Shown one piece after another: positions 1-64,000 of a DNA stretch of 64,000 nucleotides. How positions within the stretch are numbered: position 1 is the stretch's first letter; each line of letters begins with the position of its first letter. The notes under the pieces were generated by a model, which did not search any database, was not told the origin of the DNA, and saw only the letters and a program-made list of their open reading frames with translations. Both the position numbers and the translations under genes were made by a program. This stretch comes from an uncultured Thermoplasmata archaeon (GTDB taxonomy: Archaea; Thermoplasmatota; Thermoplasmata; Lutacidiplasmatales; UBA184): positions 1,083,039 to 1,147,038 of the forward strand of contig CAVVLV010000001.1 in assembly GCA_963749235.1 (NCBI GenBank), given 5' to 3'.

Positions 1-1014
1 CGAGCAGGCGGTGCAGCGGAAGGTGACCCGCTGTCGGCGGAGCCCCTCGGAGATGACGAGGACGTCGACCGCGCCCAGATCGAGCGCCCGGTTCACGTCG
101 ACCTCGCCGTAAGTGGCGAGCCCAGCCTCCGCCTTGCGAACCTCGCCCAAGAGCCGCTGGACGAGGCGCTTCTCCTCCGTCAGCTCGAGCCCGTGCAGCG
201 TCTGGGTCGCCTTCTCGACCAGCTCCTTGAGGCCGTACTCGTCCGTGTAGCCCGTGTCGAAGAGGGGCTGGACGACCTTCTGCTGGAGCTCGTAATGGAG
301 GTAGGCTTCCTTGTAGAAGTACTCCTTCGTCGCCCCCGGACCTCCGAGCAGGATCCCCTTCAGCTGCTCCTTCTTCGGGAGGAAGATCTCCCCGGACATC
401 TCGGCGATCTTGACGAAGAAATCGTGGGCGGCGTGTTCGATGATCCGCTCGAAGCGGTGCTGGGACTGACCGCCCCGCCCGTGCTTGGACGGGACCATCG
501 ACTGGCGGTTGCGCAACGCTTCCGTTCGCTTTCCCCGGAGGAGCCCGATCGTCACCTCGGCCCGGTCCATCACGAGGAGACCCCAGAGGTCCGGCTCATG
601 GACCATCGAGAGGAGCGGCTCCAGAAAGAAGGTCGAATCGCATCGGTACAAGTACGTGTGGAGCGGCTCCGGCGGCTCGACGATGAACGTGACGGGCTCG
701 GACTTGTCCGAGCCGATCGCCTTGCTGCCGACGAAGAAGGCGACGCCGTTGGCGGGCGGCTCCTTGAACCCTCGGACCCGCCCCATCAACGACTCGATCG
801 CCCACATCACGTTCTTCCGGGTCGTCCGGCTCTTGATGTTGGAACTCTGCGCGTACTCGTTCCGGAGGTACCCCATGACGTCGGAGATCTGCTTGCCCGG
901 CGAGACGTAGAGCGAGATCAGCTCGGTCGCGCGACCCCGGCACTGCGCGATCTCGTCCAGCTTCCGCTGGAAGACGTAGCGGAGAAGCTGCGGGTCGGTC
1001 GGTGGGGTGCTCAC
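1..1014 (-). CDS. prf1: peptide chain release factor aRF1 (partial; C-terminus runs off the left edge)
   Basis: My own minus-strand translation from GTG at 1014 gives VSTPPTDPQLLRYVFQRKLDE... It contains the NIKS motif (SSNIKSRTT) and the GGQ motif (HGRGGQSQHRF). It is absent from the ORF track because it is open at the window edge. Confidence 0.9.
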   Translation of the reverse strand, partial: MSTPPTDPQLLRYVFQRKLDEIAQCRGRATELISLYVSPGKQISDVMGYLRNEYAQSSNIKSRTTRKNVMWAIESLMGRVRGFKEPPANGVAFFVGSKAIGSDKSEPVTFIVEPPEPLHTYLYRCDSTFFLEPLLSMVHEPDLWGLLVMDRAEVTIGLLRGKRTEALRNRQSMVPSKHGRGGQSQHRFERIIEHAAHDFFVKIAEMSGEIFLPKKEQLKGILLGGPGATKEYFYKEAYLHYELQQKVVQPLFDTGYTDEYGLKELVEKATQTLHGLELTEEKRLVQRLLGEVRKAEAGLATYGEVDVNRALDLGAVDVLVISEGLRRQRVTFRCTACS

Positions 1015-1109
1015 ACCCCCTCCCGATCCCCCAGGGGGATTACGCTGGCGCCCTCAGTCGGTGGGCCGGCCCGGTCGGAGGCCCGGCGCCCGTCCCTCGG
1101 GCGGGACAG

Positions 1110-1427
1110 TCACAGCAGACGACGGATGTGCTCGTCGATGACCTCTTCGGGGTAGGCCCCGACGATGCGATCGACCAGCTTGCCCTGCTTGTAGAAGAGG
1201 AGCGTGGGAATGCTCATGATGCCGAGTGCGCCGGCCTTCTCGCCGTTGTCGTCGGAGTTCATCTTCCCGAAGGCGACCTTGCCGCGGTACTTCTCGCTCA
1301 GCCGATCCACGATGGGGGACACCATCCGGCACGGGCCGCACCACGGGGCCCAGACATCGATGACGGCCGCCCCGTTATCCTGCGCGAACTTGTCGTAATT
1401 GGGACCTCCCACCTCTTGCACCGCCAT
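1110..1427 (-). CDS. trxA: thioredoxin
   Basis: Lies in ORF 1110..1517. The internal ATG at 1427 gives a 105-aa protein, MAVQEVGG..., with the WCGPC redox motif (VWAPWCGPCRM). Confidence 0.9.
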   Translation of the reverse strand: MAVQEVGGPNYDKFAQDNGAAVIDVWAPWCGPCRMVSPIVDRLSEKYRGKVAFGKMNSDDNGEKAGALGIMSIPTLLFYKQGKLVDRIVGAYPEEVIDEHIRRLL

Positions 1428-1591
1428 TCCGCACCTGTAGGTATCTGGACGCCATTCCGATATTAAATCGTACGCGGAATTACACGCCACCCGGTGGCAT
1501 CGCCGGCCGACGCACACCCTTTGTAGGATGACGCCCCTCCCGTACCTGTTGCGGGGACGCCCCTCCCCGAAGTCATTGCGAGGTCGAAGAA

Positions 1592-2363
1592 ATGGAGTTG
1601 ACTCCCGGAGAATCGGTGCCCTTTGTCGACCGTGGCGCCCGCCGACGATCGCTGATCTCGCCCGCCGCCCGCCGGGGGATCCGGCAGCGGATGCTCCTGT
1701 TCCGCCAGAACGCGCTCGACCGGATCGTCGCGATGACCGGGATCTCGGTCGCCGAGCTGCACGAGTACCGTCGGGAGCTTCGGGCGTCGGAGCTCCCGGA
1801 CCAGCTGCTCGAGCGCGGGGCCGGGGTCGCGTTCACGAGCGAGTTGCCCCAGGGGGCCCTCCTCTATCTGCTCGTCCGCGCCCAGCGGCCGTCCGTCGTG
1901 CTCGAGACCGGGGTCGGTCCTGGCTATTCGACCGCCTGGATCCTCGCCGCGCTCGACGCCAACGGATCCGGCGAGCTGCACGTCGCTGGGTCCGGGTCCG
2001 ACCGCGGGCCGATCCGCCGGCGTTCATGAGGTCGCGATGGGCCAGTTCGTCCCGCCGAACCTGCGCACGCGATGGACCCTCGCTCTCGGCAACACCGAAG
2101 CCCGGCTCCGGGAGATCTTGGGCGGCTTTGGGGAGGTCGACCTGTTCTTCTACGACAACGGTCCCGTCGCCGCCCGGGCCCGCTTCGAGCTCCATGCTGC
2201 CTGGGAGCGGTTGTCGCCCCGGGGGATCCTGCTCGCCCACCACGTGGACACGAACGCCGCGTGGAGCGCCTTCTGCCGGACCCAGGGGGTGCCGGCTCAG
2301 GTGCTGGACGCGGGTCCCCCGCCGATGGGCGCGCTGGCCATGGGCCGGGACCGGACCCCCTAG
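1592..2363 (+). CDS. class I SAM-dependent methyltransferase (Methyltransf_24-like), split by an apparent frameshift
   Basis: ORFs 1592..2029 and 2037..2363 read as two halves of one protein. The first carries the SAM-binding LETGVGPGYSTAWIL; the second carries DLFFYDNGP...GILLAHHV. The frames differ by +1, and the switch lies somewhere in about 1985-2036. Confidence 0.6.
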
Positions 2364-2887
2364 CGCTCGAGCTCTTCCACGAGATGGATCGACGCGGGCA
2401 GGATGAGCTTCTCGACCGCCGTGCGGACCGCGCGCTCGCTCCCCGGGAGGACGAACACCGGCTTCCCGCTGACGAGATAAAGCGCGGCCCGGCTGATGAT
2501 CGCGAGCGGCCCGACCTCCTGGAAGCTTAAGGAACGGTAGATCTCCCCGAACCCCTCGAGCTTCTTCCCTCCCATGACCTCGAGCGCGTTGACCGTGAGG
2601 TCGCGGGAGCTCACGCCGGTCCCGCCGACCGTGACGACCACTTCGAGCGGGATCTCGGCGAGCCACGGCTCGAGGGCGTCCCGCACATCCGCGATCGAGT
2701 TCGCGACCAGGCGGTAATGCCGGACCTCGTGCCCACCCTGGGCAACGAGGTCCCGGGCGAGATGGCCGGACGGGTCGTCGCTCTCGGTGTGGGTGTCGGA
2801 GACCGAGAGGATCCCGAATCCGAGCCGGCGCGTCCCTCCCAGGTGGTGTCGGCTCGCGGCGGTGGGGTTCGCATGCGGTTCGGTCAC
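2360..2887 (-). CDS. moaB: molybdenum cofactor biosynthesis protein B (MoaB/Mog family)
   Basis: Lies in ORF 2360..2995. The GTG at 2887 overlaps the moaC stop (GTGA). MoCF-biosynthesis domain motifs are present: GILSVSDT, VVTVGGTGVSSRD. Confidence 0.85.
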   Translation of the reverse strand: MTEPHANPTAASRHHLGGTRRLGFGILSVSDTHTESDDPSGHLARDLVAQGGHEVRHYRLVANSIADVRDALEPWLAEIPLEVVVTVGGTGVSSRDLTVNALEVMGGKKLEGFGEIYRSLSFQEVGPLAIISRAALYLVSGKPVFVLPGSERAVRTAVEKLILPASIHLVEELER

Positions 2888-3342
2888 GGAACACTCCCCC
2901 CGCCTTTCCTCTTCCGAATGACCCGAACGGGCCCGAGAGAGGTGTGCGGGTAGAGGCCCCGCCCATCCTTCTCGAGGTACTTGACCATGTCCCACACCGT
3001 GAGCAGCGCGATGGTCCCTCCGACGAGCGCCTCCATCTCCACCCCGGTGCGGTCCACCGTTTCGGCCTGGGCGAGCACTCGGACCCCGCGCCGCGACACG
3101 GTCAATTCCACCGCGGCGGACGTCAGCGGGACAGAATGGCAGTGGGGAATGAGTTCCGGCGTACGTTTCATGGCGAGCAGACCGGCGAGCTCTCCGGCCG
3201 CGATCGGATCTCCCTTGGCGACTCGCCCGCGTCGGATCGCGGTGCGGGTGCTCGAGCTCAAGGCCAGTTCCCCGGCCGCGGCGGCGTGCCGCGCGACCCG
3301 GGGCTTACCACCGACATCCGCCTGACGCGCCATGGTGCTCAC
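2884..3342 (-). CDS. moaC: cyclic pyranopterin monophosphate synthase MoaC
   Basis: ORF 2884..3342 shows MoaC signatures (KRTPELIPHCHSVPL, GVEMEALVGGTIALLTVWDM). The start GTG at 3342 overlaps the rfc stop; ATG at 3333 is an alternative start. Confidence 0.9.
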   Translation of the reverse strand: MSTMARQADVGGKPRVARHAAAAGELALSSSTRTAIRRGRVAKGDPIAAGELAGLLAMKRTPELIPHCHSVPLTSAAVELTVSRRGVRVLAQAETVDRTGVEMEALVGGTIALLTVWDMVKYLEKDGRGLYPHTSLGPVRVIRKRKGGGSVP

Positions 3343-4322
3343 TTCGGGGAAGGGGCCCCGGCCGCGATGTGCGCGAGGACCGCTTCCAGCTGGACCCGGT
3401 CCGAGGCCCCCTGCGCCAACCGGAAATCGACCTCGCCGAGGTACTCGACCAGACGGACCTTCTCGCGGGGCGGCAGAACCTGATCGCCGATATCCGGGAG
3501 ATAGCTATGGATTGCCCGTAGGATCTCCTCCCCGGCGGCGCCCCGGTCGGTGAACAGCGCGTACAGCCGGCTCCGAGCCTCCCGGAAGTTCCCCGCGAGC
3601 GCGGCCGCAAGCATTCCCTCCACCTCGCGGCGGAGCGGCATGGTCGCGTGCTCTCGGATCGTCTCCGCCGTCACGTGATCCGCGTGCGTCGCGGTGAGCT
3701 GGAGGAGGTTGATGGCGCGTCGCATGTCCCCGCTGCTGGAAGCCAGGATCGCCTCGTACGCTTCGGGATCGACCTTCTTCCCCTCGGCTTTGGCGATCCG
3801 CTCGAGCTGCTGTCGGATCGCCTCCGGGGTGTACGACCGGAAGCGGAATACCGCGCATCGGGACTGGATGGGGTCGATGATCTTGGACGAGTAGTTGCAG
3901 GAGAGGATGAACCGGCAGGACCCCGAGTACCGCTCCATCAGCCGGCGGAGCGAGGCCTGCGCCTCGGACGTCAGGTTGTCGGCCTCGTCGAGGAACAGGA
4001 GCTTGAACGGGACATCCCCGAGGGGGGAGGTACGGGCATACTGCTTGATCGTGGTGCGTACGGTGTCGATCCCGCGTTCGTCGCTCGCGTTCAACTCGAG
4101 GAAGTTCTGGCGCCAGCTCGAGCCGAAGAGGTCCCGGGCGAGGGCGAGGGCGGCCGTGGTCTTACCGGTCCCGGGCGGACCCGCGAACATCAAGTGCGGC
4201 ATCGACCGCTTCTCCGCGTAGGAGCGGAGGAGGGTCACGATCGACTCCTGGCCGAGCATCTCCGCAAGAGAGGTCGGCCGGTACCGCTCGACCCAGACGG
4301 CCTCGGTCGTTCGCTCCGCCAT
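3339..4322 (-). CDS. rfcS: replication factor C small subunit
   Basis: The ATG at 4322 inside ORF 3339..4883 gives 327 aa, MAERTTEAVWVERYRP... It has Walker A (GPPGTGKT), a DEAD-like box (FLDEADNLT) and the SRC motif (IQSRCAVFRF). Confidence 0.95.
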   Translation of the reverse strand: MAERTTEAVWVERYRPTSLAEMLGQESIVTLLRSYAEKRSMPHLMFAGPPGTGKTTAALALARDLFGSSWRQNFLELNASDERGIDTVRTTIKQYARTSPLGDVPFKLLFLDEADNLTSEAQASLRRLMERYSGSCRFILSCNYSSKIIDPIQSRCAVFRFRSYTPEAIRQQLERIAKAEGKKVDPEAYEAILASSSGDMRRAINLLQLTATHADHVTAETIREHATMPLRREVEGMLAAALAGNFREARSRLYALFTDRGAAGEEILRAIHSYLPDIGDQVLPPREKVRLVEYLGEVDFRLAQGASDRVQLEAVLAHIAAGAPSPK

Positions 4323-4411
4323 CGTCGGTCCCGGTCGCCCTTCCGACAGCGGCTCTTTAGGGTTTCTCGGCGAGGGCCGGCGGACTGCGCCCCCGCCGGG
4401 CCGGCCTCCCC

Positions 4412-4819
4412 TTAGGAGTGAAGTTCGTCCTCTCGATGGCGTTGGAGCGCCTCGGCGAGGACCTTGCCATATTGCCCGAGCGCCTGCCGATGCCCGCCGT
4501 GGTCCTCGTGGGCCACGATGCCGAAGAACCAGCGGAGTTGCCTCAGGGAGGTCGGGAAGACCGAGTGCTCCGACTGGATCCGGGCCGTCAATCCCAGTCC
4601 GTCGGCGACGCCCCCCTCTCGGTCCTCCCGCTCCGGGGCAGCACTCCGCAGGTGTTCCCGCACGCTGATCTCGATCTGGTCGACCGCGAACGCGACATCG
4701 GAGAGCGAATAGTCTTCCATCTGGACCAACCCCTCGCTCACTTGGCCGAACCAGTCGATCCGGTCGTCGAGGCTCGGCGGGGGAGATCGAATGTCCACGT
4801 CTCGACCCGGGCCCTGCAT
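4412..4819 (-). CDS. hypothetical protein (His/Glu-rich, possibly hemerythrin-like metal binding)
   Basis: ORF 4412..4819 has an ATG start and ordinary amino-acid composition. The overlapping + strand ORF 4418..5146 looks like antisense read-through. I recognise no diagnostic motif. Confidence 0.45.
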   Translation of the reverse strand: MQGPGRDVDIRSPPPSLDDRIDWFGQVSEGLVQMEDYSLSDVAFAVDQIEISVREHLRSAAPEREDREGGVADGLGLTARIQSEHSVFPTSLRQLRWFFGIVAHEDHGGHRQALGQYGKVLAEALQRHREDELHS

Positions 4820-5165
4820 GCTCCCAGAAAGGGGAAGTCAACGATAGCGGTTCCGCTTCAGGAGAGGGTCTTCCGGAGGTCACCGAACGTGACCGTTGCC
4901 CGTGCGTCCGGGGGATGCCTCGGGGACCCCTTCGGTCGCTCGATGAACGCCTTTACCCTTCGTGAACCGGTGGAGTATGCGCGCTTGAGCCGAACGAGCT
5001 GCCGGAGCGGAAGCGTCCTCGGTCCCCGACCACCGGAACCGACCGCCCCACCCAAGCTGGCCGAGCCGTTCCTCCCCCGTACGAGCCGGACCGCCACGTC
5101 CCTCGGGATGGGCGTATCCTGCTCGGGGACCGCGAGGCCGAAATAGACCGGTACCATCCCTCCTT

Positions 5166-6054
5166 GTGGCCGGCCCCCCAGCCCCGATCCGGGATGGCTT
5201 TTCGACCGTCCAGGGATACCGCCTCTATTGGAAGAGCGTCGGAGACCCGGGGCCCCGCGGCACCGTTCTGGCTCTCCACGGAGGCCCGGGCATGTCCCAC
5301 GACTACTTGCTGGCACTCAATGACCTCGCCGGGGCGGGCTACCGCGTGGTGTACTACGACCAGCTCGGTTGCGGGCGATCCGACCTGGCGCGGGACCCGG
5401 TCGAGTACTCGGTGGACCGTGATGTCGAGGACCTGGAGCTCGTGCGTCGGAACCTCGGGCTCGCGCGCGTCCACCTCCTGGGGTCCAGCTACGGCGGTCT
5501 CCTCGCCATCGCCTACGCTCTGGCTCATCCCGAGGGGCTGCGCACGCTCATCAGCGCGAGCGGCCTCGCGAGCGTCCCGCTCGCGGTGCGCGAGATGCAG
5601 CGGCTAAGGCGTGAGCTACCCCCGCCGGTTCGGGATATCCTCGCTCGGGGGGAGGCGAAGCAAGAGTACCTCCAATCCCGAGTACCTCGCCGCGGTCATG
5701 GAGTTCTATCGACGTCATGTTTGTCGCCTGAACCCGTGGCCAGCCGAGGTCCAGTACACGTTGGACCACGTCAGTCTCCCGAAGTACGGGCGGATGAACG
5801 GGCCCAACGAGTTCACGATCGTCGGCACGATCCGCGACTGGGACGCCACCCAACGTCTCGGCGAAATCCACGTGCCGACCCTGGTAACCGCAGGACGTTA
5901 TGATGAGGTCACACCGACCGTGGCCCGGTCGATCCACCAGGGGATCCCCCGCTCCGAGTTCCGGCTCTTCGAGGAAAGCTCCCACCTCGCCTTCTGGGAG
6001 GAGCGGACCCGCTACATGGCTACGCTCGTGGACTTCCTCGGGCGGCACCCGTAG
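5166..6054 (+). CDS. pip: proline iminopeptidase (tricorn-interacting factor F1-like), split by a frameshift
   Basis: ORF 5166..5903 supplies the N-terminal half (HGGPGMSHDYL, nucleophile LLGSSYGG). ORF 5611..6054 supplies the C-terminal half (NPEYLAAVMEFY...MNGPNEFTIVGTI...SHLAFWE). It is colinear with the Thermoplasma F1 sequence as I recall it. The frame switch lies at about 5667-5672 (gagtacCtccaat). Confidence 0.85.
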
Positions 6055-6072
6055 GGGACGTGGACCGAGCGT

Positions 6073-7081
6073 TCAGGCGGTCCGCGGCGGGGGCTCGACC
6101 GCTCCCGCCGGGGGAGACGCCTCCCGCGATCGCATCGTGCGGTGGAGTCGGTACAAGAGATAGAGGAACACCGCCGTCACGACGAGGATCCCCGGCACCG
6201 AGAACTCCACGATCACGTCCCAGACCGCCAATACCCCCAACATCCCGGCGGCGAGGTAGAACTTGGTCCACTCTGGCTGGTCGGTGCCCGTGTATCGAAG
6301 CACGATCGCGAGCGCCAGGAGGTCCACGAGCACGGTGACGAGGCCCGCGGCCCACGCCGGCATCACCGGGTGGTTCGAGAGGATCAGGAGGACGGTCCAC
6401 CCATCGAACGGCAAGGAGCCCGCCAGGGCGATGACCCACGGACGTACGCGGGCGGGTCCGGCTCGCGGCGCGAGGAGATCTCGCGGAACCCACCCGGCGA
6501 GTCCGATCAGTACGAGCGAGATCGCGAGGAAGAGCGCGAACGTCGCCGGGGTCGGCCCGTGGCCCACGACCACGGCGAAGAGGACTACGACGAACAGGTA
6601 GACTACCGAGGTGAGGACCACCCCGCCCCGGTCCAACCACCTCCGGTCCCGCACGTCCGGGTAGAACAACCCCACGAGCAGGATCGGCAGGGCGATCGAG
6701 TACGTCAGCGTGAAAGATCGAGAGTCCGAGGGCCCAAAGCCAGTCCACTCCGGCCAGGTGCCCGTACGTCGCGAAGGCGCCCACCGGCTGCCCCGAGGTC
6801 TCGAAGAAGGTGTGGACCGCGAACCCCTCCTCCGCGATCCCGTAGGCCGCTCCGAGCAGGAGGACCGAGGCCCACCCCTTGTGGAAGTACGCGGTGAATT
6901 CGCGGATGAGCAGGGCACCGCCCCCGTAGAGCCCGACGATCCCGGCGAACGCGAAGCCAAAGTAGATCGGGCTGTAGACGAGCTCGGTGATCGGAGTAGA
7001 CCCGGTGAGGAGCTCGGGAATGGAGGGGGCCAAGAGGAGGAGCGCGACGATCGGCCATCGGCTCGGGATCAGGATCCGCAC
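6073..7081 (-). CDS. polytopic membrane protein, split by a frameshift
   Basis: ORF 6020..7081 gives hydrophobic helices over its first ~125 aa. ORF 6073..6960 continues with helices (TLTYSIALPILLVGLFYP...). The junction is at about 6711-6716 (atctttcacg on the coding strand). Confidence 0.6.
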
Positions 7082-7177
7082 GCCTTCTGGTCGCCCGCCC
7101 GTCTACTTGAATCGTTCTCCGAAACCGGCCCCGGTCGGGCTATAACCGACCCGCGTTTCGAGGACTTCGGAGGGGGT

Positions 7178-7972
7178 ATGCGGGAGCGATTGGCCCTGGT
7201 CTCGTTCCGTGGGACGATCCGAGAACGCTCCGTCGAGCCGTACCTCCGCCTGTTCCAAGAGCTAAGGAATCGAGCCCGGTTCCACGGCGTCCTGCTCGAC
7301 ATCTCGAGCGGAGGCGGCGAAGTGATCGCCTCCACAGACCTCTATCTCGCCGTCAAGCGGCTGGACCAGGCGAAGCCCGTCTTCGCCGCGATCGGGTCGA
7401 TTGGGGCGTCGGGCGCTTACATGGCCGCCTTGGGGGCCCGCCGCGTGTTCGCCTACCCCGAGTCGGCGGTGGGCTCGATCGGGGTCATCATGCCCCACAT
7501 CGCAGTCCGGGAGCTGCTCCAGCGGTTGGGGATCGCGGTCGAGCTTCTCCACGTGGGGGAGCACAAGGACGCCTACCAGGGTTACCGTCCGCTGACCGAC
7601 GTGGAGCGGGCGAAGATGCTCGCGGTCGCCCAGGAGGGGTACGACGAGTTCGTCGGCCTGGTGGCGCGGGAGCGGAAGCGCCCGCTCGAGGAGATCCGGG
7701 CGCTGGCCACCGGCGAGGTCTGGACCGGTCGCCAGGCCCTGAAGCTGGGTCTCGTCGATGCTCTCGCCGACCGGGAAGGGGCCGTGGAGGCCCTCGCCCA
7801 GGCGACGGGCGTGCCGGCCCGAAAGGTCGTTCGGGTCGCGCCTCCTCGAGCCTTTTTGGACCGCCTGCTCAACGGGGGCGGCGTCGGGTTCGGCGGCGGC
7901 ATCTCGGGTCGTTTCCACGACGCCGTCGAGGATGCCGTCCTCGACTGGGGCGGCTGGGGCTTCCGCCGCTAG
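7178..7972 (+). CDS. sppA: signal peptide peptidase SppA (S49 family)
   Basis: The ATG at 7178 inside ORF 6710..7972 gives MRERLALVSFRGTI... S49 features are present: GVLLDISSGGGEV, IGSIGASGAYMAALGA, GLVDAL. Confidence 0.8.
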   Translation: MRERLALVSFRGTIRERSVEPYLRLFQELRNRARFHGVLLDISSGGGEVIASTDLYLAVKRLDQAKPVFAAIGSIGASGAYMAALGARRVFAYPESAVGSIGVIMPHIAVRELLQRLGIAVELLHVGEHKDAYQGYRPLTDVERAKMLAVAQEGYDEFVGLVARERKRPLEEIRALATGEVWTGRQALKLGLVDALADREGAVEALAQATGVPARKVVRVAPPRAFLDRLLNGGGVGFGGGISGRFHDAVEDAVLDWGGWGFRR

Positions 7973-8006
7973 GCGAGTCGACGAGGGCCCCCTCGGCCGG
8001 TCGGTG

Positions 8007-8014
8007 ATTATATA
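8007..8014 (+). promoter_or_regulatory. TATA-like box (ATTATATA), 27 nt upstream of the Sec61-beta ATG
   Basis: An AT-rich octamer in otherwise GC-rich DNA. Its spacing fits an archaeal TATA box driving a leaderless start at 8041. Confidence 0.5.
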
Positions 8015-8040
8015 CTTCCAAAGGGCTCGCACGGTCGTCC

Positions 8041-8202
8041 ATGCCCGACAGCAAACGCTCCGGCTTCTCCAGCGCCGCCGGCCTCATCCAGTACTACGAC
8101 ATGGAGGAGACGCGGGCGCTCAAGATCAACCCGTACATCGTGATCAGCTTCGGGATCGCGGCCGCGATCCTGGTCGAAATGTTGAACTGGCGGCTCACGT
8201 AG
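8041..8202 (+). CDS. secG: preprotein translocase subunit Sec61-beta
   Basis: A 53-aa ORF too short for the supplied track: MPDSKRSGFSSAAGLIQYYDMEETRALKINPYIVISFGIAAAILVEMLNWRLT. It has the conserved SSAGLI(R/Q)YYD motif plus a C-terminal TM anchor. The stop is TAG at 8200..8202. Confidence 0.85.
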   Translation: MPDSKRSGFSSAAGLIQYYDMEETRALKINPYIVISFGIAAAILVEMLNWRLT

Positions 8203-9181
8203 CCGCGACGGCAGTAGCCGGCGGCGTCCCCTCGGCGACCGGCGCACGACCCGGAAGGTATCGTCCTTCCGCGTGCAAGCCCAACAGGAAGACCTTCGAT
8301 TCCGGGGATTCGTCGAGGATTCGGTACCCGGTCCGGCGCGCGAGACGCTGGGTGAACTCTCCGATCTCTTCGTGGGTCGGAACGTGGTCCTTTCCGAGCC
8401 GTTGCCGGGAGCGGCCCATGTAGACGTACCCCTTCGGCTCGATGAAATCCGGTCGCGCGAGGAGGTCGAGCTCGGCGTACTCGCCGACCCACCCTAGGTT
8501 CCATCCCTTGACGAGGGTGTGACGGAGGACGCGACGCGTCCGCAGGTCGCGCATGATCGAGAGCGATTCGCGGAGCCGATCGAAGGCATCGTCCTGGGCG
8601 GGCAGCGTGAGACGACGAAAGACCTCGGCGTTCGGGGCGGTGACCGACACGTAGAGCTGGGTCGGCAGGGGGTGCAGCGCCCGCAGGGCATCTGGGTTCG
8701 TCCCATTGGTCACCAGGAAGGTCGTGATGCCCCGCTCGTGGGCGAGCTCCAGGAACCGGTTCATCTTGGGGTAGAGGGTCGGCTCCCCGGTCAACGAGAT
8801 CGCGATGTGGCGGGGGGACTGGGACTGGTCCCATCGTTCGAGGGACACCGAGGGATCGCCCTTGAACCCCGAAAGGATCCGGCGCTGGGCGTCGATCGAG
8901 CGATCCAGGAGGGTTTCCGGGTCGTCGTACTCCGGCATGATCGAGTCGTTCTCCCACCCCTGGTTCCGCCAGCAGAATCGGCAGTGGAGGTTGCACGAAT
9001 CGATCGCCGGCGACATCTGGAGGCATCGGTGGCTTTCGATGCCGTAGAAGCGACCCTTGTAGCAGTCCCGGCCGCGCTCGAGGGATTCCCGGGTCCAGTA
9101 ACAGAGCTTGACCGCGCTGTGCTTTCCGACCAGCTGGTAGCCCTGGCCCGCGAGCTCATTCGAAAGGTCCTGGTCCCCCAT
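8195..9181 (-). CDS. taw1: 4-demethylwyosine synthase (Taw1/TYW1, radical SAM)
   Basis: ORF 8195..9181 has the radical-SAM cluster CNLHCRFCW and the upstream KLCYW...CYK cysteines typical of TYW1, followed by a TIM-barrel core (ISLTGEPTLYP). Confidence 0.85.
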   Translation of the reverse strand: MGDQDLSNELAGQGYQLVGKHSAVKLCYWTRESLERGRDCYKGRFYGIESHRCLQMSPAIDSCNLHCRFCWRNQGWENDSIMPEYDDPETLLDRSIDAQRRILSGFKGDPSVSLERWDQSQSPRHIAISLTGEPTLYPKMNRFLELAHERGITTFLVTNGTNPDALRALHPLPTQLYVSVTAPNAEVFRRLTLPAQDDAFDRLRESLSIMRDLRTRRVLRHTLVKGWNLGWVGEYAELDLLARPDFIEPKGYVYMGRSRQRLGKDHVPTHEEIGEFTQRLARRTGYRILDESPESKVFLLGLHAEGRYLPGRAPVAEGTPPATAVAAT

Positions 9182-9238
9182 CGCCCCGCGGCTCCACCCG
9201 GACTCGGGGCATAAGGCTTTGGAAAACGCCGGTCGGAC

Positions 9239-10114
9239 CTAGGTGAACTCTTCCCGCTCGAAGAGCCAAAGCCCGGCGAGTGCGGTGAGCACGAAGTACC
9301 CGATCATGATGACGAATCCCTCCAGATAGGTGGGGGAGTACACGGTTTCGGTGATGCTTCCGCCGGGGGCACGGGTCGTGACGGAGGCGACGTGCTCCGG
9401 TAGGGTGGAGAGGAAGGGATAGCCGATCACTTGGTCGGCGTAGGTGATGATGAACCAGGGTTCGATCTTGACGAGGTCGGTGATGACCCCCTGGATCAGG
9501 GAGAACCCGAAGAGGAAGAGCACCGCCACCACGAGGACCGCATAGAGACTGTTCTTGAACAACGAGCTGAACAGGAAGACCGAACCGAGGAGGGCGAAGA
9601 GGTAGAGGAGGGAAATGAGGAACGACTCCCCGAGCGCGAGGGGGAACGCATTCGCGTGGAGGTAGTACGCCCCGTTCGCGAGGAGGATCGCGAGGTAGAA
9701 GAACACGGCCACGAGCGACGCGGCGAGGGCGGCGAGGAATTTTCCCGTGTACACCGTCGCGCGCTTGATCGGGAGCCCCATGAGGAAGTACCCGGTCTTG
9801 TTCTGGAACTCGCCGGCGATCGCGTCGCCGCCGAAGATGATCCCGGCGAAAATGATCACGATGGTGACCCCGCCCGCCCACGCCGACCCGTAGAACGAGT
9901 CCCCGCTGGCGAGAAGGCCCTGGACCGGAGCCGAGGAGTGGAAGTACGCAAGGACGAACGACAGGATCGCTCCGATCACCGCGACGATGATCATCATCAG
10001 GACGAACCGTCGCGAGCGGAGATAGTCCCGGAACTGGTAGCGCGAGAGGAGCAGGGCTTGGGTGGCCGTGCCCGGGACACGTCCGATCGCCGGGGCGGAG
10101 GGGGTCGCCGTCAC
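9239..10114 (-). CDS. ABC-2 type transporter permease
   Basis: ORF 9239..10114 has about 6 predicted TM helices. It is translationally coupled to the upstream ABC ATPase, whose stop at 10111 overlaps this start. Confidence 0.7.
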   Translation of the reverse strand: MTATPSAPAIGRVPGTATQALLLSRYQFRDYLRSRRFVLMMIIVAVIGAILSFVLAYFHSSAPVQGLLASGDSFYGSAWAGGVTIVIIFAGIIFGGDAIAGEFQNKTGYFLMGLPIKRATVYTGKFLAALAASLVAVFFYLAILLANGAYYLHANAFPLALGESFLISLLYLFALLGSVFLFSSLFKNSLYAVLVVAVLFLFGFSLIQGVITDLVKIEPWFIITYADQVIGYPFLSTLPEHVASVTTRAPGGSITETVYSPTYLEGFVIMIGYFVLTALAGLWLFEREEFT

Positions 10115-11060
10115 TGGTCCCCCTTGGAGATCTCTTGCAAGTAGACCTCCTCGAGCGCGCTCCGCGAGGGCTGGAAGCTGACCAGTCCAAGGTGAGCCGC
10201 GACCAGGCCCTCCAGGACCTGGGCGTGGGCGGCGGGACCGCCCGCGATCATCGCCGTGAGCCGCTGAGCGTCGACCCGCGAAACGCCGGTAACCCCGGGC
10301 AGGGTGGCGATCCGAGTGCCGATGGCCTCATCGGGGACGGGGCCGACGAACGCGAGGTCGACCGATGTGACTCCCGTGCCGAGCCGTTTCGTCACGTTGG
10401 AGAGGGTGTCGTAGAAGAGGAGCTTCCCGTGGTTGATGAGGGCGACCTCATCGCAGACGTCAATCACCTCGCTCAGGATGTGGCTGCTCATGAAGATCAG
10501 CCGGTGACCCTTCTTGAGACCCCGCACGATGTCCCGCACCTCGGCCATGCCGCGCGGGTCGAGGCCGGTGCTCGGTTCGTCGAGCAGGACCACTTCGGGG
10601 TCCGAGAGGAGCGAGGCCGCGATGTTCACCCGCTGCTTCATACCCTTCGAGAACCGACCGACCTTCTGGTCGACCCATTCCTCCATCTTGACCTCCGCGA
10701 GCGTCTCCGTCGGTACGGCGCCGAATCTCCGCCGTGGTCATCCCTCGCAGGGCGCCCGACGAGTTCGAGCGCCTCCCGCGGGGTCAGGGAGCCGTAGATC
10801 TCGGGAGTTTCGATCAGGTCCCCGCACGAGGACAGCGCCCGCTTGCGGTCCTTCTGGACGGAGAGCCCGTTGATGAACGCCTCCCCCGAGGTGGGAAAGA
10901 TCAGGTCGGTGAACATCTTCAGCGCGGTCGTCTTACCCGCGCCGTTCGGACCGAGGAACCCGACGCACTTCGAGCCTTCCACGTGAAGGTCGAGGTGGTC
11001 GAGCGCGGTGAACGTCCCGAAACGGCGAGTCAGTTGGCGCGCTTCGATGCTGGGACTCAT
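10111..11060 (-). CDS. ABC transporter ATP-binding protein, interrupted by two 1-nt insertions
   Basis: The gene is spread over three frames. ORF 10638..11090 has Walker A (GPNGAGKT). ORF 10460..10741 reads MTTAEIRRRTD. ORF 10111..10686 has the signature FSKGMKQRV and Walker B LLDEPSTGLD. The switches are at the G/C runs 10750-10752 and 10707-10708. Confidence 0.85.
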
Positions 11061-11164
11061 GGGGACCGTCGGCGCAAGATGGGCGGGCACGCCTCGTGCC
11101 GCTCAAAAGTGGTTCGCTCGACGTGTCACCCCTTCGCAGGCGGGACTCCTCGTGGGGTCGGATG

Positions 11165-13277
11165 TCACGTCGCCGCGACCGGGGCCGAGGCGCGGGGGGC
11201 GGGTCGGGAATGGATCGACCACCGCAGCCCGAGAGAGGCCAGGACGACCGTCGTCGAGGAGAGGCCCATCGCCACGGCCCCGGCGATCGGTAGGATCTGA
11301 TACACCCGGAACCCCCACAGGGGTACCAAGGCACCGGCGGCGATCGGGAGCAACACGAGCGTTGTACCCCAACGCCCAGGTAAGGTTCCACCGGACCCGG
11401 GCGACCGTCTTCCGGGCGATCTCGAATGTTCTCGGCACGGCCCGAAGGTCGGGACGAACGAGTAGGACCTGCCCCGCCTCCTTGGCGACATCCGTCCCGG
11501 TTCCGATCGCGAGACCGACGTCCGCCGTCGCCAGCGCAGCCGCGTCGTTGATGCCATCTCCGACGAACGCGACCCGTTGGCCGGCCTGGGTCGTTCGTCG
11601 GATCAAGTCGACCTTGGCCTCCGGCCGGACCCCGGCTTCGACGCGTGCGATCCCCAGCGAGCGAGCCACGGCCTCGGCGGCCGTCCGACGGTCGCCGGTG
11701 ACCATCACGACCGGGATCCCGAGGTCGCGGAGGGCCCGCATCGCCTCCGCCGCACCCACGGCGAGCCGGGCCCGGAATACCAGAATCCCGACGGCGCGTC
11801 CTTGGGTGACCACCACGGACCAACCCGCTCCGGCGGCGTCGGCCCGCTCCGCGGCCGATGACAGGGCCCCGAGCTCGACACCGTCGCGACGGGACGTCTC
11901 TCCGTCCAGGATCGCAACCGATGCGTCGCCGACCCTTCCTCGGACGCCCCGCCCCGGATCGATCGATGCGTCCTCGACGTCCGCAAACGGGACGCTCGCA
12001 TCTCGGGCCATCTGACGCACCGCCCGGGCGAGCACATGTTCGGAGCCTCGCTCGAGTCCGGCCGCGAGCGCAAGGACCGACCCGGTGGTTTCGCCGGGGG
12101 ACGGGAAGACTTCGACGTCCGAGGAGGTGAGACTCGTGAGCGTGCCGGTCTTGTCCATCAGCACGACGTTCGCGCGGGCCGCTCGCTCGAGGGCATCGCC
12201 TCCGCGGTAGAGGATCCCCTCACCCGCCGCTTCTCCCACTCCGACCGCGATCGCGGCCGGGGTCGCGATCCCAAAGGCGCACGGGCACGCCGTGATGACG
12301 ACCGTAACAAAGATCAAGAGTGCGACGGGCCCGCTCGCCCCTCCCCACAGGAACCACGCGAGGCCGGCCGCCACCGAGAGCGCCAGGACCACCGGGACGA
12401 AGACGGCCGCAATGCGGTCCGCCGTCTTCCTCAGGGGGACCCGGGCCGACTCGGCGTCCGTGAGGAGCCGACCGATCTGGGCGACAAAGGAGTCGTACGG
12501 GGAACCGGTCACCTCGACATCCAACGGCCCGGGGCCATTCAGGGAACCGGCGAGAACGGAGTCGGACCGTCCCTTGGGAACGGGGAGGAGCTCCCCGGTC
12601 AGGATCGACTCCTCGACGGAGGACCTACCGGATCGGACGATCCCGTCCGCCGCGATCCGGGTGCCGGGACGGATACGGACCCGGTCGCCGGGCCGAAGCT
12701 CGTCGACGGGGACGATGCGGACCTCGGCCCCCTCGACCCGTTCGGCCGTGGTCGGAAGGAGGGCGTGCAGGTGATGGAGCGCGCTGCCCGCCCGGTCCCG
12801 CACGAGGCTCTCGATGTAGTTCCCCGTCAGGATCAGCGCTACGATCAGGCTCGACGCATCGAAGTAGTAGGCCGTGGGGAGCGAGCCCGGTCGCACCAGG
12901 GCCCAGACGCTGTAGGCGTAGGCGGTCGTCGTACCGACGGCGATGAGGAGGTCCATGTTCCCGACGCGGCTACGGAGGGAATCCCAGGCTCCCCGGTAGA
13001 ACGGAGCCGCGGCGTACGTTTGCACGATGCCGGCGAGCACCGCGGCGAGCCAGAACGCGGGAGGAGTGGCGAACAGGTACGTCAGTACGACCACGGCGAT
13101 CGCCAACGGCCACGCCACGGCGAGGCGGTAGCGCACTCGTTGGCGCGCGGCCTCCGGGGCGGCGAACGAGTCCCGGCAACCCTCGGAACAAAAGAAGTAG
13201 GTCCGGTTATCCCGGTCCAAGCGGAGCGTCGCGGTGCGCTCGTCTACGAACATCCCGCAGATCGGGTCCGTGGCCAT
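11165..13277 (-). CDS. copA: copper-translocating P1B-type ATPase with an N-terminal TRASH/YHS domain; C-terminal frameshift
   Basis: ORF 11103..13277 has the N-terminal CGMFVD...FFCSEGC (TRASH/YHS) and the motifs TGE, CPC (ITACPCAFG), DKTGT, MVTGD and GDGINDAAAL. The last TM segment (LLPIAAGALVPLWG...) continues in ORF 11165..11557. The switch is at about 11358-11362. Confidence 0.9.
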
Positions 13278-13310
13278 GGCCGGTCTCGGATCCGTGGGGT
13301 GAGGCGCGGT

Positions 13311-13457
13311 CTACTTGGAATCCGGGGTGTGCATGCGCTCGTAGGTGCGCTTGCAGGTCTCGGCGCAGAAGTACAGCTCCTTACCCGCATACGTCCCGCG
13401 CACGGTGGCCGTGGTGGTTTCCACCATCATGCCGCACACCGGGTCCTTGACCTTCAT
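13311..13457 (-). CDS. small TRASH/YHS-domain metal-binding protein (putative copper chaperone)
   Basis: The ATG at 13457 gives 48 aa: MKVKDPVCGMMVETTTATVRGTYAGKELYFCAETCKRTYERMHTPDSK. It shares the CGM...C..C pattern with the N-terminus of the adjacent ATPase. Confidence 0.75.
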   Translation of the reverse strand: MKVKDPVCGMMVETTTATVRGTYAGKELYFCAETCKRTYERMHTPDSK

Positions 13458-13545
13458 CGAGCGACCGAGTCCGTACGGGGATTTAGGCTCGCGCGATGCC
13501 GGGCCGACCGCAACTTCTAAGCCGCGGCCTCCCTGGTTCGCGTCC

Positions 13546-13872
13546 ATGGTGGACGAGCTTACCCCCGAGGAGGTCGCCGAAAAGATGAGGGCACGGCCCT
13601 CCGAATTGGTCCTCCTCGACGTGCGGGAGCCCTGGGAACGGGGGCTCGCGGTCATCGAACCCTCGCTTCACATTCCGATGGGAGAGGTCCCCACGCGAGT
13701 CGCCGAACTGCCGAAGGATCGTCTGATCGTGGTGTACTGCCACGGCGGCATGCGCTCCGCCCTCATCGCCGGGTACCTGGAGGGCCACGGCTTCGCGTCA
13801 GTGGCGAACCTCTCGGGCGGGATCGATGCCTGGTCGACGGACGTCGATCCGAAGGTCCCGAGATACAGCTGA
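13546..13872 (+). CDS. rhodanese-domain sulfurtransferase
   Basis: The ATG at 13546 inside ORF 13345..13872 gives MVDELTPEEV...LLDVREPWE... The active-site loop is VVYCHGGMRSA. Confidence 0.85.
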   Translation: MVDELTPEEVAEKMRARPSELVLLDVREPWERGLAVIEPSLHIPMGEVPTRVAELPKDRLIVVYCHGGMRSALIAGYLEGHGFASVANLSGGIDAWSTDVDPKVPRYS

Positions 13873-14107
13873 CGACCCATTCGTCGTTCCACCGGTGGGG
13901 TTCCCGGGAGCGTGCCCCCAGAGCCGAGAAGTGGCACGAGAGACGAAGGCGAGCCATCCCATCGCTCTCGCCGGGGTCGGCGCGTCGCGCCCGTTCCGAC
14001 CAACCCATACTCGTGGCCCGCCACCTCTCCATGACCGGTCGGACCCGATGGGGCGAAATGGATCGGTCTCGCGAGAGGAGCCTCGTGGCTCACGGGGAGC
14101 TCCTGAC

Positions 14108-15415
14108 ATGACGAACCCTTATGCTGACTACCGGCGTGGTTTCTCCACCGGGATGACGGAGTTCAAGGAATCCGGGCGGATTCGAAGACGACTGGCTTGG
14201 CCCCGACTCCTTCCCCCCGCCCGACTCCTTTGGGTCTCCTTGGCCGTTCTGGGCGGCTACGGGGTCTTCGCCCTACACGGGCTCGGATACTCCCCCCTAC
14301 TGGTCCTGCCGTTGATCGCCGCCCTCGCCGACCTCGGTTTCCAGGCCGCGCGGTTTCCCCGACTCCGATTCCCGGACGCCGCGCTCGCCTCGGGTCTCTT
14401 CCTCGGATTGGTTTTCCCCCCTACCGTCTCGCTCGTCCTCGCGGGGGCCGCGACCTTCGCCGCGATCGGGGTCCGGCATGCCCTCCGATTCGACGGTCAT
14501 CCCCTCCTCAACCCCGCCGTCTCGGGCGTCGTGCTCGCGGCCCTCGCCTTCGGCCTCGCTCCGGCATGGTGGGTCGCGATCGGCCCGGTCGGTGAGTACC
14601 TGGTGGTCGCGTTGGGTCTGTTGATCCTGGTCCGCAGCGCTCGCGGCTGGCGCATCCCGGCGGGCTTCCTCATTGCGTACGGGCTTGCGGCGGCCGCCGC
14701 GCAGCTCCTCGTCCACGCGACCCTCGACACGAACCTGCTCTGGCTCACCATCATCGACCCGGCCGTGGTCTTCTTCGGGCTGTACATGGTCACGGAACCC
14801 CGCACCGCCCCCTCCAATCCGGTCTTCCAGGGGCTCTACGGCGGGGCGGTCGGAGTGGGGGCGATTACCTTCTCGCTCTACCTCCCGTCCCTCGGGGTCC
14901 TGGTCGCCCTCCTCCTCGCCAACGCGGGCGTCGCCGCCGGGCGGGCGGCCCACTCCTACGGGGTTCGCCACCCCCGTCCGTCCGCTTCGAAGATCTCTCG
15001 AAAGTCCCGGAACGCCCCGACGGGTCTTTCCCGTTGGCCGATCCCCGTGCGGGTCGGGGCCGTATTCTTGGTCCTGGTGGTTCTCATCGGTGCGGCCGCC
15101 CTCTCTCCCAACGCCTACCCGCAACCCATCCTCGCGCCGGGCGGCGGGGGCGGGGGGGGCGGCGGAGGAGGCGGTGGCGGCGGAGGGGCCCCGAACTGCG
15201 CCCACGACAACTCGGCCATCTCCGCGAGCACGCTCTCCCAGCTACACCATATGCTGGGTCCGTCGGTCATACTGTCCGACAACCCGAGCACCGGGGTGGT
15301 CGTCTTCTACGACCCGGTGAACCAACTCACCGTCACCGAGTCGGACCTGTACGAGGACTTTGGTTATGCCGAGTTCAACGGGGACGACTACGCCGTGAGC
15401 GGCTGCCATCCGTAA
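14108..15415 (+). CDS. polytopic membrane protein (weak RnfD/NqrB-like core) with a poly-Gly linker and a C-terminal soluble domain
   Basis: The ATG at 14108 lies inside ORF 13826..15415. About 8-9 hydrophobic helices include ...FFGLYMVTEPRTAP... These are followed by 16 consecutive Gly and a ~75-aa Cys-flanked domain (APNCAHD...AVSGCHP). Confidence 0.55.
   Translation: MTNPYADYRRGFSTGMTEFKESGRIRRRLAWPRLLPPARLLWVSLAVLGGYGVFALHGLGYSPLLVLPLIAALADLGFQAARFPRLRFPDAALASGLFLGLVFPPTVSLVLAGAATFAAIGVRHALRFDGHPLLNPAVSGVVLAALAFGLAPAWWVAIGPVGEYLVVALGLLILVRSARGWRIPAGFLIAYGLAAAAAQLLVHATLDTNLLWLTIIDPAVVFFGLYMVTEPRTAPSNPVFQGLYGGAVGVGAITFSLYLPSLGVLVALLLANAGVAAGRAAHSYGVRHPRPSASKISRKSRNAPTGLSRWPIPVRVGAVFLVLVVLIGAAALSPNAYPQPILAPGGGGGGGGGGGGGGGGAPNCAHDNSAISASTLSQLHHMLGPSVILSDNPSTGVVVFYDPVNQLTVTESDLYEDFGYAEFNGDDYAVSGCHP
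15140..15187 (+). repeat. run of 16 consecutive glycine codons (GGN)16, including a G8 homopolymer at 15152-15159
   Basis: Read directly from the sequence: ggc ggc ggg ggc ggg ggg ggc ggc gga gga ggc ggt ggc ggc gga ggg, in frame with the 14108 ORF. Confidence 0.9.
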
Positions 15416-15866
15416 CCGCGCGGGGACCTCGTTTCGGGCTCAAGGGACCCGCCGGGCTCGGGGAGGATGCGTCCTCCTCCGCGACAGCCGGCTCGATAGC
15501 CGGGGTACGTACTCGGGCATCCGACCGGGGCGCGGCTCCCGTACCCGCTCCACCGGGCCGGTCGTACAGTTCCAAGGTCGTCAGGTACCCGTTCATCTTC
15601 CAGTACGTGTCCAGGAACTCCTGCCCGCGGACGGTGACGTCGAACACCGGCCGCCCATCGACCTCCTCGCTCTCGAGAAGGCCCAGCGCCAGGAGACGGT
15701 CCATCAGGATGCGTAGCCGGTCCACCGGCATGCCGGCACCGTAGGAGACCCGGGTGATCCGGGCGCCGCCGTGATAGCGCTTCACGACCTCGAGGACGGT
15801 TGCATACAGGTCGGTCGCCTCCCGCCGACGGCCGCCGGAGTTGGGCCCGCTCCGATCGGGGGTCAT
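15375..15866 (-). CDS. winged helix-turn-helix DNA-binding protein (HTH_45/DUF4364-like)
   Basis: ORF 15375..15866 contains ...LYATVLEVVKRYHGGARITRVSYGAGMPVDRLRILMDRLLALGLLESEEVDGRPVFDVTVRGQEFL... The C-terminal ~70 aa are low-complexity and overlap the convergent gene's end, so the true 3' end is uncertain. Confidence 0.6.
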   Translation of the reverse strand: MTPDRSGPNSGGRRREATDLYATVLEVVKRYHGGARITRVSYGAGMPVDRLRILMDRLLALGLLESEEVDGRPVFDVTVRGQEFLDTYWKMNGYLTTLELYDRPGGAGTGAAPRSDARVRTPAIEPAVAEEDASSPSPAGPLSPKRGPRAVTDGSRSRRSRPR

Positions 15867-15878
15867 TCCATCCCCCGG

Positions 15879-17093
15879 TCAGAGCGGGAAGGGCGGAAGA
15901 GCCGCCACCTTCTGCGGGCTCTTCACCCGGGCGCCCCGGTCGAGGGTCAGGGTTCGGGTGTAGACGACCTCGTCCGCGACGGCCCCTTCGCGGAGGTGCA
16001 CCTCGCCGCCCACGATCTTGCGAGCCTCGCAGTCTCGGTCCAGGTCGATGACGTCCCCGTAGATGTCCTCGACCTTCGCCTTTCGTTCGAGTTCGACCCG
16101 TCCCCCGACCAGCGGGCCCGAGGCGCGGGATCGGTGGCGCAATCGGATCGACGCCGCCTTGAGCCCCGCCCGGGTGGCGACCACACCGCCGATCTCGGCT
16201 TGGCCCGTCAGGATCGCCCGTTCAGCCTCGAACTTTCCGCCGATCTCGAGACGGTCCCCGTGCAGGCTGCCGCGGATCTCCGCCTTGCCGCCGACCTCCA
16301 GGAATCCCGTGAGGTCGAGCGAGCCGCCGACGGAGAACCGTCCGCCGATATGGACGTCACGTCCCTTCCCATTCCCCCGGATGTCCCCCAGGCCGCCGAC
16401 CTCGAGGACGTCAAACGTCAGGTCCTTGCTCGCGGTCAAGACCCCGCCCACGTCGATGGACTTTCCGGTTCCGTTGTCGCGAAACTCGGCGAACCCGCCG
16501 ACCTCGAAATCCCCGAACGTGACCGGGCCCTCGGCCCGGAACTTCCCCCCGACATCGATCTTGTGACGGACCTCTCCGCCTCCGATGCGGACGAGCCCCC
16601 CGACCTCCAGGTCGTCGAGGGAGACCCCCGCGAGCTCCACCGAACCCCCGGCCTCCACCGAGCGGGCCTCGAGTTTGCCGGCGAGTCGGAATTTTCCGCC
16701 GATGGACACCGTGGTCGCAGTGAGGGTCGAGCGTCCGTCGAGGATCCCGCCGACCTCCAGGTCCTCCGTCACCGCCGGTCCGAGCAGGGTCAGCTTCCGG
16801 TCCACGTCGACCGAACGGGCCCGGAAGAGCCCTCCCACCTCCAGCTCGCCGGAATCGGTGCGGACCGAGTCCGCGACCGTGAGGCTGCCGCCGACCCGGA
16901 CCCGGCCGTCCTCGGAGTCCCACGCGTGGCATTCGAGGTCGCCGAGTACCTCGACGTTTCCGCGGAACCGGGCGGTCCCGGTAACGCGGATCGTGCCGTC
17001 GGCTTCGATGGTCGAGTCGTGGTCGACTCGGAGGTCACCGTCCACCGTGCCGAGTTTCACCCGGCTCCCCCGCGGAACGTTCGTGTCGCTCAT
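15879..17093 (-). CDS. bactofilin-like / polymer-forming beta-helix repeat protein
   Basis: ORF 15879..17093 (404 aa) is almost entirely short beta-strand repeats punctuated by (E/D)(V/I)GG turns: LEVGGLF, LEVGGIL, VSIGGKF, VEAGGSV, LEVGGLV, IDVGGKF, FEVGGFA, IDVGGVL, LEVGGLG, VHIGGRF, LEVGGKA, LEIGGKF, AEIGGVV. Confidence 0.6.
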   Translation of the reverse strand: MSDTNVPRGSRVKLGTVDGDLRVDHDSTIEADGTIRVTGTARFRGNVEVLGDLECHAWDSEDGRVRVGGSLTVADSVRTDSGELEVGGLFRARSVDVDRKLTLLGPAVTEDLEVGGILDGRSTLTATTVSIGGKFRLAGKLEARSVEAGGSVELAGVSLDDLEVGGLVRIGGGEVRHKIDVGGKFRAEGPVTFGDFEVGGFAEFRDNGTGKSIDVGGVLTASKDLTFDVLEVGGLGDIRGNGKGRDVHIGGRFSVGGSLDLTGFLEVGGKAEIRGSLHGDRLEIGGKFEAERAILTGQAEIGGVVATRAGLKAASIRLRHRSRASGPLVGGRVELERKAKVEDIYGDVIDLDRDCEARKIVGGEVHLREGAVADEVVYTRTLTLDRGARVKSPQKVAALPPFPL

Positions 17094-17139
17094 CGATAGG
17101 ACAAGGGTACCCCCATTCTATACGGCTAGGTCACGAGGC

Positions 17140-17922
17140 GTGAGTATCCGACGATACCCCCCGGGGACCTTTAGCCGTGTTCCGCTCCCGGCGGTCGTGC
17201 CGGACGCCCTCGAGGAGATCCGCCGAGAAGTGGTCGCCTGCACCCGCTGCCCTCGGTTGGTCACCTACCGGGCTCGGGTCGCGCAGGAGCGGAAGCGAGA
17301 GTTTCGCGGAGAGGAGTATTGGGGTCGGGGCGTGCCCGGGTTCGGCGACCCCCGCGCTCGATTGGTCGTGGTCGGCCTCGCTCCGGCCGCGCACGGGTCG
17401 AACCGCACGGGTCGGGTCTTCACGGGCGACCGTTCCGCCGCCTTTCTGGTACGGGGGTTCTACGAGGCCGGGTTCGCGAACCAACCGACATCCCTCCGGC
17501 GCGGGGATGGGTTGCACTACTCCGACCTCTACTTGACCGCCGCGGTCCGGTGCGCTCCCCCCGGGAACCGGCCCACTCCCGAGGAACGGAGGCACTGTCA
17601 GCCGTATCTCGAGCGGGAGCTACGGGCGCTACCGGAGACCCGCGCGATCCTGGCCCTGGGGGGGTTCGCGTGGGACGCCCTCCGGGAGATCGTGCCCGAC
17701 GTCTACGGGGGTCCTTCCCCCACCGCCGCCTTTGGGCACGGGGCGTGCGCCCCAACCGGTCCCGGAGGACCGCTGTTGTGGGCCTCGTACCACCCGAGCC
17801 CCCAGAACACGAACACCGGAAAGCTCACGCTCCCCATGCTGGTGGGATTGTTGCGTCGGATCCGGGAATCGTACGCCGGCGATCGTCCGGGGTCGCCGTC
17901 GCGATCCGCAGGGAAGAGATGA
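17140..17922 (+). CDS. udg: uracil-DNA glycosylase, family 4/5 (UdgB-like, Fe-S)
   Basis: Shares a frame with ORF 16585..17922, whose first part is antisense to the bactofilin-like gene. Motifs: CTRCPRL, GLAPAAHGSNRTGRVFTGD, HPSPQN. The start is GTG at 17140, about 17 nt after the TATA-like TTCTATAC (17116-17123); GTG at 17197 is an alternative. Confidence 0.8.
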   Translation: MSIRRYPPGTFSRVPLPAVVPDALEEIRREVVACTRCPRLVTYRARVAQERKREFRGEEYWGRGVPGFGDPRARLVVVGLAPAAHGSNRTGRVFTGDRSAAFLVRGFYEAGFANQPTSLRRGDGLHYSDLYLTAAVRCAPPGNRPTPEERRHCQPYLERELRALPETRAILALGGFAWDALREIVPDVYGGPSPTAAFGHGACAPTGPGGPLLWASYHPSPQNTNTGKLTLPMLVGLLRRIRESYAGDRPGSPSRSAGKR

Positions 17923-19868
17923 CCGGCTTCGAGCTCCTGGAACGCGACGGCCTGGCGCGGCTCGGACGCCTCACCACCCCGCACGGTGCGATCGAGACGC
18001 CCGCCCTGCTACCGGTCGTCCACCCCGACCCGACCCGTCAGCCTGTGCGCCCGGAAGAGATGCGGGCACGCCTCGGTCTGGGAGCCGTGATCACGTCTTC
18101 GTACATCACGTGGCGAACGCCCCCGCTCCGCGCGATCGCCGAGCGGGACGGGATCCATCGACTCATCGGATTCTCCGGCCCGGTCATGACCGATTCGGGG
18201 GCGTTCCAGCAGCACGCCTACGGTTCGGTAGAGGTCGGCCCCGAGGAGATCCTCGCCTTCCAGGGCACGATCGGGTCCGACATCGCCACGGTCTTGGACG
18301 TGTTCACCGAGCCCGAGACCCCGTACGAGGAGGCCGCGGCCGCGCTCGACCTCACGATCGCCCGGTCGAAGGCGGCCCGCACCGCGCGGTCCGGCCTTCT
18401 CGCGGTGCCGGTCCAAGGCGGACCCCATGCGGAATTGCGCGCGCGCTCGGCCCGGGCCGCCAGCTCCCTCGGGGACGTGCTGGCGGTGGGGGGGGTCGTT
18501 CCGCTCCTCGAGCAGTATCGATTTGTCGAACTCGTCCGCGTCCTATCGGCGGCCCGACCGGATCTGACCCCGGGAGCGGCCGTGCACCTCTTCGGCGCGG
18601 GCCACCCGATGACGTTCGCCTTCGCCACACTGTTCGGGGTGGATCTGGTCGATTCGTCGGCCTACCAGAAGTTCGCCCGCCGCGGCCGACTCCTCTTCCC
18701 GGAAGGTACGGTAGCCATCGAAGACCTCGTCGAGCCGGTGTGCCGTTGCCCCCTCTGTGCCGAGCTCCCGCTCGCGAAGGTCGCGGGGCTTCCTCCCGCG
18801 GAGCGTGAGCCGCGAATCGCACTCCACAATCTCCTCACTTCCGCCGAGGAGATGGCCCGGGTCCGGCAGGCGATCCGCCAGGGCACGCTCTGGGAGCTCG
18901 CCGAGCGCCGCTCGGTCGCACACCCCGCGCTGCGCGCGGGCCTCGAGGAGATGAAGCGGCACGCGGAGGTCTTCCTCGCGACCGAGCCGGAAAGCCGGCC
19001 GGCGTTCCGCGAGATCGACCGGAGCAGCCGCGATCGGCCCGCCGTCGTCCGCTTCCGCCGCCGTCTCGATCTCTACCGCCGGGGCCGACCCCCGTCGCGA
19101 ACGGTGGGACGCCTCGGCCTGCGTCCCGAGTACCTCCAGCACGTGCCGCTCGAGGACTCCGCCGGTCAACCGCTGCGGTGGGAGACCGCGACGCCGCTCG
19201 GGCTGGTTCCTCTCGAGCTCACTGACCTCTACCCGGTCGGGCCGTACCTCGGGGTGGACGAGTTCCTCGACCCTCCCCGCCACCGCCCGCCCCGGCAGGT
19301 CCGAGAGGAGATCGAGGCCCAATTCCCTCCGGGATCTCTCCCCGATCGCGACTGGACCGAGGCCTGGACCCGATTCCAGACGAGGCAGTTATTGGAATGG
19401 CAGTACGGAGGGGCCGTCGCGGAGGTGCTCGGTCCGGTCGTCCGGGGGGAGCGGTCCCGTCGGACGGGTCGGCTCCGGGGGATCTCGGGGTCCCAGGACC
19501 CGTGGTTCGTCATCGGGACAGACGGGGTTCCGCACCCCACGTATCGTGGGGCGCAGCAGCTCCATCCCCTGATCCCGGCGCCCGCTCGAAGGGTCGTCGT
19601 ACAGGGGGACGCGGTCCCCTTTGTGCGCGCCGGACGGACGCTCTTTTCGCGGTTCGTCGCCGGGGCCGATCCCGACCTTGTGCCGGGAAGCTCGGCTCTG
19701 CTGGTCGATGACCAGGACGAGCTGTTGGCGGTCGGACGGCTACTTCTCGCCCCCCACGAGATGCGAGCCCTCGCCCGGGGGGTCGCGGTGCGGATCTCGT
19801 CCCACGCGACGTCGCCCGCACCCGAGGCGGAGGACGCGTCTCCCGACCCGGCCGCCGATTCGGAGTGA
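17919..19868 (+). CDS. tgtA: tRNA-guanine(15) transglycosylase (archaeosine tRNA-ribosyltransferase) with C-terminal PUA-type domains
   Basis: The ATG at 17919 overlaps the udg stop (ATGA). The 649-aa protein begins [34 protein letters not shown], and has VMTDSGAFQ, the Zn site CRCPLC...H, and a C-terminal extension typical of ArcTGT. Confidence 0.9.
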   Translation: [649 protein letters not shown]

Positions 19869-19921
19869 GCCTTATCTCCGCCCGGACCCTCGTCGCCAAC
19901 GGTCCGATCGGAACCGATGCG

Positions 19922-20152
19922 ATGACGAAGACGTTCCTTCTCCTTCAGCTCGATAGCGAGGGCGCCCCTTACTCCGACATCGCCTCCTGCCTCGAGAACA
20001 TGGGGTTCCGCGAGGAGACCGAAGGCTACGACTTCGTCTACGAGTGGGGTCGAGAGGTCACGGTAGGCGAGTCGCTCGACTTTGCCGACCGCGTGCAGCT
20101 CGCCATCCGCGGCAAGAAGGTCCTCTTCCGCGTCGAATCGTCGGAAGAGTAG
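19922..20152 (+). CDS. hypothetical small acidic protein (76 aa)
   Basis: The internal ATG at 19922 in ORF 19865..20152 gives MTKTFLLLQLDSEGAPYSDIASCLENMGF... Its composition and codon bias look coding, but I recognise no motif. Confidence 0.5.
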   Translation: MTKTFLLLQLDSEGAPYSDIASCLENMGFREETEGYDFVYEWGREVTVGESLDFADRVQLAIRGKKVLFRVESSEE

Positions 20153-20178
20153 GCACCGGTCCGCCCGTCCGGCCCCCG

Positions 20179-20184
20179 TTATAA
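20179..20184 (+). promoter_or_regulatory. TATA-like box (gTTATAAc), 23 nt upstream of the kae1 ATG
   Basis: This is the only AT-rich element in the 54-bp gap before 20207. The spacing fits a leaderless transcript. Confidence 0.4.
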
Positions 20185-20206
20185 CCCGTTCTTCGTTCTT
20201 GCGACG

Positions 20207-21193
20207 ATGGTCGTCCTGGGCATCGAATCGACGGCCCATACGGCCTCCGTCGGGCTGGTCGACGACGAGGCCCACGTGCTCGGCATGAGCTCGGACATGC
20301 ACCGCCCCGTGAAGGGAGGGATCCATCCCCGCGAGGCGGCGAACCATCACGTCGACGTGTTCCCGGCCCTCGTGGAGCAAGCGTTGGCCGCGGCCTCCGT
20401 GCGCCCGTCCGAGATCGAGGCGGTCGCGTTCGCCCAGGGGCCGGGGCTGGGCCCATGCCTCCGCGCCGGGGCGACTGTCGCGCGGATGCTTTCCTTGGCG
20501 TGGGATCGCCCTCTTGTTCCGGTGAACCACTGCGTCGCGCACGTCGAGATCGCGCGCGTGCTGAGTGGCCTGGACGACCCCCTTCTCCTGTACGCGAGCG
20601 GAGGGAACACGCAAGTGATCGCCTACGGCCGAGGTCGGTACCGGGTCCTGGGCGAGACGCTCGACATTGGGATCGGGAACTTCCTGGACAAGCTCTGGAT
20701 CGAGCTCGGCGGGACCTTCCCGGGCGGTCCTCAGCTCGAGCAGGACGCGCGGAAGGGCTCGGAGCTCCTTGCGCTGCCCTACTCGGTCCACGGGATGGAC
20801 GTCGCGTTCTCCGGGATGCTCACGGCGGCGCTCGCCCTTCACGCTCGCGGCGCACGCCGCGCCGACCTCTCCTACTCGGTCGAGGTCACCGCCTACGCGA
20901 TGCTGACCGAGATCACCGAACGAGCGGTCGCTCACCGCCGGCACGATGCCGTGGTCCTGGGAGGGGGCGTGGCGTGCAACGAGCGGTTGCGGGGAATGGT
21001 CCGAGAGATGGTGGAGAGTCGCGGAGGAACGATGTTCGCACCTCCTCGAAACCTGTGCGTCGACAACGGAGCGATGATCGCGTGGACCGGCCTGCTCGCG
21101 CACCGGGCGGGCCTTTCGGTCCTCGTGGAGGATTCCGCCGTACTGCCTCGCCAGCGAACCGACTTGGTCCCGACCCCGTGGCGAGTCAGCTAG
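20207..21193 (+). CDS. kae1: tRNA N6-adenosine threonylcarbamoyltransferase Kae1 (stand-alone, no Bud32 fusion)
   Basis: ORF 20207..21193 reads VLGIESTAHTASVG..., with metal-binding VNHCVAHVE, then LYASGGNTQV and CVDNGAMIAW. Confidence 0.95.
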   Translation: MVVLGIESTAHTASVGLVDDEAHVLGMSSDMHRPVKGGIHPREAANHHVDVFPALVEQALAAASVRPSEIEAVAFAQGPGLGPCLRAGATVARMLSLAWDRPLVPVNHCVAHVEIARVLSGLDDPLLLYASGGNTQVIAYGRGRYRVLGETLDIGIGNFLDKLWIELGGTFPGGPQLEQDARKGSELLALPYSVHGMDVAFSGMLTAALALHARGARRADLSYSVEVTAYAMLTEITERAVAHRRHDAVVLGGGVACNERLRGMVREMVESRGGTMFAPPRNLCVDNGAMIAWTGLLAHRAGLSVLVEDSAVLPRQRTDLVPTPWRVS

Positions 21194-21266
21194 GCTCGGC
21201 CGGGCCCTCTGCGGTCGAGCCTGAACCCCGATGGAGTGATGCGCCGGACGGGATTCCGGGAGGGCG

Positions 21267-21716
21267 ATGTCGCCCCGACGGAGGAACTGGCTGGTCCTCG
21301 CGGGGATCCTCGCGGCCGTCGGGATCGTGATCTCCCTTGTGATCCTGTTCAGCCCGCTACCGGGAGGATCCTCGGGAGAGGAGCTCGTCAACGGGAAGCT
21401 CTACTCGTTCGAATCCGAGTCGATCTTCGGAGGGGCCGCGTGGCTCAACTACTCGTACCGCGGCGTGACATTCGGGTTCCACCTCTGGTGCCTCGTCACC
21501 CCCGCCTTCGGGGAGGTATGCGGGAACGCGACCGAGCCGAGCGGGGTCTCGTATGCCTACGCTTTCTCCGACGGACCTCCGGAGTTCCACGTTACCTGGC
21601 AGACCTGGGTCGCCCCCGACGCCCACGAAGCGGTCGAGTACCCGGCAGGGGGGCACCATCCACCTCCTGGTCGCCGAGTGAGCCGATCCGGGGCTCACCA
21701 AACCCACGGTTATTAG
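21267..21716 (+). CDS. membrane-anchored hypothetical protein
   Basis: ORF 21267..21716 has an N-terminal TM (WLVLAGILAAVGIVISLVILF) followed by a soluble domain. The tail after a G6 run (about 21649-21654) turns R/P/H-rich. An alternative frame ends ...GGTIHLLVAE*, so the 3' end is uncertain. Confidence 0.5.
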   Translation: MSPRRRNWLVLAGILAAVGIVISLVILFSPLPGGSSGEELVNGKLYSFESESIFGGAAWLNYSYRGVTFGFHLWCLVTPAFGEVCGNATEPSGVSYAYAFSDGPPEFHVTWQTWVAPDAHEAVEYPAGGHHPPPGRRVSRSGAHQTHGY

Positions 21717-21734
21717 TCGCTCCCCTCTCGGTGG

Positions 21735-22979
21735 GTGCCCATGGACGTCGATGTGCTCGTTGTCGGAGCCGGACCGGGGGGTTCGACCGTCGCGGATCGG
21801 CTCGCCCGCCAAGGGCACCAGGTTCTGGTCGTCGAAGAACACGCCCGAGTAGGGATCCCCGTCCAGTGCGCGGGGCTCGTTTCGCAACGAGCGCTCGACC
21901 TCGCGGGGTCGACCGGGATGGTCCGAACCCCCGTCCGCGGCGCGTCGGTGTTCGGCCCTTCTCTGGGCTCGCTGACCTTCAAGGCCCCGGAACCGCGCGC
22001 CTTCGTCATCGACCGGGCGGGCCTCGACATCCATCTCGCGGATCGCGCCGCCCGCGCGGGAGCGGAGTTTCGCACGTCGACCCGTTTCGACCGGCTCCGA
22101 GGGACCGAGGGTGGCCGCTCCACTGTCGAGCTGACCGGCCCCGACCGGCAGAAGTTCGAGGTCCGGGCCCGCCTCGTGGTCGGGGCCGATGGCGTGGCGA
22201 GTGCCGTGGCTCGCGCGTTCCGACTGAGGCGCCCCGTCGAGATCCTCCCGGCATTCGAGGCCGAGTTCCCACGGAGCCCCGGGGACCCCGAAACGGTCGA
22301 GGTCTACCTCGGGCGCCGCCTCTCCCCCGGGTTGTTCGGCTGGTGGATCCCCGACGGGAACGGGGGCGCGCGGGTGGGGGTTGCCGTCGAGGCGGACGGA
22401 ACCTCCGCGCGGGAGTACTTCGATCGATTGGTGCTCCATTTGGAGCGTCGGTTCGGCGCTCGTCCGGCGAGCCCGACGGCGTTCCTCGTCTCCGGCATCC
22501 CGATCGGGCTGGTGCCGAAGACGCACGGCGCGGGCGTGCTCTTGGTCGGGGACGCAGCTGCCCAGGTGAAACCGCTCTCCGGAGGAGGGATCTTCACCGG
22601 AATGCGCTGCGCCGAGATTGCGGCGACGGTCGCCCATGAAGCCCTCGGACGAGGCGACCTCAGCGCGGGGTTCCTCGCGGAGTACGATCGGCAGTGGCAC
22701 GCCGAGTTCGGGGAGGAGTTCCACCGTGCGCTCTACTTGCGCCGGGTCTTTCAGCGCCTCAACGACCCCGATCTGGATCGGCTGATCGCCGCGCTCCAGG
22801 GATCCGAGCTCGCTGCCACGATCGTTGCGTTCGGCGACATCGACTTCCCGACGCACGTGGCGCGGCAGTTGTTGCGTCAGTCCCCGTCGCTCGTCCGGCT
22901 GCTTCCGAAGGCCCTCGGGGCCTGGGTCTCCGCCGGAACGGGACGTGCTCCCGACCTGGAATTCGACCGGCGGAAGTAG
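21735..22979 (+). CDS. geranylgeranyl reductase family FAD-dependent oxidoreductase (digeranylgeranylglycerophospholipid reductase-like)
   Basis: ORF 21735..22979 has the FAD motif DVLVVGAGPGGSTVA, and later LVGDAAAQVKPLSGGGI, characteristic of the GGR family. Confidence 0.85.
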   Translation: MPMDVDVLVVGAGPGGSTVADRLARQGHQVLVVEEHARVGIPVQCAGLVSQRALDLAGSTGMVRTPVRGASVFGPSLGSLTFKAPEPRAFVIDRAGLDIHLADRAARAGAEFRTSTRFDRLRGTEGGRSTVELTGPDRQKFEVRARLVVGADGVASAVARAFRLRRPVEILPAFEAEFPRSPGDPETVEVYLGRRLSPGLFGWWIPDGNGGARVGVAVEADGTSAREYFDRLVLHLERRFGARPASPTAFLVSGIPIGLVPKTHGAGVLLVGDAAAQVKPLSGGGIFTGMRCAEIAATVAHEALGRGDLSAGFLAEYDRQWHAEFGEEFHRALYLRRVFQRLNDPDLDRLIAALQGSELAATIVAFGDIDFPTHVARQLLRQSPSLVRLLPKALGAWVSAGTGRAPDLEFDRRK

Positions 22980-23676
22980 ATCCAGGCGCCGATCGCGACC
23001 ACGATGAGCCCGGCTCCGAGCACCGCCCAGATCGCGTACTCGAAATCGTTCGACTGGACCAGGATGCTGGTCTCAGGCAGGATGCCCGAGACTCCGAGTC
23101 GACTCAGGTTGACATTGGTACTGCCGTTCGGCCCGGTGGTCGCGGCGGACCAGGTCGCCGCGCTGAACCAGCCGCGGGAGTCGAGCACGTAGGCGGTCCC
23201 GTTCTCGACGAACCTTAACGCCGTGCGGACGGCGAACGTCCCAGCGGGTGTCGAGGCCGCGGTCTGCACCGGTATCGAGATCGAGACCGACCCTTGCGCA
23301 GCCAGGTTCCCGAGCGAATCGTTGATTTCGAGACCCGACGCGGTCCCGTTCGAAAGGACGGGAGCCGAGGCCACGGCGACCCCCGAAGTGGCGTTCCCCG
23401 GGAACGTGTTGAACGCGTACACGCCGACGGTCAGGACCGTCTTGGTTAGCGAGCCGGGCAACGGATCGGCGACCCTAAAGGAGATCGCTCCGCTCGAACC
23501 GGGAGCCAGCTCCACCCCCGAGAGGTTGCTGACGAACAGCCGGTCCAGCGCCAGAGGGAGCGGCGGGGCCCCGGCGCCCGGACCGGCGGTGCGGAGATCG
23601 AAACGGCGGCGATGAGCCCTACGACCAGCAGGGTGGCCGGGAGAACGAACCGTCCGACCGGAGCCGGCCTAGGCAC
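22877..23676 (-). CDS. bitopic surface protein (signal anchor, N-glycosylation sequons, C-terminal TM), split by a frameshift
   Basis: The signal/TM segment GRFVLPATLLVVGLIAAVSISAPP lies in the frame of ORF 23446..23781 (GTG at 23676). The body lies in ORF 22877..23515 (PLPLALDRLFVSNLSGVELAPG..., sequons NAT, NGT, NGS, NLS, C-terminal TM AIWAVLGAGLIVVAIGAWIYF). The switch falls in the G/C runs at about 23560-23590. Confidence 0.55.
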
Positions 23677-24571
23677 CGGGCTCCTCCGGGTACTGCCCGC
23701 TCTCGGCCCACTCCATGAGGCGCCGAATCCGAGCGGCAGCCTGCCGCTGCCCCCGTCGGCCGCCCACACCAAGGAAGGCACTGGCCGAAAGGGGAGGCAG
23801 CGCGGGGGGAGCGAAGCGAGAGGCCTTGTACAGGGCCCGGGCCAGCGCCCGTGGGCGTCCGGTCAGCTCGACGGCGATCCGGTCGGCTCTCAACTCCTCG
23901 CGGGCCGTGAGCCGATCGGCGCAGAACGCCAGGATCGGGTCCCAGCGCATCATGCGCGAGAGGGTGCGGAAGAACGTGAGGTAGCGACCGTCCAGCTCCC
24001 GGACGTGGCCGAGCTCGTGCGCGACCACCGTCTCGACCTCGCTTTCCGTCAGTTGGCCGAGCAATCCCTCCGAAAGGAGGATCACATCGCGCCGGCGGAG
24101 GACCCGCGGACCCCCCCGCTCGAGAAGAGTGAAGGTAAACGCATTGGGCGAGGCGGACGCGAAGGCGAGGAGCGAGGTCGGGGTCGATGGCGAGGGCAGT
24201 CGCGACGGCCAAGGGAGCGGTCGGGTCCGGAAGAGCACGACGAACCCCCTCCCCACAGCTTGGCTCAGGACGAATGCGGCGAGGAAGATGACGAACGCTC
24301 CGACCGCCCCGGCGAGCCACCACGCCCCGAACCGCCATTGGAAGAGTAGGAGCGGGGTGTGGACGAGGGCCACCATCGCGCTCCAACCCCCGTTGAGGGC
24401 GACCCAGAGGAGTCCCGTGGTGGCGAAGAGGGCCCAGAATCCGAGGAAGAGGGCCGCGAGGCGGAAGACCGCGGGCGAGGTACCTCTCCGGTAGGCGACC
24501 AGGACGCTCACCCCGACCGCGACCCAGGCCAAGATCGGGAGGGCCAAGAGCGCGATCGGCGCGACGCCCAT
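23669..24571 (-). CDS. BlaR1/HtpX-like membrane zinc metalloprotease (M48/M56 family)
   Basis: ORF 23669..24571 has four N-terminal TM helices followed by the HExxH motif VVAHELGHV. Confidence 0.75.
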   Translation of the reverse strand: MGVAPIALLALPILAWVAVGVSVLVAYRRGTSPAVFRLAALFLGFWALFATTGLLWVALNGGWSAMVALVHTPLLLFQWRFGAWWLAGAVGAFVIFLAAFVLSQAVGRGFVVLFRTRPLPWPSRLPSPSTPTSLLAFASASPNAFTFTLLERGGPRVLRRRDVILLSEGLLGQLTESEVETVVAHELGHVRELDGRYLTFFRTLSRMMRWDPILAFCADRLTAREELRADRIAVELTGRPRALARALYKASRFAPPALPPLSASAFLGVGGRRGQRQAAARIRRLMEWAESGQYPEEPGA

Positions 24572-24585
24572 GCGACCTCCGCGGT

Positions 24586-24945
24586 CTACTCCAGCCCGAG
24601 GCGGCGTCGGAGTTGGTGCTCTTCCGAGGGGTTCAATTTCGCGATCTCCTCGTTCAGATGCACCACTCCTGCGGGCCCGAACATGGCGACGACTCCGCGG
24701 AGCAAGTTGATGAGGTATTTCTGCTCGACCTCCGCTGTACGGTAGACGTAGCGCTCCCCGCCCCGACAGGTCTCCCGACGACGTTTGACCAGTCCCTTCT
24801 CGAACAGCCGGGACAAGATGGTCGCGACCGTGGTGTAGGCGACCCGAGTTCCCCGCTTGGCCAGCGAGCTCCGGACGGCGGCGGCGGGCGCCTCCCCCAG
24901 TTCCCGGAGCGAGGTCATCACCTCTGTTTCGAGGGAACCGAGCAT
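24586..24945 (-). CDS. BlaI/MecI/CopY-family transcriptional repressor
   Basis: ORF 24586..24945 reads LETEVMTSLRELGEAPAAAVRSSLAKRGTRVAYTTVATILSRLFEKGLVKR..., a winged-helix penicillinase-repressor pattern. It lies immediately upstream of the BlaR1-like gene. Confidence 0.8.
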   Translation of the reverse strand: MLGSLETEVMTSLRELGEAPAAAVRSSLAKRGTRVAYTTVATILSRLFEKGLVKRRRETCRGGERYVYRTAEVEQKYLINLLRGVVAMFGPAGVVHLNEEIAKLNPSEEHQLRRRLGLE

Positions 24946-25090
24946 GCCGCGTTACCGGGCGATTCGAGGGGGCGTGGCTCCTTAATAGGTGCGACCCACA
25001 GGAACGTATGAGTACATACGAGTCGGACCCGATCGGCGGCCCGGCTCGACACCGGTCAAGGGTTTATGGCCGGGCCCCTCTCGCGCGTCC

Positions 25091-26492
25091 GTGACGCCCG
25101 ACGGTCCCCGGCCCCAGAGCATCCTCGACCTCGTCGGGAACACGCCCGTCGTCCCTCTTCGCCGCGTCACCCAAGGGCTTCCCTACACGGTCCTGGCCAA
25201 GCTCGAATACCTGAACCCGGGTGGCTCGGTCAAGGACCGGATCGGGGCCGCGATGGTCGACGATGCGGAGCGTCGGGGCCTTCTGAAGCCCGGGGGCACG
25301 ATCGTGGAAGCGACCAGCGGAAACACCGGCGTGGGTCTCGCGCTGGTGGCGGCCGTTCGGGGCTACCGGGTCGTCTTCGTCCTCCCCGACAAGATGAGCA
25401 CCGAGAAGATCCGACTCCTTCGAGCCTACGGCGCCCGCGTGGTGGTCACGCCGAGCGGGCTCGCGCCCGACCATCCCATGAGCCACTACTCGGTGGCCCG
25501 GCGGCTCGCGCTCGAGATCCCGGGCGCCTGCTATCCGAACCAGTACGAGAACCAGGCAAACCCGGACGCCCACTACCGGACCACCGGGCCCGAGATCGAT
25601 CGGGATGGAGGCCCCGAGCTCGCTGCCGTCATCGCCACGGTCGGTACGGGGGGCACCTTGAGCGGGGTGGGGCGGTACTTCAAGGAGCACCGGCCGGCCG
25701 TGCGGATCGTCGCGGTCGATCCCGCGGGCTCCCTCCTCGGGCCGTACTTCCGGACTCGGTACTCTGGGCAAGGCGACGCCGTACGCGGTCGAGGGAATTG
25801 GAGAGGACATGATCCCGCAATCGATCCACTTCCAGTACATGGACGAGTTCGTCGAGGTCAACGACCAGGAGTCGTTCCAGATGGCCCGTCGACTGGCGCG
25901 GGAGGAAGGCATGTTCGTCGGGGGATCCTCGGGTTCCGCGGTCGCCGGTGCGGTGAAGTGGCTTGCGAAGCGGCCCATCCCCGAAGGCTCGACCGTCTTG
26001 GTCCTGCTCCCGGATTCGGGCGATCGCTACCTCTCGAAGTTCTACTCCGACGATTGGTTGCGAGAGAAGGGCTTCCTCGACGTCGGGGCCAGTGCTCGGG
26101 AGCTCCTGACCCGAAAGACGGCCACGCCCGCGCTAGTGGCGGCGGACCCGACAACCGTCGTGAAGGACGCCCTTGCCCTCCTGCGGCATCACGGGATATC
26201 GGCGATGCCGGTGCTCTCGGGATTTGAGAACGTGGGCAGCATCCATGAGGACGATGTGCTTCGGCGTACCCTCGCCGATGAGACCGCATCCCTCCGTACG
26301 GTCCAATCCATCCTTCAGCCCCCCTTCCCGGAGGTCTCGGCCGACGCCCCGGTGGGAGAAGTGCTCCACCGGTTCAAGGAAGAACCGACCCTGCTCGTGC
26401 GGGACCCCGGTACGGGAGCGCCGCTCGGCGTTTTGACCCGGCACGACCTGGTCGCTTTCCTTTCCGAGCAGGGAGGTTCGCATGCGCTTTAG
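25091..26492 (+). CDS. cystathionine beta-synthase (PLP domain plus a tandem CBS pair), split by a frameshift
   Basis: ORF 24989..26227 carries the PLP domain (NPGGSVKDRIG, TSGNTGVGLA, GTGGTLSG). ORF 25809..26492 carries the rest (AVEGIGEDMIP in its upstream frame, GGSSGSAV) and the CBS pair. An extra base sits at about 25757. The start is uncertain: GTG 25091, or ATG 25066 in another frame. Confidence 0.85.
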
Positions 26493-27624
26493 TACCCGGG
26501 TCATCCACGACGGGCAACCGGTCGACGCCGCGACGGGGGCCGTGAGCCCACCGATCTATCTCGCCAGCACATTCCGCCAAAGCGCCCCGAACGAGAATCA
26601 GGGGTACGTTTACAGCCGATCCGGCAATCCCACCCGGGCGATCCTGGAGTCCGCCCTCGGCGCGCTCGAAGGCGGTGTGGGGGGCCTCGCCTTCTCCTCC
26701 GGGCTCGGAGCCCTCACCACTCTCCTCGAATCTCTCCCCTCGGGCAGTCGGATCGTTTCGGTCAACGACCTGTACGGCGGCTCCTGGCGTCTGTTCGAGC
26801 ATCACCGCCGCCAGTTCGGGTTGAACGTGGAGTATGCCGACCTCTCCGAGCCCGCGACCCTCGAATCGGCGCTCGCCCAGAAGGCCGACCTTCTCTATAT
26901 CGAGACCCCAACCAACCCGCTCCTCCACCTGGTCGACCTACGCGCCGCGGTCCGGGCGGCCCGGGCAGTGAAGGCCCGCGTCGTCGTGGACAACACGTTC
27001 GCCACCCCGGCCCTGCAACGACCGATCGAATTCGGCGCGGACATCGTGCTCCACTCCACGACCAAGTACCTGGGCGGTCACTCGGACGTCGTCGGCGGCG
27101 CGCTCGTCTTCCGGACGCGGAAGGACCTCGAGCGGATGACTTGGCTGCAGAACGCCGTCGGAGCGGTGCCGGGGCCGTTCGATTGCTTCCTCGTCCTCCG
27201 CGGCATCCGAACCCTCAGCGTCCGCATGCGGGCCCACGGCGAGAGCGCGCGCGCGGTTGCGGAGGAACTGGAAGGGCACCGGAAAGTGCGTGAAGTGCAC
27301 TACCCCGGGCTACGCTCCCATCCCCAGCATGCGCTCGCCCGCCGGCAGATGCACGGGTATGGCGGGATCGTCAGCGTCGACCTCCGCACGTCCAAATCCG
27401 GCGTCCTTCGGTTCCTGCGCTCCCTCTCGATATTTACGCTCGCCGAGAGCTTGGGCGCGGTCGAGTCGCTGGTCGACCATCCCGCCACGATGACCCACGC
27501 GAGCGTGCCGAAGTCGGAGCGCGAGGCGCACGGGGTGACGGACGGACTCGTTCGACTCTCCTGCGGCATCGAGGACCCGGCCGACCTGGCGGACGACGTA
27601 CGGCGCGCGCTCCGGAAGGTCTAG
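26482..27624 (+). CDS. cystathionine gamma-lyase/synthase family PLP enzyme
   Basis: ORF 26482..27624 begins [12 protein letters not shown]... The PLP-lysine context is [16 protein letters not shown]. It overlaps the CBS gene's end by 11 nt. Confidence 0.9.
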
Positions 27625-27625
27625 C

Positions 27626-29065
27626 ATGCGACGGGTCGTGATCTACGATTCGATGGCCCGGGCGACGCGCGGGTTCGCCCCCATGGTGCCACCGCGCGTC
27701 CAGTTGTTCGTGTGCGGCCTCACTCCGTATGCCGACGCCCATGTGGGCCACGGGCGTCTCTTCGTGGTCTTCGACATGGTCGCTCGGGCGCTCCGGCGAT
27801 GGGGCTACCGCGTGTTCTACGTGCAGACAGTAACCAACCTCGACGACCGGGTGATCGCGCGGGCCGCGCAAGACGACGAGGACCCGCTGGCCCTATCCGA
27901 CCGCAACTACCGGGAGTTCCTGGCTCTGATGGACCGGCTGGGGGTCCACTCGGTCAATCTGCACGCGTACGCGACCGACTACATCCCCGAGATCATCGCC
28001 CAGGTCCAAGCCTTGGTGGACCGGGGCTACGCCTACCGGGCCGACGACGGCTCGGTCTACTTTTCCGTGGCGAAGTTCCCCGCCTACGGGAAGCTCTCGG
28101 GACAGCGAGTCGAGGCCCTCCAACCGGGGGCCCGCGTCGAGCGGGATGAGCGTAAGAAGGCCCCCGAGGACTTCGTCCTCTGGAAAGCGGCCACCCCTGG
28201 CGAGCCCGAGTGGGAGAGCCCCTGGGGTCCCGGTCGACCGGGGTGGCACATCGAGGACACCGCGATCACGACCCGGGTCTTCGGGCCGCGCTACGACCTT
28301 CACGGTGGGGGCCTCGACCTGATCTTCCCGCATCACGAGGCCGAGATCGCCCAGGCCGAGGCGGCGACGGGCGAAGCCCCGCTCGTGAACTATTGGATGC
28401 ATGCAGGTCTGCTCAACTTGAACGGCGAGAAGATGTCGAAATCGGTCGGCAACGTCTCCTCCCTCGCCGCGGCGACCGACCGGTACGGCCCCCGGGTCCT
28501 CCGATTCTTCTATCTCAATGCCCACTACCGCAGCGCGCTCGAGTTCGACCCCGAGCATAGCCTCGAGGAGGCTCGTGACGCCTTCGCCCGGCTGTCCCGT
28601 CCCGCAGACCGAATCGCCGAGCTGCTCGCGCGCGACGGGGAGGAACGCGCGGGCTCCGAACTGTCGGAAGAGCGGGGCCAGGCGGCCGAGGACCTGGTCG
28701 AGTTGCTCGACGACACCCTGGCCCTGGACTTCAACTCGCGAGAGGCGATCGCACTCCTCTTTGGCTGGAGCAAGGCCCTCGCCGAGGATCTGTCGGGGCT
28801 CAACGGGCTGTCGGGGAACGCACTCCGGCTGTTGGACGCTCCGTATCGGTGGGGCGACGAGGTTCTGGGGCTCTTCCCCCGAACGAGCGACTCCACGTCC
28901 GGTGCTCTGGCCGGTACCGTCCAAGTCGCGATCCGCGCCCGGGCCCGCGCGCGCGCCCGAGGCGACTACGCCGAGGCCGACCGGATCCGGGACGAGCTCC
29001 ACTCGGCGGGGGTCGCGCTCGAGGACAACGCGGCCGGCACCCGATGGGAGCCGGCCCGCGAGTAG
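27626..29065 (+). CDS. cysS: cysteine--tRNA ligase
   Basis: ORF 27626..29065 has the HIGH-type motif PYADAHVGHGR, the KMSKS motif, and the class I catalytic core. Confidence 0.95.
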   Translation: MRRVVIYDSMARATRGFAPMVPPRVQLFVCGLTPYADAHVGHGRLFVVFDMVARALRRWGYRVFYVQTVTNLDDRVIARAAQDDEDPLALSDRNYREFLALMDRLGVHSVNLHAYATDYIPEIIAQVQALVDRGYAYRADDGSVYFSVAKFPAYGKLSGQRVEALQPGARVERDERKKAPEDFVLWKAATPGEPEWESPWGPGRPGWHIEDTAITTRVFGPRYDLHGGGLDLIFPHHEAEIAQAEAATGEAPLVNYWMHAGLLNLNGEKMSKSVGNVSSLAAATDRYGPRVLRFFYLNAHYRSALEFDPEHSLEEARDAFARLSRPADRIAELLARDGEERAGSELSEERGQAAEDLVELLDDTLALDFNSREAIALLFGWSKALAEDLSGLNGLSGNALRLLDAPYRWGDEVLGLFPRTSDSTSGALAGTVQVAIRARARARARGDYAEADRIRDELHSAGVALEDNAAGTRWEPARE

Positions 29066-29069
29066 CGAC

Positions 29070-30104
29070 ATGCGCGGGTTCGGGTTCACGGATCACGGGG
29101 GGAACGACCGCCTCACCTTCGTCGATGTGGCGGAGCCCGTGGTGGGCCCGGGCGAGGTTCGGGTCCGGATCCGGGCCGCGGCGTTCAATCACCTCGACCG
29201 GTTCACGCTGGCCGGTATTCCGGGAGTCTCCATCGAACTCCCCCATATACTGGGCTCCGATGGGGCGGGGGACGTCGACAGCGTCGGCGCCGGTGTAGAG
29301 GGTCTCCGGCTCGGGCAATCGGTGCTGCTCAACCCGGGCCTCTGGGACGGGACCTGCGAAGCCTGTGCGGCGGGCAATGAGTCCTTCTGCCGTAACTACC
29401 GGATCGTCGGAGAGCACACGCAGGGCACCGCCGCCCCCTACGTAGTGGTCCCCGCGCGCAACGTCCATCCTCGTCCGGACCGCCTCTCGGTGCCTGAGGC
29501 CGCCGCCGTTCCCCTCGTCTTCCAGACCGCCTGGCGCGCGATCCGCACCGTCGGGGCCACCGGGCCGGGCGACCAGTTGGCGGTCATCGGAGCGGGGGGA
29601 GGCGCGACCACCGCGGTCGTGCAAGTGGGCAAGCTCCTCGGTGCTCGCGTAGTGGTCGCGTCGAGGAACCGCACCAAGGAGGCGGCGGCCCGGGCGATCG
29701 GAGCGGACGATTTCGTTGCGTTCGATGACGACCACCCTCTGGACCGGGTACTATGGCAGGCGAGCGGGAAGCGCGGGTTCGACGTTGTGTTCGACTCGGT
29801 CGGGGCATCCACCCTGCCTCGCTCGATCCGGGCCCTGGCTCGGGGCGGTCGGGTCGTCGTCATCGGGGCGACCTCCGGGCCGGTGGTGGAGGTCGACGTG
29901 CGCACCCTCTTCTGGCGCCAGGCCTCGATCCGAGGGAGCACGATGGCGGGCGCGGTGGAGTTTACGGAGGTCTTGGCCCACCTCGCGGCGGGACGCCTGC
30001 GGCCCGTGGTCGATTCGATCCGGCCGCTCGACGCAGCCGTGGCCGGGTTCCGCCGGTTGGAGGCGCCCGACCTATTCGGGAAGGTCGTCCTGACGGTTCC
30101 CTGA
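29070..30104 (+). CDS. zinc-type alcohol dehydrogenase / quinone oxidoreductase (MDR family)
   Basis: The ATG at 29070 inside ORF 28518..30104 gives MRGFGFTDHGGNDRLTFVDV... It has GSDGAGDV, CEACAAGNESFC, and the NAD(P) fold VIGAGGGATTAVVQ. Confidence 0.85.
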   Translation: MRGFGFTDHGGNDRLTFVDVAEPVVGPGEVRVRIRAAAFNHLDRFTLAGIPGVSIELPHILGSDGAGDVDSVGAGVEGLRLGQSVLLNPGLWDGTCEACAAGNESFCRNYRIVGEHTQGTAAPYVVVPARNVHPRPDRLSVPEAAAVPLVFQTAWRAIRTVGATGPGDQLAVIGAGGGATTAVVQVGKLLGARVVVASRNRTKEAAARAIGADDFVAFDDDHPLDRVLWQASGKRGFDVVFDSVGASTLPRSIRALARGGRVVVIGATSGPVVEVDVRTLFWRQASIRGSTMAGAVEFTEVLAHLAAGRLRPVVDSIRPLDAAVAGFRRLEAPDLFGKVVLTVP

Positions 30105-30231
30105 GCGAGACCGCCGCCAGATTCGGCGTTCCGGAGCCTCAATCCACGCGGGTTTGGCTCACGATTCCTCGGGCCGCGCCACGCCCCGGACGGGGGCGTA
30201 GCGCCCGCACCCGTCACGAGGAGAAGGGAGG

Positions 30232-30239
30232 ATTAAATA
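30232..30239 (+). promoter_or_regulatory. TATA-like box (ATTAAATA), 25 nt upstream of GTG 30264
   Basis: gattaaatagGTG resembles cttaatagGTG at 24981-24991. The spacing fits a leaderless transcript for the large surface-protein gene. Confidence 0.45.
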
Positions 30240-30263
30240 GGTGAACCCGGCCTTTCTTCGGTC

Positions 30264-33200
30264 GTGGACCGTTTTTCGGGCCATCTCTCACCGACCGAGG
30301 GATTGGAGCCTCTGGGCCGCCGACTGCTGTACGGAGCCGTTCTCACGTTCGTGCTCACCCTCATGTTGGTGGGCAGCGCGGGACTCCTTGGGGTGGCGGC
30401 CCCGGCTGCGACCCCCGCTCCCGCGGCCCCCGCCCCGGCGGCCCCCTTCGTGCCGGCCGTTCAGCCGACCATCACCCATGGCGACCTCATCGTCTCCTCG
30501 GGCGAGTTCTTCACTATCCAGCCGACCCTCGGCGGGAACACCTACTCCCAGGGAGGGAACATCACCGTCCTCGCGGGCGGCACCCTGATCGTCCGTAACG
30601 TCATTCTCTCGTTCGTCCAGTTCGTGGCCGATGTCGGGACGGCGCAGTCCCGCCTGTCGCACGTGGTCCACTTCTTGGACCAGGGAACCGTCAATGTCTA
30701 CAACTCCACCATCACGACCGACGCGACGATCCTCAACGCCTACGTAAAACTCAACGTCTCGGTCTCCGGGACGATGTCGCTCTGGAACTCGACCCTCGCC
30801 TTCCCGGGCTGGGTATCCGTGTCCGGAGTTGGGGCGGCCCTTACGCTCAACTCGAGCCTTGTGACCGGCAACCCCGCGGTCCGCTCCTTGAGCGAGGCCC
30901 CCGCCATCCTCGGTGACACACAGTACGCCCCGTCCATCCAAGCGACCGCCGGCGCAGAGCTGAATCTGTTCAACAGCACCTTGAACCAGACCTACGCGGA
31001 CAACACGGCCTTCTACGGCATGCCCGGGCCGGCGCCGCTGAACGTCTCCCAGGTCAGCATCCCCGCCAACATCACCGACTTGAGTACTGCCACCGACTCC
31101 GCCAACCTCACCCTGGACTGGCTGTATCCGAGCGGCATCGGCGGCGGCCATGTGGGGGTCTTCTACAACACGACCGGCATTGGCACCCTCTCGACCTATT
31201 CCGTCACGGTGTGGTACGCCGGCACCGGCCACCCGCTGGGCACGATCACGATCGTCAACGACACGACCGACGGCTTCGCGATGCTCAACTTCACCGCCGG
31301 GCTCACCTCGGCGATCAACGCCAAGGGGATGCTGAACTACCTGAACTATACCGGGTCGTTCGGGTCCGCCAGTCGGATTGCCGTCCAGTTCGGGCTCGAC
31401 AGCGGCGTCGCGACCCTGGCTACCCAGGTTTCGCTCAAACTCCTCCCGCCCCTCGATTACAACATCGGGGTGTCGGGCGCCGGCACCGTGCTCAACTCGG
31501 TCGACACGGTCATGGACCTCAGCTGGACCTCGCAGCCGGTCTCGGCCTACTCCGACTTCGCGCCCTTCCCCTGGGACTCGAACAAGCTCCTCGTGCAGAG
31601 CGGGGCGACGGCCTACATCGGGAACCTGAGCGTCCCCATCGCGATCCCGGGCGTCTTCAGCACTTCCGCGGTGCTCCCCGACAGCTCCAGCACGGTCTAC
31701 CTCTACCGCTGGGCGGACCTCAACCTGACCGGCCGAGGCGGCACGATCCCAATCTACGGGGCGACCGTCTCCGCCTTCTACGCCTACCCCAGCACCCAGT
31801 CCAACAACGCGACCGCGAACGGCTTGAACAACCTGGCCGCGACGAGCCCGTCGATCTGGGGCTATGTGCACTACCGGGATGTGCGGGACGGCTACCCCGG
31901 CTACGCGACGAGTGGCCGGTCCGGGTCGCGAGCATCCTGCTCGCCTCCTCCATGCTCACGGGAGCGTCGCTCCCCGACGGGGTCTTCGTCGGCGCGTACC
32001 ACTTTGGCGTCATCCTGCCGATCCCCACCAACAACAGCCGCTGGTTCAACTGGTCCGTGAGCCCCTTCCCCACTGGCGTCGCGTTCGGGACGGCGGGCTA
32101 CAGCGGTCCCGACTGGGGCCCCAACCAGCACTTCCCGCAGTACTATGCGGGAGCGGCGATCACGACCGAGACCATCAGCACGAACGGAACGGGAGTCGGC
32201 CCCCGGATCGGCCAGGACCTCACGTTCACGACGACCGTGACCTCGATCGGACCGGCCCCGATCACCTCGGCGATCGTGGACCTCGTCTACGGACGCAACG
32301 TCACCCTCGAACAGGAGACGATGGTCGTCCCGTTGACCCAGGAAGGCTCGAACTATACGTTCGCCCTTTCGTGGACGATCAATGAGACCGTCATCGGGGA
32401 CCACAGCGAGGCCGTCAACTCCTCGTTCACGGTCTTCTTCCTCTGGAACCCCGGGAACGTGTCGGGGCTGTCGGGGATCACCAATTCGTCCAAGGACTTC
32501 CTGGTCCACCCGTCCGAGATCTCCCTCACCGTATCGACCTACCCCCCGACCACGCTCAACCTGAACGACCTCTACATCACGCCGGGGATCCTCCACTACA
32601 ACACGAGCCTCGCCCACTCGGCCACCCTCATCCTGACGGCGACCCCCACGAGCGGGGGCAACGGACCCGTCGCGATCGCCGAGGTGCTCTCCCTGCCGGG
32701 AGCGTTCACGTTGAGCTGGCAATCCCTCCAGCAGCTGCTCTCGCCCGGCACGACCTACGTCATCAGCCTGGAGGCGTTCTACAACGGGGCCAACGCGACC
32801 GTCAACTTCCCGGGGACCTACGCCGTCCCGGGCGGGTCGTCGTCCAACTTCCTGAACTACAGCTTCCTCGGCCTGACGATCTGGCCGTACTGGATCGGGA
32901 TCATCGTCGGCGTCGTGGTCGTCCTCATCGCCTTCCTCATGTTCTCCCGGCGCCAGGCGGCCGGCAAGCTCGTGGAGTGCGGCGAATGCGGCAACCTCAT
33001 CCCGGAGGACGCGACCGTGTGTCCGAAGTGCGGTGCCGAGTTCGAGGCGGACCTGATCCGATGCAGCCGGTGCTCCTCGACCATTCCGGCCAACTCCAAG
33101 ATCTGCCCCGAGTGCGCGGCCCTACTCCTCGGCACCTCCGAAGAGGCGGGCGAGGCGGCCGAGCGCCAGGGCTACCAGGACTACACCGAGAAGTACCGCG

Positions 33201-33616
33201 CGGAGGGGAAGCGCGAGCTCGGGGAGAACTTCAACGAGGGCTCCTTCTGGGACTGGTGGAAGCGCCAGCCGACGTACACCCCGTACAACCAGTGGAAGCT
33301 CCAGCAGGGCCAGGGAACGCCGCGCACCGGCATGTCGGAGCCGCCCGCCTCGGGCGGCGCGATGGACACCGGCGCCCCCAGTGCCGCCCTGCCGGGAGCC
33401 GCCCTCCCGCCTTCGGCTCGACCCCCGCCGAAGGGAGGTGCCCCCGCTGCGGGTGCGCCGCCCCCGAAGGCCGCTCCCCCGAGGGCGGACGCCACGACGA
33501 GCGCTCCCGCCGGAGCGGCTCCCCCCGCGGCGGGCTTCAAGAACTGCCCTGGCTGCGGCAAGGAGATCCCGGGCGACTACCTGATCTGCCCGTTCTGCTC
33601 CTCGGTGGTCCAGTAG
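30264..33616 (+). CDS. giant N-glycosylated surface protein with a C-terminal TM and a cytoplasmic triple zinc-ribbon tail; one frameshift
   Basis: ORF 30264..32060 carries the signal anchor LLYGAVLTFVLTLMLVGSAGLLGV. ORF 31211..33616 carries the remainder. The switch is at about 31895-31930. The protein has very many N-x-S/T sequons, a TM (WIGIIVGVVVVLIAFLMF), then CGECG...CPKCG, CSRC...CPEC and CPGCG...CPFC zinc ribbons. Confidence 0.7.
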
Positions 33617-33701
33617 GCGCAGCGTACCGGTAGCGCCCCACGAACCCCTTCCTCCGACCCTAGCTCTTATCCCGTCTCGGGATACCGATGCCCGGATTCG
33701 C

Positions 33702-34933
33702 ATGCCGGGCGACTTGGAGCGCGGGCGACAGAAGGTCGGGTGGGCCCGGGCCCATATGCCCGTCCTCGAAGGGATCCGCCGCCGCTTCGAAACGACGCGG
33801 CCGTTCGAGGGCCTCACGATCTCCGCAGTGCTCCACGTCGAGTCGAAGACCGCGGCCTTGGCCCTGTCCCTTCAGGCGGGGGGGGCCAACGTGCATCTGG
33901 CCGCCGGCAATCCGCTCTCGACCGACGACGACGCGGTCGCGGTCCTCTTGGACGCGGGGGTCACCACCCACGCCGTGAAGGGGGAGTCCGTGGCCGACTT
34001 CCGAGAGGGGATCCGCGCCATGCTCGAGGCAGACCCCGACGTGATCATCGACGACGGGGCCGATCTCGTGGCCCTCATCCACAGCACGCGAACGGACCGG
34101 GGGAAGATCCGCGGCTCGACGGAAGAGACGACCACCGGGGTCATCCGCCTCAGGGCGCTGGCCCGCTCGCGTCGCCTCTGTTCCCGGCCATCGTCGTGAA
34201 CGACGCCGAGATGAAGCACCTCTTCGACAACCGCTACGGGACCGGGCAGTCGACCCTCGACGGGATCTTCTCCGCCACGAACCTCTTGATCGCCGGCCGG
34301 GTCTGCGTCGTGGCGGGCTACGGCTGGTGCGGCAAGGGCGTCGCCGCCCGGCTGCGGGGCCTGGGGGGCGAGGTGATCGTGACCGAGGTCGACCCGGTCA
34401 AGGCGATCGAGGCCCGCCTGGACGGCTTCCGGGTGACGCCGATGCTGGACGCGGCCCCCCAGGCGGACCTCATCGTCACGGTCACCGGCAACACGAGCGT
34501 GGTTCGGGCCGAGCATTTCAAGGTCCTGAAGGACGGATGTGTCCTCGCGAACTCGGGCCACTTCGATGTCGAGGTCTCGAAGACCGACCTGGAGGGCCTG
34601 GCCGTAAGCCACCGCACGGTCCGCCCGTCGGTTGAGGAGTACCGGTTCGCCGACGGGCGGCGCGCCTATCTCTTGGGAGAGGGACGGCTCATCAATCTCG
34701 CCGCGGGCCAGGGTCACCCCGTGGAGATCATGGACCTCTCGTTCGCCCTCCAGGCGCTGAGCGTGGAGCATCTCGCCCGGCACGGCATGACGATGGAGCC
34801 GCGGGTCCACCCCGTGCCACCGGAGCTCGACCGGTCGGTCGCCGAGGCCGCGCTCGTCCCCCTGGGGGTCGGACTCGACCACCTGACGCCCGAACAGGTT
34901 ACGTATCTCGGGCAATGGGAGGAAGGATCATGA
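33702..34933 (+). CDS. ahcY: adenosylhomocysteinase, split by a frameshift
   Basis: ORF 33702..34199 reads MPVLEGIRRRF...EETTTGVIRL. ORF 33740..34933 reads LFPAIVVNDAEMKHLFDNRYGTGQS..., with the NAD motif VAGYGWCGKGVA. The switch is at about 34170-34182. Confidence 0.9.
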
Positions 34934-35322
34934 CGGAGGAGAAAGTGCCCGAGGGGCTGCGGTATGCGAAGAGCCACGAGTGGGTCCGCGTCGAGGGCGA
35001 CATCCTGACGCTGGGGATCACGGACCACGCCCAGTCGCAGCTCACGGACATCGTCTTCGTCGACCTGCCGGCCGCCGGCAAGGTCGTCGCCCAGGGCGGC
35101 GGGGTCCTCGTCCTGGAGTCCGTGAAGACGGTCGCTGACGTCTACGCACCGGCGAGCGCGACCGTCGTGGAGGCGAACCCCGATCTGAAGTCGCATCCCG
35201 AGCTCATCAATCAGGACCCGTACGGCCGGGGATGGCTGGTCCGGCTCAAAGTCACGGGCCCCCTCGATCCGGCGCTCCTCGATGCCGCCGGGTACCGGGC
35301 CCTCCTCGCCTCGGGCGCCTAA
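34930..35322 (+). CDS. gcvH: glycine cleavage system H protein
   Basis: The ATG at 34930 overlaps the ahcY stop (ATGA). The protein reads LRYAKSHEWVRVEGD..., with the lipoyl-lysine motif LESVKTVADVYAP. Confidence 0.9.
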   Translation: MTEEKVPEGLRYAKSHEWVRVEGDILTLGITDHAQSQLTDIVFVDLPAAGKVVAQGGGVLVLESVKTVADVYAPASATVVEANPDLKSHPELINQDPYGRGWLVRLKVTGPLDPALLDAAGYRALLASGA

Positions 35323-35325
35323 CGG

Positions 35326-37232
35326 CTACTTCCCTTCGAACTTCGGCTTGCGTCGTTCCAAAAAGGCGCGCATCCCTTCCTTGCGGTCGGTCGTCCCGAA
35401 CGTGTGGCCGGCGGACTCCGCCTCCAAGTGGAGCGCGGTCGCCATCGCCGCGTCCTCCCCCCGGTCGATGACCTGCTTGACCCAGCGCACGGCCAGCGGG
35501 GCCCGGCTCGCGATCAGTTCGGCGAGCGCCTGCGCCTCCTCCCGCGCCGCGCCCGCCGGGAGGAGCCGGGCGACGAATCCCAGGCGGTACGCTTCCTCGG
35601 CGGAGACCGGGACCCCGGAATACGTGAGCAACTTGGTCCGGGCCCGGCCGATGAGTCGCGAGAGCCGCGTCGCTCCTCCCATGCCCGGATGGATCCCCAC
35701 GGTCACCTCGGGGAGACCGAGCTGCGCTCCTTCCGCCGCGACGATGAAGTCCGCGGCGAGCGCAAGTTCGAGTCCGCCGCCGAGCGCGTAGCCCTCGACC
35801 AGGGCGATCACCGGAGCGGGGAACCGCTCGACCCGCTCGGCCACCCGCTGGCCCAGGAAGCCGAACTCGATCCCCTCCGCGAGCGACTTCTTCTCCATCT
35901 CCGCGATGTCGGCGCCGGCGGCGAACACCGGCGACGATCCGGCGAGAACGACCGCGCGGACGCTGCGGTGGGTCTCGAGCTCCGCGAAGGCGGCCTCGAG
36001 TTGGAGCAGGACGTCCGTGTTGAGTGAGTTCAGGACCTCGGGGCGGTCGAGCAGGACCCAGGCCACCGACCCCTGGCGCTCCACCCGGACGCTGTGCAGG
36101 CCCCACGTCGTATCGCCACGGGCCGCGCGGTCCCGCAGCGCGGCCGCCACGGGAAAGTTGCCCGGCCAAACCCGGGCGTACTCCTCAACGAGTCGCAGGC
36201 CCTCGGCCAGACCGACGGCATTTAGAAGGGCGAACGGTCCGTACGTTCGCCGGAGCCCGACCGTCGCGCCCCGGTCGGTCGCCTCCGGAGTAGCGACACC
36301 CTCCTCGACGAGACGGGTCGCGATCCCGATCGTGAGACCGAGGAAGCGCGCGCGCACGACGGCCTTCTTCTCGGGCTCGACCGGGCTCTCCTTCCAGGCC
36401 CACGGCTGCCCCGAGCGGAACTGTTGCTCCAAGAGCTTCGAGGGAGCGTAGGCCGGACCGAACGCCGTGTACAGGGACGTCTCCGCGTGGAAGGCGATCG
36501 GGATCCCGGTGACGTTCATGAGCTCGAACGGGCCCAGCGTCGCCCCGAACAGCTCTCGACCGACCTCCTCGATCGTCCCTAGGTTCGCGACCCCTTCCTC
36601 GGCGAGCCGGGTCGCCTCGTTCAGGTACGGCACGAAGTAGCGGTTGACACAGAAGCCCGCCCGGTCCGCGGTGTCGATCGGGATCTTCTTCAAGAGGTAG
36701 CAGAATCGCTCGAGCTCGCGGCGGGTCGCGGGGGCCGTCTCTTCCCCGCCGATGACCTCGACCAGCTTGTTGATCGCGGCGGGGTAGAAGAAGTGCAGGC
36801 CGGCGAACCGGCCCGGGTTCGGAAACCCCTTCGCGAGGTCCGTGACCCGCAACGACGAGGTGTTCGTCGCGACGAGCGTCTCGGGACCCACGTGCGCCGC
36901 GACATCCGCGAAGACCGCGTGCTTGACCGCCGCGTCCTCGAAGACCGCTTCAATGACGAGGGCAGCTCCCCGGACGGCCTCCCCGATCTCGGTGGTGAAC
37001 CTCACTCGTCCCAGGACTTCGTCCCGGCGCGCGGGGTCAGCTTCTTGCGCTCGATCGCCCCAGCGAGCATCTTCTCGATGCGGCTGCGGCCGAGCGTCAG
37101 CGCGGCCTCATCGACGTCGCGGACCCGGACCTCGAACCCCGCCTGGGCGCACGCCTGGGCGATCCCGCTGCCCATGTTCCCGCCGCCGAGAACGGCGATG
37201 GTCGCCGGAGGACGCAGCGGAGAGGTCGCCAT
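35326..37232 (-). CDS. fused 3-hydroxyacyl-CoA dehydrogenase / enoyl-CoA hydratase (FadB-like), split by a frameshift
   Basis: The ATG at 37232 gives MATSPLRPPATIAVLGGGNMGSGIA (NAD fold). The frame of ORF 37002..37316 stops at 37002. ORF 35326..37005 continues (VRFTTEIGEAV...) and ends with a crotonase domain (GYALGGGLELALAAD). A base is missing in gtcccggcgcgcgg at about 37021-37034. Confidence 0.85.
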
Positions 37233-37342
37233 CGGTGAAACTGCCTCGAGACGGAACCCGCCTCGGCCGGGGACGAGAGGACCCGGGTAATAACCGTTCG
37301 TCGTGGGGGCGGACACTTAAGCCCGCATCGCTCGGACGGGAC

Positions 37343-38203
37343 GTGGGCGAGCTCCCGTTCCGCGACCCGGTGGAGACCGCGCTGGCCGCCGAGCAGCAGT
37401 TCGTGCGGACCCTGGGCGGCTTCGTCATGGGGATCGCCGGTGGGGACCTCGTCATCCACGAACGGATCCCCCTGTCCCGGTTCAACTTCGTCGTCGTGCA
37501 CACCTTCTCCCCCGAACGCCGGACGGCGTTCTTCGAGCGCGCGCTCGACCACTACTTCCAGCGCGCGATCCGGCCCACGTTTCGCGTTCCCGATCCGGTT
37601 CCGGCCCACGTGGACTCGGGCCTCCGCGCCCTCGGCTTCCGTCCCCGCCCCGCACCGCTCACCCTCCTCCTCTCGGGGAGTGAGCTCGCCGCTCCCGCCT
37701 CGGACCTAGTGGTCCGACCGGCGACCGCGAGCGAGTTTGACGAGATCCTGTCGCTCTGGACCACCGAAAAGGAACGGCCCGAGCTTAGGACCGCGCTCGA
37801 CATCGTCTGGCACCATCCCAACCCCGAAGAGCGCCTGACCCCGATGGTGGCCGCGCGGGACGGCACCGTCGTTTCGGCCGGGATTCTCTACGAAGCGCGG
37901 GGCGAGACCGGTCTCCATTTCATCGCCACGCGACCGGGGGAGCGGGGCCAGGGAGCCGCCTCCGCTCTCGTCAGCGGCGTCTTCGGCGGGGGCGACGGGC
38001 GGACCCGACCGAACGGGTTCCTGCTGGCGGATTCCGCTCGCTTGGAGACGGGGATCGTCCGGCTCGGGATTCCTGCCGGCGCGGGTCTTCACGGTCTACG
38101 AACTCCCCCCGAAGCGGAACTCGCCCTGCCACCCGTGCCCGCGGCCGGGCCCCCGCGTTGGCGACCCCCCCGAGGGGGAGACCCGACGCGAGGTCCGTCC
38201 TAG
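37343..38203 (+). CDS. GNAT-family N-acetyltransferase
   Basis: The GTG at 37343 lies inside ORF 36842..38203. The acetyl-CoA motif region reads LHFIATRPGERGQGAASALV. The C-terminal ~40 aa are doubtful: an alternative frame reads GFLPARVFTVYEL around 38060-38105, next to a C7 run. Confidence 0.6.
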   Translation: MGELPFRDPVETALAAEQQFVRTLGGFVMGIAGGDLVIHERIPLSRFNFVVVHTFSPERRTAFFERALDHYFQRAIRPTFRVPDPVPAHVDSGLRALGFRPRPAPLTLLLSGSELAAPASDLVVRPATASEFDEILSLWTTEKERPELRTALDIVWHHPNPEERLTPMVAARDGTVVSAGILYEARGETGLHFIATRPGERGQGAASALVSGVFGGGDGRTRPNGFLLADSARLETGIVRLGIPAGAGLHGLRTPPEAELALPPVPAAGPPRWRPPRGGDPTRGPS

Positions 38204-40536
38204 GCCCTCGCCCGCATCCCGTGGAGCTTCATTCGCTGCTCCAAGGAAGCGATCGTCCGCATGGTCGTGAGGACGGTGTCCGCGTTCAAGGAGATCGAGT
38301 CGATCCCTTCCTTCACCAAGAACTCGGCGAACTCAGGGTAGACGCTGGGCCCCTGACCGCAGATCCCGACCGTCCGACCGGATTCGTGCGCCCCCGTGAT
38401 GAGCATCTTGATCGCGTTCAACACCGCCGGATCCCGTTCGTCGAAGTAGCCCATCCGACCGAGCGTCTCAGAGTCTCGGTCGGCGCCGAGGACGAGCTGC
38501 GTCAAGTCGTTCGACCCGATGGAGAACCCGTCGCAATGGGCGGAGAACTCCCGGGCGAGGAGCACGGTCGAAGGGACCTCGGCCATGAGGTAGAGCTGGA
38601 AGTCGCGGGAGCGCTTGAGCCCCTGCGCCTTCATCATCTCGGCGATCTCCTCGAGCTCCCAGGTGTTGCGGACGAAGGGCAGCATCACCATCGCGTTCTT
38701 CAGGCCCATCTCGGTCCGGACGCGGTGGATCGCCTCGAGCTCACAGAGGAAGGCCGGCTTGTAGATCGGGGAAATGTACCGCGAGCATCCCCGCCAGCCG
38801 ATCATCGGGTTCTCCTCGACCGGTTCGAACTCCTCGCCGCCCGGCATCCCGCGGTACTCGTTCGTCTTGAAGTCCGAGGTGCGGATGATCACGGGGCGGG
38901 GATGGAACGCTCGACAAACCTTGCCGACGCCGTCCGCAAGCCGCCGGACGAGCTCCTCCTTCTTCCCCTTCTTGAGGAGGGAGAGCGGGTGCTCGCGGAT
39001 GTGGGCCGTGAAGATGAACTCGATGCGAAGCAGGCCGACCCCCGACACCGGTAGGCGAGCGTACTCCTCCGCCTTCTCGGGCACGCCGACGTTGACGTAG
39101 ATCTTGGTGGCGGTGATGGGGGCTCCCTCGCCGCCGTGACCTCCTCCGCCGGCCTCCGCGGCCGCGGCCGCCGGCGCGGCCTTCACCGCGCGCAGTCCGG
39201 CGTAGACCGAACCGGTCTTGCCGTCGACGGTGATCTCGGAACCCTCGGCGATCTTCTTGGTCGCGTCCCGGGTCCCGACGATGCAGGGGACGCCCAACTC
39301 ACGCGATACGATCGCCGCGTGGCACGTCATGCCGCCCTCGTCGGTCACGATCGCCGACGCTCGGCTCATCGCCGGCACCATGTCGGGCGTGGTCATCGTC
39401 GTGACCAGGACCTCGCCGGCCTTGATCCGGTCCATCTCCTCCGCGCTGCGCAGGATGCGGGCGATGCCCCCGGCGATCCCAGGGCTCGCCCCGAACCCGC
39501 GGACGAGCGGCGCCTGCTCGGACGAATCCCCCCCGCTCGCGTTGGAGGGGCGTTCCGCGCCCGGTGCGGTGGAGGTGGGGATCGTCGTCACGGGCCGCGC
39601 CTGGACGATGTAGAGGGATTCGGCGTCGGCGCACCACTCGATGTCCATCGGGCGCCGGTAGTGCGACTCGATGACGCGAGCGAGGGAGACGAGACGGGAG
39701 AGGCGGTGGTCGGAGAGCTTCTGGGCCTTCTGCGCGTCGGCCGGAACGTCCTCATGTCGGTTCCCTCCCCCTTCCGCTCGAACGATGCGCACTCGCTGCA
39801 CGGATATCTGTTTGTGGACGACCTTCAGGGTGGCCCCGTCCACGACGTAATGGTCGGGTGTGACCTCGCCGCCGACGATCGCTTCGCCGAGACCCCAGCC
39901 CGCCTCGACGATCATGTGGTTCTCCCCCGTGTTCGGGTCGCGGGTGAACAGGATCCCGCTAACCACGGAGTCGACCATCTTCTGGATCAGTACGGCGAGG
40001 TGGACTTGCAGATGGTCGAACCCCTTTTTCTCGCGGTACACGAGCACGCGCGTCGTGAAGAGGGAGCTCCAGCATCGCTTCGTGGCGGCGAGGATCTGGT
40101 CGATCCCGCTGACGTTGAGGTAGGTGTCTTGGAGGCCCGCGAACGACGCACCCTCCAAGTCCTCGGCGGTGGCGCTCGACCGGACCGCGGAGAACTTCAC
40201 ATTGTGTCGCGTCACGAAACGTTCGTAGGCGTCGGCGACCTGTGCCCGGAGCTCGGGGGGGAATTCGGCCCGGTCGAACGCCTCGCGGATCTGTCGTGAT
40301 GCTGCCTCGGTCGAATCGGCTCGCGCGACGTGCACCGTCGCCAGGATGGTCGGGATCTCCGTCGCGAGCGAGGTCCCGTTCAGGAAGGCCTTGTACGCCT
40401 CGGTGGTCAGGACGAAACCGGGCGGCACCGGCAGCCCCTGGCGGATCATCTCGCCCAGCTTTCCCGCTTTGCCGCCTACCAGGGCGAGGTCGCCGTCGGA
40501 AACATCCGCGAGATCCATCACGAGCGCCATGCCCAC
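38200..40536 (-). CDS. ppsA: phosphoenolpyruvate synthase
   Basis: ORF 38200..40536 (778 aa) has an ATP-grasp N-terminus (LVGGKAGKLGEM), the phosphohistidine loop GGMTCHAAIVSRELGVPCIVG, and a PEP-utilizer TIM barrel (FSIGSNDLTQ). Confidence 0.95.
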   Translation of the reverse strand: MGMALVMDLADVSDGDLALVGGKAGKLGEMIRQGLPVPPGFVLTTEAYKAFLNGTSLATEIPTILATVHVARADSTEAASRQIREAFDRAEFPPELRAQVADAYERFVTRHNVKFSAVRSSATAEDLEGASFAGLQDTYLNVSGIDQILAATKRCWSSLFTTRVLVYREKKGFDHLQVHLAVLIQKMVDSVVSGILFTRDPNTGENHMIVEAGWGLGEAIVGGEVTPDHYVVDGATLKVVHKQISVQRVRIVRAEGGGNRHEDVPADAQKAQKLSDHRLSRLVSLARVIESHYRRPMDIEWCADAESLYIVQARPVTTIPTSTAPGAERPSNASGGDSSEQAPLVRGFGASPGIAGGIARILRSAEEMDRIKAGEVLVTTMTTPDMVPAMSRASAIVTDEGGMTCHAAIVSRELGVPCIVGTRDATKKIAEGSEITVDGKTGSVYAGLRAVKAAPAAAAAEAGGGGHGGEGAPITATKIYVNVGVPEKAEEYARLPVSGVGLLRIEFIFTAHIREHPLSLLKKGKKEELVRRLADGVGKVCRAFHPRPVIIRTSDFKTNEYRGMPGGEEFEPVEENPMIGWRGCSRYISPIYKPAFLCELEAIHRVRTEMGLKNAMVMLPFVRNTWELEEIAEMMKAQGLKRSRDFQLYLMAEVPSTVLLAREFSAHCDGFSIGSNDLTQLVLGADRDSETLGRMGYFDERDPAVLNAIKMLITGAHESGRTVGICGQGPSVYPEFAEFLVKEGIDSISLNADTVLTTMRTIASLEQRMKLHGMRARA

Positions 40537-40539
40537 CTC

Positions 40540-41565
40540 CTACGCCGAGGAACGTTCAAAGGTGAAGGCGACAAGGTCGGCGGTCGGGGAGTACGGATGG
40601 GCCACATGCCGGTCCTTGAGCCGCCATTCCGGGGAGCCGCCGAGTCGTTCCTGCAGGTCCCGTTCGTGCCCTTCCGCGCCCTCACGGTCGGTCACTTCGT
40701 AGTAAAAGACTCGTCCGCCGGGCCGCACGACCGTTGCCACCGAGGGTAGATACTTAATCCCTTCGTGAGGGAGATTGAGGACGACCACGTCGACGGGCTT
40801 TGCCCCCTCGAGAAATCGTTCGACCGACGCCTCGATCGGCTCGACCGACGGTCCGAACGGGTACCGGGCGAGCGTCGTACGGAGCAGTGCGATCGCGGCG
40901 GGATTCAGGTCGACCGCGACCACGCTTGCAGCCCGGCCGGTTCGCGCGATGGTGACCGCGAACGGTCCGACCCCGCAACAGAGGTCGTACACCCGCTCGC
41001 CCGGACGGACCTCCCCGGCAACGCGGGCGTGCTCGCGGGCGAGCCGCGGGGAAAAGTAGGCGCGCTCGAGGTCGACCTCGAACTCGAGCCCGTTCTCCCG
41101 GTGCCGGGTCCTCCAGTCACCCTCTCCGGCCAATCGCTCGACCCTCCGCCGACGCTCGGCTCCGTGGACGCCGTGGTCTGCGCCGACGATCCGGGCCCCG
41201 GGTACAAATCGGAGTAGGGCGGCCCCGATCTCCTGCGAACGGTGGGAGAGGGTGGGGGGGATCCGAAGGAGCACGACGTCGCCGATGATGTCGAACGAGC
41301 GCGGCAGTTCCTCCCGTTCTTCCGACGGCCAGTCGACGAGGAGATCCCGGTAGTCCTGCGGACCGGGCGCCGCGGCGATCTCGAAATCCCACATGATGAG
41401 TTCTCCGAGGTCACCCGGGAGCTCAATAGCGGGCTCCACCGGCAGCAGGATCCACTCGCCCTCGACCGCGATCTTGAGGTCGTTCCGCAGCGCGTGCTCC
41501 TCGCGAAGCCGGCTCCGAACTCGCTCCCCTTCCGAGCGGGGCACTCGGAGCCCCCGGCTCCTCAT
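40540..41565 (-). CDS. trm5: tRNA (guanine37-N1)-methyltransferase Trm5 (Trm5b/Taw22-like)
   Basis: ORF 40540..41565 reads ...SFDIIGDVVLL...YFSPRLAREHARV... The SAM motif is VYDLCCGVGPFAV, followed by NLPH. Confidence 0.8.
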   Translation of the reverse strand: MRSRGLRVPRSEGERVRSRLREEHALRNDLKIAVEGEWILLPVEPAIELPGDLGELIMWDFEIAAAPGPQDYRDLLVDWPSEEREELPRSFDIIGDVVLLRIPPTLSHRSQEIGAALLRFVPGARIVGADHGVHGAERRRRVERLAGEGDWRTRHRENGLEFEVDLERAYFSPRLAREHARVAGEVRPGERVYDLCCGVGPFAVTIARTGRAASVVAVDLNPAAIALLRTTLARYPFGPSVEPIEASVERFLEGAKPVDVVVLNLPHEGIKYLPSVATVVRPGGRVFYYEVTDREGAEGHERDLQERLGGSPEWRLKDRHVAHPYSPTADLVAFTFERSSA

Positions 41566-42871
41566 ACCGAAGGCGGGACCGCGGGCCGTAGAAGTCGAGG
41601 GAGCACGTCGGCGCCGCGAAGCGTTCCCAACGACCCTCGGGCGGCGGCAGGCTCGCCGAAGGTGAGGTCCTCGGTCCCGCCGGGGACCCCGGCTCCCACC
41701 AGAAGGAAGGGGACCGGGTCGTCCGTGTGTCCCTTCTGGATCGCCGGAGTGGCGTGGTCGGCCGTCACGGCGATGCGGACCCGGCTGAGGTCGAGCCCGT
41801 CGAGGAAAGGACCGAAGAACGATCGGTCGATCGACTCCACGATCTCCTGCTTCAGGAGAGCGTTCCCGTCATGTCCCGGTTCATCGGGGCCTTTGAGGTG
41901 GACGTAGACGAACGGGAAGCGGCCCAACAACTCCCGGGCGATGCGGGCCCGATCTTGGTACCCGGCTTCCCGGTCCGGTCCCATCGGACCCACGAATCGG
42001 TCCTCGAGGCCGAGGACACGGGCGATCCCCCGCTCGACCGGCATCTCGGTCAGCGAAGCGCCCCGGATCCCGTACCGCTGTTCGAAGGACGGGAGAGGAG
42101 TCTCCGCCAAGGACCCGGCATTCCGGACGAGGAGGGCGTTCGCGATCATCTTGCCGGAAAGGGCCCGACGGGCGTTCACCCGATGGCCCGCGAGGACTCC
42201 CCCGGCGCGTTCCAGGAAGAGATTGATCGCTTGGGCCGTCCGGGCTGCCGCCGGTGACGGGTCGAGCGGGGTCACCTCGAGGAGGCGTGGGTGGTCCGGT
42301 CGTCGCGCCTGGCCCATGCCGCCGACCCGTTCGTAGAAGGGATCGGCGTTCGACACCTGGGGAGAGAGGCCGCCCCCTGAGGTTGGATGGAGCCACAGCA
42401 CTCCGCGGTGGCCCACGGTGGCCCTCACCTCGGCGCGGATCCCATCCGCGGCCAGGAGGTCGGCCCGCGTCACACCGAGCGCGAGCTCCTCTGCCTCGTG
42501 GGTAGAGAGCGAACGGCCCACGCGGGAGTCCAGAATCGAGCCGTCCCCATCCGCCGTCGCGAAGTTCAATCGCAACGCCACATCCCCCGGCCCGAGCGGG
42601 AGGTCGACCCCCAAGGCCTCCAAGACTCCGCGGCCGGGCGAGTCGTGGACGGGGTCGTACCCGAGCAACGCGAACACTCCGGCGTCGGACTCCGGGGCGA
42701 CGCCCGTCCCACGACGACCACCTGCCCAAGCTGGCCGAGCCGTGAGAGCCGGTCCAGGTGGGGGGTTGCTGCGGCTTCGACTGGTGAGCGACCTCCGGTG
42801 GCCGGGTGCGGCCGATCGCCCAGTCCATCGAGGACGATCAGGGCCACCGGAACGGCCGAGCGTGACGCCAT
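41562..42871 (-). CDS. apgM: 2,3-bisphosphoglycerate-independent phosphoglycerate mutase, archaeal type, split by a frameshift
   Basis: The N-terminus MASRSAVPVALIVLDGLGDRP... lies in the frame of ORF 42566..43018 (ATG at 42871). The body is ORF 41562..42677 (GVAPESDAGVFALLGYDP in its upstream frame, HLKGPDEPGHDG, TADHATP). A base is missing in the G run at about 42708-42711. The stop overlaps the trm5 start (ATGA). Confidence 0.85.
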
Positions 42872-42889
42872 CGAGAAAGAACCGGCCAT

Positions 42890-42903
42890 CCCCTTATAAG
42901 GGG
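42890..42903. promoter_or_regulatory. perfect 14-bp palindrome CCCCTTATAAGGGG, a putative shared bidirectional TATA element
   Basis: Read directly from the sequence. It lies between the divergent starts of apgM (ATG 42871) and the membrane protein (GTG 42927), each about 19-27 nt from the TTATAA core. Confidence 0.5.
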
Positions 42904-44021
42904 TGTCAGGTCTGCCTCTCCGTTCCGTGGAGCAATTGGCGGGTTTACGGGGGTTCGTCCAAAAACCCCTCGGGCGGGTCCTCCTCATCGCGTTCGCCGT
43001 CGTGGTGACGGCGTTCACCTACGCCTACCTCTACGCGCTGCTCGCGATCCCGGTTCTAATGATCGTGGGCCTCGCCGTGCCGATCTGGCTCGGGATCAAG
43101 CGGATCCGGTTCCTGGCCATCATGGGCTTGGTCGTCCTCTTGCTCTCCGCCCCGATCGCGAACGTTGTCCTCACCCAGGAAGTCATGACCCCGATCGGCG
43201 CGGCCTCCTCCCCCACCGACTTGGTGGGTGGGGGCGGTGGCGCGGTCCTTCAGAATGCTCAAGTGACGCCGTACGTCGGCACTCTCTCCACGAACTTCAC
43301 CTGGACCGTCACGATCGTTCCCCAGTACATCCCGAAGGGCAACTCCTCCCCCTTCCTGCTCTCGCTCTACATTTCGACATGTCCCGGCGCCACGGGGGCG
43401 AATGACCCGAATTGCGCAGTAGGCTACCCATTCTACGTCCTCAACAAGACCTTCACCGGGAACCTGACCGCCAACACGACGGAGACGTTCCACTTCATCT
43501 TCCCGTCCGACAGTATCTGGGCGTGGCAGATGGGCCTCTTCCTCAACAACAGCACGAGTCCGAGCACCCACAATGCCACCTTCATACTTCTCGCGGGCGA
43601 CCCGATGTACAATGGGCTGGAAGGACCGGTGGTCGGTACGTTCGCCACGACGTACGTCCAGCTCCTGCTCACCGTCTACATCAACATCCTGGTCTACCTC
43701 GGGATTCCGTTCTATGTCGTCCTGCTGGTTTACATGTACATCAAGCGCCGACAGACCCAGCGCGGAAGCGCGATCGCCCGATCTCCCGGGCCGATCGCTC
43801 CTGAATCGGGAGGCACGGACGCGCCGGTATCCCCCGCCCCGCGGTCGGGGGTCGCCGATGGGGCGGACGTTTCGGGCCCCCGTCGGCCGGAGGTCCCCTG
43901 CCCCAATTGCGGGGCGGTCGTCTACCCGAACGAAACAACCTGCTGGAAGTGCGGGAAGCCGCTGGGCTCCAATCTCAAGCCCAGCTCGGAAGCCCCGCTT
44001 CCCTCGAGCGCTCCGAAGTAG
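42903..44021 (+). CDS. polytopic membrane glycoprotein with a C-terminal cytoplasmic zinc ribbon
   Basis: ORF 42903..44021 (the likely start is the in-frame GTG at 42927). It has three N-terminal TM helices, an ectodomain with sequons (NFT, NSS, NKT, NLT, NTT, NNST, NAT), further TM helices (YINILVYLGIPFYVVLLVYMYI), then CPNCG...CWKCG. Confidence 0.65.
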   Translation: MSGLPLRSVEQLAGLRGFVQKPLGRVLLIAFAVVVTAFTYAYLYALLAIPVLMIVGLAVPIWLGIKRIRFLAIMGLVVLLLSAPIANVVLTQEVMTPIGAASSPTDLVGGGGGAVLQNAQVTPYVGTLSTNFTWTVTIVPQYIPKGNSSPFLLSLYISTCPGATGANDPNCAVGYPFYVLNKTFTGNLTANTTETFHFIFPSDSIWAWQMGLFLNNSTSPSTHNATFILLAGDPMYNGLEGPVVGTFATTYVQLLLTVYINILVYLGIPFYVVLLVYMYIKRRQTQRGSAIARSPGPIAPESGGTDAPVSPAPRSGVADGADVSGPRRPEVPCPNCGAVVYPNETTCWKCGKPLGSNLKPSSEAPLPSSAPK

Positions 44022-44150
44022 ACTTGGGACCCGGCGCGCGTCCTCGTCCCCAGGTCCTCTCTCCCGAGGAATGGCTGTCGGCCTTTGGTGACGGGAGCGC
44101 CCGTTCGGAACGGGCGGGTGACGCTCCCCGATGCCAGGTCGCCCGGTCGC

Positions 44151-45734
44151 TTAGGTGCTCGCCGGAAGCGTGGTCAGGCCCACGCATTCGACCAGTCCCA
44201 CGCCCGTAACGTAGGCCACCACGGTGACCTTGACGGTCAGCCCCGCGATCGGGGGCTTCCACCGGGTGGTGGGGGTGAGCGTGGACGGCGTTCCCGGCGT
44301 GATGGTGGCCGGAGCGATTGTGAGCGTCCCCGCGAACGTGGACCAGGATTTCGCGACGTTGTTGTTCGACGTGAAGTTGATGTAAATCGAAGCGCTCACC
44401 GGGAATGGGCCATTGCCGAAGAACCCCGTCCCATTCAGGTAGAGCGTGGAGGTGATCAGCGGGCAGGTCGTAGCCAGGGTGCACCCGTGGGACGGGGCCA
44501 CCGAGTACCAGCCGGGACCGAGTCCGAGGGGTGGGTTGTACACGTACAGGCCGGTGGCCTTTCCGACTCCCGCCACGGTGACGACGGCCTTGACCGTAAA
44601 CGTCTGCGGGCCGGCCAGGGAAGGAACAGGCCAGCGCGTAGTGCTGAACACGCTCAGTGTCGAGGGGCCCGAGATGGTGGTTCCCGCCGGGCCGTTGCCG
44701 GCGTAGGCGGTGTAGGCGCCCAGCGCACCCGCGGTACGATTGGCGTAGAAGCTGACATTGAGGGCCTCTCCGGAGGCGGACCCCGAGTAGGTCACGTACG
44801 CCACAAACGTGGTCCAAGAACCCTGGACCGGGACGGCGCTTACACCGACCGCGACAGAGAGTGTGCTGGACGTGCTCCCTCCCGAGACGAGAGTGACCGC
44901 GACGCCCGCCGTAGCACTCTGACCGACCGGATTCGAGATGTTCACGAAGGCGTAGAACGTCCCGTTCGTTGTGGTGAGGCTAGCGGGGACGACAAACGTC
45001 CATCGGTTGTTTGCAGCGGAGTACGTCATCGCCTGGGCCACCGGATAGGTCACACTTAGTCCGGGGATGTTCACGAGGTTCACATACACGATGCCTCCCC
45101 CGGTATTGCCCGAGACGTAGGCCGTGATCGTGAACGCGCCGCCGACCGTGGGGTTGGCGGGTGAGATCCCGGTCGCGACGAAGAACGGAGGGACCGAGAT
45201 GAGGGTGCCCGGGAGGATCGTGCTGAAAATGACCTGGTCATTGCTCACGACCAGGACCGTGATATTGTCGGGCAGCGCGGGTTGCTGGCAACCCCCGTGC
45301 GGGCACGGGAAAGTGTAGCTGAAGGTCTGACCGAGGTTCCATGTGATCGGGTTGGGAAGCGAGGCGGAGGCCAGGAGAGGATTTTGGAATTCGGGGGCCG
45401 TCGGGTGGAATGCGGACTTGAGATAGATCAGGGCGTTGCCGGACACAGACGGTCCAGCGAGGTGGGTGATCTGAAGACCCTGGACGTAGGTTTGGTTCGG
45501 CGTCAGGACCAGGTTGGCGGAAAACTGGGTGGTGTTCTGGACGGCCGGGGCGGGGAAGGTGGTGACCCAAGCGAAGATCGAGGAGAACAGGACCACGGTC
45601 ATGGCGAGCAGGATGATGGTCGCCACGACCTCGGAGACTCCCCGTCGACCGAATCGTCGGCGGTGGGCGCGTCGGGAGGCACGACGACCGGCGGAACGCA
45701 GCGATGACGCCCTCGAAGAACGGAACCCCGACAC
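44151..45734 (-). CDS. archaeal type IV pilin-like protein (class III signal peptide, DUF1628-type N-terminus), 527 aa
   Basis: ORF 44151..45734 has a basic leader ending RRG followed by VSEVVATIILLAMTVVLFSSIF, and a large Thr/Ser/Gly-rich beta-type body with N-x-S/T sequons. Confidence 0.75.
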   Translation of the reverse strand: MSGFRSSRASSLRSAGRRASRRAHRRRFGRRGVSEVVATIILLAMTVVLFSSIFAWVTTFPAPAVQNTTQFSANLVLTPNQTYVQGLQITHLAGPSVSGNALIYLKSAFHPTAPEFQNPLLASASLPNPITWNLGQTFSYTFPCPHGGCQQPALPDNITVLVVSNDQVIFSTILPGTLISVPPFFVATGISPANPTVGGAFTITAYVSGNTGGGIVYVNLVNIPGLSVTYPVAQAMTYSAANNRWTFVVPASLTTTNGTFYAFVNISNPVGQSATAGVAVTLVSGGSTSSTLSVAVGVSAVPVQGSWTTFVAYVTYSGSASGEALNVSFYANRTAGALGAYTAYAGNGPAGTTISGPSTLSVFSTTRWPVPSLAGPQTFTVKAVVTVAGVGKATGLYVYNPPLGLGPGWYSVAPSHGCTLATTCPLITSTLYLNGTGFFGNGPFPVSASIYINFTSNNNVAKSWSTFAGTLTIAPATITPGTPSTLTPTTRWKPPIAGLTVKVTVVAYVTGVGLVECVGLTTLPAST

Positions 45735-46011
45735 CGACTAGCCCCCTAGTGTTGTGTAAAAGGCTGGGGAGCCGTATTTAGACGTTCCGAGAGATGCAGT
45801 TCTTTTCCGAGGGAACGCGCCGTACTACGGAACGGCGTGTTGGATTCCGGGCTCGATGCCGGGGAGGTGACTGGTCTCAGCTCTCTGTGGCCCCCCTCTC
45901 CGAAACTTTGGGGATGGGCGGCAAGGTCGGAGTCGGGGCCGACGGGGTCGGGCTCCGGCCGAAATCGTGGATGCGGGGCGGGAGAAACACGCCCCGGCGC
46001 ATGTCAGAACA

Positions 46012-46019
46012 TTGATTAG
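46012..46019 (+). promoter_or_regulatory. TATA-like box (TTGATTAG), 25 nt upstream of ATG 46044
   Basis: An AT-rich element in the divergent pilin intergenic region, with spacing that fits a leaderless start. Confidence 0.4.
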
Positions 46020-46043
46020 CCCCTCCCGCGCATCAACACGGTA

Positions 46044-46988
46044 ATGGATTCACATCGGCTGTGGCGACGAAGGCGACGCCGCGGCGTTTCCGAGATCATC
46101 GCCACCGTCTTGCTGGTCGCCATCACGATCATTGCCGGGACGATCCTCTGGACGTTCCGGGTCTACACGCCACCTCAGCCTCCGACGGTCGCCTTCGATA
46201 TCCCTGGCGGCGGGAGCAACCCGGTCTGGGGCGACCCGACCGACTGCCAACCCCTCGGGAGCTGGACCTATCCGCTGTCCCCGAGCCTCGACAACCAGTG
46301 GGGTCAGGCCTGGTGGAACCAGTGCGAGTACTTCAGTGAAGACGAATACCCCACCGCCGGTAACTTCTCCTCGTTGAACACGACCGAGATCGTCTTCACC
46401 CAGGTCAGTTCGCCCGGTCTCCTGCTTTCCGACCTCAACTTCACCTTCACGTGCAACGGAAAGGACGCACCGGCACCCTACACGACCCAGAACACCACGG
46501 TCCTCCTGCAAGGCACGTTGGCCCAGATGACCTGGTTCCCGGGACTTTCCGGCTCGGCCCCCGCGGGACCGTACCTCGGGTATTGCGGCGGGTTTGACAT
46601 GGGAGATGAGGCGGGGGTAGCGTTCGGATCGCTGTTCACCCGGCTCGGGGTGTTTGAACCGTTGACGAACGCGACGCAGTATCTGGTGAACGGGGATTTG
46701 TTCATCGTCTACATCCACAACGGTGGATACCCGCTCGACTATGCCTGCATCGAAGCGTCGGGTCCGTACGCCCAACCCTGGGCGGGCGACGGGCTCATTT
46801 GTCCCTCGACCTCGGGTCATCCCAACGGGATCACGGGCGCCCCCCTCCTCGACATCGACGATTACCACGGGGCCCCGCCGTGGTGCTTCTCCAACCCGGC
46901 AGCCTGCACGATCGACATCTCTTACACCGGACAACCCTCGAACCTCCTGCTCTCGATCCCGGTTTACGACCTGACTCCTCCGACGTAG
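46044..46988 (+). CDS. archaeal type IV pilin-like protein (class III signal peptide), 314 aa
   Basis: ORF 46044..46988 begins MDSHRLWRRRRRRG followed by VSEIIATVLLVAITIIAGTILW. The body is Cys-containing and carries sequons (NFS, NTT, NFT, NTT, NAT). Confidence 0.75.
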   Translation: MDSHRLWRRRRRRGVSEIIATVLLVAITIIAGTILWTFRVYTPPQPPTVAFDIPGGGSNPVWGDPTDCQPLGSWTYPLSPSLDNQWGQAWWNQCEYFSEDEYPTAGNFSSLNTTEIVFTQVSSPGLLLSDLNFTFTCNGKDAPAPYTTQNTTVLLQGTLAQMTWFPGLSGSAPAGPYLGYCGGFDMGDEAGVAFGSLFTRLGVFEPLTNATQYLVNGDLFIVYIHNGGYPLDYACIEASGPYAQPWAGDGLICPSTSGHPNGITGAPLLDIDDYHGAPPWCFSNPAACTIDISYTGQPSNLLLSIPVYDLTPPT

Positions 46989-47088
46989 GATCGGTAGGGT
47001 CGGGGATGATGCCAATAGCCACCCGGTCTTCAGTGGACTCGGGCCTCTCTGCCCCGGATCCATCTCGGGAAGGGAGTCCAGGCTGACC

Positions 47089-47571
47089 ATGCGGGCTCCC
47101 CGGGCACGTCAAGTCGTGTGGGTCGCGCTTTACACCATCGCCATCGGCGTACTCGTGCTCTTGCTGGTCCTGATCGGGATCGGGTACCTGCGACTTCCCG
47201 CGTCGGCGCCTTCCACGTTCACCGTCCGAGAGATTCGGTGGACGATCGAACAGGGAACGATCTCCACGGGCGAGGGCTGGTTCGGCCTGGGAGAGTTCAA
47301 CTACACCCCCGCCGCCGGGTTCTTCCCCCCGACCTACGATTCGGGCTCTGCGTTCACGGTTGCGTGGGCGATCGTCAACTACGACCACGTCAACCATACG
47401 ATCTACAGTGTCACCGTGAACTCCCCCTTCACGGTCCTGGGGTCCAAGTATCCCCTGCCGATGCCCGTCATCGTGGGAGACGACAGTCGCCCTCTTGGTC
47501 TCACGATCGGCACGCCGAGCTCGCTCACCGGCTCGGTGATCCTCGAGATCACGGTCAACGCGCTCTCGTAG
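47089..47571 (+). CDS. membrane-anchored hypothetical protein (160 aa), downstream of the pilin gene
   Basis: ORF 47089..47571 has an N-terminal TM (VVWVALYTIAIGVLVLLLVLIGIGYL) and then a beta-rich domain. The cleavage-site pattern is not clearly pilin-like. Confidence 0.5.
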   Translation: MRAPRARQVVWVALYTIAIGVLVLLLVLIGIGYLRLPASAPSTFTVREIRWTIEQGTISTGEGWFGLGEFNYTPAAGFFPPTYDSGSAFTVAWAIVNYDHVNHTIYSVTVNSPFTVLGSKYPLPMPVIVGDDSRPLGLTIGTPSSLTGSVILEITVNALS

Positions 47572-47850
47572 GTCCTGCCCACGCCGAACCGCGCGACCGC
47601 TTCGTGGAGGGGCACGAGAGAAGACGGGTTGGGTAGCGTGTCAGGACCAGACTGGCAGCCGGCCAGTAAACCGCCTGTCCAGACATCGGTGGCCGCGGGG
47701 CACTCCGGAGCTCACGTCCGGCTTGGAGAGGGGGTCCAGCGCCGGCGAGCCCCCAGGCTATCTCGACGTTACGCCCGTGCGCGTTCAGAGAAGGAGGGCG
47801 ACGCCCGGCCGGGCGTCCGCAGGATTTGACGGGTCCAAAATAGGGGGGCC

Positions 47851-47872
47851 GATGGCGGGATTCCCCGCCATC
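47851..47872. other. 9-bp inverted repeat (GATGGCGGG-attc-CCCGCCATC) between convergent genes
   Basis: Read directly from the sequence. It lies in the 342-bp gap between the ends of the 47089..47571 and 47914..48549 genes. Its function is unknown (possibly a terminator or stabiliser hairpin). Confidence 0.3.
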
Positions 47873-47913
47873 GTCCGAGGAAAGGGTTGCTCAGGTTGCG
47901 GTCGCCGGATCCC

Positions 47914-48549
47914 TTACGGGAGGGTTGACGGGCTGGTAGTGCCCGAGTACGAGCCCTGGCCGATCCCGACAAACGTGTTCCCAGCGCCCGCCCAGGGGTT
48001 TGCCCCGGCGGCGGAGCCAGTGTCGATCACGATCGTGTAGAGGGTCGTGAGCGGCGTGGACGACGTGGTCGCGGTGTCGGTAGGGTACGTAAGGCTGGTC
48101 ACAGCCCAGCCGGCCGTCACGAGTCCGCACGCGGCAACGAGGCCCGCGGTGTTGACGACGTAGAAGCCGCCCGCGGCGCCCGGGAGAACCGAGCCGCCGG
48201 GGCCCTTGACTTCAAGTCCTACGCTCGCGAAGGTCACGGTCGAGGATTCGACCGTCAGCGTGTAGGTCCAGTCGGCCGTCTTGATCGCGGCTGCAGCCGT
48301 GGTCGTTCCCGCCGCGCAGGCGGAGGCGACGCCGCTGCCCACGTTGTTGGCAGCGATTCCGTTGCCCGCGGCAAAGGCACTGCCAATCGGGGCGTTGCCC
48401 GGTCCGTGGGTCAGTCCCGAGATCAGCACGTACAGAACGGCTGCGAGGACCACCGTGATCGCGACCAGCAAAATGGTCGCAATAATCGGCGATACCGCTC
48501 GCTTCCGCGCCTTTCTCCAGCTCCGCTTGTTTGTTTCCCAGACGTTCAT
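47914..48549 (-). CDS. archaeal type IV pilin-like protein (class III signal peptide), 211 aa
   Basis: The ATG at 48549 inside ORF 47914..48696 gives MNVWETNKRSWRKARKRA followed by VSPIIATILLVAITVVLAAVLYVLI. GGAGGA lies 8 nt upstream (complement of 48558-48563). Confidence 0.8.
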   Translation of the reverse strand: MNVWETNKRSWRKARKRAVSPIIATILLVAITVVLAAVLYVLISGLTHGPGNAPIGSAFAAGNGIAANNVGSGVASACAAGTTTAAAAIKTADWTYTLTVESSTVTFASVGLEVKGPGGSVLPGAAGGFYVVNTAGLVAACGLVTAGWAVTSLTYPTDTATTSSTPLTTLYTIVIDTGSAAGANPWAGAGNTFVGIGQGSYSGTTSPSTLP

Positions 48550-48570
48550 TCGCTTTGTCCTCCGAGGGTC

Positions 48571-48590
48571 CGAAGACCCGCGAAGACCCC
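48571..48590. repeat. tandem 10-mer CGAAGACCCG / CGAAGACCCC
   Basis: Read directly from the sequence. It lies in the 5' leader region of the 48549 pilin gene. Confidence 0.8.
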
Positions 48591-48668
48591 TACTGGAAAC
48601 AGGTAGTATTTGAATCAAGAGGGCACCCGATTCGACAATAGACGCATTATACATCGACAAATGACGCC

Positions 48669-48686
48669 ATGCGCATCTATGCGCAT
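48669..48686. promoter_or_regulatory. two adjacent copies of the palindromic octamer ATGCGCAT (ATGCGCAT-ct-ATGCGCAT)
   Basis: Read directly from the sequence. Each octamer is its own reverse complement. They sit about 120 nt upstream of the pilin start and about 320 nt upstream of the RHH gene. This is a candidate operator; function is unproven. Confidence 0.4.
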
Positions 48687-48970
48687 AACAACACATCGTG
48701 CCACGTCAGAGCACGACACCGGCCCAAATCGGCATATCGTGGACCGGGAGGCGCCCGGGGGCCGAAAACGAGCCCATTTCCGGCCCCTCCCCTCATTCGC
48801 AGCCGAAGCGACGAGTCCGAACCGATCGCCCGGCTGGCCCCGGATTGGAGGTTATACACGGGTCGCCTCGGATCACGCTCGTGTTCGACAGCATCCCACG
48901 TACGTTCGACACCTCAGAAGAGCAGGCGTACGGCACTCGGAGAAAAATCAGACGGACCGGGTTACGATTG

Positions 48971-48978
48971 TTTAAGTA
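48971..48978 (+). promoter_or_regulatory. TATA-like box (TTTAAGTA), 28 nt upstream of the RHH GTG at 49007
   Basis: Lies in the AT-rich gattgTTTAAGTAagag. The spacing fits a leaderless RHH / FtsZ-like transcript. Confidence 0.45.
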
Positions 48979-49006
48979 AGAGAAGTATGCTTGGCCCTTA
49001 CTGGCT

Positions 49007-49507
49007 GTGTTCGACAACGCTCCGGACCGGGAACCTGCACGCCCTCGTGGCGCTGCTCCTTCTCGGGAAGCGACCGAGGATGCGCGCATTGCGCTACGGT
49101 GCAACCGCAAGGAGCTCCAGCTGGTCGACTCGTTCGTGACGAACGGCGAGTACCCGACCCGCTCGGAGCTCATGAGGGCAGCGCTGCACGCGTTCCTCCG
49201 CGCCCGTACCTTGTCGACCGCGCCGACGCCTGCCGTGGACGCCGAGGGCTTCATCGAGGTCCCCGTGCGTCTTCGGCCCGAGGAATACGCCGCATTCGAG
49301 ACCTACAGCCGCCATATCGCCAACGGGCGCCCGGTCCGGGACATCCTGGCCGAGATCGTCCGCCGCGGCGAATTGGAGCTGAAGGTCCAGGAGCTCGTCC
49401 AACGGGCTCGTGCAACGGTGCGCGATGCGGTGGAGACCCGGGCCCGGGTCGGAGCGCTCCAAGAGAGCGGCAAGGACCTGGAGCGGCGGGGCGTCGTCGG
49501 TCGGTAG
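49007..49507 (+). CDS. ribbon-helix-helix (CopG/Arc/MetJ-type) DNA-binding protein, possibly tandem RHH plus a C-terminal coiled coil
   Basis: ORF 49007..49507 contains RIALRCNRKELQLVDSFVTNGEYPTRSELMRAALHAFL, a classic RHH pattern. A second RHH-like unit follows (IEVPVRLRPEEYAAFETYSRHIANGRPVRDILAEIVRRG), then a helical tail. Confidence 0.75.
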   Translation: MFDNAPDREPARPRGAAPSREATEDARIALRCNRKELQLVDSFVTNGEYPTRSELMRAALHAFLRARTLSTAPTPAVDAEGFIEVPVRLRPEEYAAFETYSRHIANGRPVRDILAEIVRRGELELKVQELVQRARATVRDAVETRARVGALQESGKDLERRGVVGR

Positions 49508-49543
49508 AGGACGGAGGGTAGCGAGACGGCCAAAGGGTGGGTT

Positions 49544-50536
49544 GTGGCGATCTACAAGGATGGGGAAGGAGCGAACGAACGAATTTCCGGACCGGACACC
49601 GGCGTGCTGGAGGAGGCGTGGGCCCACCAGCTCCGCCTCGGCCAAGACGTTCGGTTCGTCCTCGCCGCCGTCGGCGGCGGGGGGATACGGATCGCTCGGG
49701 AGATCGCGGCCCGCCACATCCGTCACTTGGAGACCGTCGCGATCAACTGTGACCCCAAGGTGCAATCGTTCGACGAGTTCGACCGTCGGGTCTACTTAGG
49801 CCCGGACTCGGGCGCGGATCGCGACACGGGGGGTTCCCCCTTCGTGGGGGGGCTACTCGCCCGAGCCGCGGAGCCGGCGCTCGACCGAATCTTCGAGGGA
49901 GCTACGTTCGTCATCGTGGTCGGGAGCCTGGGCGGGGGCGCGGGGAGTGGGGCTCTCCCGTACTTGCTCGAGGTCGCCAGCCGGCATGCCGAAGTCGTGA
50001 GCGCGTTCGTCGTGCGACCCTTCCGATGCGAAGGGGACCGGCGCGCTCTCGCGGACCGGGCGATCGGTCGCCTGCACTTTGTGGAGGCGTTCGTGGAGAA
50101 GCGGGAGCGTGGCCTGGCCTCGCTCCGCACGCTGGACAACGAGTCGCTCGTGCCCTCCCAGGGAAATCTCGCGTTTGGCCAGGTGGCCCGTCACTGGGCC
50201 GACCTGATCCAAGATCACATCGAGACCGCCTTCCTCGCCCCGACGGAAGCCCTCCTCGACGCCGCGTCTCTCGCCCATATCGCTCGCTTGACCCCCATGA
50301 ACCAGTTCGCCGAGGCTGAGCTGCCTCCGGTCGGACTTGGACTCCCGCCGATCGCTCCGCCCCTTTCGCCGGAGTACCCCCTCTCCTACCCGCCGCGAGC
50401 TTGCAGGGAGGCGGCGAAGTGGAGCTCACGTTCGAGATCGTCCCGGAAGCGCGCCCGCCCGAGGCCCACTAGACCCCGAGGAAGGGGGGCCCCTCCCGAC
50501 CCCCCTGCCTCCTCCCCTCCTCCTCTAGCCTTATGA
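49544..50536 (+). CDS. divergent FtsZ/tubulin-superfamily GTPase-like protein lacking the canonical C-terminal domain
   Basis: ORF 49544..50536 aligns by eye to the FtsZ GTPase domain: VLAAVGGGGIRIAREI (G1), AINCD, the tubulin signature variant GSLGGGAGSGALPYL, VVRPFRCEGDRR (compare TRPFxFEGxxR) and TLDNESL (compare NDxL). The fold ends at about residue 260, followed by a Pro-rich linker. Confidence 0.65.
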   Translation: MAIYKDGEGANERISGPDTGVLEEAWAHQLRLGQDVRFVLAAVGGGGIRIAREIAARHIRHLETVAINCDPKVQSFDEFDRRVYLGPDSGADRDTGGSPFVGGLLARAAEPALDRIFEGATFVIVVGSLGGGAGSGALPYLLEVASRHAEVVSAFVVRPFRCEGDRRALADRAIGRLHFVEAFVEKRERGLASLRTLDNESLVPSQGNLAFGQVARHWADLIQDHIETAFLAPTEALLDAASLAHIARLTPMNQFAEAELPPVGLGLPPIAPPLSPEYPLSYPPRACREAAKWSSRSRSSRKRARPRPTRPRGRGAPPDPPASSPPPLAL

Positions 50537-50561
50537 GGAGAGCCGCCTCGGCTCCCATCCG

Positions 50562-50729
50562 ATGGACGGCCGCACCCTCACAGTCCTGTTCCTCCTCGTG
50601 CTCCCCGCCGTTCTGATCGGGGTGACGATATGGGTCTTTGCCTCGAACCCCCTTTCGATCTTTGTGCTGCTCGCGGCGATGGTCGCTGGCGGGTTCTATC
50701 TGTTGACCTACAACTCGTCCTTCACCTGA
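50562..50729 (+). CDS. 55-aa two-TM membrane protein
   Basis: Not in the ORF track (under 60 aa): MDGRTLTVLFLLVLPAVLIGVTIWVFASNPLSIFVLLAAMVAGGFYLLTYNSSFT. It has high third-position GC, GAGGAG lies 20 nt upstream of the ATG, and it directly follows the FtsZ-like gene. Confidence 0.5.
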   Translation: MDGRTLTVLFLLVLPAVLIGVTIWVFASNPLSIFVLLAAMVAGGFYLLTYNSSFT

Positions 50730-50742
50730 AGGAACGGGCCGA

Positions 50743-51540
50743 CTAGCCGTACATCTCGGTCGGTCCCGGCGGGTTGTCGTGGGGCTCCGGCCCCCCTTCG
50801 CTCGGGCGGGTCTTCATCGCGCTGCGCAGGGCCCGTTCGATCTGTTCGGCTTGTTCCCGCAGCGGCTTCGTGTCGATCTTGAGCTCGGGGAGGAGTCGGT
50901 CGAGGGTCTCGATGAGGGCCGCACCGGCGCGGTGGTCGGGGAGTCCCTCGGCGACGCGTGCGCTCACGAGGAGCGTGGCCACCGGGATCGGACGGCCGAT
51001 CCCCTGAACGAGGAGGGCGCCGGAGACCCCGCCGATCACGCCGTCCTCGAGCGAGCGCGCCTGGGAGTCCTCGAACGATTTTCGAAGGACCGGGTCGGTC
51101 CGGGAGTACGCCGCCCAGACCTGCTCATCGGGGGCGGTCGCCGCCGGGGTTTCCGCTTCCTCCTCGCCGTCTCCCGGGTGGGGGACGACCCCCTCCAAGC
51201 AGATGATCAGGCGCGCCTTCCGAAGTTCCGCCCCGGCGAGGATCGTCCGCGCCAGTGCGTTGGCTTGCGCTGGCGTCGGCGGGAACTCGGAGAGCACGAG
51301 ACCCAAGTCACCCCGGCCATAGACCCGGACCGTCGGATGGACCTCGCCATTTTGGATGACGGCCACCGGCGCGATATCTGGCGACTCGAAGCGGCCGACC
51401 CGTGGGATCTTCAGGGCTCGGATCATGTAGTGACCCGCCACCGTCGTCGCGAGACCCGCACTGGGAAACGCGGAGATCACGACGCCGCCGGGACGCATCG
51501 CGAGCTCGCCCGTCCCCTCTTCCTTCCACGTGTACTCCAT
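50743..51540 (-). CDS. PAC2-family proteasome assembly chaperone (PbaA/PbaB-like)
   Basis: The ATG at 51540 inside ORF 50743..51741 gives MEYTWKEEG...VVISAFPSAGLATTVAGHYMI... The C-terminus ...PTEMYG fits a hydrophobic-Tyr-X (HbYX) proteasome-docking motif. Confidence 0.7.
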   Translation of the reverse strand: MEYTWKEEGTGELAMRPGGVVISAFPSAGLATTVAGHYMIRALKIPRVGRFESPDIAPVAVIQNGEVHPTVRVYGRGDLGLVLSEFPPTPAQANALARTILAGAELRKARLIICLEGVVPHPGDGEEEAETPAATAPDEQVWAAYSRTDPVLRKSFEDSQARSLEDGVIGGVSGALLVQGIGRPIPVATLLVSARVAEGLPDHRAGAALIETLDRLLPELKIDTKPLREQAEQIERALRSAMKTRPSEGGPEPHDNPPGPTEMYG

Positions 51541-51652
51541 CGGATGCCGCCTCGGTTGGACGGAACGCGGACCCCTCTTTATCCCCGTCGGACCCACCTC
51601 CCTTCGTCCCTTCGCGATACACCCAAGTACTCGGTTCCGCTCCTCGGCGATC

Positions 51653-52684
51653 GTGGGGCTGCCTCTTCGGGACCTCGTGGAAGCGCAGGAAATCCCATGG
51701 GACGCGCTCTCGGGCCGTACTCTTGCGGTCGACGGGTACAACGCGGTCTACCAGTTCCTGGCGACCATCCGTCAGCGAGACGGGCAGCTGTTCACCGATC
51801 CCCAGGGTCGGGTCACCAGTCACCTCATGGGCGTGTTCTACCGGACCACCTCGCTCCTCGGCGAGGGGGTACTACCGGTCTGGGTGTTCGACGGTAAACC
51901 CCCGGATCGGAAGGCCGGAACGATCCGCCAGCGAGTGGCGGCCAAGGAACGGGCCGAAGCGCAATACCAGGACGCCCTGGCGGCCGGGGACCTGGTGACC
52001 GCCCGTCGGAAGGCCGCGCAGACCTCCCGGCTCACCCGCCCGATGGTCGAAGAGATCGGAGCCCTTCTCGCGACGCTGGGAGTGCCCACTGTCCAGGCGC
52101 CCAGCGAGGGGGAGGCGCAGGCCGCAGTCATGGCCGCCCATGGATCGGTCTGGGCGGCCGCTTCGGAAGACTACGACAGCCTGCTGTTCGGAGCGCCACG
52201 GCTCGTTCGGGGGCTCGCCGCTCGAAACCGGGGGGGCTCGGCGCCCGGGGCCCAGATCATCGACCGGAACGAGCTGCTCGCTCGGCTCGGTATTTCGGGG
52301 GAGGAGTTGATCCTCGTGGGAATCCTGGTCGGTACCGACTTCAACGAGGGGGCCAACGGATACGGCCCCAAGAAGGCGCTCAAGCTCGCCCAGCAACACT
52401 TGGGCTTCCGAGCCAGCGTGGAGCGGGTGGGGCTCGACCTCGCAGAATGTGAGGAGACGGCGGAGATCTTCCGGCACCCCGTTTCGATCGAGGTCCCGCT
52501 CCCGCCGTTCGGGCCGGTGGACGAAGAGGCCGTCCGACGGCTCCTCGTGGACGAACATGGGTTCGCCGAAGCGCGCATCAAGAGCGCGATCGCTCGCGCC
52601 CGCACCCGACCTCGGCCGGCGACGAGCCCGGCAGAGGCCCGCGGACATCAGACTCTCCTCGAGACGTTCGGAGGGGGACCGTGA
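51653..52684 (+). CDS. fen: flap endonuclease 1
   Basis: The GTG at 51653 gives (M)GLPLRDLV...AVDGYNAVYQFL... It also has VWVFDGKPP, SEGEAQAA, SEDYDSLLFG, and H3TH (GTDFNEG). Confidence 0.9.
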   Translation: MGLPLRDLVEAQEIPWDALSGRTLAVDGYNAVYQFLATIRQRDGQLFTDPQGRVTSHLMGVFYRTTSLLGEGVLPVWVFDGKPPDRKAGTIRQRVAAKERAEAQYQDALAAGDLVTARRKAAQTSRLTRPMVEEIGALLATLGVPTVQAPSEGEAQAAVMAAHGSVWAAASEDYDSLLFGAPRLVRGLAARNRGGSAPGAQIIDRNELLARLGISGEELILVGILVGTDFNEGANGYGPKKALKLAQQHLGFRASVERVGLDLAECEETAEIFRHPVSIEVPLPPFGPVDEEAVRRLLVDEHGFAEARIKSAIARARTRPRPATSPAEARGHQTLLETFGGGP

Positions 52685-54157
52685 GTCGTTTCGAATGCGT
52701 TCCGAACTTCTCCGAGGGGCGGGACGATGTGAAGCTCGAACAGATCACCGCCGCGGCCCGCGAGGTGCCGGGGGTAACGGTGCTGGACGTGGAGCGGAAC
52801 GCCGACCACAATCGGGCCGTCATCAGCCTGGTGGGGGAAGGAGAGCCTCTCCTGGAAGCGGTCTTTCGCATGATGCAGATCGCGACGCGGACGATCGACC
52901 TGACCCAACATCACGGCGAACACCCCCGGATGGGAGCCACCGATGTCGTCCCGTTCGTGCCGCTGGGGGCCGCGACCATGGACGAGGCGGTGCACCTGGC
53001 CGAACGCCTGGCCGCGCGCGTCGCTCGCGAGCTCGAGATCCCCGTCTATCTCTACGCGAAAGCCGCACGACGCCCGGAGCGGGCCGATCTCGCGAAGGTG
53101 CGGGAGGGGCAATTCGAGGGGATCCGGGAGGCGATCGCGACCGACCCCGCCCGAGCCCCCGATTTCGGACCCGCCCGGGTCCATCCCACCGCTGGCGCCG
53201 TGGCGATTGGCGCCCGGCCGATCCTCATTGCCTACAACGCCTACCTTACCACGCCCGACGTGGCGATCGCGAAGAAGATCGCCAAAGCCGTGCGAGCCCG
53301 CGATGGCGGATTGCCCGAGGTCAAGGCGCTCGGGTTCGAGATCGCCGAACGCCATCGGGCCCAGGTGTCGATGAACCTTACGGACTATCGGACGACGCCG
53401 ATCCACCGCGCGCTCGAGGCGGTGCGGCGTGAAGCGCAGCGATATGGGGTTGGGGTCGAGGAGTCCGAGATCGTGGGCCTCGTTCCGGAGGACGCCCTCT
53501 TCGACGCGGCTGAGTACCTACCTGCAGTTGCACTCCTTCGACCGTGCGACGGTCTTGGAACGCAATGTGCGCGCCGTGGATGCGGCCGTACCCGCCGCCG
53601 AGTCCCTCGGTTCGTTCACACAACGCATGTCGGCCCGCACTCCGACTCCGGGAGGCGGGAGTGCGGCCGCCGCCGCCGGTGCCCTGGCCGCGGCCCTCGG
53701 CGAGATGGTCCTCGCGTACTCGATCGACCCCGCGAAGCCCGACCCGGAACTCCCGGAAGTTCACGCGACGCTCGAGCAAGCCCGGGTGCGATTCCTCACC
53801 CTGGTCGACGAGGATTCCCGTTCGTACGAACTCGTGCGGAGCGCCCGCAAGACTCGGAAGGCGACCCCCGGTCCCGAGGCGGAGCAGGCCTACGTCGAGG
53901 CGCTCCGCACGGCGGCCCGTGTACCGCTCGACACCGCCCGACTCGCCACCTCGCTCGCGGTGCGACTCCGCGCGGTTCAGGCACGGACCCGCAAGGCCCT
54001 CGCGAGCGACCTCGTCACCGCGTTGGCGCTGTTCCGGGCGGCGACCGAAGGCGCGCTGGCGAACGTGGAGATCAACCTCCTGGACCTCAAAGCCGCCGGC
54101 ATTGGCACGACCGAGCTCGAAGGCGAGGTTCAAGGACTCCGCGCGGGATGGGCGTGA
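52681..54157 (+). CDS. bifunctional glutamate formiminotransferase / formiminotetrahydrofolate cyclodeaminase, split by a frameshift
   Basis: ORF 52681..54210 carries the FT domain (SRFECVPNFSEGR, HPRMGATDVVPFVP). ORF 53429..54157 carries the cyclodeaminase domain (TPTPGGGSAAAAAGALAAALGEMV). The junction sits at the tandem TACCTACC (53515-53522). The start GTG overlaps the fen stop. Confidence 0.85.
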
Positions 54158-54161
54158 GCCC

Positions 54162-54884
54162 GTGCCCGACCGCGACGGGTCCTCCTCGCCTCGTCCCCAG
54201 GTGTGGGTGAACTGCGCCGCGTCCCTCGACGGACGGCTCGCCTTTGCCCACGGGGTGCGCGCGCGTCTGTCGGGCCCGGAGGACCTGGCCCGCGTTCAGC
54301 GGATCCGGGCAACCTCCGACGCGATCCTGATCGGGGTGGGAACCGTCGTGAAGGACGACCCCTCCCTGCGGGTGCACTGGGACGTACTGGGCGAGGAGCC
54401 GAAGCGATCCCCCACCCGGATCATCGTGGACGCGTCCGGACGGATCCCCGAACGCGCCCGGGTGCTCGACGGATCGATCCCGACGCTCATCGCGACCTGC
54501 GAGCAGAACCGGCGCGCGTATCCGCCGACGGTCACGACGGTGGTGTGTGGACGTGCGACCGTCGACCTTCCCCGGTTGTTCGCTTTGCTCCGGGACCGGG
54601 GGTTCGAGCGAATGATGGTGGAAGGAGGTTCCCGCATCCTCGCCAGCGTCGCCCGCGCCGGGTTGTTCGACCGCTGGACGATCTACTACGCTCCGGTCAT
54701 CGTCGGGGGGATCACGGCTCCTCCGATCGTGGAGGGGGTAGAAGCGATAGGTCCCCAAGACCTGGTCCACCTTCGACTCGAGGGTCTCGATCGGCTCGGA
54801 GAAGGGTTCGTGGCGACCTACGGTCCTCGGTCTCCGGCCCGGAAGAACGAGGGTGCCACGGGTCTGGACCGCTCCGCCCGTTGA
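54162..54884 (+). CDS. 2,5-diamino-6-(ribosylamino)-4(3H)-pyrimidinone 5'-phosphate reductase (RibD C-terminal family, archaeal riboflavin pathway)
   Basis: The in-frame GTG at 54162 in ORF 53544..54884 gives ...VWVNCAASLDGRLAF...SDAILIGVGTVVKDDPSL...MVEGGSRILAS... Confidence 0.8.
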   Translation: MPDRDGSSSPRPQVWVNCAASLDGRLAFAHGVRARLSGPEDLARVQRIRATSDAILIGVGTVVKDDPSLRVHWDVLGEEPKRSPTRIIVDASGRIPERARVLDGSIPTLIATCEQNRRAYPPTVTTVVCGRATVDLPRLFALLRDRGFERMMVEGGSRILASVARAGLFDRWTIYYAPVIVGGITAPPIVEGVEAIGPQDLVHLRLEGLDRLGEGFVATYGPRSPARKNEGATGLDRSAR

Positions 54885-54932
54885 ACGCGTAGCTCTATAC
54901 CCGAGGGACCCTCTCGCTCCCCCGAGTGGGAG

Positions 54933-55451
54933 ATGCGTACCGGTTTCGTCGTCGTGGGGGTTGTGCTCGTGATCCTCGGGGCCGTTCTGATGCTCGTCCC
55001 GCTCGTGCCCCAGGCATCGGTGACCGTCTCGCAGTCGACCCCGTATGTGGCCAACATCACGGGCTTCTCGATCACCGGAACCGTCGCCGGCACCATGACC
55101 TGGACCTCCAACTCCACGGTGGACTTCGGTTTCGGGACCTGCTCCAAGATCTCCGCCTCCGACTCCTGCACGGGAACCACCCAAGGGTGGGAGTCCAACT
55201 CCTCGGGCGGATCGATCTCGTTCACGGTCGCGACGGGCGGGGCCATCGCCGCGGTCGTGATCGGGTCGGGGTCTGCCTCCGTCAACATCAAGCTCGCCGA
55301 GACGACCATCGGGATCATCGTCCTCGTGGTCGGGATCCTCCTCCTCGTGCTCGGGGTCGTGCTCCGAACGAAGGAGTCTCCGGCGCTTTCCTCGCCTCAA
55401 CCGAACCCGGCGAACGGGACAACCGAGTACCCCGGCCCGGTCCTCAAGTAG
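54933..55451 (+). CDS. bitopic membrane protein with a Ser/Thr-rich glycosylatable ectodomain
   Basis: ORF 54933..55451 has an N-terminal TM (FVVVGVVLVILGAVLMLVPLV), sequons (NIT, NST, NSS) and a C-terminal TM (IGIIVLVVGILLLVLGVVL). Confidence 0.55.
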   Translation: MRTGFVVVGVVLVILGAVLMLVPLVPQASVTVSQSTPYVANITGFSITGTVAGTMTWTSNSTVDFGFGTCSKISASDSCTGTTQGWESNSSGGSISFTVATGGAIAAVVIGSGSASVNIKLAETTIGIIVLVVGILLLVLGVVLRTKESPALSSPQPNPANGTTEYPGPVLK

Positions 55452-55529
55452 GGGACGGACCGAACGGTCCGGCTGCGACGCAGGATTCAAGTAACATCGC
55501 ACGGCTCGTAATTTGGGGAACCCGCTCTC

Positions 55530-55907
55530 ATGTCCGCTCCTATTGCGTCCCGACCCCTTGGCGTCGCCGGCATTGCCGTCCTCATGGGCATCCTCGGATT
55601 CATCGTCCTGCTCGGAGGGGTCCTGGTCCTCGCGGGGATCACGGCGAGCGCGTTCCTGGGGGCCCCGGCCTTCTTCGGGGAGGTCGGGTTGGGACTCGGT
55701 CTCATCCTGGTCATCTTCGGTCTGATCGTGCTGGCCGTCGCCTACGGACTGTACGACCTGCACATGTGGGCGCTCGCACTCGCCATCATCGTGCTCTTGG
55801 TCTACCTCGTTTCCTACGCGCTCGCGGGTGCGTACTACAGCCTCGGGTTCATCCTATCCCTCATCGTCTTCGTCTACCTGCTCGCCGTCTCCCGTCACTT
55901 TTCCTAA
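55530..55907 (+). CDS. small 4-TM membrane protein, paralog A (125 aa)
   Basis: ORF 55530..55907 aligns without gaps to the ORF at 56051..56428. They share the motifs GILGF, LAVAYGL(Y/W)DL.MWAL and an identical C-terminus, YLLAVSRHFS. Confidence 0.6.
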   Translation: MSAPIASRPLGVAGIAVLMGILGFIVLLGGVLVLAGITASAFLGAPAFFGEVGLGLGLILVIFGLIVLAVAYGLYDLHMWALALAIIVLLVYLVSYALAGAYYSLGFILSLIVFVYLLAVSRHFS

Positions 55908-56050
55908 GCACCCCCGTGCGGGCGATGCACCCCCGGCGATGAGGGGCTGGCCACGGTTGGCGGGCGCTGGGCAAGCTTGATTCCAATTAAGGGGCGATTG
56001 ATGTATTCCAACGAAATGGAGACCTTGGAGACCTCGCGAAGTCAGCATCT

Positions 56051-56428
56051 ATGTCAGGGTACCGTTCCTCTCTCCCGGTCGGCGTCGCCATCATCGCCAT
56101 CCTCATCGGAATTCTAGGCTTCTTCACGCTGCTCTTCGGGATCCTCGTCCTCGTGGGCATTGGCGCCAGCGCCTACTTCGGCGTCCCCGTCTTCCTCGGT
56201 GTCGGTGGCCTGACCCTCGCGCTCATCGTGATCATCCTGGGGATCGTCGAGCTCGCGGTCGCCTACGGGCTCTGGGACCTGAACATGTGGGCCCTCGTGC
56301 TCGCCATCCTGGTCCTCATCGTGGAGATGGCGATCTACGGCCTCGCGGGCGCATTCTTGAGCCTCGGGTTCCTCCTCTCGCTCGTGCTCTTCATCTACCT
56401 CCTCGCGGTGTCCCGACACTTTTCGTGA
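56051..56428 (+). CDS. small 4-TM membrane protein, paralog B (125 aa)
   Basis: ORF 56051..56428 is a tandem duplicate of 55530..55907, with the same length and the same C-terminal decapeptide. Confidence 0.6.
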   Translation: MSGYRSSLPVGVAIIAILIGILGFFTLLFGILVLVGIGASAYFGVPVFLGVGGLTLALIVIILGIVELAVAYGLWDLNMWALVLAILVLIVEMAIYGLAGAFLSLGFLLSLVLFIYLLAVSRHFS

Positions 56429-56512
56429 AGCGCCAGCGCCGGGCCCCACTTTCGCGCCGGACCGACGCACCTGTTATCAACCGGGGTGCCTCCTCCGCCC
56501 GCGGGGTACTCC

Positions 56513-57517
56513 GTGAAACTCGTCCACTTCACGCTCGCCGACCAGTTCCACTTCGGCATGATCACCGACGCCAACGAGTTCATCGACCTCGACACCGCGT
56601 GCCGGGACTACTTCGGCGTCAACCCGATCAAGGGGGCCGACCCGAGCCGGTTCCGCGACATGCAGGCATTCTTCCAGGGCGGGGCCGACTCGGTCCAGGT
56701 GACCCGGAAGATCCTCGAGTACATCGAGCGGCGACGCGCGGCGGGGTGGACGCCCCGCGCGGCGACCGGCGCCCGCTTCCTGTTCAAGCCCGAGGAGGGC
56801 GTCAAGCTGCTCGCCCCGGTCGTGCGCGGGGTCAAGATCTACTGCCTCGCGGCCAACTCGAAGAGCCACCTGGCGGAACAGGGGAAGCCGACCCCGAAGC
56901 AGCCGTATGTCTTCACCCGATTCTTCAACAGCCTGGTCGGGCCAAGCGAGGCGCTCTTGCTCAATCCAGTCGGGGCGTTCCCGGACGTGGAACTGGAGCT
57001 CGCCCTCGTCATCGGTTTGCGGGGCAAACACATCCCGGCTGCGAAGGCGATGGACTACGTCGCGGGCTACACGATCGCCCTCGACATGGGCTACCGCGAC
57101 CTCCAGTACCCCGCGGAAGGGCCGGTCGATTGGACGATGGGCAAGGGGTTCGACGGAACGATGGCGGTCGGCCCGTGGGTGGTCCCGAAGGAAGAGGTCG
57201 GCGAACCCTACCCTCTCCGCATGGAGCTCAAGGTCGGGGGCCAGGTCCGCCAGCTCGGCGACACTTCGGACTACGTCTTCCGCATCCCCCAGATCCTGGC
57301 CCACTTCTCCCAGGGGATCACGTTCGAGCCGGGGGACATCATCTCCCTCGGCAGCCTGGGCGGCACCCCCGGCTTCGAGTTCGGCAAGGAGTCCCGCAAG
57401 CTGAAGGCGGGGGACGTGATCGAGGCCCAGATCGAGAAGATCGGTCGCCTCGTCCTTCCGGTCAAACCCGAAGCGTCGCTTCCCCCCGCAGGATCAGGAA
57501 CAGCGCCGCCGGCGTAG
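56513..57517 (+). CDS. fumarylacetoacetate hydrolase family protein
   Basis: Lies in ORF 56486..57517. The likely start is GTG 56513 (VKLVHFTLAD), downstream of the TATA-like GTTATCAA (56473-56480). It has an FAH fold (FTRFFNSLVGP, ELELALVIG, GTPGFEFG). Confidence 0.85.
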   Translation: MKLVHFTLADQFHFGMITDANEFIDLDTACRDYFGVNPIKGADPSRFRDMQAFFQGGADSVQVTRKILEYIERRRAAGWTPRAATGARFLFKPEEGVKLLAPVVRGVKIYCLAANSKSHLAEQGKPTPKQPYVFTRFFNSLVGPSEALLLNPVGAFPDVELELALVIGLRGKHIPAAKAMDYVAGYTIALDMGYRDLQYPAEGPVDWTMGKGFDGTMAVGPWVVPKEEVGEPYPLRMELKVGGQVRQLGDTSDYVFRIPQILAHFSQGITFEPGDIISLGSLGGTPGFEFGKESRKLKAGDVIEAQIEKIGRLVLPVKPEASLPPAGSGTAPPA

Positions 57518-58698
57518 GGAACTCCTTCTCGTCGCCCGTGCTCCCCTCAAGGGAGGTCGCGCCCCAAGGATACGCCACGGGTCCGTTCAGCGTCACCCGG
57601 GTACGATCGTGGGCGGCCGCGGGGACCGGGGCATCCCGAAGCGGGTCGAACCGATCGAGGGCCGCCCGTTCGAGCAGGAGCACGCGCAGGCCGGTGCCGC
57701 CGTGCAGAGAACCGGGCAGTCGGATGAGACGGTGGACGTCGGTCGTTACCGGAGCATCCGTTTCGCCCTGCACCTCGATGGCTGCGCGCGGGACGACCGC
57801 CTCCAGGAACTCTTCGCGGAGAGCCGGCGTGAGGGACGGAAGGGTCCGCGAAGCGCGGATCTTCTCGACCCCGCCTTCCTCCAGCAGCAGCTTGGCGAGC
57901 TTGTGAGCGTGGGGTTTGGGGATCCCCCACGCCACCATCTCCTTCGTGGCCGCGGCCGCCCCCGCGTTCTCCCATCGCGACAGGATCTGAAGCAGGGCCC
58001 GCGTCGTCCGGCCTCTCCAGCCCGCCGCGTCCGCTGGGGCGATGTCCCGCAGCTGGACGGTCCCTCGACGGACCCCCAGTCTCCCATCGGTCCCGTCCTC
58101 GGAGACCGCCATGTGACGGGCCCCGACGGCCAGTCGCGCATCGAACCCCGTCCCCTGGATGTAGTCGACCAGCTCCCGCCGTTCGGGGCTGGTGAGGGGA
58201 AGGAAGCGCTCGTCCCGGACGTGGACGTGGTAGCCGCGGCCGCCGGAGAAGACGAGGTGCATCTCTTCCGGCGGGATCCCGAAGTCCCCGACGAGGAAGT
58301 CGTCGACCAGGTCCTGGAGGCGGGTTTTCACCAGCTGGAGCTGATGGGGGTAGTCGAGCTCTTCTGCGCCGCGGAGGTGGTCGGCGTCCAGGTCGAAAAT
58401 CAGGTCGGCGCCCAGCCACTCCTTCCGGGCCATTGTCGGCTCCGCGGGCCAGCGGTAGTACGCGGTGGAGTAGTAGACGTGACGCGGAACCTCCCGGATC
58501 AGGGTACTGCTGGAACTCCTCGGGAGAACGAAGGGTCGTGTGCCGTCGCATACTCATCTCGGCGCCGAAGGGGAACGCCGCGAACTCCCGCCGATCCAGC
58601 CGGTGCGGAGGAGCGGGGGGGTGGGCCTCGTAGTAGGACCGGAACTGAGCCTGGGCCCAGGCGAGCCCGGCGCCCTCGAGCGCGACCGTCTTCGCCAC
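57462..58698 (-). CDS. priS: DNA primase small (catalytic) subunit PriS, split by a frameshift
   Basis: The N-terminus starts at GTG 58698 (VAKTVALEG...FRSYYEAHPP...REFAAFPFG...EEFQQY) in the frame of ORF 57547..59322. The rest is in ORF 57462..58433 and its upstream extension (LIREVPRHVYYSTAYYRWP...LIFDLDADH...GGRGYHVHV). An extra base sits in the G run at 58502-58504. Confidence 0.85.
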
Positions 58699-58700
58699 GC

Positions 58701-59270
58701 CTACTCCTCGAGAGCGGGGCCGGACGGGCCCAGGGCCTCCTCGACCTCCGCGTCGCGGCGGAGCCGGGCGAGGAGGTGGAAGACCGTGGAGTGCTCGCTC
58801 CCACGGAGGAGCAGCTCGACCGCGCGGGTGGCCCGCTCGAGCTGGTCTTCCTGGCCGATCAGGGCGACGGTCGCCCCGTACACGCTCATCGAGCACCCGG
58901 AGAGCTCCTCGATCCGAGCCCGGGCCTGGCCGCGGGTCCCGATCACGCGCGACCGGATCCGGCGCAGCGCGGCCTTCTCCTTGTGGCCCGTCGTGACCTT
59001 GATGTCGAGGATGCCGAGGTACGTGTCCTCCTTCAAGAGGCGTTTCGCACGCTCGGGGGAGAACCCCCGGCCGATCGCGAGGACGATGTCCCGGGCCTGC
59101 ATGACCCGGAGCGCGTCGGTGTCGGGTCCGCTGATCCGGACCTCTCCCTCTTTCGCGTCCACGAGGACTTCCGTCGAGGTCGCCTCGGCAATCTCCCGTC
59201 GGGTGCGTCCTCCGGCTCCGATAAGGACGCCCACCCGGTCCTCCGGGATCCGAGCGTAGAGGGTCGTCAT
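58701..59270 (-). CDS. KH-domain RNA-binding protein (archaeal Dim2/Pno1 homologue)
   Basis: ORF 58701..59270 has two KH-type units (VGVLIGAGGRTRREIE-like, RVIGTRGQARARIE). It lies downstream of rio1, as in many archaea. Confidence 0.8.
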   Translation of the reverse strand: MTTLYARIPEDRVGVLIGAGGRTRREIAEATSTEVLVDAKEGEVRISGPDTDALRVMQARDIVLAIGRGFSPERAKRLLKEDTYLGILDIKVTTGHKEKAALRRIRSRVIGTRGQARARIEELSGCSMSVYGATVALIGQEDQLERATRAVELLLRGSEHSTVFHLLARLRRDAEVEEALGPSGPALEE

Positions 59271-60046
59271 CGTCGGTTCTCCTCGGGCTCCGGCCGGATC
59301 GCGGTGCCGCCCACGGCTTCAAGGAACTCCTCCGGCTCCACCTCGAAACCCAGACGGGACAGGAACTTGGCGTAATTGCCGATGTCGCGTTCCAAGAGGG
59401 CGAACGCCTGGGGATGGTCGACGGGAACCGCCTGGGCCACGTCGATGAGGACCACTTCCCCCTCGTACAGGAGGGTGTTGTAGGGTGAAAGGTCCCCGTG
59501 GACCAGCTTCGCGGTCCGGATCATCCGGCCGATCTGCTGGACGAGAGCCTCGTAGATGGCGCCCGGGTTTTCGATCTGGGCGTCCCGCAATCGAGGAGCG
59601 GCGCCGTAGGCGTTCCCGATGTACTCCATCACGAGGATGTTGCGGAAGTGGCCGTACGGCTTGGGGGCCCGAACCTCAGCATCGGCGAGGCGGCAGAGGA
59701 TGGTGTGCTCCCGCCGGGTCCAGGCAAAGATGAGCCCGCCAAAGTTGCGGACGCTCGTCTCCCGTCGGAGTTCCTCGAGCGCGTAGGGCGGAAGGTTGTG
59801 GAAGGTCGTGTTCGCGATGCGGTAGATCTTGACCGCCCGGAACTCCGCGCCCGCCGTGGCTCGGAAGACGCCTCCCTCCTTTCCGGTCGCGACCGGTCGG
59901 TCGATGGAATCGAACTGTCCGCGGTTGATCAGACGGGACACGGCAAGTAGGGTCGAATGGTCGAAGAACTGGTCGAGGAGGTCGCGGTGCGATTCCTCCT
60001 TGCGACGGTCCTCGAACCGTTCGCGGCGACGGGGCAGTACAGACGT
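59267..60046 (-). CDS. rio1: RIO-type serine/threonine protein kinase (Rio1), start unresolved
   Basis: ORF 59267..59941 plus its in-frame upstream extension to 60046 gives RERFEDRRKEESHRDLLDQFFDHSTLLAVSRLINRGQF (RIO N-terminal helix). Further motifs are ATGKEGGVF, AVKIYR, LVHGDLSPYN and IDVAQAV. No ATG/GTG/TTG lies between the in-frame TAG (60049..60047) and 59941. Confidence 0.8.
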   Translation of the reverse strand, partial: TSVLPRRRERFEDRRKEESHRDLLDQFFDHSTLLAVSRLINRGQFDSIDRPVATGKEGGVFRATAGAEFRAVKIYRIANTTFHNLPPYALEELRRETSVRNFGGLIFAWTRREHTILCRLADAEVRAPKPYGHFRNILVMEYIGNAYGAAPRLRDAQIENPGAIYEALVQQIGRMIRTAKLVHGDLSPYNTLLYEGEVVLIDVAQAVPVDHPQAFALLERDIGNYAKFLSRLGFEVEPEEFLEAVGGTAIRPEPEENRR

Positions 60047-60185
60047 CTACGGGGCGGGGCACGGGCACATGACACCTTCTCGCTCTCTTAGTCTCTCGCG
60101 GGAGTTCGGACCAGGGTCCGAAATGGCCGGGGAGTGTTGCGAGCGTAACCTCGTCTATATCCGCACCGCCGAACTTCTCTGTCCA

Positions 60186-60755
60186 ATGGCGCCCCCGTTC
60201 CTCTCCGCACCGACCCCCCGCGGCTCCCGGCCGACCGCTCCCGCTCCCCGCCCGGCGATCGCCCGGTCGAGTGATCTGGGCCAGCGCCTGGAGCGGCCCG
60301 CCGACTACGACCAGATCTTCCGCGTGGTACGCGGTGCGGTCCGTTCGGTCCTCGGCATCGAGCGACCCGGCCTGGGTCTGACCCTCTCGGACCTCCCCCC
60401 CCAGTTGGGAGCCTACTGGCAGATCACCGGGAACATGATCGTTCTCAACGAGGGGTTGGTCGACGCCATGCGGGCCCACGCCGGCAGCGCCCTGGAACTG
60501 AATTCGTTCGTCTACGTGATCCTCGCCCACGAGTACCTTCACTCCCTTGGATACCTGGACGAGGGCGCCGTTCGAGAGGTTACTGCACGGGTGACCCGAA
60601 GTGCCTTCGGCCCCGACCATCCGGCGACCAAGATGGCCGAGGGGAATCTCTGGCAGATGTACCCGTTCCTCTCATACGCCCGCGGCGGGCGAGGCCGTCA
60701 CTTGAAAGTCGTCACGCGCTTCGACCTCGACACGACCCAGACCTACATCCGGTAA
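60186..60755 (+). CDS. hypothetical protein with an HExxH motif (possible zinc metallopeptidase-like)
   Basis: This is the 3' part of ORF 59829..60755: ...VYVILAHEYLHSLGYLDEG... The start is uncertain (ATG at 60069, 60123 or 60186). The 5' part of the ORF is antisense to rio1. Confidence 0.5.
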   Translation: MAPPFLSAPTPRGSRPTAPAPRPAIARSSDLGQRLERPADYDQIFRVVRGAVRSVLGIERPGLGLTLSDLPPQLGAYWQITGNMIVLNEGLVDAMRAHAGSALELNSFVYVILAHEYLHSLGYLDEGAVREVTARVTRSAFGPDHPATKMAEGNLWQMYPFLSYARGGRGRHLKVVTRFDLDTTQTYIR

Positions 60756-60819
60756 GTCCCGCCGAGATCGGTCCATCGCGGACCTTATCACCGAGATTGT
60801 ACTCCCTTTCCCCGAACCC

Positions 60820-61293
60820 ATGATCATGGTCAACGAGGGAGCCGGGGTGGCCATCGTCATCGTCGGCATCGTCCTCTTGGCGTTCGAATTGGTTCACCCG
60901 GGAGCCCTCCTGCTCATCCCTGCCTCGATCCTGATCGCCGCGGGCTTCCTCTACCTGTTCCTCCCGAACGTGTTGCTGGACAGCCCCGTGGGGCCCATCG
61001 TCGTCGTCCTGGCGGCGTTCGGGGGCGCCCTCGTTGAGATCCCCTACTACCGGTGGGTGGCCCCGGTGCATAAACCGATGAGTACGACGACGAGGGGTCT
61101 CATCGGCGAGGAGGCGATCGTCATCGTCTCGGTGGAGCCGAACAATCTCCGGGGGAAGGTCAAGTTCCGGTCCGAGATCTGGTCTGCCCGCTCGGATCGT
61201 CCGATCCCGGTCGGAACTCGGGTGAAAGTCACCAAGGGCGAGGGCGTTTCCGTGACGGTCCAACCGATCGACTCGACCAAGTCGGACGCCTGA
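60820..61293 (+). CDS. NfeD-family membrane protein
   Basis: ORF 60820..61293 has three TM helices and then a C-terminal OB-fold domain (LIGEEAIVIVSVEPNNLRGKVKFRSEIWSARSD...GTRVKVTKGEGVSVTVQP). It lies upstream of an SPFH gene. Confidence 0.8.
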   Translation: MIMVNEGAGVAIVIVGIVLLAFELVHPGALLLIPASILIAAGFLYLFLPNVLLDSPVGPIVVVLAAFGGALVEIPYYRWVAPVHKPMSTTTRGLIGEEAIVIVSVEPNNLRGKVKFRSEIWSARSDRPIPVGTRVKVTKGEGVSVTVQPIDSTKSDA

Positions 61294-61389
61294 ATGTCCC
61301 CGCGCGGAATAGGAAAGGGTTACACCCACCCCTCGCTTCCCCGCAGCACGAGAGCGGCAGCCGGCTCGGAGTGAGGTAGAGGATCGGCC

Positions 61390-62637
61390 ATGGATTACAC
61401 GTTCGTCATTCTCGGGGTCGTTCTCCTCGTCGTCGCGCTCCTCATCCTGCTCACCCGGATGTTCTACACGATCCAACCGTACCAGCAGGGGATCGTTACC
61501 CTCTTGGGCTCGTACAAGCGGATGCTGAACCCGGGGTTCAACGTCGTGAGCCCCCTCGCCCAGGTGCTCAAGATCGACTTGCGTACCCAGGTCCTCGAGG
61601 TGCCCCGCCAAGAGGTCATCACGAAGGACAACTCGCCCACGAACGTCGACGCGATCATCTACATCAAGGTCGTCGACGCACCCAAAGCGATCTTCCAGGT
61701 CCAGAACTTCCAGGTCGCCACCCTCGCGCTCGCCCAGACCACGCTCCGGTCGATCATCGGCGACATGGAACTGGACGAGGTCCTGTACAACCGGGAGCGG
61801 ATCAATACCCGGCTCCGGGACATCCTCGACGAGTCCACGGACAAGTGGGGCGTTCGCGTCGAAGCAGTCGAGATCAAGGAGGTCGACCCCGTCGGCCCAG
61901 TCAAGACCGCGATGGAGGAGCAGACCTCCGCCGAGCGGCAACGACGCGCGGCGGTCCTCCGGGCGGACGGCGAGAAGCGCAGCGCCATCCTCGTGGCAGA
62001 AGGTCAGAAGCGCTCCCGGATCCTTCAGGCCGAGGGCGTTCGGCAGTCCCAGATCCTCGAGGCCGAGGGCGCTCGGGTCGCCACCATCCTTCAAGCGCAA
62101 GGAGAGGCCCAGCGGCTCCGCATCCTATCCTTGGGTTCGAGCGTCCTCGACGCCAAGGCCCTCACCGTGCTCTCCTTGGACACCATCACCAACTTGGGGA
62201 ACGGCCAAGCCACGAAGATCCTCTTCCCCTTCGAGTTCTCGCGGATCGTCGAAGGCGCCTCCGAGTATCTCGGGAGCGGCCGGACCGTCCCCGACCGACA
62301 ATTGAACACCCTCGATGACCTCGAGAAGCGCATCGGGTCGATGGACGACATCTTGGGGCCGATCCCGAAGCAGGAGGAGCTCCTCTCCGAGATCCGTTCG
62401 ATCGAGGAGGAGATCAAGGCCGAGTCGGACGAATCCTCCGCGATTGTCAACCCGCACGGCGGCAAGACCAAGGTCAGCATGACCCCGGGGCTGCCCGACG
62501 CCGACCAGTTCGCCCCGCCTCCGCCGCCGGGGCCCGCGGCCGAGCATACTGGGTCCGCGCCGCCGGACATCCCGCGGGCCAATTCGGGTTCGATCCCGGA
62601 CCAGCCGCCCCGCCGACCTCGGCCGCCGCCAACGTAG
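61390..62637 (+). CDS. SPFH/band-7 (stomatin-like) protein with a long coiled-coil and Pro-rich tail
   Basis: ORF 61390..62637 has an N-terminal TM, a PHB domain (VITKDNSPTNVDAIIYIKV...TTLRSIIGDMELDEVL...WGVRVEAVEIKEV) and EA-repeat helices. Confidence 0.9.
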   Translation: MDYTFVILGVVLLVVALLILLTRMFYTIQPYQQGIVTLLGSYKRMLNPGFNVVSPLAQVLKIDLRTQVLEVPRQEVITKDNSPTNVDAIIYIKVVDAPKAIFQVQNFQVATLALAQTTLRSIIGDMELDEVLYNRERINTRLRDILDESTDKWGVRVEAVEIKEVDPVGPVKTAMEEQTSAERQRRAAVLRADGEKRSAILVAEGQKRSRILQAEGVRQSQILEAEGARVATILQAQGEAQRLRILSLGSSVLDAKALTVLSLDTITNLGNGQATKILFPFEFSRIVEGASEYLGSGRTVPDRQLNTLDDLEKRIGSMDDILGPIPKQEELLSEIRSIEEEIKAESDESSAIVNPHGGKTKVSMTPGLPDADQFAPPPPPGPAAEHTGSAPPDIPRANSGSIPDQPPRRPRPPPT

Positions 62638-62643
62638 GTCCGG

Positions 62644-62880
62644 CTACCCTCGGTTAGCGCGGGGCCGCTCCGTGGACTCGGCCCGCAATGCCGCGACGAT
62701 CCTCGGGATCTCGTAGTCGAGGTTCTCCACCACCTTGTCGCCCACGGGTCGCCGCTGCAGGATCAGTCCCCTACGGGAGCCGAGGAAGAGGTACGAACGG
62801 TCCTTCATATCGACCCCGAAACAGAACCCGTGGTCGGAGAACAGGTACTTGAGGAACAGGCGCTCGGAGTAGATCTTCAC
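62644..62880 (-). CDS. hypothetical small protein (78 aa)
   Basis: ORF 62644..62880 has a GTG start. TTTATTAG (complement of 62923-62930) lies about 40 nt upstream of it. It is beta-rich (KIYSERLFLKYLFSDHGFCFGVDMKDRSYLFLG); I recognise no motif. Confidence 0.45.
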   Translation of the reverse strand: MKIYSERLFLKYLFSDHGFCFGVDMKDRSYLFLGSRRGLILQRRPVGDKVVENLDYEIPRIVAALRAESTERPRANRG

Positions 62881-62994
62881 AGCCCCCCCAGTTCCGACGC
62901 GCTCGCCACCGGTCCACTTCTAATAAACCCCCGCGCGGGGACCGTCGACTCCCGGGCAGGCCCCTGTTAAGGGAGGCCCCGATGTCGCGGACGC

Positions 62995-63777
62995 GTGTCT
63001 ACCCGGACCCCGCCTTCCCCGAACCCCTCCGGCGTCGATGTCCTCTTGATCACGTTCAACTCGGCCGCCACCCTAGAGGAATGCCTCTCTGCCATCGTCC
63101 GCTACATTCCGGTCCATCACCTGATCCTGGTGGACCGCTTCAGCACGGACGGGACGCCGGAGATCGCCGCCCGGTTCGGAGCCCGCGTCGTTCAGGAGGA
63201 GACCGGCGGAGGGAGCGCCCGACTTCGGGCCCTCAGCCTGGCCGATACCGAGCTCGCGCTTTTCGTCGACGGCGACGTGGTCGTGCAACGGCCCGACTTC
63301 TTTGTGCAAGCGATGCGGGAGCTCGAGCGACCCCGGACCCGGGCGGTCGTCGGCAGTTCGGTCGGGCATCCCTTCCAGTACGGTCTGCCGCTCGGCTTGA
63401 CCCTATTCTCCCGGGAGTGGGGACGGATGGCGGGGATGTCCGTCGAAGGGCAAGGGCAGGAGACCTACGCGTTCCGCCGGGCGGTTCGAGCGGAAGGGGC
63501 GCGCGTGGGCTACGTCGCGGAGGCCATGGTCCACCGCGGGACGTTTCGATCCGTCCCCACCTGGCCGGAATGGCAGGGCGCCCAGACCCGGCTGGTCGCC
63601 CGCGGTTCCCTCTACGAGCTGCTGTACTCCTTCCTGGTCGTGTTCCTCATTCACGTCAACAGCCGCCGGTTTCGCAACGTCCTCTACACTCCCATCTTCT
63701 GGTCCAAGTTCCTTCGGGGGTACATGAACCCCGAGCGGTGGCGGACGATCGACCGCCGACGCGTCCCTCAGGCTTAG
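62995..63777 (+). CDS. family 2 glycosyltransferase
   Basis: ORF 62995..63777 reads VDVLLITFNSAATLEECLSAI...LVDRFSTDGT...FVDGDVVV (DxD). The start is ambiguous: ATG 62982 has GGGAGG 5 nt upstream but is in another frame, so a 5' indel is possible. Confidence 0.8.
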   Translation: MSTRTPPSPNPSGVDVLLITFNSAATLEECLSAIVRYIPVHHLILVDRFSTDGTPEIAARFGARVVQEETGGGSARLRALSLADTELALFVDGDVVVQRPDFFVQAMRELERPRTRAVVGSSVGHPFQYGLPLGLTLFSREWGRMAGMSVEGQGQETYAFRRAVRAEGARVGYVAEAMVHRGTFRSVPTWPEWQGAQTRLVARGSLYELLYSFLVVFLIHVNSRRFRNVLYTPIFWSKFLRGYMNPERWRTIDRRRVPQA

Positions 63778-64000
63778 GGGGCGGCGACGCTCCCCGGGGT
63801 CGGGACCGGGACGAACGAGGCGAGGAAGTGATCCCCCAACCCGTTGAAGGGGAAGCGACGACCGAAGGCCGCATCCCATTTCGCGAGCGTAGCAAAGTGG
63901 GGGCGGAGCATCTCCACGTAACGGGTGTGGTCGGACGGGGGTAGGAGCACCGGGATCCCTTCCACCTTTTCCAGACGGAACTGGGAACGGAAGATCCGGG
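63774..64000 (-). CDS. C-terminal fragment of an unidentified protein (gene continues beyond the right edge)
   Basis: The minus-strand frame is open from the window edge: RIFRSQFRLEKVEGIPVLLPPSDHTRYVEMLRPHFATLAKWDAAFGRRF...AAP*. The stop TAA overlaps the glycosyltransferase stop region. Confidence 0.4.
   Translation of the reverse strand, partial: RIFRSQFRLEKVEGIPVLLPPSDHTRYVEMLRPHFATLAKWDAAFGRRFPFNGLGDHFLASFVPVPTPGSVAAP

Follow-up and report, generated by a model that had tools for sequence, protein, structure and literature searches.

On balance, we consider that the stretch of DNA analyzed here (64,000 nt, referred to below as the window), which comes from an uncultured soil archaeon of the Thermoplasmata, carries a two-gene operon, probably self-regulated, for a previously undescribed long bactofilin and its own regulator, a winged-helix protein of the Sso10a type. 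Bactofilins are well studied in bacteria. To our knowledge, haloarchaeal halofilins are the only archaeal bactofilins examined so far, and a literature search found no paper on bactofilins in Thermoplasmata, Bathyarchaeia or Nitrososphaerota. The pair of long solenoid and regulator looks undescribed and appears to be a variant within an already known type of system. It overturns nothing known; its value lies in a new, well-delimited family, whose roughly 21-23 windings go beyond the 6-13 known so far for bactofilin-type solenoids. The family forms a compact module, found in abundant uncultured soil archaea and consisting of a tail-less solenoid, a dedicated winged-helix protein and a 13-bp candidate operator, and it supplies a precise DNA site and a protein pair for in vitro tests. 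The data further suggest that archaea, using another regulator fold, independently evolved the coupling between a bactofilin and a dedicated DNA-binding regulator that was recently demonstrated for BacR-BacE/F in Bacillus.

Both open reading frames, of 404 and 163 aa, are located where the original prediction had placed them. Their coordinates and those of the associated elements are given in Table 1.

Table 1. Features of the solenoid/winged-helix operon, in window coordinates
Feature	Position	Strand	Basis or remark
Winged-helix partner gene, 163 aa	15375..15866	-	ORF; ATG at 15866
Pro/Ala/Ser/Arg-rich basic tail of partner, 58 aa, pI 11.6	15375..15551	-	Alignment
Winged-helix core of partner, aa 1-105, Sso10a/HTH_45 type	15552..15866	-	PF14947, AF2, Foldseek, alignment
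Intercistronic spacer CCGGGGGATGGA, 12 nt, purine-rich, Shine-Dalgarno-like	15867..15878	-	Sequence
Long bactofilin-like beta-solenoid gene, 404 aa	15879..17093	-	ORF, PF04519 and AF2 model
TATA-like box GTATAGAA	17116..17123	-	~23-30 nt upstream of ATG at 17093
Candidate operator TCAC-gcctc-GTGA, extended CTCAC-N5-GTGACCTA	17131..17143	.	Palindrome conservation

The larger gene, which ends with a TGA codon at 15879-15881, had been described as encoding more than a dozen (E/D)(V/I)GG turns. This count is correct for a relaxed motif, x[VIA]GG, which occurs 18 times, but only 10 of these copies have the strict form. Throughout the core of the protein (residues 106-309, 12 consecutive windings), the distance from one GG to the next is 17 residues, and nine GG pairs are exactly 17 residues apart, whereas 5000 shuffled sequences contained 0.27 such pairs on average and never more than 4. 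The AF2 model (pLDDT 97.3, pTM 0.88) is all-beta and forms a single continuous beta-solenoid of roughly 21-23 windings, in which DSSP assigned zero helix across the 404 residues. Disordered tails are absent, i.e., no segment has pLDDT below 50, and both termini are structured and conserved in relatives. The N-terminus (MSDTNVPRGS) is polar and, unlike that of canonical bactofilins, carries no membrane-targeting sequence; neither a signal peptide nor a transmembrane segment was found in the solenoid sequence. Almost all invariant columns in the family alignment are Gly. The C-terminus carries a motif conserved in the family, PxKVxxLPxPPL. This Pro-rich motif was modelled at high confidence and may form a cap at one end of the helix, an arrangement that would disfavour end-to-end polymerization. 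We also considered that the acidic residue located two positions before each GG might make the protein a DNA mimic; this is unlikely because its pI is 5.5 and Lys or Arg often follows GG.

Membership in the bactofilin superfamily, as proposed originally, was supported by several searches. The 404-aa protein matches PF04519 with 30.4 bits (gathering cut-off 27.9, E = 4.8e-7), and this family, the only one above its curated threshold, is matched by 49 of 50 aligned relatives (E <= 1e-3, best E = 3.1e-16). The family profile also matches the structures of BacA (2n3d, E = 8.9e-4) and TtBac (6ria, E = 4.4e-3). At ~3.5 times the canonical core, the protein is indeed several times longer than a bactofilin domain. 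A Foldseek search of the solenoid against PDB returned no significant match, either to bactofilin or to any solved solenoid. Judged by sequence and predicted structure, the 404-aa protein is a tail-less beta-solenoid of the bactofilin superfamily with a 17-residue winding.

The downstream gene encodes a winged-helix protein, again in agreement with the original prediction. It scores 26.3 bits against PF14947 (HTH_45; cut-off 25.5) and is the only protein in the genome above this cut-off. In the AF2 model, its core comprises three helices followed by a beta-hairpin wing and, C-terminally, a long helix. The profile of this partner matches Sso10a-2 (4hw0, E = 2.2e-6), and Foldseek retrieved 4hw0, 1r7j and 4rs8 with target-normalised TM scores of 0.70-0.77 (0.70-0.74 for 4hw0 and 1r7j). 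The score against the narrow Sso10a family NF053610 (NCBIfam Sso10a_fam) was 24.6 bits, far below the cut-off of 60; by these sequence comparisons, the partner is a distant relative of Sso10a and not an Sso10a orthologue. Two signatures, RITRxSYGxGxPxDR and EFLDxYWKMxG, are conserved, and the partner is more conserved among relatives than the solenoid (43-59% versus 32-41% identity). The basic tail is peculiar to this genome: orthologues in the same genus (L009 and L012) stop soon after the core. The tail-coding region overlaps a convergent membrane-protein gene by 41 nt.

The two genes had been assigned to one operon, and their adjacency proved to be conserved in Thermoplasmata and elsewhere. 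Using the winged-helix alignment as query, we identified 80 Thermoplasmata species genomes with the winged-helix gene, 76 of which have a full solenoid gene immediately upstream. Among the remaining four, three have partial solenoid matches (two at contig ends) and one has no room for the gene; the pairing is present in 79 of 79 testable genomes. It also occurs in six of seven loci with unrelated gene contexts, including at least one bathyarchaeal locus. The partner is encoded immediately 3' of the solenoid gene in L001-L005, L031, L033 and L034/35 and one gene upstream of it in L032. In L030, on a contig of 21 kb, the solenoid gene has no winged-helix neighbour, and the palindrome described below is retained.

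A fused form of the two proteins could have served as proof of a physical link. The sole 'fusion' in databases, P0017 (433 aa, PF04519 plus PF14947), is probably an assembly or deletion artefact, and we rejected it as evidence because it is known solely from a read catalogue and lacks a contig, its cluster includes sister entries with frameshifted tails, and real contigs of the same cluster carry two separate genes. The putative joining point is a short ED(I/V)YA similarity. In the window, the two genes share a reading frame, separated by TGA plus 4 codons. We considered and rejected programmed read-through because the shared frame is not kept in L008, L010 and L011. When the in-frame read-through product (TGA read as W, table 4) was modelled by AF2, both domains were folded, the linker had pLDDT below 50, pTM decreased from 0.88 to 0.75 and there was no sign of docking, in a model that was built from a mostly unpaired alignment with the regulator as a monomer and came with neither PAE nor coordinates.

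The region upstream of the solenoid gene carries conserved elements. A (C/G)TATAG- element is found at the same distance from the ATG across 77 aligned loci, and the short distance of the TATA box from the ATG implies a leaderless or near-leaderless mRNA. The 13-bp candidate operator spans positions -50 to -38 relative to the solenoid ATG and abuts the BRE/TATA region. Exact TCAC-N5-GTGA is present at -48 to -51 in 74 of the 77 Thermoplasmata loci, and the palindrome also occurs upstream of the solenoid gene in four other lineages, represented by L005, L030, L032 and L033; L003 has a near-match. In L032 and L033 it is located 320 and 438 nt upstream and not beside the solenoid gene's own TATA box, and in L031 and L034 the pair is present with only a different or degenerate palindrome. 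These four loci, together with L030, count against our reading of the palindrome as the binding site of the partner. All four exact palindromes in 78.7 kb from the seven non-Thermoplasmata-type loci lie within 450 nt upstream of the solenoid gene, a zone that makes up 4% of this sequence (P about 3e-6 for all four, a composition estimate). Both divergent orthologue loci lack the palindrome, and both also lack the winged-helix gene.

Other explanations of the palindrome were examined. A general promoter element or a large regulon was rejected, as the 1.8-Mb genome contains 14 copies versus 10-14 at control spacings out of codon-periodicity phase, i.e., a chance-level count. The sequence GTGAC[CG]TA has 68 genomic copies, and a TATA box follows only the copy at the operon. 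We also rejected the idea that the left half-site is the start codon of the divergent uracil-DNA glycosylase (UDG) gene with a shared bidirectional TATA box, as GTG is in the UDG frame in 29 of 74 loci, which corresponds to chance. On sequence grounds, the palindrome is neither a coding constraint nor a general promoter motif. Because it is conserved at the operon's own promoter and occurs elsewhere at chance level, a dedicated local regulator is the first choice. The palindrome could also be bound by a factor other than the winged-helix protein. A further candidate site precedes the gene for a 90-aa membrane protein and is weakly conserved in relatives.

In the mechanism that we propose, a dimer of the winged-helix protein would bind the palindrome and set how strongly a leaderless bicistronic mRNA is transcribed; it might also act on the divergent UDG gene in Thermoplasmata. 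The beta-solenoid would form a cytoplasmic rod ~10 nm long, which may stack end to end like bactofilins. Like BacE/F of Bacillus, which bind BacR, the rod may also bind its regulator and thereby exert feedback on its own synthesis. A more far-reaching version, which we regard as improbable, is that the solenoid represents a cytoskeletal element new to archaea that physically captures its own regulator, such that the latter switches partners between polymer and operator. The element would be a rigid ~10 nm rod, or a filament of such rods, in Thermoplasmata, Bathyarchaeia and Nitrososphaerota-type lineages; its assembly state would set its own transcription and could possibly tether or organise DNA.

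The original prediction had suggested nucleoid or positional scaffolding. We found no specific evidence for such a role; what we found instead is the one conserved palindrome at the operon's own promoter. A scaffold would require that the solenoid polymerises into a filament or rod and that DNA is tethered to it through the winged-helix protein as adaptor, either at the palindrome as a centromere-like site or as bulk DNA, and its models would be PadC/ParB on BacNOP in Myxococcus and AspA on pNOB8. The fold of the partner fits this role, since it resembles that of the chromatin proteins Sso10a and Sso10a-2 and of centromere-binding AspA, with the TM scores given above, and the pairing is tight and crosses phyla. 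Sso10a proteins are able to bend, bridge or coat DNA (PMC4941522), and Metallosphaera SegB orthologues, in which a segregation protein that binds DNA is fused to a beta-helix (PMC12284271), point in the same direction. However, the neighbourhoods of the pair contain no conserved ParA/SegA-type ATPase, the genomic number of palindromes does not exceed that at control spacings, and the position of the palindrome is fixed relative to the TATA box, as in a promoter operator. The absence of a membrane-targeting sequence or tail from the solenoid also argues against scaffolding, as does, weakly in view of its mostly unpaired alignment and monomeric regulator, the lack of docking in the pseudo-fusion model. 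We view a scaffold as unlikely.

Small HTH_45 proteins are frequent regulators in archaea, and the palindrome might serve an ordinary local factor (the winged-helix protein or another) aimed at neighbouring genes, with the solenoid as a co-transcribed passenger that is functionally unconnected to it. The targets would be UDG, whose divergent gene is present at 75 of 80 Thermoplasmata loci with the palindrome between it and the solenoid gene, or, elsewhere, the ABC-2 transporter that adjoins the pair in L001, L003 and L005. We consider this distinctly improbable: the window has no ABC transporter at the pair's position, the palindrome stays with the solenoid gene at loci that have no UDG, and the solenoid/winged-helix pairing is the one association that persists across lineages, in contrast to UDG and the ABC transporter. 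It is very doubtful that the solenoid is a monomeric rod of another kind, be it a protein of the fibre or adhesin type, a left-handed helix as in acyltransferases or a platform to which proteins bind. Both of its ends are well ordered and conserved, with a possibly capped C-terminus, as such a rod might have, and there are weak sub-threshold matches to adhesin-like and LbH families (LbH_EIF2B in 4 of 50 relatives) to giant repeat proteins of 2000-4500 aa, and to a phage tail fibre (PDB 9cuy_g, E = 3e-7, with a bias of 22 bits; phrog_4549, E = 3e-5). Yet the non-polymerising families that had been named beforehand as possible better matches, hexapeptide acyltransferases and adhesins, all stayed below threshold (no Hexapep match; GlmU E = 0.065, not significant), whereas PF04519 is matched above its threshold and by nearly all members. 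In addition, the period is 17 residues and not the 18 of hexapeptide helices, the protein has no signal peptide or transmembrane segment, and PADLOC detected no defence-system matches. A defence or viral origin of the solenoid was likewise rejected, the viral side being limited to the weak tail-fibre PHROG match.

The closest analogue of a bactofilin operon with its own regulator, and the best analogy for the pair, in function only, is the BacR-BacE/F system (YhbD, YhbE/YhbF) of Bacillus subtilis. BacR is encoded with the bactofilins BacE/F and controls the operon, and BacE/F bind BacR and block its DNA binding (PMC13649987). BacE/F have 13 windings and were grouped with some archaeal proteins in the halofilin study (PMC11459167). 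Both systems combine, in one operon, a bactofilin-like solenoid longer than the canonical one and a small DNA-binding protein, which is dimeric in the case of BacR. They differ in that the archaeal solenoid is a single gene product of ~21-23 windings rather than two of 13, and in that its regulator is an Sso10a/HTH_45 winged helix with no match to DUF4004, the family of BacR. Moreover, the regulator gene is downstream in the archaeal operon and upstream in Bacillus, and the archaeal pair has a specific palindrome as its candidate operator, while no such site could be identified for BacR. As the archaeal hosts are wall-less or S-layer organisms, we do not expect a connection with cell-wall stress.

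The solenoid shares with canonical bactofilins (BacA of Caulobacter, TtBac of Thermus) a winding of ~17 residues, Gly turns and inward-pointing hydrophobic residues, but the latter have ~6 windings (~100 aa), with a disordered tail at either end and in most cases a membrane-targeting sequence at the N-terminus. The Haloferax volcanii halofilin HalA is, like the long solenoid, an archaeal cytoplasmic protein and a diverged member of the bactofilin superfamily that exceeds the canonical domain in length. It consists of two six-winding domains joined head to head via an alpha-helical hairpin, with disordered tails (PMC11459167), whereas the long solenoid is uninterrupted and has no helix in the model. 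A dedicated winged-helix partner is present here, and none has been reported for HalA.

The partner itself resembles Sso10a and Sso10a-2 of Sulfolobus (1r7j, 4hw0) and pNOB8 AspA (4rs8, 5k5o) in having a winged helix followed by a long C-terminal helix, with an identity of just 17-23%; these proteins, however, are generic chromatin or centromere binders that are not paired with a solenoid gene. A small ribbon-helix-helix (RHH) regulator, cdrS, was reportedly described by Darnell et al. in 2020 as co-transcribed with the cytoskeletal gene ftsZ2 in Halobacteria. Like the pair described here, it would place a cytoskeleton-type gene and a small dedicated DNA-binding regulator in one archaeal operon, with tubulin/FtsZ and RHH proteins there and bactofilin-like and winged-helix proteins here.

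The solenoid (the 404-residue bactofilin-like protein) and its winged-helix partner are encoded exactly at the positions of the original prediction, and their frames are separated by TGA and then a 12-nt spacer, CCGGGGGATGGA. The window has a G+C content of ~68% and comes from a genome of 1.8 Mb in two contigs (C1 and C2). The close relatives of this genome come from soil and peat metagenomes, and each bears the label 'Thermoplasmata archaeon'.

Features of the gene pair, its promoter region and related sequences (window coordinates, except where a contig of the source genome, G000, is named)
Feature	Position	Strand	Description
Polytopic membrane protein	13826-15415	(+)	PF03116 (RnfD/NqrB-like) weak match, 35.5 bits; long Gly run
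Partner C-terminal tail	15375-15551	(-)	58 aa, basic, Pro/Ala/Ser/Arg-rich, pI 11.6
Winged-helix partner gene	15375..15866	(-)	ORF, 163 aa
Solenoid gene	15879..17093	(-)	ORF, 404 aa
Solenoid ATG	17093		
TATA-like box of solenoid gene	17116-17123		
Palindrome	17131-17143		5' of solenoid gene
Second exact TCAC-N5-GTGA	G000:C1:655202-655214		Outside the window; same layout as operon promoter
Shorter bactofilin-like paralogue	G000:C2:238599-239099 (L007, 1408-1938)	(-)	176-aa ORF, possibly longer

Profile comparisons place the solenoid in the bactofilin superfamily, as originally proposed. Bactofilin (PF04519) was the sole Pfam family above its curated cut-off (30.4 versus 27.9 bits), and it matched 49 of 50 aligned family members at E <= 1e-3 (best 3e-16). 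All other Pfam matches (adhesin-like domains, DUF5649, DUF7305) were sub-threshold, an NCBIfam search gave no match, and neither database has a model specific to this family. Against solved structures, the family profile matched BacA (2n3d, E 9e-4) and TtBac (6ria, E 4e-3), as well as a phage tail fibre whose score was strongly biased. The sequence carries 18 x[VIA]GG motifs, 10 of them strict (E/D)(V/I)GG, and GG dipeptides recur with a period of 17 residues over residues 106-309; an exact 17-residue spacing separates nine GG pairs (mean 0.27 and maximum 4 in 5000 shuffles).

A word-indexed search identified 66 relatives of 380-450 aa, alignable over their whole length with 31-56% identity. 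Their sources are labelled Thermoplasmata, Thaumarchaeota/Nitrososphaerota or Bathyarchaeia, and many are named 'CcmA (bactofilin family)' by JGI. HMMER, run exhaustively over 1.84 billion representatives, returned 182 proteins at E <= 1e-30; ~70-80 of them are full-length (380-450 aa), and the others comprise fragments along with a few giant repeat proteins. Conservation peaks at the Gly turns, in a central block, GGGxIxGxIxVGGKF, and at both termini, including a C-terminal motif, PPxKVxxLPxPPL. The family is patchy, since full-length orthologues, in a sample of 401 genomes from the phylum, were confined to two genera, the window's own (all 6 of those listed) and one more (2 genomes).

AlphaFold2, run with the family alignment, predicted an all-beta protein with no helix and no segment of pLDDT below 50 (pLDDT 97.3, pTM 0.88). 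Because the strands keep to a 17-residue period between residues ~4 and ~395, we estimate ~21-23 windings and a rod of ~10 nm; these values come from the strand pattern rather than a direct count. The C-terminal motif, modelled with high confidence, may cap one end of the helix. A Foldseek search of the PDB with the model gave no significant match. In canonical bactofilins, six windings are accompanied by disordered tails; HalA consists of two domains of six windings each, linked by a helical hairpin; and BacE/F have 13 windings (PMC11459167). The predicted architecture differs from every type described there; compared with the canonical form, it departs in tails, winding number and membrane-targeting sequence, and its predicted length is unprecedented in the superfamily. 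A literature search found no description of this family, nor of bactofilins in these archaeal lineages.

The downstream protein passes PF14947 (HTH_45) and is the only protein in the source genome to do so. A profile of five orthologues matched Sso10a-2 (4hw0, E 2e-6) and Sso10a (1r7j, E 0.012). In the AlphaFold2 model, a beta-hairpin wing follows three helices and leads into a long C-terminal helix; Foldseek superimposed this model, at target-normalised TM scores of 0.70-0.77, on Sso10a-2 and Sso10a and on AspA, the protein that binds the pNOB8 centromere. The partner falls far below the NCBIfam Sso10a cut-off and is therefore a distant Sso10a relative. Its core is 43-59% identical across lineages, versus 32-41% for the solenoid. 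The basic C-terminal tail is found in none of the orthologues, including those of the same genus, and may be a mere extension of the frame allowed by high G+C; 41 nt of its coding sequence are shared with the 3' end of the convergent gene for the membrane protein. The latter has a homologue at this position in 1 of 80 related loci; in related genomes the slot is filled by an ABC-2 transporter, or the pair runs on directly to a rhodanese gene.

The solenoid and one Sso10a-type winged-helix protein form an obligate-looking genomic partnership. In Thermoplasmata, where the winged-helix protein was searched in one genome per species, a full solenoid gene lay immediately upstream on the same strand in 76 of 80 loci; three others had a partial match (two at contig ends), and one had no room. 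A uracil-DNA glycosylase gene (UDG) was divergent upstream in 75 loci, and the rhodanese gene was present in 75 (downstream in 66). As this wider synteny is also fixed within the group, the independent evidence for pairing comes from cross-lineage loci. On metagenomic contigs with otherwise unrelated neighbours (L001/2, L003/4, L005, L031, L033 and L034/35), an HTH_45 gene lies directly 3' of the solenoid gene, and in L032 it lies upstream, one small ORF away. No HTH_45 gene adjoins the solenoid gene in L030, and no winged-helix gene lies beside the orthologue in two divergent AT-rich loci, L013 and L014. The conservation of adjacency on which the original prediction depended is thus borne out.

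An apparent fusion of the two proteins, P0017, was rejected as an artefact: it is a read-catalogue entry with no contig, its cluster mates have frameshifted tails, and genuine contigs of its cluster carry two genes. Set against these contigs, P0017, P0212 and P0213 (one 90% cluster of the 'SRC' read catalogue) show a deletion-type fusion and frameshifted tails, and domain fusions seemingly present in this catalogue need a contig check before use. Separately, two non-Thermoplasmata-type loci (L003 3070-4927, L005 3119-4947) have genes for an ABC ATPase and an ABC-2 permease immediately 5' of the solenoid gene, on its strand, and in one Thermoplasmata locus (L001 6609-8341) this transporter pair is convergent downstream. 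The transporter pair occurs in ~11-19 of the 80 Thermoplasmata loci and is absent from the window; the four genes may have formed an ancestral module, or their association may be recurrent.

A conserved palindrome, TCAC-N5-GTGA, abuts the solenoid promoter. Alignment of the 75 nt 5' of the ATG from 77 loci, with protein identity as low as 41%, revealed a fixed order: (G/C)TCAC-N5-GTGAC-CTA, a (C/G)TATAG- box, ~23 nt and ATG. The exact palindrome was present in 74 of these loci, 48-51 nt 5' of the ATG every time. A GTG inside it (17140) shares its frame with an ORF of UDG length in the window, but does so in only 29 of the 74 loci overall, as expected by chance; UDG coding therefore does not explain the conservation. 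The UDG start itself is ambiguous within 17131-17197 (+). GTG 17197 is the more plausible start, giving a 241-aa product, in agreement with the 237 aa annotated in L001, with a TATA-like CCTTTAGC ~24 nt upstream.

The palindrome also occurs with no UDG nearby: at -50 in L005, followed by CTTTTAGG; at -63 in L030; at -320 in L032, with a second, imperfect copy beside a TATA-like box; and at -438 in L033. These are the only exact copies in 78.7 kb from seven non-Thermoplasmata-type loci (1.1 expected), and all lie within 450 nt upstream of the solenoid gene, or 4% of the sequence (P ~3e-6). L003 has a copy with one mismatch; L013 and L014, both devoid of the winged-helix gene, have none. In the source genome, the core occurs 14 times (10-14 for control spacings out of phase with codon periodicity), and no large regulon of such sites was seen. 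Only at this operon is the extended half-site, GTGAC[CG]TA, followed by a TATA box, and it is therefore not a general promoter element.

We propose that a winged-helix dimer would bind this putative operator, whose half-sites, 9 bp apart centre to centre, would thus lie on one DNA face, and would autoregulate a leaderless bicistronic transcript. Lacking both a signal peptide and TM segments, the solenoid is probably cytoplasmic, and it may polymerise as bactofilins do. By analogy with Bacillus, where BacE/F bind the regulator BacR and block its DNA binding (PMC13649987), it may also bind its regulator, although such coupling would be analogous, not homologous. An AlphaFold2 model of a natural in-frame read-through of both proteins showed two well-folded domains and a disordered linker (pTM 0.75); this sole, and weak, test of contact gave no evidence for docking.

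The original prediction's nucleoid-scaffold role for the pair is also possible: the partner fold resembles both Sso10a and AspA, and SegB proteins bearing a beta-helix are known (PMC12284271), but there is no ParA-type partner, no set of multiple genomic sites and no membrane anchor. Solenoid and putative regulator form a clean module, open to testing, in archaea that are abundant and uncultured, and imply no change of paradigm.

The regulator may have a second target at C1:655202, where the sequence layout is palindrome, 8 nt, CCTTTACC, 24 nt and ATG. The start codon, preceded at 24 nt by CTTTAC, opens a 90-aa ORF whose product is predicted to have two TM segments. This site is only loosely conserved; some same-genus orthologue promoters (L127, L132) have ACAC-N5-GTGAC[CG]TA and a TATA-like box, and others have nothing similar. 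L031 has the gene pair but not TCAC-N5-GTGA; in its place (~4940-4960), immediately 5' of a TATA-like CTTTAATAG, stands another perfect palindrome, AGTGTC-TAC-GACACT. The winged-helix protein of L031 is more divergent (78 aa), and this palindrome may be a diverged operator co-varying with it.

The source genome also encodes a shorter paralogue, which matches windings 218-360 of the solenoid-family profile. Across the phylum, many further genomes (L015-L029) have comparable open frames, ~230-330 aa long apart from one of 629 aa; these may correspond to the 13-winding BacE/F-like group. Finally, six giant proteins of 1500-4500 aa (P0150, P0165, P0171, P0180, P0184 and P0188), presumably surface-located, contain up to 22 stretches matching the profile (E 1e-40 to 1e-54); the 17-residue xVGG repeat is thus also used in very large proteins.

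Follow-up and report, generated by a model that had tools for sequence, protein, structure and literature searches.

FtsZ reaches its membrane tethers by way of a globular GTPase domain, a linker and a docking peptide. In the TubZRC segregation systems the genetic order is tubC-tubR-tubZ, where TubR is a winged-helix protein and TubZ consists of two domains followed by a C-terminal helix or tail, while the adaptor of ParMRC, ParR, is an RHH protein. In archaea an RHH gene, cdrS ("parD"), is typically located directly 5' of ftsZ2 and co-transcribed with it (PMC7439475, PMC8406309, PMC8178401). CdrS is a division regulator (PMC8406309), CdrL binds the cdrS-ftsZ2 promoter only (PMC7439475), and across Euryarchaeota ftsZ2 is often accompanied by parD (cdrS) (PMC8178401). 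More distant members of the FtsZ superfamily are the divergent FtsZl1 and FtsZl2 (Makarova and Koonin 2010; Pfam Tubulin_2), for which membrane remodelling has been proposed; FtsZl1, of ~1000 aa, has a coiled coil and a C-domain that is alpha-helical and is associated with vWA, OmpA and GTPase genes, and FtsZl2 is proteobacterial with an extra alpha/beta domain of 300 aa (PMC2875224).

The locus described here lies in a 64-kb stretch of DNA from an uncultured Thermoplasmata archaeon of soil, hereafter the window, and comprises three co-oriented genes encoding a tandem RHH protein, a short FtsZ (half-FtsZ) and a 55-aa membrane protein (Table 1). The initial annotation read them as a TubZRC-like partition module. 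On the sequence comparisons presented below, the module most resembles the archaeal cdrS-ftsZ operons rather than a plasmid-type partition system.

Table 1. Coordinates of the features in and around the module (positions in the window).
Feature	Position	Strand	Remarks
Pilin-proximal repeats	48632..48686	+	14-nt direct repeats with TCGACAA at 48632 and 48654; ATGCGCAT palindromes at 48669 and 48679
TATA-like box, candidate P2	48851..48857	+	GTTATAC, ~30 nt 5' of the -125 operator
Operator copy 1 (predicted)	48882..48890	+	TGTTCGACA, -125 from the RHH start codon; repeat family D1
Operator copy 2 (predicted)	48903..48917	+	(T/C)GTTCGACAC(C/G)TCAG at -104
TATA box P1, RHH/FtsZ-like operon	48971..48978	+	TTTAAGTA
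Operator copy 3 (predicted)	49007..49016	+	GTGTTCGACA, over the GTG start codon and the predicted TSS
Tandem RHH protein, 166 aa	49007..49507	+	GTG start; predicted operon autoregulator
Half-FtsZ (short FtsZ paralogue), true length 309 aa	49544..50472	+	Frame broken in the window at 50377-50381
C5 homopolymer, C6 expected	50377..50381	+	1-nt deletion giving a spurious 330-aa ORF that ends at 50536
TATA-like box, AT-rich	50531..50536	+	~31 nt 5' of the 55-aa gene
55-aa helical-hairpin membrane protein	50562..50729	+	Previously unannotated; two TM

Half-FtsZ is the FtsZ fold minus the C-terminal beta-sheet subdomain. A GTP-binding N-domain (residues ~38-206) is followed by helix H7 with a T7/H8 remnant (211-249) and a disordered Pro-rich linker (250-290); in the AF2 model this appears as strands S1-S6, a long helix spanning 211-249 and disorder past residue 250. 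The FtsZ/tubulin fold assigned from sequence landmarks in the initial annotation was borne out. The superfamily motifs GGGAGSG, AVGGGG, DTGGSP, RPFRCEGDRR and LDNESL are present, the last of which comes after strand S6 and hence represents the T6 "NDxL" motif, a valid FtsZ landmark, and not the T7 loop. The Pfam Tubulin model PF00091 was matched above its cut-off (E=5e-14), FtsZ in the PDB was matched at E ~2e-14, and a Foldseek search with the model returned FtsZ for all of the top 50 hits (~200 aligned columns, E=2e-11). With a profile of the family against the PDB the E-values were 7e-18 for FtsZ, 6e-4 for PhuZ, 0.01-0.1 for TubZ/RepX and 0.25 for CetZ; judged by these profiles, half-FtsZ is much more similar to FtsZ than to either TubZ or PhuZ. 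The family is strongly diverged (~57-68 bits to FtsZ), and the TIGR00065 ftsZ model covers residues 39-177 only, scoring 70 bits against a cut-off of 295. None of the 9 family members matched FtsZ_C (PF12327), and at the position aligned to T7 only P233-x-E235 is conserved. The missing C-terminal domain and the end of the fold at ~250 agree with the truncated GTPase postulated at the outset, but the length of 330 aa given there does not hold.

The half-FtsZ ORF begins 36 nt after the RHH ORF, and its frame is broken in a run of C. The protein P0001 is 100% identical to the window protein up to C5 and then takes the other frame; C6 is implied by P0001 and by all relatives (DNA aligned with L009, L010 and L012), and GC3 changes frame near 50390. 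The real stop is the TAG at 50470-50472, giving a protein that ends in PPLLPAASLQGGGEVELTFEIVPEARPPEAH, and the homologues are 306-309 aa long. In the 330-aa ORF the last ~50 residues are read in the wrong frame, and the basic Pro/Arg-rich tail described for it is an artefact of this frameshift. FTCD, another gene in the window, is broken too, which along with the position of the frameshift in a homopolymer points to an assembly error. In the correct frame half-FtsZ carries the C-terminal peptide EVELTFE, which is retained down to 33% identity and for which the AF2 placement is not confident (pLDDT 41-50). This peptide differs both from the GID motif, the SepF-binding motif of archaeal FtsZ (PMC8178401), and from the bacterial PAFLR type.

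The same short-FtsZ architecture was found in Methanomassiliicoccales. The orthologue from this group matches residues 36-248 of M. jannaschii FtsZ1, H7 and T7 included, with E=1e-45, FtsZ1 being the best match in a PDB comparison set that holds no FtsZ2 structure. Its T7 reads Q-I-E-T-D against N-V-D-F-A-D in M. jannaschii FtsZ1, and hhalign joined the two short-FtsZ families with a probability of 99.6% through E235 of the window protein. The Methanomassiliicoccales proteins end in a related motif, P-x-AEL-(I/V)-x-A. As this motif persists where the 55-aa gene is not adjacent, the partner of the C-terminal peptide may be something other than the 55-aa protein. Published tables give several FtsZ homologues, SepF and a separate FtsZ2 for Methanomassiliicoccus, hence the short FtsZ could be an additional paralogue. 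We expect half-FtsZ to bind GTP, though perhaps not in every member of the family, as the tubulin signature is eroded in some distant ones (GGEAGTE, GGETGSS).

The RHH protein begins with a disordered N-terminus (residues 1-24), followed by RHH1 (~26-69), RHH2 (~82-120) and a long C-terminal helix reaching to ~160. The match to Pfam RHH_1 has E=0.02, and residues 27-64 match the NCBIfam CdrS model NF058555 with E=1.4e-6, at 28 bits where the curated cut-off is 100 bits; the protein is similar to the CdrS equivalog and not a member of it. Its orthologues match the CdrS model over two stretches, and these stretches and the AF2 model (pLDDT 70) support the second RHH unit that had been suspected; the RHH ORF itself is real. 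One orthologue gave a weak match to the model of the partition adaptor ParR (E=5.7e-4), and weak matches to ParD-antitoxin models occur among the RHH proteins. Among the 80 related loci, almost every one whose contig extends that far has the gene at full length, with dN/dS of 0.08-0.29.

Upstream of the RHH gene lies a 457-bp intergenic region (48550-49006), bounded on the other side by a divergent pilin-like gene on the minus strand, whose real start we set at ~48549 because the proteins of its relatives are 201-215 aa. The repeated motifs reported for this region are real. TTCGACA is found in four copies within 386 bp, every one on the + strand, out of 12 in the whole window, and three copies are conserved in relatives. 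The three GTTCGACA copies (at 48883, 48904 and 49009, thus spaced by 21 and 105 nt, the former being two helical turns) are footprints retained in diverged relatives, and the position of GTTCGAC relative to the RHH promoter and start is fixed across 71 species. It is found at -123 to -125 in ~58 of the 71 species-level loci (copy 1), at -102 to -104 in 66 (copy 2) and at +2 in all 71 (copy 3). Copy 2 is an invariant block in alignment A4, with the extended consensus TGTTCGACACGTCAG. Further, GTTCGACA is specific to this promoter, as 158 of its 195 occurrences in 764 kb of related loci are located there. Three further lineages have repeats with a GACAA core, related to the GTTCGAC copies, at their RHH promoters, and in the L093 locus the stretch from the TATA box to the ATG holds both copies. 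As cis-elements, the repeats are genuine and conserved.

A TATA-like octamer is located at -36/-35 in 67 of 71 loci, and GTTTAAGTA is invariant in A4. Applying the usual archaeal distance from TATA box to TSS, we predict a P1 start ~5-6 nt 5' of the GTG and a nearly leaderless mRNA. The GTTATAC box, which 68 of 70 related loci have at -155 to -157 from the RHH start and which is likewise invariant in A4, may be a second, upstream promoter. Most likely the RHH protein binds its own promoter at the three TGTTCGACA operators. The predicted operator over the TSS and start codon suggests repression, and the helical phase of those at -104 and -125 suggests cooperative binding, looping or control of the second upstream promoter. 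The other repeat pointed out initially, ATGCGCAT, was confirmed in two copies, but relatives conserve it only in part, and it is closer to the pilin gene. The pilin-proximal repeats as a whole show partial conservation in close relatives and are missing from L007, where another gene intervenes; we list them with the module only tentatively.

The small two-TM ORF proposed 3' of half-FtsZ is a real gene, kept in ~78 of 80 related loci with a median dN/dS of 0.30. The protein has TM1 at ~5-27, a conserved SNP turn, TM2 at ~31-49 and conserved MDGR and YN(S/E)SF ends (alignments A3 and A9); family searches with it gave no match. In most of 79 loci a (C/G)TTA(T/A)(G/C) box is found at a conserved distance from the ATG amid GC-rich, diverged surroundings, and in the window this box is probably the gene's own leaderless promoter. 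A homologue is also located 3' of the short FtsZ gene in a different neighbourhood (L093/L094), and we regard the protein as a candidate membrane partner or tether of the short FtsZ in this lineage.

The pair of tandem RHH and short FtsZ occurs in four unrelated neighbourhoods across Thermoplasmatota, Methanomassiliicoccales included. Each of the four has GACAA-core repeats at the promoter, two have the small TM gene (55/56 aa) 3' of the pair, and in L093 the RHH and short FtsZ genes overlap by 23 nt. The synteny of all three genes, looked for as support of the module, is found even in a relative with 34% identity and another neighbourhood; with this and the FtsZ/tubulin fold, the outcomes named as grounds for rejection that were tested turned out the other way. 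The locus is single-copy in a housekeeping neighbourhood conserved in 80 species, and the module is vertically inherited across an order and highly conserved across >80 species and several orders. Half-FtsZ is an intact ORF of 306-309 aa in >80 species (dN/dS 0.06-0.19), and all three genes are under purifying selection (dN/dS 0.06-0.3). When 72,556 plasmid and 50,697 phage records were searched by tblastn, the half-FtsZ protein had no relatives among them.

Compared with the cdrS-ftsZ2 operon, the module likewise has an RHH gene directly 5' of and co-oriented with an FtsZ-family gene, presumably co-transcribed; it shares the resemblance of the RHH core to the CdrS model, a dedicated site at one promoter, as for CdrL (PMC7439475), and a chromosomal, vertically inherited location. 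It differs in that CdrS is a single RHH of 55-61 aa whereas the window protein has 166 aa, with two RHH units in tandem and a long helix towards its C-terminus, in that the FtsZ partner is without the C-terminal subdomain and the GID tail motif, and in that a gene for a small membrane protein is attached. With canonical FtsZ, half-FtsZ shares the N-domain fold, the T1, T3, T4, T5 and T6 motifs, helix H7 and a disordered linker ending in a conserved short peptide, but the missing beta-sheet subdomain is the GTPase-activating one, T7 is reduced to P-x-E, and the peptide is of neither known type. FtsZl1 and FtsZl2 resemble half-FtsZ in departing from FtsZ past H5-H7 and in the C-terminal domain; unlike them, half-FtsZ matches PF00091, with PF13809 below cut-off (E=0.025), and it is set apart by its 309 aa and its other neighbours, in part from the published description (PMC2875224). 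The initial view that no such archaeal triad has been characterised stands in so far as we found no description of the half-FtsZ family in the literature and the family appears undescribed, but it had overlooked the cdrS-ftsZ2 precedent (PMC7439475, PMC8406309, PMC8178401).

With moderate confidence we prefer to see the locus as a chromosomal, vertically inherited, autoregulated module of Thermoplasmatota, similar to cdrS-ftsZ, encoding a half-FtsZ that may modulate or cap FtsZ filaments or form an atypical, membrane-tethered polymer. Half-FtsZ would have FtsZ and the 55-aa protein as interaction partners and play a role in division. The alternative put forward in the initial annotation, in which a cytomotive module would remodel membranes and a mini membrane protein would serve as its tether, is plausible.

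The gene order also brings to mind a toxin-antitoxin-like or stress switch, where the RHH C-terminal helix would neutralise half-FtsZ, and freed half-FtsZ would cap FtsZ and arrest division. The RHH gene comes first, with the short gap or, in L093, the overlap of a classic type II system, the operators lie over the promoter, the RHH protein has its extra helix and relatives with weak ParD matches, and an N-domain-only FtsZ would be a plausible filament capper. The resemblance is, however, limited to gene order and operator layout. No PADLOC, toxin or defence family was matched, and the strictly vertical, single-copy inheritance over several orders is neither mobile nor patchy. Steady purifying selection on all three genes also speaks against it. 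A conserved linker, a putative docking peptide and a neighbouring membrane protein argue for a structural, localised role and not a soluble toxin, and we find the switch unlikely.

A type III, TubZRC-like segregation machine would use the GTTCGACA copies as centromere, the tandem RHH protein as adaptor in place of TubR, the short FtsZ as cytomotive filament, gripping the adaptor-DNA complex with its C-terminal peptide, and the 55-aa protein as anchor. By analogy the order of repeats, small DNA-binding protein and tubulin-fold GTPase mirrors tubC-tubR-tubZ, and the adaptor would autoregulate in both. In its favour, the repeats are conserved and helically phased, one RHH orthologue weakly matches ParR, the GTPase has a flexible linker and conserved terminal peptide as in TubZ, and the trio remains linked in different neighbourhoods. 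Against this, the profile searches give half-FtsZ no specific affinity to TubZ, and the C-terminal domain with which known tubulin-family filaments polymerise is absent. The upstream protein is a tandem RHH and not a winged-helix protein, and there are only three direct copies of 8-9 nt, which their positions relative to TATA boxes, TSS and start codon make look more like operators than like a centromere array, as do those of the two copies in L093. The plasmid and phage collections hold no homologues, the single-copy locus sits in conserved housekeeping surroundings and is inherited vertically, and where an RHH gene is known to be paired with ftsZ in archaea, the link is one of transcription (PMC7439475). 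Hence we consider a partition machine unlikely, and the initial label is not retained.

That the gene is a decaying FtsZ pseudogene, its truncation and frameshift marking gene loss and the 55-aa ORF being GC-rich noise, deserves hardly any credence: the window copy is indeed frameshifted, GC-rich genomes yield many spurious ORFs and some distant members have degenerate GTP-binding motifs, but the frameshift has the marks of an assembly error, the ORFs are intact and constrained with a conserved C-terminal peptide, the same truncated architecture exists in Methanomassiliicoccales, and the 55-aa ORF is under selection and recurs in another neighbourhood.

As for the mechanism of the preferred cdrS-ftsZ-like module, we propose that a near-leaderless bicistronic operon would produce a transcription factor of the tandem-RHH type together with a minimal paralogue of FtsZ, the level of which would be fixed by RHH autoregulation. 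With GTP, the highly conserved nucleotide face of half-FtsZ would dock on the T7 face of an FtsZ-type subunit, be it half-FtsZ itself or canonical FtsZ. Because its lower interface is reduced, half-FtsZ would then cap or modulate filaments, or build atypical polymers, at the membrane, where the 55-aa hairpin protein would tether it. By such effects at the membrane, half-FtsZ would tune cell division or envelope remodelling.

The three-gene module adds a new form to the FtsZ family and to the theme of RHH-ftsZ operons, and we suggest describing it as a 'half-FtsZ with a tandem-RHH autoregulator', which replaces the TubZRC label of the initial annotation. The window has a G+C content of 67.8%, and its nearest relatives are MAGs labelled 'Thermoplasmata archaeon', UBA184 and one 'Candidatus Lutacidiplasmatales' genome among these. 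The UBA184/Lutacidiplasmatales relatives belong to the TMEG lineage of soil and peat (PMC9287336). Features of the locus are listed below, including the long intergenic region noted earlier ahead of the RHH gene.

Features of the half-FtsZ locus (window positions)
Feature	Position	Strand	Remark
Pilin-like gene	46044-46988	+	class III signal peptide
Pilin-like gene	47089-47571	+	class III signal peptide
Pilin-like gene	47914-48549	-	class III signal peptide; listed ORF 47914-48696, true start ~48549
Intergenic spacer	48550-49006		457 bp, between divergent archaeal pilin-like gene and RHH gene
TCGACAA-bearing 14-nt direct repeat	48632, 48654		22 nt apart; pilin-proximal, partly conserved
ATGCGCAT palindromes	48669, 48679		pilin-proximal, partly conserved
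TATA-like GTTATAC	48851-48857
RHH gene	49007-49507	+	co-oriented with FtsZ-like and 55-aa genes
RHH codons 31-50	49097-49156	+
Inverted repeat CGTTCG-TGA-CGAACG	49131-49145		inside RHH gene
FtsZ-like gene, corrected	49544-50472	+	309 aa
C5 tract	50377-50381		C6 required
AT-rich box region	50531-50561		before ATG of 55-aa gene
Hairpin GAGCCG-CCT-CGGCTC	50540-50554		perfect
55-aa ORF	50562-50729	+	two-TM
PAC2 ORF	50743-51741	-	listed as 332 aa
FTCD gene, two frames	52681-54210, 53429-54157

The FtsZ-like gene had been read as a 330-aa ORF with a basic, Arg/Pro-rich end, which turned out to be an artefact of a frameshift. GC3 periodicity changes frame near 50390, homologues are 306-309 aa long, and the related protein P0001 is identical (100%) to the window protein as far as ...SPEYP, after which its PLLPAASLQGGGEVELTFEIVPEARPPEAH corresponds exactly to the window's alternative frame. 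In the DNA alignment with relatives the window shows a run of five C at a point where the frame requires six, hence the corrected gene. The frameshift also accounts for the exact look-up of the 330-aa ORF giving no match. A homopolymer assembly error is the likeliest cause, as the formiminotransferase-cyclodeaminase (FTCD) gene of the same window is also frame-split, while most relatives have one gene of ~490 aa.

Both domains of FtsZ/tubulin are thought necessary; GTP is bound by the N-domain, while hydrolysis is activated and the filament built by the next subunit, through its T7 loop and C-domain. The FtsZ/tubulin fold first proposed for the protein was borne out, as Pfam, PDB profile and Foldseek comparisons all matched FtsZ. 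The Pfam Tubulin match covers residues 41-168 (E=5e-14) and the NCBIfam ftsZ match is confined to residues 39-177. Searching the PDB with phmmer gave ~2e-14 for FtsZ vs 0.02 for PhuZ and ~1 for RepX, and the family profile against PDB families gave 7e-18 for FtsZ, 6e-4 for PhuZ, 0.012-0.1 for TubZ/RepX and 0.25 for CetZ. The AF2 model (core pLDDT 80-93) contains strands S1-S6 and their helices, a long helix at 211-249 and disorder from ~residue 250, and Foldseek against the PDB returned FtsZ structures exclusively, over ~200 aligned columns. LDNESL, one of the reported landmarks, is placed straight after S6 and hence is the T6 'NDxL' motif. FtsZ_C is absent from every family member examined, so the suggested lack of a C-terminal FtsZ domain stands, and the Pro-rich linker after the fold is present and disordered.

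An orthologous Methanomassiliicoccales family (266-273 aa) is much less diverged than the window family. Its alignment with M. jannaschii FtsZ1 residues 36-248 (E=1e-45) covers H7 and the T7 loop (QIE-TD vs NVDFAD) and ends there, and when the profiles of both short families are aligned (probability 99.6%) the match extends to window E235; at the T7 position P233-x-E235 alone is conserved in the window family. The half-FtsZ architecture is an N-domain, H7, a T7/H8 remnant, a Pro-rich disordered linker and a short conserved C-terminal peptide. This peptide, (E/D)VEL(T/L)FE, is kept down to 33% identity and a related motif, P-x-AEL-(I/V)-x-A, is found in Methanomassiliicoccales; the AF2 model gave it no confident placement. 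Window-type proteins are a small family, with ~20 clusters (50% identity) at E below 1e-30 among 1.84 billion representatives; beyond these the scores fall steeply to the level of generic matches to FtsZ N-domains, an unlabelled mixture of bacteria and archaea. Half-FtsZ is strongly conserved in at least two orders of Thermoplasmatota, including the order of the cultured Methanomassiliicoccales. Our literature search found no paper describing an N-domain-limited FtsZ family, and the 64-kb window has no other ORF with a tubulin fold.

Among window-type proteins, the most diverged (P0124, P0131 and P0133) have an eroded tubulin signature, where GGRSGTG, GGEAGTE and GGETGSS replace GGGAGSG; P0133 (loci L098/L099) falls below the Pfam Tubulin threshold in precomputed annotation. 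Judged from these sequences, some lineages of half-FtsZ may do without GTP binding.

The N-terminal RHH gives a weak Pfam RHH_1 match. The NCBI CdrS model scored the window protein at 28 bits (E=1.4e-6; cut-off 100 bits) and matched the Methanomassiliicoccales RHH orthologues in two separate stretches. The second RHH unit suspected in the initial annotation is supported by the AF2 model, which has strand-helix-helix units at ~26-69 and 82-120 and a last helix extending to ~residue 160. The tandem could form an intramolecular RHH2 fold, and the long C-terminal helix could mediate higher-order assembly. The RHH homology search returned matches in the window's own lineage only; the link to other lineages is made by synteny, pairwise BLAST (E=3e-10) and alignments.

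Synonymous divergence is 3-5 times lower in the RHH gene than in the FtsZ-like and 55-aa genes of the same genome pairs (dS 0.11-0.17 vs 0.6-0.8). Codons 31-50 show the same codon in ~90% of comparisons, and the gene contains an inverted repeat. Candidate causes are GC3 bias, structured RNA and a binding site within the gene.

The nearest precedent for the module is cdrS-ftsZ2, the archaeal RHH and FtsZ division operon. CdrL binding is exclusive to the upstream region of this operon (PMC7439475), CdrS is a regulator of division genes (PMC8406309), and Pende et al. noted 'ftsZ2 frequently with parD' (PMC8178401). The module described here follows the same logic, but differs from cdrS-ftsZ2 in CdrS model score, RHH architecture and FtsZ domain content. 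Identity with FtsZl1/FtsZl2 was ruled out by length, Pfam model and neighbours. Our searches returned no plasmid, phage or defence-system relatives of the module. We consider a TA-like division switch unlikely.

To investigate the RHH promoter we surveyed 71 species-level genomes with an RHH protein 50-97% identical to that of the window, and of the iterated motifs reported upstream of the RHH gene the TTCGACA type proved to be conserved at fixed promoter positions. GTTCGAC occurs at +2 relative to the GTG in 71/71, at -102 to -104 in 66/71 and at -123 to -125 in ~58/71, with identical orientation throughout. The TATA box TTTAAGTA lies at -36/-35 in 67/71, and 68/70 carry the TATA-like GTTATAC at -155 to -157 relative to the RHH start codon. 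This element precedes the putative operator at -125 by ~30 nt and may serve a second promoter, farther upstream, as its TATA box. Each operator group is found ~30 nt downstream of a TATA-like box, and the DNA around operators and TATA boxes is otherwise diverged. In 764 kb of related loci 158 of the 195 occurrences of GTTCGACA were at the RHH promoter. From this geometry the mRNA would be near-leaderless, one operator covering its TSS and start codon, and an operator pair two helical turns apart, ~ten turns upstream. There are possibly two tandem promoters, and on sequence grounds the layout looks like that of an autoregulated promoter rather than of a centromere array.

With TubZRC the common ground is the abstract order of parts only. 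Three of the four defining features of TubZRC that we tested were lacking; for the fourth, an iteron centromere, the locus offers three short direct repeats placed relative to the promoter. We therefore abandon the TubZRC label, and regard TubZRC-like segregation, with the RHH protein in place of TubR, as quite improbable. Half-FtsZ could still be genuinely cytomotive and polymerise in the absence of the C-terminal subdomain, its EVELTFE peptide coupling RHH-bound GACAA repeats to the 55-aa hairpin. We give this little credence; if true, the module would be a minimal archaeal machine, chromosomal and type-III-like, for segregation or for tethering DNA to the membrane, RHH replacing TubR.

The repeats at 48632-48686, which precede the divergent pilin-like gene by ~85-135 nt, have the CGACAA core in common with the RHH operators, and cross-regulation of the pilin gene is one possibility. 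ATGCGCAT was set aside as a module element, being partly conserved, nearer the pilin gene and missing where an epimerase gene stands in between. The module is directly preceded by archaeal type IV pilin-like genes, and relatives likewise carry Pilin_N genes there; the start of the divergent member was corrected because relatives have 201-215 aa. On the other side the PAC2 (proteasome assembly chaperone family) gene is convergent with the 55-aa gene, their stop codons 13 nt apart, and its true start is probably internal to the listed ORF since relatives have 264-277 aa. A search for known RNA families gave no match.

The unannotated 55-aa two-TM ORF is a genuine gene, and all three genes were found in essentially all 80 species-level loci. 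As PAC2, FEN1 and FTCD are likewise conserved there, this alone shows only vertical inheritance. An AT-rich TATA-like box ~31 nt before the ATG of the 55-aa gene is kept in most relatives, hence the gene may, by its sequence, be transcribed separately from its own leaderless promoter. A small hairpin lies between box and ATG.

Relatives in other neighbourhoods are more informative about the expected synteny of the trio. P0135 (34% identical) is encoded between NDK/Sua5/peptidase M24 genes and RNA polymerase genes, with a tandem RHH upstream (23-nt overlap), two TGTCCGACAAAA repeats between TATA box and ATG, and downstream a 56-aa two-TM homologue with common positions G-(R/K), P15, F-x-x-NP and G-x-x-YL-x-x-Y. 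Methanomassiliicoccales have a tandem RHH and then a short FtsZ beside IleRS/MMPL, POR or NAD kinase genes, with promoter repeats TATGACA and AGGACAA; no small TM gene adjoins the pair at these loci. In a fourth lineage (P0182) the pair stands beside MCM and HerA genes with AGGACAAAA repeats upstream. The RHH/short-FtsZ pair thus recurs across neighbourhoods, while the 55-aa gene is linked to it in two. It follows from these relatives that the pair and its GACAA-core operator go back to the ancestor of a wide part of Thermoplasmatota. The P0182 lineage also has a convergent 66-aa two-TM ORF immediately downstream of the short FtsZ (L096 5897-6097, minus; L097 3623-3823, minus), of similar architecture to the 55-aa protein without obvious homology, which may be an analogous partner or coincidence. 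Purifying selection acts on each of the three genes in the window (dN/dS 0.06-0.30), and a decaying gene, eroded signatures and lost domain aside, is an extremely improbable explanation.

On balance we lean towards an autoregulated, cdrS-ftsZ-like chromosomal module with a filament-modulating or atypically polymerising half-FtsZ. We hold the descriptive part of this account to be secure and infer the functional part. Half-FtsZ would bind GTP and its conserved nucleotide face would dock onto FtsZ-type subunits; without the full lower interface it would act as a cap or modulator of filaments, or else build polymers of an atypical kind. The C-terminal peptide would position half-FtsZ, with the 55-aa hairpin, initially proposed as a tether, as candidate membrane partner.

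Half-FtsZ could be a built-in filament capper or regulator and so a new control of Z-ring dynamics in archaea, or else proof that the tubulin fold can assemble when the lower interface is reduced. A published puzzle may be related to it: in Thermoplasma an 'unusual FtsZ pair' has been noted and a clear FtsZ2 is lacking (supplement to bioRxiv 10.1101/2020.06.04.133736); M. luminyensis has six tubulin-superfamily proteins in a published listing. Further, the module offers a testable regulatory circuit, made up of a tandem RHH and three operators at fixed positions, and in addition a candidate micro-membrane anchor and a docking peptide that is conserved.

What the first reader, a model, noticed from the sequence alone, without database searches (positions are those of the whole stretch)
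48550..49006. Long AT-richer intergenic region packed with three kinds of short repeats
TTCGACA occurs four times in one orientation: 48631, 48884, 48905 and 49010, the last inside the RHH start region. There is also one degenerate copy at 48653. GTGTTCGACA is repeated exactly at 48881 and 49007. Two self-complementary octamers, ATGCGCAT-ct-ATGCGCAT, sit at 48669-48686, and a tandem 10-mer, CGAAGACCC(G/C), sits at 48571-48590. Four same-strand copies of a 7-mer within about 400 bp are very unlikely by chance. The region separates a pilin gene from the RHH / FtsZ-like operon. It could hold a centromere-like site, operators, or both.
Basis: seen in the sequence. Interest (0 to 1): 0.6.

Follow-up and report, generated by a model that had tools for sequence, protein, structure and literature searches.

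The report
Conserved operators in divergent archaeal promoter
The repeat-rich gap between a pilin gene and a small regulator/FtsZ-like operon is a two-way promoter region whose short repeats are conserved protein-binding sites, most likely letting a cell-division-type regulator control its own operon; it is not a DNA-partition centromere.

Summary
The host is an uncultured soil/peat Thermoplasmata archaeon (1.8 Mb, 67% GC).

- **RHH-side repeats.** Three TTCGACA copies (48884, 48905, 49010) are conserved footprints. In 27 of 27 protein-anchored same-genus genomes, and in 102 species found by pattern, the RHH promoter keeps one architecture:
  - GTTATAC, then about 25 nt, then GTTCGAC (box 1).
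  - 21 bp on, TGTTCGACACGTCAG (box 2).
  - 66-67 nt on, TATA (TTTAAGTA).
  - 36 nt on, GTGTTCGACAA (box 3, at the start codon).
- **Non-conserved copies.** The TTCGACA at 48631, the degenerate copy at 48653 and the second 10-mer are not conserved as such.
- **What the RHH is.** It is CdrS-like and sits upstream of a divergent FtsZ. The genome also has a canonical RHH-ftsZ pair. That pair's promoter, and the promoters of another ftsZ and of smc, carry the related box GTCWGACAA. I read the TGTTCGACA boxes as the private operator of this paralogous regulator (inferred, about 0.6).
- **Octamer pair.** ATGCGCAT-ct-ATGCGCAT belongs to a second motif that recurs at four loci genome-wide, upstream of secreted-protein genes.
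- **Centromere reading.** The evidence does not support it.

This is a new member of a known kind and of moderate interest.

The parts
47914..48549 (-). Type IV pilin gene with a class III signal peptide, transcribed away from the gap.
   Evidence: Pfam Pilin_N, E = 3.6e-6. NCBIfam arch_flag_Nterm, E = 2.2e-13. Peat metatranscriptome contigs cover its 5' end at the highest depth of the stretch.
48559..48590 (-). Pilin 5' leader. It holds the Shine-Dalgarno complement CCTCC (48559-48563) and the hairpin GGGTC-CGAA-GACCC (48566-48579).
   Evidence: The hairpin arms are kept and the loop varies in most of the 28 aligned relatives. The second 10-mer copy occurs only in the closest four or five species. 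The fold is -17.6 kcal/mol with z = -1.4, which is not significant alone. RNA contigs reach 48572.
48607..48614 (-). Probable pilin TATA box. The + strand reads TATTTGAA, so the minus strand reads TTCAAATA.
   Evidence: Conserved as GTATTTGAA / GTATTTAAA in 28 species. The position fits a leader of about 35-40 nt. The transcription start is not mapped.
48632..48666 (+). Two 13-mers, TCGACAATAGACG (48632) and TCGACAAATGACG (48654).
   Evidence: One search finds both. In 28 relatives only CGR...ACG and TCG...GACG(T) are kept, so TTCGACA itself is not conserved here.
48669..48686 (.). Octamer pair ATGCGCAT-ct-ATGCGCAT, a copy of a genome-wide motif ATRCRCAY-NN-ATRCRCAY with a 10-bp period.
   Evidence: Kept as ATACRCAC-NN-ATGCGCAT in 28 of 96 species with enough upstream sequence. 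There are four exact loci in this genome against about 0.01 expected and 0 in a reversed-genome control. The other copies precede a thermopsin-family gene and a 1028-aa secreted protein.
48702..48711 (+). CACGTCAGAG, the conserved end of the pilin-side block.
   Evidence: CGCACGTCAG is kept in most of the 28 species. It resembles the right half of box 2.
48712..48850 (.). Non-conserved spacer of variable length with a G+C-rich hairpin.
   Evidence: It cannot be aligned even with the closest relative. The octamer-to-GTTATAC distance ranges from 56 to 369 nt. Fold z-scores are -1.5 to -2.0.
48851..48857 (+). It may be a second, upstream TATA box or a regulator site.
   Evidence: Present in 27 of 27 protein-anchored genus genomes and in genus g16. 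Elsewhere in this genome GTTATAC sits 29-38 nt upstream of ATG codons, like a TATA box.
48881..48890 (+). Box 1, GTGTTCGACA (core GTTCGAC, 48883-48889).
   Evidence: GTTYGAC is present in 21 of 27 genus genomes and lies 21 bp before box 2 in 20 of 27. It is present in 68 of 103 pattern hits.
48904..48919 (+). Box 2, GTTCGACACCTCAGAA. The consensus is TGTTCGAC-AC-GTCAGAAA, an imperfect inverted repeat.
   Evidence: Present in 27 of 27 genus genomes. Flanking columns not required by the search pattern are 84-100% identical in 102 species, against 26-50% in the spacers.
48971..48978 (+). TATA box TTTAAGTA of the RHH / FtsZ-like operon.
   Evidence: Conserved. It lies 36 nt before the GTG in 97 of 102 species and 66-67 nt after box 2 in 100 of 102.
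49007..49017 (+). Box 3, GTGTTCGACAA, overlapping the GTG start codon (codons M-F-D-N).
   Evidence: Invariant in all 18 genus genomes. Present in 102 of 103 pattern hits although it was not part of the pattern. F2 and D3 are invariant while residues 4-23 vary. An RNA contig begins at 49012.
49007..49507 (+). CdrS-like ribbon-helix-helix protein of 166 aa: an N-terminal RHH, a possible second RHH-like unit and a long C-terminal helix.
   Evidence: NCBIfam CdrS model, E = 1.4e-6, below its cut-off. Pfam RHH_1, E = 0.021. AlphaFold2 pLDDT 80.7. Foldseek gives only non-significant RHH hits.
49544..50536 (+). Divergent FtsZ-family GTPase, co-transcribed with the RHH. Its tail appears frameshifted, with the likely true stop at 50470-50472.
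   Evidence: Pfam Tubulin, E = 5.2e-14, with no FtsZ_C domain. All PDB sequence hits are FtsZ. An RNA contig spans 49453-49581. The +1 frame reads EVELTFEIV..., as in relatives.

Best explanation
The gap is a divergent promoter region made of two independent regulatory modules.

**Module A (48851-49017) drives the RHH / FtsZ-like operon.**
- A TATA box at 48971 would place transcription start near 49000. The mRNA would then be leaderless or nearly so, from the GTG at 49007.
- Three copies of a 9-bp box, TGTTCGACA, lie at about -113, -92 and +8 relative to that start.
- I propose that these boxes are the operator of the adjacent CdrS-like RHH protein.
- The protein would bind the high-affinity, partly palindromic box 2 and the auxiliary box 1 two helical turns away. 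It would contact box 3 ten helical turns downstream, probably by looping. That would set the level of its own operon and of the FtsZ-like gene behind it.
- The box is a diverged version of GTCWGACAA. That box marks the canonical RHH-ftsZ operon, a second ftsZ and smc in the same genome. So this operon looks like a duplicated cell-division circuit with its own private operator.

**Module B (48550-48711) is the pilin promoter.**
- It holds a TATA box, a leader hairpin and a dense upstream block.
- The block contains the ATGCGCAT octamer pair, which is an operator of a different regulon of secreted-protein genes.

**Shown:** motif positions, conservation, spacing, genome-wide distribution, gene families, and co-transcription of the RHH with the FtsZ-like gene.

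**Inferred:** which protein binds which box, the sign of regulation, looping, and the transcription starts.
For: **1. Conservation and phasing.**
- GTTATAC, box 2, the TATA box and box 3 are present in 27 of 27 protein-anchored genus genomes.
- A three-part pattern finds 103 stretches among 185,579 species genomes. From pattern degeneracy I estimate about 1-2 chance hits. All but three titles read Thermoplasmata or Thermoplasmatales, and three read 'bacterium'. 102 of the 103 also carry GTGTTCGAC after the TATA box, although that was not part of the pattern.
- Box 2 to the TATA box is 66-67 nt in 100 of 102 species. Box 2 to box 3 is 105-106 nt in 96 of 102. The spacer sequences themselves are only 26-50% identical.

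**2. The constraint is on DNA, not on a peptide.**
- Boxes 1 and 2 lie in no conserved reading frame.
- In genus g15 the boxes sit at different distances from the conserved coding sequence in the two genomes examined, L034 and L035, and fall in different reading frames.

**3. The link to the RHH family.**
- The RHH matches the CdrS model.
- The paralogous, class-wide RHH-ftsZ operon has the invariant sites GTCAGACAA-N11-TTGTCTGAC and ATGGTCGACACGTC between its TATA box and its ATG in 18 genomes.
- g15 orthologues of the window's RHH use TGTCCGACA and TGTCTGACA.

**4. A regulon for the related box.**
- Four of the five GTCWGACAA sites in the genome lie in the promoters of the canonical RHH-ftsZ operon, of smc and of a canonical ftsZ.
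- The exact 13-mer GTCTGACAAACAG is kept upstream of the ftsZ orthologue in four relatives. A reversed-pattern control finds nothing (one search read against the coordinates).

**5. The TGTTCGACA composite is unique to this locus**, as expected of a private operator.

**6. Precedent.**
- CdrL binds only the cdrS-ftsZ2 promoter (PMC7439475).
- CdrS motifs lie 41-110 nt upstream of transcription starts (PMC8406309).

**7. RNA.** Metatranscriptome contigs cover the RHH from 49012 and cross into the FtsZ-like gene. None lie between 48616 and 49011.
Against: - No binding data exist, so the assignment of the boxes to this RHH rests on adjacency and analogy.
- The canonical paralogue or an unrelated factor could read the boxes instead.
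- The RHH assignment is itself sub-threshold: NCBIfam 28 bits against a cut-off of 100, and Pfam E = 0.021. The AlphaFold2 monomer model shows the expected strand as a helix. Foldseek hits are not significant.
- In this window box 2 departs from the consensus: ACG before the box instead of TTG, and CCTCAG instead of CGTCAG.
- The invariant GTTATAC is unexplained. If it is a second TATA box, boxes 1 and 2 would be transcribed and could act at the RNA level.
- The transcription starts are predicted, not mapped. The RNA evidence comes from assembled contigs of related strains, which show presence but not absence. One low-depth contig runs past the pilin TATA box.
Confidence: 0.6

Rival explanations
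1. The boxes are read by another regulator and not by the local RHH. The obvious candidate is the canonical CdrS-like paralogue at C1:226.7-227.2 kb. In that case the operon is one more member of the cell-division regulon that already includes ftsZ and smc.
For: The box differs from the regulon box GTCWGACAA at only two central positions, and g15 orthologues use the regulon form itself. In Halobacterium a second RHH, CdrL, controls cdrS-ftsZ2 (PMC7439475).
Against: All three boxes carry the same TC variant in about 100 species, while ftsZ, smc and the canonical operon in the same genomes keep CW. That points to a distinct reader. The variant composite occurs nowhere else in the genome.
Confidence: 0.18
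2. The boxes form a centromere-like site. The RHH would be an adaptor that couples this DNA to filaments of the FtsZ-like GTPase, as TubR/tubC do for TubZ or ParR/parC for ParM. This would be a chromosomal segregation module.
For: The gene order is repeats, then a DNA-binding protein, then a tubulin-family GTPase. The RHH has a long C-terminal helix that could hold a partner. A related box lies upstream of smc.
Against: There are only three boxes, dispersed over 21 and 105 bp and interleaved with a TATA box and a start codon, not a tandem array. All solved-structure sequence hits are FtsZ, and Pfam Tubulin_2 reaches only E = 0.025. The locus is single-copy, chromosomal and syntenic with pilin and PAC2 genes across the genus. 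The same architecture exists for the canonical RHH-ftsZ pair, which is a known transcriptional module.
Confidence: 0.08
3. Boxes 1 and 2 act in RNA. GTTATAC would be a second TATA box that starts a long leader at about 48881, and the conserved sequences would belong to a regulatory leader or a short upstream reading frame.
For: GTTATAC lies 30 nt before box 1, and it sits 29-38 nt before ATG codons elsewhere in the genome. 64 of 102 species have a start-capable codon just before box 2, and 60 of 102 have an open frame of 24-25 codons from there.
Against: The peptide is not conserved beyond FDTSE, and 38 of 102 species lack a start codon. Rfam finds nothing. The spacers show no conserved pairing by eye. 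No RNA contig covers 48616-49011. In genus g15 the boxes move relative to the coding sequence.
Confidence: 0.09
4. The repeats are chance or compositional products of an AT-richer gap and have no function.
For: The bare 7-mer is not enriched genome-wide. Clusters of some 7-mer occurring at least four times within 400 bp occur in about 380 one-kb bins. The 48631 copy, the 48653 copy and the second 10-mer are indeed not conserved.
Against: The three other boxes, GTTATAC and their spacing are invariant in 27 protein-anchored genomes and 102 pattern hits, while the sequence between them is scrambled.
Confidence: 0.02

Closest known systems
cdrS-ftsZ2 (and cdrL) locus of Halobacterium salinarum and Haloferax volcanii
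   Same: A ribbon-helix-helix regulator gene lies immediately upstream of, and is co-transcribed with, an FtsZ-family gene. The regulator family binds short, partly symmetric motifs 41-110 nt upstream of transcription starts, and CdrL binds only the promoter of its own neighbourhood (PMC7439475, PMC8406309). The window's RHH matches the CdrS model. Boxes 1 and 2 lie at about -113 and -92.
   Different: The regulator here has 166 aa, not about 60, with an extra domain and a long helix. The partner is a divergent FtsZ-like protein without a detectable FtsZ_C domain. It is a second, family-specific copy beside a canonical RHH-ftsZ pair. The operator sequence is its own variant. No function has been tested.
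aCcr1 and the aCcr1-box of Sulfolobales
   Same: [quoted passage not shown] Box 3 here, and the sites of the canonical paralogue, occupy that position.
   Different: The box sequence is different and the target is a different division machinery (ESCRT/CdvA). aCcr1 is not encoded next to its target. Here two further boxes lie upstream of the TATA box.
Bacterial RHH autorepressors (Arc, Mnt, CopG, MetJ, omega)
   Same: Short repeated sites at the regulator's own promoter are bound cooperatively by RHH dimers on one face of the helix. MetJ and omega use tandem 7-8-bp units (established knowledge). The octamer pair, with its 10-bp period, has this look.
   Different: These are archaeal TATA-type promoters. 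The boxes are spread over 21 and 105 bp and are not adjacent.
TubZRC and ParMRC partition cassettes
   Same: The order is upstream repeats, then a small DNA-binding protein, then a cytomotive-filament NTPase of the tubulin or actin superfamily. In those systems the centromere also serves as the operator.
   Different: Those centromeres are arrays of 7-10 tandem repeats on plasmids or phages, and TubR is a winged-helix protein. Here there are three dispersed boxes on a chromosome, and the GTPase matches FtsZ and not TubZ.

Membership tests
CdrS-type RHH / ftsZ cell-division regulatory locus | The regulator has a ribbon-helix-helix DNA-binding domain of the CdrS family. | tested here: inconclusive
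   NCBIfam NF058555 gives E = 1.4e-6 at 28 bits, against a cut-off of 100. Pfam RHH_1 gives E = 0.021. Foldseek top hits are RHH domains at E >= 1.5. This is the best CdrS-model hit in the genome.
CdrS-type RHH / ftsZ cell-division regulatory locus | The regulator gene lies directly upstream of an FtsZ-family gene and is co-transcribed with it. | tested here: met
   The gap is 36 nt. The partner matches Pfam Tubulin at E = 5.2e-14. An RNA contig spans 49453-49581. The pairing is kept in the genus and in genus g15.
CdrS-type RHH / ftsZ cell-division regulatory locus | The partner is FtsZ2, and the regulator is a small protein of about 60 aa with a single domain. | tested here: not met
   The regulator has 166 aa. 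The partner lacks an FtsZ_C match and is only about 26-35% identical to other FtsZ homologues. A separate, class-wide RHH-ftsZ pair exists at C1:226-227 kb.
CdrS-type RHH / ftsZ cell-division regulatory locus | The regulator binds a specific DNA motif and controls division genes. | not testable with these tools
   Only indirect evidence: related boxes lie at the ftsZ, smc and canonical RHH promoters.
Autoregulatory operator of an RHH regulator | Repeated short sites lie in the regulator's own promoter and are conserved together with the gene. | tested here: met
   Boxes 1-3 are conserved in 27 of 27 (boxes 2 and 3) and 21 of 27 (box 1) genus genomes. Box variants accompany the orthologues in genera g15 to g17.
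Autoregulatory operator of an RHH regulator | The sites are bound by the locally encoded protein. | not testable with these tools
   This needs a gel-shift, footprinting or DAP-seq experiment.
Partition centromere (tubC / parC type) | An array of many tandem direct repeats lies next to the adaptor gene. | tested here: not met
   There are three boxes at 48883, 48904 and 49009, separated by 21 and 105 bp, with a TATA box in between. The bare 7-mer occurs at no other place in this region beyond the four listed copies, and the box composite is unique in the genome.
Partition centromere (tubC / parC type) | The NTPase belongs to the TubZ (or ParM) family and the cassette sits on a mobile replicon. 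| tested here: not met
   All 49 solved-structure sequence hits are FtsZ. The locus lies on a 1.48-Mb contig and keeps pilin and PAC2 neighbours across the genus.
Archaeal TATA-type promoter | A TATA-like octamer lies about 25-30 nt upstream of the transcription start. | tested here: inconclusive
   TTTAAGTA lies 36 nt before the GTG and is conserved. TTCAAATA lies on the pilin side. RNA contig ends at 49012 and 48572 are compatible. No start-site data exist.
Known non-coding RNA families (Rfam) | A match to a curated covariance model. | tested here: not met
   Only two chance-level hits (E = 1 and 4.6), both outside the gap.

The most novel reading that the evidence does not exclude
The RHH, its three phased boxes, the truncated FtsZ-like GTPase and the 55-aa membrane protein together form a chromosomal, tubulin-based DNA-positioning or segregation device. 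The RHH's long C-terminal helix would tether the box-bearing DNA to FtsZ-like filaments. The related box upstream of smc would tie the system to chromosome organisation. This would be a TubZRC-like mechanism domesticated on an archaeal chromosome.
Probability: 0.07. Interest if true: 0.85.

Novelty: new member of a known kind. Interest (0 to 1): 0.45.

Why it matters
Control of cell division in archaea by RHH regulators is known from only a few cultured species. Here, in an uncultured soil and peat Thermoplasmata lineage, comparative sequence alone yields three things:

- A candidate division regulon marked by one box, covering two ftsZ genes, smc and the canonical regulator.
- A duplicated regulator/FtsZ-like pair whose operator has diverged from the regulon box at two central positions, apparently together with its regulator.
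- A promoter whose site spacing has stayed fixed in about 100 species, at 2 and 10 helical turns, while the sequence between the sites has been scrambled.

This is a ready-made case for studying how duplicated regulatory circuits become insulated. It also offers defined DNA probes for testing proteins from organisms that cannot be grown. The practical value is annotation: these motifs can flag division and surface-protein promoters in this lineage.

Tried and rejected
- **Known RNA family.** Rfam at a permissive threshold gave only chance hits outside the gap.
- **Small gene or upstream reading frame at box 1 or box 2.** The start codon is inconsistent and the peptide is not conserved. The common length of 24-25 codons is set only by stop codons inside the TATA box.
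- **Peptide-level constraint on box 3.** Rejected because in genus g15 the boxes shift in position and reading frame relative to the coding sequence.
- **Global regulon for TTCGACA / GTTCGACA.** Other copies lie in G+C-rich, apparently coding sequence. Only this locus has the motif clustered in a low-G+C context.
- **Tandem 10-mer as a functional repeat.** Only the first copy, as a hairpin arm, is widely conserved.
- **GTTATAC as a regulon motif.** There are 19 copies against about 50 expected from composition, and their contexts look like ordinary TATA boxes.
- **Replication origin.** I saw no nearby Orc1/Cdc6-like gene in the ORF list of 44-54 kb (I did not search for one specifically). There are no inverted origin-box pairs, and the repeats are direct and promoter-embedded.
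- **Structural classification of the RHH.** Foldseek hits were not significant.
- **Direct evidence for transcription starts.** Only assembled contigs of related strains are available.
- **The Haloferax CdrS motif.** It could not be read from the text or the supplements, so I made no direct motif comparison.
Full report
**Setting.** The window is C1:1083039-1147038 of a 1.81-Mb, two-contig, 67% G+C archaeal genome. Record titles of relatives that carry the same element name them as Thermoplasmata MAGs, and the sequencing runs that hold the stretch are soil and peat metagenomes. The gap at 48550-49006 (457 bp, 57% G+C) lies between two transcription units.
- On the minus strand is a type IV pilin gene, 47914-48549.
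- On the plus strand is an operon of a 166-aa ribbon-helix-helix (RHH) protein (49007-49507), a divergent FtsZ-family GTPase (49544-50536) and a 55-aa membrane protein.

**The observation.**
- TTCGACA is not enriched in the genome: 235 copies on both strands.
- The local cluster of four same-strand copies has Poisson P = 2.6e-8 and ranks 15th of 353 merged cluster regions.
- Order-3 Markov genomes produce about 0.5 clusters that strong per genome, against 15 in the real genome.
- So the cluster is unusual, but it would not be convincing without comparative data.

**Comparative footprinting on the RHH side.** I used the FtsZ-like and RHH proteins as anchors and fetched the orthologous loci of 27 genomes of the same genus, plus three further genera of the family.
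- Five of the loci were delivered on the wrong strand and had to be turned.
- The gap is unalignable except for sharp islands:
  - GTTATAC at 48851: 27 of 27 genomes.
  - GTTCGAC, box 1, at 48883: 21 of 27.
  - TGTTCGACACGTCAG, box 2, at 48903: 27 of 27.
  - The TATA box TTTAAGTA at 48971.
  - GTGTTCGACAA, box 3, at 49007, overlapping the GTG start: invariant in all 18 genomes and present in 27 of 27.
- A three-part pattern (GTTATAC ... TTYGACAC ... TTTAAGTA) scanned over one genome for each of 185,579 species returned 103 stretches. From the pattern's degeneracy I estimate about 1-2 chance hits.
- All but three of the record titles shown read Thermoplasmata or Thermoplasmatales, and three read 'bacterium'. 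102 of the 103 also carry GTGTTCGAC within 60 nt after the TATA box, although that was not in the pattern. The exception, L100, is labelled 'bacterium' and looks like the expected chance hit.
- Spacing is rigid while the spacers are scrambled at 26-50% identity:
  - Box 1 to box 2: 21 bp.
  - Box 2 to the TATA box: 66-67 nt in 100 of 102 species.
  - The TATA box to the GTG: 36 nt in 97 of 102.
  - Box 2 to box 3: 105-106 bp in 96 of 102, which is ten helical turns.
- The exact 10-mer identity of 48881 and 49007 is an accident of this genome, because the base triplet before box 1 varies.

**DNA or peptide?**
- Box 3 encodes M-F-D. F2 and D3 are invariant while residues 4-23 vary freely.
- Boxes 1 and 2 lie in no conserved reading frame. 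38 of 102 species lack a start codon before box 2, and the downstream peptide is unrelated between species.
- In genus g15 the orthologous operon is an RHH of 151 aa followed by an FtsZ-like protein of 316 aa. It carries two boxes, TGTCCGACA and TGTCTGACA, 22-27 bp apart.
- In the two g15 genomes the boxes sit at different distances from the conserved coding sequence and fall in different reading frames.
- Selection therefore acts on the nucleic acid.

**What the RHH is.**
- Its N-terminal domain (residues 27-64) matches NCBI's CdrS model at E = 1.4e-6, below the cut-off. It matches Pfam RHH_1 weakly.
- The AlphaFold2 model has pLDDT 80.7. It shows the helices of one RHH, a second strand/helix/helix-like unit and a 50-residue C-terminal helix.
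- Foldseek gives only non-significant RHH hits.
- CdrS is the RHH regulator encoded upstream of, and co-transcribed with, ftsZ2 in haloarchaea. The pairing is widespread in archaea. CdrL binds only that promoter. CdrS motifs lie 41-110 nt upstream of transcription starts (PMC7439475, PMC8406309).

**A paralogous circuit with a related operator.**
- The same genome has a second RHH, about 120-140 aa with two CdrS-model hits in one frame, directly upstream of another FtsZ homologue at C1:226-227 kb.
- That pair is conserved across the class: homologues score E around 1e-20 in other families, and where I compared coordinates they lie next to an FtsZ homologue. It is therefore the canonical module.
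- The pair in the window is restricted to one family.
- In 18 genomes the canonical promoter keeps GTCAGACAA-N11-TTGTCTGAC and ATGGTCGACACGTC, at the start codon, between its TATA box and its ATG.
- These are the same 9-mer as TGTTCGACA apart from the two central bases. The g15 orthologues of the window's RHH still use the canonical form.
- Genome-wide, GTCWGACAA occurs five times. Two copies are in the canonical RHH promoter. One is about 60 nt upstream of smc (SMC_N, E = 1.2e-31). One is about 25 nt upstream of a canonical ftsZ on contig 2, which has Tubulin and FtsZ_C domains.
- The exact 13-mer GTCTGACAAACAG is kept upstream of that ftsZ's orthologue in four relatives. A reversed-pattern control finds nothing (one search read against the coordinates).
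- The TGTTCGACA composite occurs only at this locus.

**Mechanism proposed.**
- The box family is the operator family of CdrS-like RHH proteins in this lineage.
- The canonical protein controls itself, two ftsZ genes and smc.
- After duplication, the window's RHH and its operator diverged (CW to TC at the centre) and formed a private autoregulatory loop for the FtsZ-like operon.
- The consensus of box 2, TGTTCGAC-AC-GTCAGAAA, is an imperfect inverted repeat and would be the primary site. Box 1 lies two turns upstream. Box 3 lies ten turns downstream at the transcription and translation start, where an occupied site would block initiation.
- The fixed phasing suggests a looped complex.
- All of this is inference.

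**GTTATAC.** This is the most conserved element and it remains unexplained.
- Elsewhere in the genome it lies 29-38 nt upstream of ATG codons, like a TATA box.
- Here it lies 30 nt before box 1, so it may be a second promoter. It could equally be a site for another factor.
- The paper on aCcr1 describes a 9-bp box ending in TAC and says it resembles the core of the CdrS motif. I note the loose likeness only as a lead.

**The pilin side.** In 28 species that share this pilin neighbour, the stretch 48550-48711 is a dense conserved block. It contains, in order:
- The Shine-Dalgarno sequence.
- A leader hairpin, GGGTC-N4-GACCC, with a variable loop.
- The TATA box, GTATTTGAA on the plus strand.
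- Then TGACGTAAT, ATACRCAC-NN-ATGCGCAT, AATGACACA and CGCACGTCAG.

Four points follow from this block.
In the fold that copy pairs with the Shine-Dalgarno region, but the z-score is only -1.4.
- The 48631 and 48653 copies of (T)TCGACA are not conserved as such.
- The octamer pair is a separate motif. ATRCRCAY-NN-ATRCRCAY occurs at four loci in the genome, against about 0.01 expected and none in a reversed-genome control. A triple copy lies next to a GTTATAC at C1:860902.
- The other copies lie 34-81 nt upstream of a thermopsin-family gene and a 1028-aa secreted protein. A one-mismatch copy precedes an 82-aa protein that looks RHH-like by eye but has no Pfam match. I read the pair as an operator of a surface or secreted-protein regulon, with an unknown reader.

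**RNA evidence.**
- Peat metatranscriptome contigs from related strains cover the pilin gene up to 48572. One low-depth contig reaches 48615 and beyond.
- They cover the RHH from 49012 and cross the RHH / FtsZ-like junction.
- None lie between 48616 and 49011.
- This fits two outward-facing promoters and a largely silent gap. Contigs cannot show absence or exact ends.

**Rivals.**
- A centromere reading is not supported. There are three dispersed boxes, the GTPase is FtsZ-like and not TubZ-like, the locus is chromosomal and syntenic, and the same layout occurs in the canonical transcriptional module.
- The evidence does not exclude that the canonical paralogue reads the boxes. The uniform TC variant argues against it.
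- An RNA-level role for boxes 1 and 2 depends on GTTATAC being an active promoter.
- Chance is excluded for the conserved elements.

**Verdict.** The element is a new, well-defined member of the known class of RHH-controlled archaeal division-gene promoters. Its notable features are a diverged private operator and fixed helical phasing.

Noticed in passing
window 50380-50536: The tail of the FtsZ-like reading frame looks frameshifted. The +1 frame reads ...GGGEVELTFEIVPEARPPEAH and stops at 50470-50472, which matches the C-terminus of relatives (...EVELTFEIVQPAPPPEAR). The true protein probably has about 309 aa. This is either a real mutation or an assembly indel.
   Followed up: partly
own genome C1:226746-227174 (minus strand) and downstream to about 225701: A second, class-wide RHH-ftsZ pair. 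[quoted passage not shown]
   Followed up: yes
own genome C1:462431-462443 (minus strand) and C2:31157-31169 (minus strand): The identical 13-mer GTCTGACAAACAG lies about 60 nt upstream of smc and about 25 nt upstream of a canonical ftsZ. Together with the canonical RHH promoter this suggests a cell-division and chromosome regulon. The ftsZ copy is kept in four relatives.
   Followed up: partly
own genome C1:401252, C1:742753, C1:803410, C1:860902, C1:621857: The octamer pair ATRCRCAY-NN-ATRCRCAY recurs upstream of a thermopsin-family gene, a 1028-aa secreted protein and an 82-aa possible RHH protein. At C1:860902 three octamers directly follow a GTTATAC. At C1:401252 a TTCGACGTCA box lies about 20 nt upstream of the pair, much like the arrangement in the window.
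   Followed up: partly
window 50562-50729: A 55-aa single-pass membrane protein follows the FtsZ-like gene on the same strand, and a similarly placed sequence appears in relatives. It could be a membrane anchor for the FtsZ-like protein.
   Followed up: no
L033 (genus g17), upstream of the RHH gene: In this genus the RHH promoter carries GTATAAC, the reverse complement of GTTATAC, directly followed by ATGCGCAT-GG-AACCGCAT. Two TGTTCGACAA boxes lie 24 bp apart at and after the start codon. The same elements are reshuffled.
   Followed up: no
own genome C1:969785 and C1:1447871: Two similar sequences, TGTCGACAAGGAGACTGTCAC and TGTCCGACAAGGACACTGTCGC, lie in low-G+C contexts. They may be further members of the box family or an unrelated repeat.
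   Followed up: no
loci L005, L009, L010, L013, L018 and other minus-strand matches of the genome search: Loci from the genome search are not turned when the match is on the minus strand. The first alignment therefore mixed upstream and downstream flanks until I corrected it.
   Followed up: yes
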